Shown here: piece after piece, positions 1-18,024 of the stretch
How positions within the stretch are numbered: the first letter of the stretch is position 1
Layout: each line of letters begins with the position of its first letter
Virus record (IMG/VR): IMGVR_UViG_3300028591_000970
Strand: one strand, 5' to 3'
DNA from: a virus
Length of the DNA stretch: 18,024 nt
The notes under the pieces: generated by a model
The model's input: only the letters and a program-made list of their open reading frames with translations
Told to the model about the DNA's origin: nothing
Databases searched by the model: none
Translations under genes and position numbers: made by a program

Positions 1-2177
1 ATACCCTGTCCATTAACGATTTGTTCTCCTAACGAACAAAAGACTGCCGCCTGAATAGGATCAAGTTTATCAATCAAAGAATAATAAGCAGTATAAGTAA
101 CACTACTATATTTACATGTACATCTATAAGAAGCAAAACCTTCAACGGTAGAATTATTTACAACTAATGAACTTGCTGTCTGATTTGAAATATCTGTATA
201 TGCACCGTTTTGCCATTTAGACCATACCCAGTTAGTACAAGAAGTTGTTTTATCTGTAGAGCCATCCATTAGACGTGCATAAATAGTAATATTTTGTGAA
301 TCACGGCTAGTAAATACATTACCACCGATTGTATATAATTCAAATAATTTTGCATTAACACCATTGGTTGCCGCTGTACTACGTGTCCAAGTATAATTTT
401 GTGTAATTTGTTTTGTTGCTCCTGATGCTGTTGTTACTGTAAATGTTAAAGGTACTGTTCCTGATGCAGCGCTAACACTTACACTAGTCCCTAATACATA
501 TTTAACATGACCTACCGCACTAGCAGTAGAATCGGTAACAGTTGCTGTTACGCCAAGTAAAGTAGGGGCACTGACCGAACAAGGAACTTGAGTAATACCT
601 TCATAAGCCACAAAAGGAATATCTATAGTAGTTGAAGCTTGAGGTTTATTTGCGGAAGTACATGGAATTACATCTGCATAGTTACCCATAACTACATTAA
701 TCGCATCTGCTCCAGCCTCACCTTCTTCACCTTGTTCGCCTTTTGCACCATCAGAAGTAAATACAATAGTCTGACTATCAAGTAAAGTTTCAAAACTTCC
801 ACTCGCATACAATTCAACAGTCATATAATTAGCTTTAGAAAAAGCTGTTGCCATATTTGTTGATGTAATTACATATTCGCCTTTAGGTTCATCACTAGAA
901 GATTTATATATATTAGTAGAACCCGCTTTAATCCAAAAACGTCCTGTTGTAAAGATAGTCTTTGCAGCACTGCCCGTCTGCTCATATGCTTTAATTGTAA
1001 CGCTAGTAGGGGAATATGCGGCAGCTGTATCACCAGAAGGTGTAGTTTTATTAATCGCTAATGCACTACAATCTAATGAGTGAATTGTAGGTGAGGTACC
1101 ATTCTGTCCTGCTGTAACTTTTACTAAAGAAAAGGTTTTAATAATATTACCGTAACCACTACGTTGACAAGTAAAAGTAACACTACCAGTTGCACTTGAT
1201 ATACCAGTTACTGTAACTGTATCATTAGTTGCTGTTGTTTTAGACCTTGTAATAGTGACGTTTGTTGCGGCAGTTGAAATTGTCCAGTTCGCAGTATCAT
1301 TTATACCACCATTATAAATAATAACTTGAGATTTAGCTTCATCAAAAGCGCCCGCTATAGGATTCCCTTCTGCATCACATGGAATTCTTTGGTTATCATT
1401 TGTAAGGACTGCACTTACTGCCTTATCTCCAGGTGCACCATCATATAATCTTGTAATTGAATGTATATCATATACGTTTGCATCATCAGTAAGAACTTTA
1501 ATAGTTGCAACGTCACTAGTAAATACTGCATCTGTAGATTTTACGGCAAGGGTTGCCGCCTTTAATTGAGTAGCTGATAGATTAGGATAATTAGCCCATG
1601 TTCCATCAGATTTTTTATATTGCCAAGTTGAAATTGAAACATTATTTACAGTAGCAGTAAGAGTAATTGTACTATTAGTAACTAATGTTCCATCTTTATC
1701 ATATTTAAAAACATTTTCACCAGAAATAATACATGTCTTAGCAGAAGATGCTAACTTAACAAGGCTAAACGTAATCTGGCCTTCCGCTTTTAAAGTTTTT
1801 TGTGTTTCTGGCTCTAGATATTCAACAGTAACGATATAAGTTATCATAGAAGAATTTGGTGTAAACTTATTTGCCGTTACTTTTAAATCTCCATTAGTTT
1901 GTAAAGTTTCTCCTGTTGTTAAAGCTGTTGCGGCAGCTGTTCCTTCTCGTCTCGTCCATGTAACGGTAAGACCGTCCGCAGGTGGTTTTAACACAGTTGT
2001 ATTATAATAAATTGATGGAGACAGTGTTAAATTTGTGCTCCCCCAGTTAGGAGTATAACTGTTTTGATCTGGGTCATATATAATTGAAAGTGGCTGATTA
2101 CTTGTAGGATATACAGATAATTGCCCAACGTCAGTAAGGTCTACTAACGTTATTGAACCATATGTAACTTGTGCCAT
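1..2177 (-). CDS. Tail fibre / receptor-binding protein, partial (C-terminus beyond window start). Has a collagen-like G-X-Y stretch and Ig-like repeats. No in-frame TAG in >725 codons.
   Basis: ATG at 2177..2175 with RBS AAAGGAA about 9 nt upstream. Manual translation runs with no stop to position 1: MAQVTYGSITLVDLTDVGQLSVYPTSNQPLSIIYDPDQNSYTPNWGSTNLTLSPS... It contains DGAKGEQGEEGEAGAD, a 5x G-X-Y stretch at about 714..758. Ig-like segments have the pattern ...ASYRCTCKYSSVTYTAYY. The gene is not in the ORF track because it is open at the window edge. Two sampled 60-mers here are about 42 % GC, against 13-18 % for two 60-mers sampled in the recoded genes. Confidence 0.7.
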   Translation of the reverse strand, partial: MAQVTYGSITLVDLTDVGQLSVYPTSNQPLSIIYDPDQNSYTPNWGSTNLTLSPSIYYNTTVLKPPADGLTVTWTRREGTAAATALTTGETLQTNGDLKVTANKFTPNSSMITYIVTVEYLEPETQKTLKAEGQITFSLVKLASSAKTCIISGENVFKYDKDGTLVTNSTITLTATVNNVSISTWQYKKSDGTWANYPNLSATQLKAATLAVKSTDAVFTSDVATIKVLTDDANVYDIHSITRLYDGAPGDKAVSAVLTNDNQRIPCDAEGNPIAGAFDEAKSQVIIYNGGINDTANWTISTAATNVTITRSKTTATNDTVTVTGISSATGSVTFTCQRSGYGNIIKTFSLVKVTAGQNGTSPTIHSLDCSALAINKTTPSGDTAAAYSPTSVTIKAYEQTGSAAKTIFTTGRFWIKAGSTNIYKSSSDEPKGEYVITSTNMATAFSKANYMTVELYASGSFETLLDSQTIVFTSDGAKGEQGEEGEAGADAINVVMGNYADVIPCTSANKPQASTTIDIPFVAYEGITQVPCSVSAPTLLGVTATVTDSTASAVGHVKYVLGTSVSVSAASGTVPLTFTVTTASGATKQITQNYTWTRSTAATNGVNAKLFELYTIGGNVFTSRDSQNITIYARLMDGSTDKTTSCTNWVWSKWQNGAYTDISNQTASSLVVNNSTVEGFASYRCTCKYSSVTYTAYYSLIDKLDPIQAAVFCSLGEQIVNGQG

Positions 2178-2197
2178 AGTTTTTATTCCTTTCTTAA

Positions 2198-3019
2198 TCA
2201 ATCAAAAGAGACTTCACATTTAAATATTGCTTTATTCCATAAATCTGCGGGAGAGATAGTTATTGTTCTCGTATTTAAACGACTCCAATTAGGATCTTCA
2301 TTACCATACTAATCATATTTAATCCAATGAAAATTAGTTACAGTATCACTTATATCTCTATCTCCTTTTTTAACAGTAGCCGTTAAAAGAGTATTAATTC
2401 CCCTATTTTTAAAAATATTTCCCGCACTAGATTCAATCTATACTACTATGGGAGTAGCACCATCTTTTACCTTTTTTAAAACTAAAAAACGTCTGGCTTC
2501 TATCTGTCTATATATAACATGAATCTATATATATGCTTGATCTTCATATAAATCATGTACTATTATTTTATGTAAATTAGCGTTCCAAGAAGCATCAACA
2601 GAATCGGGAAATATAATATCCCATTGTATTCTTTCATCTCCAGTAATATCTTTTCCGCCATAATAAATATAAACATCTGTCTAGCATTTTGTAAAATCTC
2701 CATTCTTACCATCTTCATCGGTAGAAATTATTTGCATATCATTTGATAAACCTATAGCTAAAGCTCTCTATGATTGAACAAGTGCGGTAATTGCACTTAT
2801 ATGTGCACCAAGGTCTGGATAAATAGTTCCATCATATCCAACTCTTGCATCTGAAATCTATTTATCCATTTCCTCAGTATTATTTTCCAAATTATCAATA
2901 ATAAATTGAAGATTATCTCCATTGGTCATAAAAACATTATTACTACCGACCGCAACAGGAATTTTATACCCATACGTTCCATCTTTTTTCTGAACACGTA
3001 TAAATTTTAATTTATCCAT
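2198..3019 (-). CDS. Hypothetical tail or structural protein, 273 codons with 6 in-frame TAG codons (amber-recoded). Terminates at TGA.
   Basis: ATG at 3019..3017 preceded by AAGGAGATATATCTTAA. One frame continues through six TAGs: MDKLKFIRVQKKDGTYGYKIPVAVGSNNVFMTNGDNLQFIIDNLENNTEEMDK*ISDARVGYDGTIYPDLGAHISAITALVQS*RALAIGLS...KYD*YGNEDPNWSRLNTRTITISPADLWNKAIFKCEVSFD. It ends at TGA 2200..2198. The standard-code ORF track shows nothing here. Confidence 0.6.
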
Positions 3020-3106
3020 TTAAGATATATCTCCTTTATTAATTATTTTTATTTTTTCTATATTTATTATAAAATATATAAAACATTTTTACTTTATTTT
3101 GCCCTT

Positions 3107-3403
3107 TTAAGCAGATACTACAAAATCTATAATTACTTCATTAGAAGAATCTTCCTTTACTTTTAATGAAGTAATTTTAACTTCATCTGCTTCATAAATT
3201 TTTGTTTTTCCTATTTTTATTTCTTTATTATTTATTAAAAATATTGTATCTTCAGGAGCAAAGATACCTATTCTTTCAATATGATCTACATCAAAAGCAG
3301 AATAGGTATCTTTTTTATTTATTAGTTCAAAAAGCTCTTGACCTCCAATAAATTTCCCTCCTTCTTGATCTCTTGCTCTTATTTGTCCTTGGTAACCATT
3401 CAT
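3107..3403 (-). CDS. Hypothetical 98-aa protein, no in-frame TAG
   Basis: ORF track: MNGYQGQIRARDQEGGKF... The RBS GAGGGGTG lies 7 nt upstream of ATG 3403..3401. The gene starts 4 nt after the TGA of the upstream gene. Stop is TAA at 3109..3107. Confidence 0.55.
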   Translation of the reverse strand: MNGYQGQIRARDQEGGKFIGGQELFELINKKDTYSAFDVDHIERIGIFAPEDTIFLINNKEIKIGKTKIYEADEVKITSLKVKEDSSNEVIIDFVVSA

Positions 3404-3407
3404 TTAA

Positions 3408-5927
3408 TCACCCCTCAACAATAAAGAATAAACCGTCATCTGAAATTTTATTTAAGTAAGAATTCATTTCAGCTGCTGTACCCATACCGCAATCCATCTA
3501 TCCGCGGGCAGCAGATTCAATCGAGCCTAAAAAGTACCATCCTTTAAAATTACCCTAAGTATTATAACTATAGTCAAAGGCATAAAACTCTTTCTTTACA
3601 TTAGGTACTCCAACAGTAATAATCTTACCTCTTAAATAATCATTATCATCAACACCCTTTGGATACATGGAATTTAATCTTGTAATAATATCAGAAATAG
3701 GTAAATCTGCAAATGAGGTACGTCCCGCTTCCGAATCTTCATATCCAAAATCAGTATGATTTAAATTTAAACCAATTAAAATTCCAGAATCTGTAAATAC
3801 ACTACCTAAATCTAACCAATTAGAATAAGATTTACCATCTCTTGAAGAAATAAGTGAACTAGGATATGATTTTCCTTCTTCACTTATTTTATCTCTTGTT
3901 ATAGTGCTTGTAAATAATACGACTAAATGATGGTCTGAAGTAATTTGTACATCATAAATAGAATCTATAGGAGTATCGCTTTTAAAGATATTCGTATTAT
4001 TTAATGCATCTATCTTTAATATACAATCATCATTAGGGCTAGAATTTTTAAATTCTACTTTAGCAGGATAATTAATAGTAAAAGTATCAGAGTTTTTTCC
4101 AGTATAATTAACAGTAAAAATACCTGTGTCATTATTAAAAGAAACACTAGAAATTAAACTACCTGCTAATTCAAAAGTATCTCTTTCTGGGTCTCCTTGT
4201 TTATTTTTTGTATTATACTAAATAACAAAATAACTCTTTTGTTCTCTTTCGTCTGTCTCAATAGAAGCACTTTTAATACTTCTAAAAACATTAGCAAATG
4301 AAGTCTGCTCTCCTGTATTATAAACAATACGCGTAGAATTACTATCTCTATCGTAACCAATACTATCTATCCATCTTATCTTTTGTATAGGTGTTTCATC
4401 AACAGTACTATTTCCGTTATGTTTAACTTTAACATCTCCATTAGCATCAATCTAAAAATCTGATACCCAAGACATAGGATGATGAACTTGTTCTCCAGTG
4501 TTTAACGTTATAATAAGTTCATTATTCTAAAAATCAATTCTCTATATTGCTTTTAAATATTCTATTTTCTATAAAGAACTTCCATCAGTATAATCTATTC
4601 TTATTGTACCATTATTTGCGATATCAATATTATCTATCAGTTTTAAATTATAAGAAACAATTTCTTTCTGTCCATTAGAATCCTATGTATTAAAATAGAT
4701 TTTCATTTTTGTTCTTATAACACCATCATCATCAGTTTCAGGTCCTATCTAAATATTATCTATTTTTTTAATATAACCTTTTTTATCAAGAGCTGTACCG
4801 TCAGTAAAATCAATATGTATATCACCATTATCCGCAATATCAAAAGTATCTTGCATAATTTGATTTAAAATTCCAACGAAATAAATCTTTTCTGGGTCTT
4901 GAGGATTTTTTTCATATTCATAATTATATAAATCATAAACCATTATTTGAGTATTCGGTTGAATAGTATATGTTAAATTACCAATTTGAAAACTAAATTT
5001 ATCATTTGTTGTTTCTACAACAGTATCATCTGTCTCTAATCCTTCTGTACCATAGAAAAATCTTGATTGTTCTTCACTATAATAATAATAGTTCTGCTCA
5101 TTAATAAAAATTTTTGTATCAGGTAAATCTTGGAATCTAATAACTCTAAGTTTCTTTAAAGCATCTCCTTTCACTCCTTCTGGAATATATATTTTCCATT
5201 TTTCATAAAAGGGATGATACTCTCCTGAGTCAATTCTTTCTGTTTTTGAACTATCTATAACAAATCCTTGCTCATCATAAGGAGAAATTTTCTCTGTGGT
5301 AAAATCTATTACAGGATAAGGAATTTTAAAACCTACATAAGCATCACTCTCATCGTTATTTATATTTTTAATAGATACTGTATACCATTTTATTTCATCA
5401 TTGTATTTAACAGTATCGTTTTCAACATATTTTCCTGGTAATAAATCTTCAGTAGGTAAACTAAAAGTGCCTTCTCGGCTTAAGATACTATATCCTTCTT
5501 GCGCTTCTTTATTCTTTAATTCAGTATAAGGCATCATTGTTAAATGCGGCGCACGTCCAGGAGGACCAACTATAGTTCCAATGTACTATGCACCTCCCGC
5601 ATTTATATTTTGATCAACATCATAATAAGCACTTTGATAATCCTATTCTGTTCCGTTTACAATCTAATCTGTATGAGCGGCATCTCTATATGCTCTATGC
5701 CCAGAGATCGTACGCCCACTACTATAATCATATCCTCTTCTAAAAATTTTTCCATTATCTGGATGACTTTTGTTAACAGTATTTATTAATACATACTAAT
5801 CATATTTTACTTCTGAAAAATTTGGTCCCGCTCTAAAATCATCTACCATAGAAATTATATCGGGATAATTTTTCACAATGACAAAAGGAGTTCCTTTACG
5901 ACCTCCATAAAAACTTCCATAATTCAT
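3408..5927 (-). CDS. Large tail-associated repeat protein, 839 codons with 13 in-frame TAG codons (amber-recoded). It has internal repeats of the type NGxIxIDYTDGxxL.
   Basis: ATG at 5927..5925 preceded by AAGGAGTGAGTTAAG. I translated it codon by codon on the minus strand. One frame (top coordinate = 2 mod 3) stays open from 5927 to TGA at 3410..3408. The only interruptions are TAG at 5798, 5666, 5645, 5588, 4751, 4685, 4571, 4544, 4529, 4454, 4220, 3557 and 3500. N-terminus: MNYGSFYGGRKGTPFVIVKNYPDIISMVDDFRAGPNFSEVKYD*YVLINTVNKSHPDNGKIFRRGYDYSSGRTISGHRAYRDAAHTD*IVNGTE*DYQ... It contains the track ORF 4749..5537 (MMPYTELKNKEAQ...), whose apparent stop is one of these TAGs. C-terminus: ...GNFKGWYFLGSIESAARG*MDCGMGTAAEMNSYLNKISDDGLFFIVEG. 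Confidence 0.65.
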
Positions 5928-5942
5928 CTTAACTCACTCCTT

Positions 5943-6677
5943 TTAGTATTGATAATCTAATATAAAAGAGTCTCCTTCTGAAACTATAAAACCTAAAAAT
6001 GAAACTTTATAACCATTTTTTATTTCATAAATCCCACTAGGCCAAACCCTTATTTCCTATCCATTAATACACATTAGCATACCAGAAGGACCTTGTATAC
6101 CTATTTTTATAAAATTAATAGAAGATGACTCTTGATTTTCAACAGCAATAGAATCTAATATATTATTAATACTATAAAATTCTACTTTTTTTATGATTGC
6201 TACTCTTCCATAAAAATCTTCCTCTTCATGGTATTCTAAATAATCTGCACCAGTTCGTTTCATCTGTAATACTAAATTAGAAAATGTTAAACTTGGATTA
6301 AATATAAGTTCAAGAGTAACATATTTTTCTTCCTATCTAGCATTACCTTCAATAGAAGGTACATAAAAACTTTTTAAAAATTGAGAAGATTTTTCATCCT
6401 AATTTTCATTTTCTAAAAATAATAAAAACTATTGATTAGAATTTCTATTTTTATTATTTTCACTTACTATTACTACAGGTCTTTCTATTTCTATCTTCAC
6501 ATAATAATTAATATTACGATTAAAGAAAGAATCTTTTATACTAAATTTTTTATCTTTAAAATAAATTCTTTCTATTGATGAAGCCTCTGTTATTCTATCT
6601 CCAATCTATATATTTTCTATTTGTGATAGATATGAGAAACTTGAATCACCTCTAAATTGTCCTATTTTATAACTCAT
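5943..6677 (-). CDS. Hypothetical structural protein, 244 codons with 5 in-frame TAG codons (amber-recoded)
   Basis: ATG at 6677..6675 with AAAGGAGATAAAAGGAT upstream. The frame is continuous: MSYKIGQFRGDSSFSYLSQIENI*IGDRITEASSIERIYFKDKKFSIKDSFFNRNINYYVKIEIERPVVIVSENNKNRNSNQ*FLLFLENEN*DEKSSQFLKSFYVPSIEGNAR*EEKYVTLELIFNPSLTFSNLVLQMKRTGADYLEYHEEEDFYGRV...MLMCING*EIRVWPSGIYEIKNGYKVSFLGFIVSEGDSFILDYQY. It ends at TAA 5945..5943. It includes track ORF 6057..6263. Confidence 0.6.
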
Positions 6678-6692
6678 ATCCTTTTATCTCCT

Positions 6693-8768
6693 TTAAATTT
6701 TTTCTGGGACTCTAGTTGCATTAATTGTTAACGTACTAGAATTATCTAAAGCAAAAGACAAACTATTAATTAAATAATCTCCATATATATTACTTTCTGC
6801 ATTTTTTACGGTAATTCTAGTATTAGGCTCAAGATGATAAATAGGTAATGTTTGTAAAGAAATATTCTCATTATATTTAGTATACTAATGTAAAACTTGT
6901 CTTATTTCTTCATAGGCGGAATACCTTGTTCCTCCTATATCAATAGCATCATATAACTAAGGGTCAAATTGATAATATGATTGTCCTCTCGCTATACACT
7001 CTTTTCTTAATTTCTACATTTCACTATTTTTTTCACCCTTTTTTATTAATATTATATCAGGAATCCAAGCCTAAAAAACACAATTAACATTTTTGTCTGC
7101 GTTAAAAACTTGAGACCGTCTTCCAATATTATTAACTGATAATTCTGCAATACTAGCGGACGGTTCATCAATAAAATCTAAAAAGAAATTAATTTGAGTC
7201 GGGTCATTTATTACTTCATCATAAAATTTTTGATTACGTATATCATAAATTAAAGGCCACTAATTATATAATTCTGCAAAATAATAATTACTATCTGTCC
7301 CTAACACATTAGAGACAAGTCCCTGGAAGAATAATTCAGTTCTCCAATCTTTAGTTTCAATTTCCTATAATACCGCATCAATTATAATATAACCGTACTC
7401 TTCATTAGCAATCTATCCCCATTTATAAATATTTTCTCCATCGTAATAAAAAGTGCCGGCCGCACCTTTTTTAGGGAAATTCTATTTTGAATTAAAAGTT
7501 ATAGGATAATACCAGTTCTATATTCCAGTAGATTCATCTGTATATTGAAAAACTTTATATTTATTTCCAGTTTTAGGTTTTTTATCAATAGCTAAATGAT
7601 ACCTTAGCGGCACCTCATACCCTTCCGCAGTTGTACGAATTCCCCACACGACAAAATCATTCTTAATTGCCTAATACTGTGGAGTATTACTGTAATTTAA
7701 TATTAAATTACTATCATTAAATTCAAAAACGGAAGTTCCATTATTTATATCTATTAAATAAGCCTATCTACTATCTCCTGCTATTGAATTAATATAATCT
7801 GGAACTAATTGCCTTTCGTTTGCACTATCTAAAATATATTTAGATTGTGCATTATTTAAATAATTTTTTATCTATCGAAAAACAAAATTCCCATCTAAAT
7901 CATAGAAATACTCATAATTACCTAAAACTTCTTTTATTTTATCTAATATATCCGTAACTGTATTCCCTGCATCTCCTATTAAATCTCCTGGAAAAGTAAA
8001 ATCGGTATATATGTATCCTATATCCTAACCGTACTAAAACATTTCTTTAGGCCAATCTATATCTTCTTTATGCTAGTCTGCATTTAAACTATAATAATAT
8101 TGACTACCGTTTTTATAAACATATAAAGGAACTTGACCCGTCCATTTCATAACTTGTTTTACTCTTGTATCTAAATCTGAAATTATTATTTTTCCTAATT
8201 GCTATCCACCAAAATGATTAACTAGCTATTGAATAATTTGATAGATTGTAGGTCTACTAATAATTTCATTACCATTCTAATCTACAGTAATATAATTATC
8301 AAATACTACTGAAGCGGGAAAGGTACCCCCGCACTCTCCGTTTAATAAACACATTTTATCTTTTAATTGTAGACTAGCTACTAGACCAGAATCAGAGTAA
8401 GAAATAGAGTTACCCATAATAACATAAACACCAAGCGGAAACCAAAGAATAGAACATCCCTAATATTTATCTGTAGTATTATTAAAACCTATTTGAAGAT
8501 TTATTTTTTTATTAATAGATAATAGATTATTAGCACTAGTAATATTATTATTTATATCATCAATATAAACACTTAATGTAGCTGTTCTTCTTATACTACT
8601 GTTTCCATCTATATTAATACTAGCAGAAATTACCCGACCTTCAATATCTTTAATTTCATCTTCTTCCCAATTTAAAACGGTAATTTTAACGAAATATTCT
8701 TTTATATGAAGGCCCGCTAACTATTTTAAAAAGGAGGCATCATTTAAAAATTTTTCTTTTTTAATCAT
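6693..8768 (-). CDS. Large baseplate/tail-hub-like structural protein, 691 codons with about 20 in-frame TAG codons (amber-recoded). Family not determined.
   Basis: ATG at 8768..8766 with AAAAGGAGATTGATATTA upstream. Translation: MIKKEKFLNDASFLK*LAGLHIKEYFVKITVLNWEEDEIKDIEGRVISASINIDGNSSIRRTATLSVYIDDINNNITSANNLLSINKKINLQIGFNNTTDKY*GCSILWFPLGVYVIMGNSISYSDSGLVASLQLKDKMCLLNGECGGTFPASVVFDNYITVD*NGNEIISRP... I checked the last 130 codons codon by codon: ...CVF*AWIPDIILIKKGEKNSEM*KLRKECIARGQSYYQFDP*LYDAIDIGGTRYSAYEEIRQVLH*YTKYNENISLQTLPIYHLEPNTRITVKNAESNIYGDYLINSLSFALDNSSTLTINATRVPEKI. It ends at TAA 6695..6693. I read the middle part by eye, so the TAG count is approximate. Confidence 0.55.
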
Positions 8769-8787
8769 TAATATCAATCTCCTTTTA

Positions 8788-17349: not shown

Positions 17350-17895
17350 ATGGCTGTTTATTTTACCGCAGACCCACATATCGGACACGATAAGGATTTT
17401 CTCTGGCGTCCGCGCGGTTTTTCTTCAGTTGAAGAACATGATACAGAAATTCTTAAACGATGGAATAGTGTTGTAACTCCAGAAGATACTGTTTATATTC
17501 TTGGCGACCTTTGTATGAGCGGAAACGAAAAAGAATGGAATCGTGTCTATAAAGTATTAAATGGTGAAAAATTTATTATTTGGGGGAACCATGATACAAA
17601 TAATAAACTTAATAAATATCAAACAGAATACGGTATGACATATCTTGGTTTTGCATCAATTTATAAATATAGTAAAAGGAAAATGTTTTATCTTTCTCAT
17701 TATCCTACTCTTGTAGGGAATTTTGAAGAAGAACGTTTCTTTTGGAATCTATCTGGACATACTCATAGTTCTAATAAATTTGAATTTGGACAATATAGTA
17801 TTTATAATGTAGCAATGGATGCTCATAATTGTTATCCCGTATCTATAGAGCAAATAATTAAAGATATTAATAAATATAAGGAGAAGAAAGAATGA
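17350..17895 (+). CDS. Calcineurin-like metallophosphoesterase, 181 aa. Candidate RNA 2',3'-cyclic phosphodiesterase / 3'-phosphatase healing enzyme.
   Basis: Canonical MPP motifs: DPHIGHD (17371..17391), GDLCMSG, GNHD, GHTH. The start is 1 nt after the kinase stop. Confidence 0.65.
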   Translation: MAVYFTADPHIGHDKDFLWRPRGFSSVEEHDTEILKRWNSVVTPEDTVYILGDLCMSGNEKEWNRVYKVLNGEKFIIWGNHDTNNKLNKYQTEYGMTYLGFASIYKYSKRKMFYLSHYPTLVGNFEEERFFWNLSGHTHSSNKFEFGQYSIYNVAMDAHNCYPVSIEQIIKDINKYKEKKE

Positions 17896-18020
17896 TTGTA
17901 AATCCTGTGCTTGTAGGAATTGTAGGAACTCTTTTTGTAGAAATGACTATTATCATTATCAGAGACTACGTTATAAAAAAGAAAGGAAATAAAGATGCAA
18001 CTAAGAATAAAACTTTCTAA
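17892..18020 (+). CDS. Possible small membrane protein (42 aa), hypothetical
   Basis: Its ATG overlaps the TGA of the upstream gene (ATGA). Translation MIVNPVLVGIVGTLFVEMTIIIIRDYVIKKKGNKDATKNKTF: one hydrophobic helix followed by a basic tail. TAA at 18018..18020. Confidence 0.35.
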   Translation: MIVNPVLVGIVGTLFVEMTIIIIRDYVIKKKGNKDATKNKTF

Positions 18021-18024
18021 TTCT

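Follow-up and report, generated by a model that had tools for sequence, protein, structure and literature searches.

Why does a tail-fibre-like gene that follows a run of TAG-recoded genes, on the same strand and in the same module, contain no TAG codon of its own? The question is raised by an 18,024-nt stretch of viral DNA (IMG/VR record IMGVR_UViG_3300028591_000970; hereafter the window). A first-pass annotation made from the sequence alone proposed that the fibre gene was acquired recently from a standard-code phage or host or, alternatively, that selection keeps it translatable whatever the suppressor status. We compared the window with related loci (labelled L below) that belong either to its own recoded group (group A) or to a standard-code sister group (group B). 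The genes concerned are as follows.

1..2177, minus strand: tail-fibre-like gene, first 725 of 839 codons, no TAG; opens a TAG-free distal-tail block that standard-code phages also have
2198..3019, minus strand: g274, 273 aa, recoded, six TAGs, TGA stop; 96% amino-acid identity to the recoded L013, ~50% to group B
3107..3403, minus strand: g98, 98 aa, no TAG, backbone gene; 98–99% identical to L013 and L012
3408..5927, minus strand: g839, recoded structural gene, 13 TAGs; 95% identical to L013
5943..6677, minus strand: g244, recoded structural gene, five TAGs (from the ORF, its TAG count and comparison with L013)
6693..8768, minus strand: g691, recoded tail/baseplate-type gene, 20 TAGs; matches PHROG phrog_32343 and phrog_1887, both 'tail protein'
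8788..11655, minus strand: g955, recoded structural gene, 18 TAGs; the minus-strand module, as far as the window shows it, begins here

A TAG-free fibre gene follows a recoded late module

Retranslation of the fibre ORF from its ATG (2177–2175, minus strand) gave no in-frame TAG, TGA or TAA across the 725 codons visible before the left window edge cuts the gene. In the six genes upstream, in-frame TAGs number 6, 0, 13, 5, 20 and 18, a total of 62 over ~3,100 codons, and the stops are TAA or TGA only, as in a recoded late module. The fibre ATG lies exactly 20 nt past the TGA of g274 (2200–2198), and a Shine-Dalgarno motif, AAAGGA, sits inside this gap. Both the absence of TAG and the spacing behind a recoded gene are thus as first described. 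The fibre is not, however, the last gene of the module, as had been stated: in L049, a second contig, a 2,375-aa gene and more same-strand genes come after it.

About 16 TAGs had been expected in the fibre at the density of its neighbours. The naive density indeed gives ~14.5, but the proper null depends on the amino acid that TAG encodes. If TAG is glutamate, it makes up 24.3% of the neighbours' Glu-type codons, and the 22 GAR codons of the fibre lead to an expectation of 5.3 TAGs (P(0) = 0.002); if TAG is glutamine, 10.7 are expected (P(0) = 1e-6). Over the whole TAG-free tract in L049, which has 149 GAR codons, P(0) falls to ~1e-18. The 98-aa gene that had been set beside the fibre does lack TAG, but with 10 GAR codons this is not significant (P≈0.06). 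Its orthologues in the recoded loci L009, L017, L018 and L020 carry 1, 3, 3 and 4 TAGs, and g98 is ordinary recoded backbone.

The GC excess of the fibre gene stems from its protein composition

A second argument for foreign origin had been GC content, 42% in two 60-mers of the fibre versus 13–18% in two from recoded genes. Those 60-mers proved unrepresentative, as the means are 0.36 and 0.27 with a wide overlap (0.23–0.55 versus 0.05–0.50). Over whole genes the fibre is still the richer (36.0% versus 24–30%), but the excess sits at codon position 2 (GC2 of 0.499 versus 0.27–0.34 in the neighbours) and bears no foreign mutational signature. It arises because the protein is rich in Thr, Ser and Ala and poor in Glu and Ile (T 15.4% versus 6.0% in the neighbours, A 9.8% versus 3.6%, E 3.0% versus 8.2%); GC2 is ~0.5 in all fibre homologues, whatever their genomic context. 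Silent sites match the neighbours: GC3 is 0.154 (neighbours 0.07–0.17), the value for four-fold families is 0.134 versus 0.131, and neither silent-site composition nor codon usage is atypical. On this per-position analysis we rejected the GC-based argument for foreign DNA. Since GC3 is identical, composition lends no independent support to transfer, and only the TAG content of the fibre remains unameliorated. The initial observation is thereby partly upheld, with TAG absence and spacing standing and the GC argument, the gene order and the significance of the 98-aa gene set aside.

The product is a tail-fibre-like protein

Residues 1–177 of the fibre match PHROG phrog_3267 'tail protein' (E=2.5e-35). 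The fibre has ~670 homologues in all; among deposited sequences the best, at ~36%, come from genes annotated 'tail protein' that lie behind tape-measure and tail-tip genes of temperate siphoviruses. The position is likewise distal, behind six same-strand tail/baseplate-type genes and ahead of a 2–3-kaa protein. An AF2 monomer model (pLDDT 84) shows a chain of ~8 Ig-like beta domains with one short collagen-like linker; its top structural matches in the PDB are multi-Ig adhesion molecules and S-layer proteins, with no solved phage fibres among them. PDB sequence searches with the fibre protein and with a profile gave no match, and Pfam reported no domain in the fibre or in g274. The ORF encodes a tail-fibre-like protein, which the model predicts to be built of Ig-like domains, and we infer a host-recognition role for the block that it opens.

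When g274 is aligned with 10 group-B proteins, its last ~215 aa prove homologous to the C-terminal end of the ~1,017-aa protein encoded ahead of the fibre in phages with the standard code, and this part of g274 is therefore probably the one that docks the fibre. The C-terminal part of phrog_3267 also matches g274, at aa 184–271.

A crossover separates a recoded backbone from a standard-code fibre

A megablast search of deposited phages with the full window returned no match. A single-protein search of viral_contigs with g839 was also negative, and for this gene an alignment query had to be used instead. Group A, to which the window belongs, reads TAG as an amino acid in baseplate-type genes; group B, represented by ~60–165-kb contigs, uses the standard code as judged from ~20-kb loci. 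L021 and L007 differ from the window in gene order, which is a DUF6558 protein, the ~1,017-aa protein, the fibre and a 2–3-kaa protein, and their thousands of codons include no in-frame TAG. TAG serves as a true stop, terminating genes in the contig behind L021 and L050 and also in L005 and L006.

The proteins neighbouring the fibre are 94–98% identical to those of L013, the nearest recoded relative (backbone 97%), and the fibre itself only 66%. Instead, the window fibre is 98.8% identical in amino acids and 98.2% in nucleotides to that of the standard-code L021, and 97.1% in amino acids to that of L007. In a sliding comparison, nucleotide identity to L013 is 92–100% from 4200 to ~2200 and 50–85% below, and the reverse holds against L007 and L021. 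At three-way informative sites, the window agrees with L013 at nearly all positions from 2900 to 2200, and with L021 at all but a few from 2168 to 1700. The switch falls within a single interval.

2169..2199, minus strand: crossover interval, 31 nt GATTAAGAAAGGAATAAAAACTATGGCACAA, identical in the window, the recoded L013 and the standard-code L021

This interval extends from the last bases of the upstream stop codon through the Shine-Dalgarno motif to the third codon of the fibre. The fibre tree shows the group-A sequences to be polyphyletic and nested among those of group B, the five recoded lineages having different alleles; identity to the nearest group-B fibre is 98.8% for the window, 98% for L012 (to P0007, in L045), 94% for L017, 89% for L013 and 77–80% for L008. 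The fibre phylogeny is thus incongruent with the flanks, and the 5' breakpoint maps to 2169–2199. Together with the near-identical standard-code copy, this supports the recent horizontal acquisition from a standard-code phage that had been proposed at the outset.

The junction was confirmed in L049, a separate k141 contig reached via the cluster member P0125. L049 differs from the window by 19 mismatches over 12,177 nt (99.84% identity) and has the same junction. Its TAG-free tract extends over at least 12.5 kb and is 94–98% identical in nucleotides to L021, the shared tract being at least 10.5 kb. Seven further group-A contigs, from separate samples, show the same architecture with other fibre alleles.

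TAG may encode glutamate

In alignments of the recoded genes, TAG stands as the focal codon at 23 of 150 conserved-E columns versus 2 of 165 conserved-Q columns. Where the outgroups L015 and L014 agree, they have E at 50 of 88 TAG sites; 12 low-Q homologues have E in 44% and Q in 5% at TAG columns, and group-B homologues of g274 have E in 10/10 and 8/10 at two TAG sites. TAG does not align with conserved Gln as code 15 (TAG→Gln) would have it. Recent TAG changes do involve CAR codons (TAG↔CAR), a counter-signal that keeps glutamine alive as a candidate, but a glutamine reading cannot explain the near-absence of TAG from conserved Gln columns. By these alignments, TAG appears to behave as glutamate, not glutamine, at conserved sites. 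A Phass-1 control for the method yielded only 8 TAG sites at 31% identity, too few and too distant to inform, and the L042 comparison drew on homologues at only 37% identity. A tRNA scan of the window and 15 related loci (~20-kb pieces of ~140-kb genomes) found no tRNA gene and no suppressor tRNA(CUA). On balance we lean towards a lineage that reads TAG as glutamate, in which the TAG-free block marks continuing gene flow from standard-code phages and its TAG count is a clock. A TAG→Glu reassignment was unreported in the phage literature that we searched.

Recurrent exchange across a code boundary probably accounts for the TAG-free block

We consider it likely that the fibre heads a host-recognition block that was recently acquired, by replacement, from standard-code sister phages. 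This distal-tail block of at least 12.5 kb, which takes in the fibre, the giant protein of 2,375 aa and several smaller genes, would come from a pool common to two sister groups of large phages, and would be replaced by homologous recombination at a conserved joint that runs from the upstream gene end over the ribosome-binding site and start codon to the conserved N-terminal motif MAQxTYGSITL. With a nucleotide divergence of 1.8%, the window copy would be a very recent arrival from a standard-code phage, or the product of an exchange with one, and so would retain the TAG-free state that is obligatory under the standard code. A block residing in a recoding genome would slowly gain TAG by mutation, such that its TAG count might act as a residence-time clock. 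The direction of transfer is deduced from the absence of TAG only, and TAG accumulation is taken to be neutral.

In every group-A locus, TAG density falls to 0–1 at the fibre start (0/127 Glu-type codons in L013, 0/141 in L032, 0/50 in L012 and 1/56 in L008). L032 gives a hint that TAG-bearing genes resume at ~20.8 kb, at a second conserved joint. A single recent event would be insufficient, because all five group-A lineages examined have fibres that are TAG-free or nearly so; either recurrent exchange or added selection is needed. Our results support exchange that was not a one-off, in which a distal-tail block of at least 10.5 kb passed recurrently between the recoded and standard-code sister groups. 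Under a two-state model whose calibration comes from the backbone, the window fibre should have acquired 0.1–0.2 TAG after diverging from L021. Summed over the five group-A fibres, the same model predicts 2.7–5.0 TAGs, somewhat above the one observed, which is a point against the exchange model.

That shortfall, and the recurrence of the TAG-free state in all five lineages and over at least 12.5 kb, would also follow if selection kept the block free of TAG, either for suppressor-independent translation or because read-through is too costly in very long genes. We regard this as unlikely. The fibre begins just behind the six-TAG g274, with no minus-strand terminator between them and with promoter-like sites at chance level (as were both kinds of signal in a promoter/terminator scan), and is therefore made together with suppressor-dependent proteins. 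Moreover, with 13–20 TAGs in each of the backbone genes that are 691–955 codons long, read-through of TAG must be efficient. Cassette genes elsewhere in recoded genomes do acquire TAG (one in the L008 fibre, six in an L020 gene that is 84% identical to a group-B gene, eight in the L042 fibre and 22 in the L042 giant gene), hence selection against TAG is not required. Nor would selection by itself lead one to expect a fibre nearly identical to that of a standard-code phage, or group-A fibres that are polyphyletic. The suppressor-independent translation offered in the first-pass annotation is accordingly unneeded and fits poorly. An 'early-gene' status of the fibre was also considered, and rejected.

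Less probable still is an origin of the block within the recoded lineage followed by export to standard-code phages, with the window copy as donor. A TAG-free allele can move in either direction, and passage from group A to group B is a point against the direction that we assume; the downstream genes (110, 97 and 194 aa) occur in both groups. However, long residence should bring the TAG share of a block close to that of the backbone, for which L042 and L020 are examples, and standard-code genomes contain most of the sampled fibre alleles (19 of 22 IMG/VR loci) and most of the allele diversity. Export would also leave the TAG-free state unexplained unless selection were added. Last, it is very improbable that chance produced this arrangement, or a metagenome mis-assembly that fused two phages at a short repeat present in both. 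In favour of these readings, the visible fibre offers few sites for TAG (22 Glu and 26 Gln codons), the junction lies inside a 31-nt stretch common to both phage groups, and the exact 72-nt junction had no match in viral_contigs or genome_contigs. Against them stand the P(0) values above, the same junction in the distinct contig L049 and the shared architecture of the seven other group-A contigs.

Relation to known systems

Exchange of tail-fibre and host-range cassettes by homologous recombination is classical phage mosaicism, familiar from P2, Mu, T-even and lambdoid phages. The present case is alike in that a distal block is swapped as a unit with its junction in a short conserved 5' segment, the conserved N-terminus docks while distal parts vary, and the fibre phylogeny is decoupled from that of the genome. 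It differs in that the exchange crosses a genetic-code boundary, leaving a code-mosaic late operon in which TAG content would mark residence time. In the amelioration concept of Lawrence and Ochman, a foreign gene bears a signature of its donor that fades the longer the gene is resident; here, by contrast, the signature is the absence of one reassigned codon, silent-site composition being identical.

Partial recoding in gut and rumen phages has been described with in-frame TAG concentrated in structural genes, and TAG-free genes were ascribed to early expression before a code switch (10.1101/2021.08.26.457843; PMC9523058). The window shares with those phages this concentration of TAG, an adjacent standard-code module on the opposite strand, close standard-code relatives and TAA/TGA stops. 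Unlike in those phages, its genes that lack TAG are late, encode tail proteins and share an operon with recoded genes, and gene flow offers an explanation for them. Only TAG→Gln and TGA→Trp were reported (10.1101/2021.08.26.457843; PMC9523058), whereas TAG here seems to behave as glutamate at conserved sites. A clade of ~130–145-kb genomes described in 2023 mixes recoded and standard-code members, with receptor-binding fibre genes that differ between close relatives and TAG assigned to Gln (PMC10607447). The window is only distantly linked to those phages through g691, which has homologues in Phass-1 (33% identity) and Enterococcus phage EF1 (~30%); a tblastn search for the fibre family in a phage collection gave no match to Phass-1.

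An alternative code is often viewed as a barrier to gene exchange. At this locus the barrier appears one-way and leaky, and genes still cross the genetic-code boundary. A recoding phage can take up a standard-code host-recognition block unchanged, and the recoded lineage would thereby keep access to a common pool of receptor-binding genes. Tools for code prediction and gene calling should expect standard-code islands among late genes, and standard-code relatives with near-identical fibres can help to infer the host ranges of recoded phages. The TAG content of imported genes could measure the rate at which a reassigned codon spreads. If TAG is indeed read as glutamate, this would be a new stop-codon reassignment in phages, and database translations of the clade that use TAG=Gln would be systematically wrong at ~2% of late-gene residues.

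A TAG-free fibre gene in a recoded module

The features of the window are as follows; a tRNA scan of its whole length found no tRNA genes.

11655 down to 1, minus strand: structural module, made up of the next seven ORFs
8788–11655, minus strand: g955, 18 in-frame TAG codons
6693–8768, minus strand: g691, 20 in-frame TAG codons
5943–6677, minus strand: g244, 5 in-frame TAG codons
3408–5927, minus strand: g839, 13 in-frame TAG codons
3107–3403, minus strand: g98, no in-frame TAG codon
2198–3019, minus strand: g274, 6 in-frame TAG codons, TGA stop
ATG at 2177, open at the left edge, minus strand: target ORF (fibre), 725 codons, no TAG, TGA or TAA
11819–17895, plus strand: standard-code genes, listed below
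within 11819–17895, plus strand: 186-aa protein, standard code
12421-14919, plus strand: 832-aa protein with MVP_shoulder, Vault_3 and Band_7/SPFH matches
within 15567-17895, plus strand: RNA-repair-type trio in standard code, namely an RNA ligase (412 aa), a polynucleotide-kinase-like P-loop protein (166 aa) and a metallophosphoesterase (181 aa)

The 832-aa protein gene uses CAG 27 times and CAA never (TTA 1/TTG 6; TCA 0/TCG 4; GAA 71/GAG 10). The window and L017, a related recoded locus, share this protein at 97% identity, yet their adjoining recoded backbones match at just 43–66%.

The first-pass annotation described the fibre ORF as free of TAG and 20 nt downstream of a recoded gene, and both points are exact: there is no TAG across the 725 codons that run off the left edge, and the junction reads TTTGAT TGA ttaagaaaggaataaaaact ATG. 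It also described the gene as far more GC-rich than its neighbours, which it took to suggest recent acquisition. The direction is correct (0.360 versus 0.24–0.30 over whole genes), but neither the size nor the cause held. Mean GC of 60-mers is 0.36 in the fibre versus 0.27 in the neighbours, with overlapping ranges. Counted per codon position, GC2 is 0.499 versus 0.27–0.34, GC3 is 0.154 versus 0.07–0.17, and GC3 in four-fold families is 0.134 versus 0.131. The fibre protein is rich in Thr/Ser/Ala and poor in Glu/Ile. Since GC3 and four-fold GC3 match the neighbours, and GC2 is ≈0.5 across all fibre homologues regardless of genome, base composition is uninformative on the origin of the fibre. 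Horizontal transfer is nevertheless supported, on the other grounds given below.

PHROG 3267 'tail protein' is matched by fibre residues 1–177 (E=2.5e-35), and its C-terminal part by the C-terminus of the upstream g274. The closest deposited homologues (~36%) are 'tail protein' genes of temperate siphoviruses from gut Clostridia, lying after the tape-measure and tail-tip genes. The family comprises 674 matches, and its full-length members measure ~830–845 aa. An AlphaFold model of a full-length homologue, P0001 (pLDDT 84), consists of ~8 all-beta Ig-like domains in a chain, and residues 476–490 form a short collagen-like linker; Foldseek matched the model to S-layer proteins and to adhesion molecules with multiple Ig domains. 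The target ORF can fairly be called a 'tail fibre or tail adhesin', and we infer that it binds a receptor.

Fibre-family members lie in two genomic contexts

Members of the fibre family were found in two genomic contexts. Group A shares the synteny of the window and is TAG-recoded (L013, L044, L012, L008/L009, L017=L032, L019=L035, L018, L020 and L049). Group B (here L003, L005, L006, L007, L010, L021–L031, L033, L034, L036–L041 and L045), on contigs of about 60–165 kb, has the order huge protein, DUF6558 protein of ~265 aa, ~1,017-aa protein, fibre and 1.8–3.2-kaa protein. No in-frame TAG was found in group B across thousands of codons, and TAG is a stop in L005, L006 and two genes of L050, the contig bearing the fibre closest to that of the window. 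A third context was seen in L042 (IMGVR_UViG_3300031867_000003, 202 kb; 1389-19432), which is TAG-recoded with a group-B-like gene order.

What the two groups have in common is limited to the last ~215 aa of g274 and all that follows from the start of the fibre. We noted that g274 (2198-3019) resembles a short, free-standing form of the ~215 C-terminal residues of the group-B ~1,017-aa protein (for example L021 5185-8238); it probably provides a docking surface, so that one fibre block can serve either group.

The backbone clade itself holds three codes: besides TAG-recoded group A, L014 (Ga0326511_10000010) carries 14 in-frame TGAs across its g955, g691 and g839 homologues, and L015 (JAEIGA010002119.1) is standard-code, TAG being a genuine stop there.

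The crossover maps to the start of the fibre gene

The backbone of recoded L013 is only 2.8% divergent from the window in nucleotides, with neighbour proteins 94–98% identical, yet the fibres share 66% amino acid identity. Conversely, standard-code L021 and L007 have no similarity to the window upstream of the g274 C-terminal part, yet their fibres are 98.8% (1.8% nucleotide divergence) and 97.1% identical in amino acids. Sliding identity and a three-way informative-site analysis of the window, L013 and L021 agreed on the junction: the window tracks L013 down to 2200, then L021 from 2168 on, placing the crossover within a 31-nt stretch (2169–2199) that is identical in all three and contains the stop-codon end, the Shine-Dalgarno sequence and fibre codons 1–3. 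The same junction is present in L049 (ERZ27256846 k141_3067073, 35 kb), which is 99.84% identical to the window (19 mismatches in 12,177 nt); hence an isolated misassembly does not explain the join.

Beyond the junction, no gene of the L049 block contains TAG: it encodes the fibre (839 aa), a giant protein (2,375 aa) and further products of 110, 97, 194 and >500 aa. With 149 GAR (GAA/GAG) codons in the block, the backbone TAG share would predict 36 TAGs. Much of it, in three aligned stretches spanning ~10.5 kb, is 94–98% identical in nucleotides to L021. The 2,375-aa giant gene (L049 12590-19717) is mosaic in the middle: both ends match standard-code L021 at 94–98% identity, and 1 kb of the interior (15211–16263) matches recoded L013 at 96%.

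Exchange has recurred. In a neighbour-joining tree, group-A fibres are polyphyletic and nested among those of group B.

Group-A fibres, amino acid identity to the nearest group-B fibre and in-frame TAG count
Window: 98.8%; 0
L012: 98% (P0007, from group-B locus L045); 0
L017: 94%; 0
L013: 89%; 0
L008: 77–80%; 1

The window, L012 and L013 carry three distinct fibre alleles, yet their backbones are just 3–5% apart. At every group-A locus the fibre start marks an exact drop in TAG count, from 2–22 per gene (zero in one short gene) to 0–1. If a cassette used TAG at the backbone share, a count this low would arise with a probability of 9e-7 to 9e-18, depending on the cassette. In L032, TAG-bearing genes return ~10.8 kb past the fibre start.

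TAG behaves as a glutamate-like codon at conserved sites

Because the expected number of TAGs depends on the amino acid, we examined what TAG encodes. Among five divergent group-A lineages, the focal codon was TAG in 23/150 columns where all other lineages had E, as opposed to 2/165 for Q, 2/286 for K and 2/320 for D, and this pattern recurred in each lineage taken separately. Of the columns in which TAG stood beside three or more other residues that agreed, 28 were E, 4 Q, 2 K and 2 D. At TAG sites the outgroups that do not recode TAG, L015 and L014, had E in 35–38% and Q in at most about 7%, and sites where the two agree were E at 50/88. Ten standard-code homologues of the g274 C-terminus had E in 10/10 and 8/10 at two TAG sites. 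In twelve low-Gln (putatively standard-code) g691 homologues, TAG columns were 44% E and 5% Q, and true CAR (CAA/CAG) columns were 45% Q. Changes from E to K or D are mutationally easier, yet both were rarer at conserved E sites than E to TAG, which argues that TAG is functionally Glu-like there. Judged from these alignments, TAG behaves as glutamate-like, not glutamine, at conserved sites.

Recent codon changes keep a Gln or mixed reading alive. Five TAG↔CAG/CAA changes separate the window from L013 and L012, and four of six TAGs in L020 align with CAA or CAG in L026; no TAG↔GAR change was found in these same comparisons. The TAG↔CAR changes fit a transition-driven birth of new TAGs at variable sites. 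The conclusion on the fibre is independent of this choice: the 725 codons in the window would be expected to hold 5.3 TAGs under Glu (P=0.002) and 10.7 under Gln (P=1e-6).

Among the g691 homologues, P0127-P0246 are public proteins from recoded genes translated with TAG=Gln. Their Gln content is bimodal (about 2.7% versus about 6%), and conserved columns show an E/Q dimorphism, a pattern that, if TAG is Glu, probably stems from the way the genes were translated.

Recurrent import or exchange, rather than selection, probably accounts for the missing TAGs

The first-pass annotation had offered selection for translation regardless of suppressor status as an alternative. We consider a contribution of selection to the TAG-free block unlikely, as TAG is tolerated in cassette genes. 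The L008 fibre has one TAG. L020 is without a fibre, and its second cassette gene (13897-16371), joined straight to g274 and opening with the N-terminal motif of the fibre, MAQTTYGSITL, contains six TAGs; its identity to a group-B gene, in L026, is 84%. L042 has eight in its fibre homologue, 22 in the giant downstream 2,286-aa gene and 19 in the upstream 1,211-aa gene. Moreover, the 20-nt g274–fibre gap has no terminator, and promoter-like sites occur only at chance level; on this layout the fibre is almost certainly co-transcribed with g274 and its six TAGs, in which case suppressor independence would be of no benefit.

Residence time was assessed with a two-state model calibrated on backbone TAG turnover. 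The window fibre would have gained 0.1–0.2 TAGs since its split from L021, and the five group-A fibres together 2.7–5.0, versus one observed. Collectively, we conclude that the TAG-free state is explained by recurrent import from, or exchange with, a standard-code pool.

Relation to known systems

Swapping of a fibre cassette at a conserved 5' joint is a classical form of phage mosaicism. Partial recoding alongside standard-code relatives is already known (Borges et al., 10.1101/2021.08.26.457843; Babkin et al., PMC10607447), and the Phass-1/EF1 clade (Babkin et al., PMC10607447) is a distant relative of the backbone of the window. Borges et al. (10.1101/2021.08.26.457843) report TAG→Gln and TGA→Trp as the only reassignments seen in phages; the literature searched contained no account of TAG→Glu in phages, and a possible TAG→Glu code, if confirmed, would make the finding much more important. 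The novelty lies in combining these elements: a co-transcribed late block for host recognition is held in the standard code by gene flow across a code boundary, and its unameliorated state is marked by the missing reassigned codon and not by base composition.
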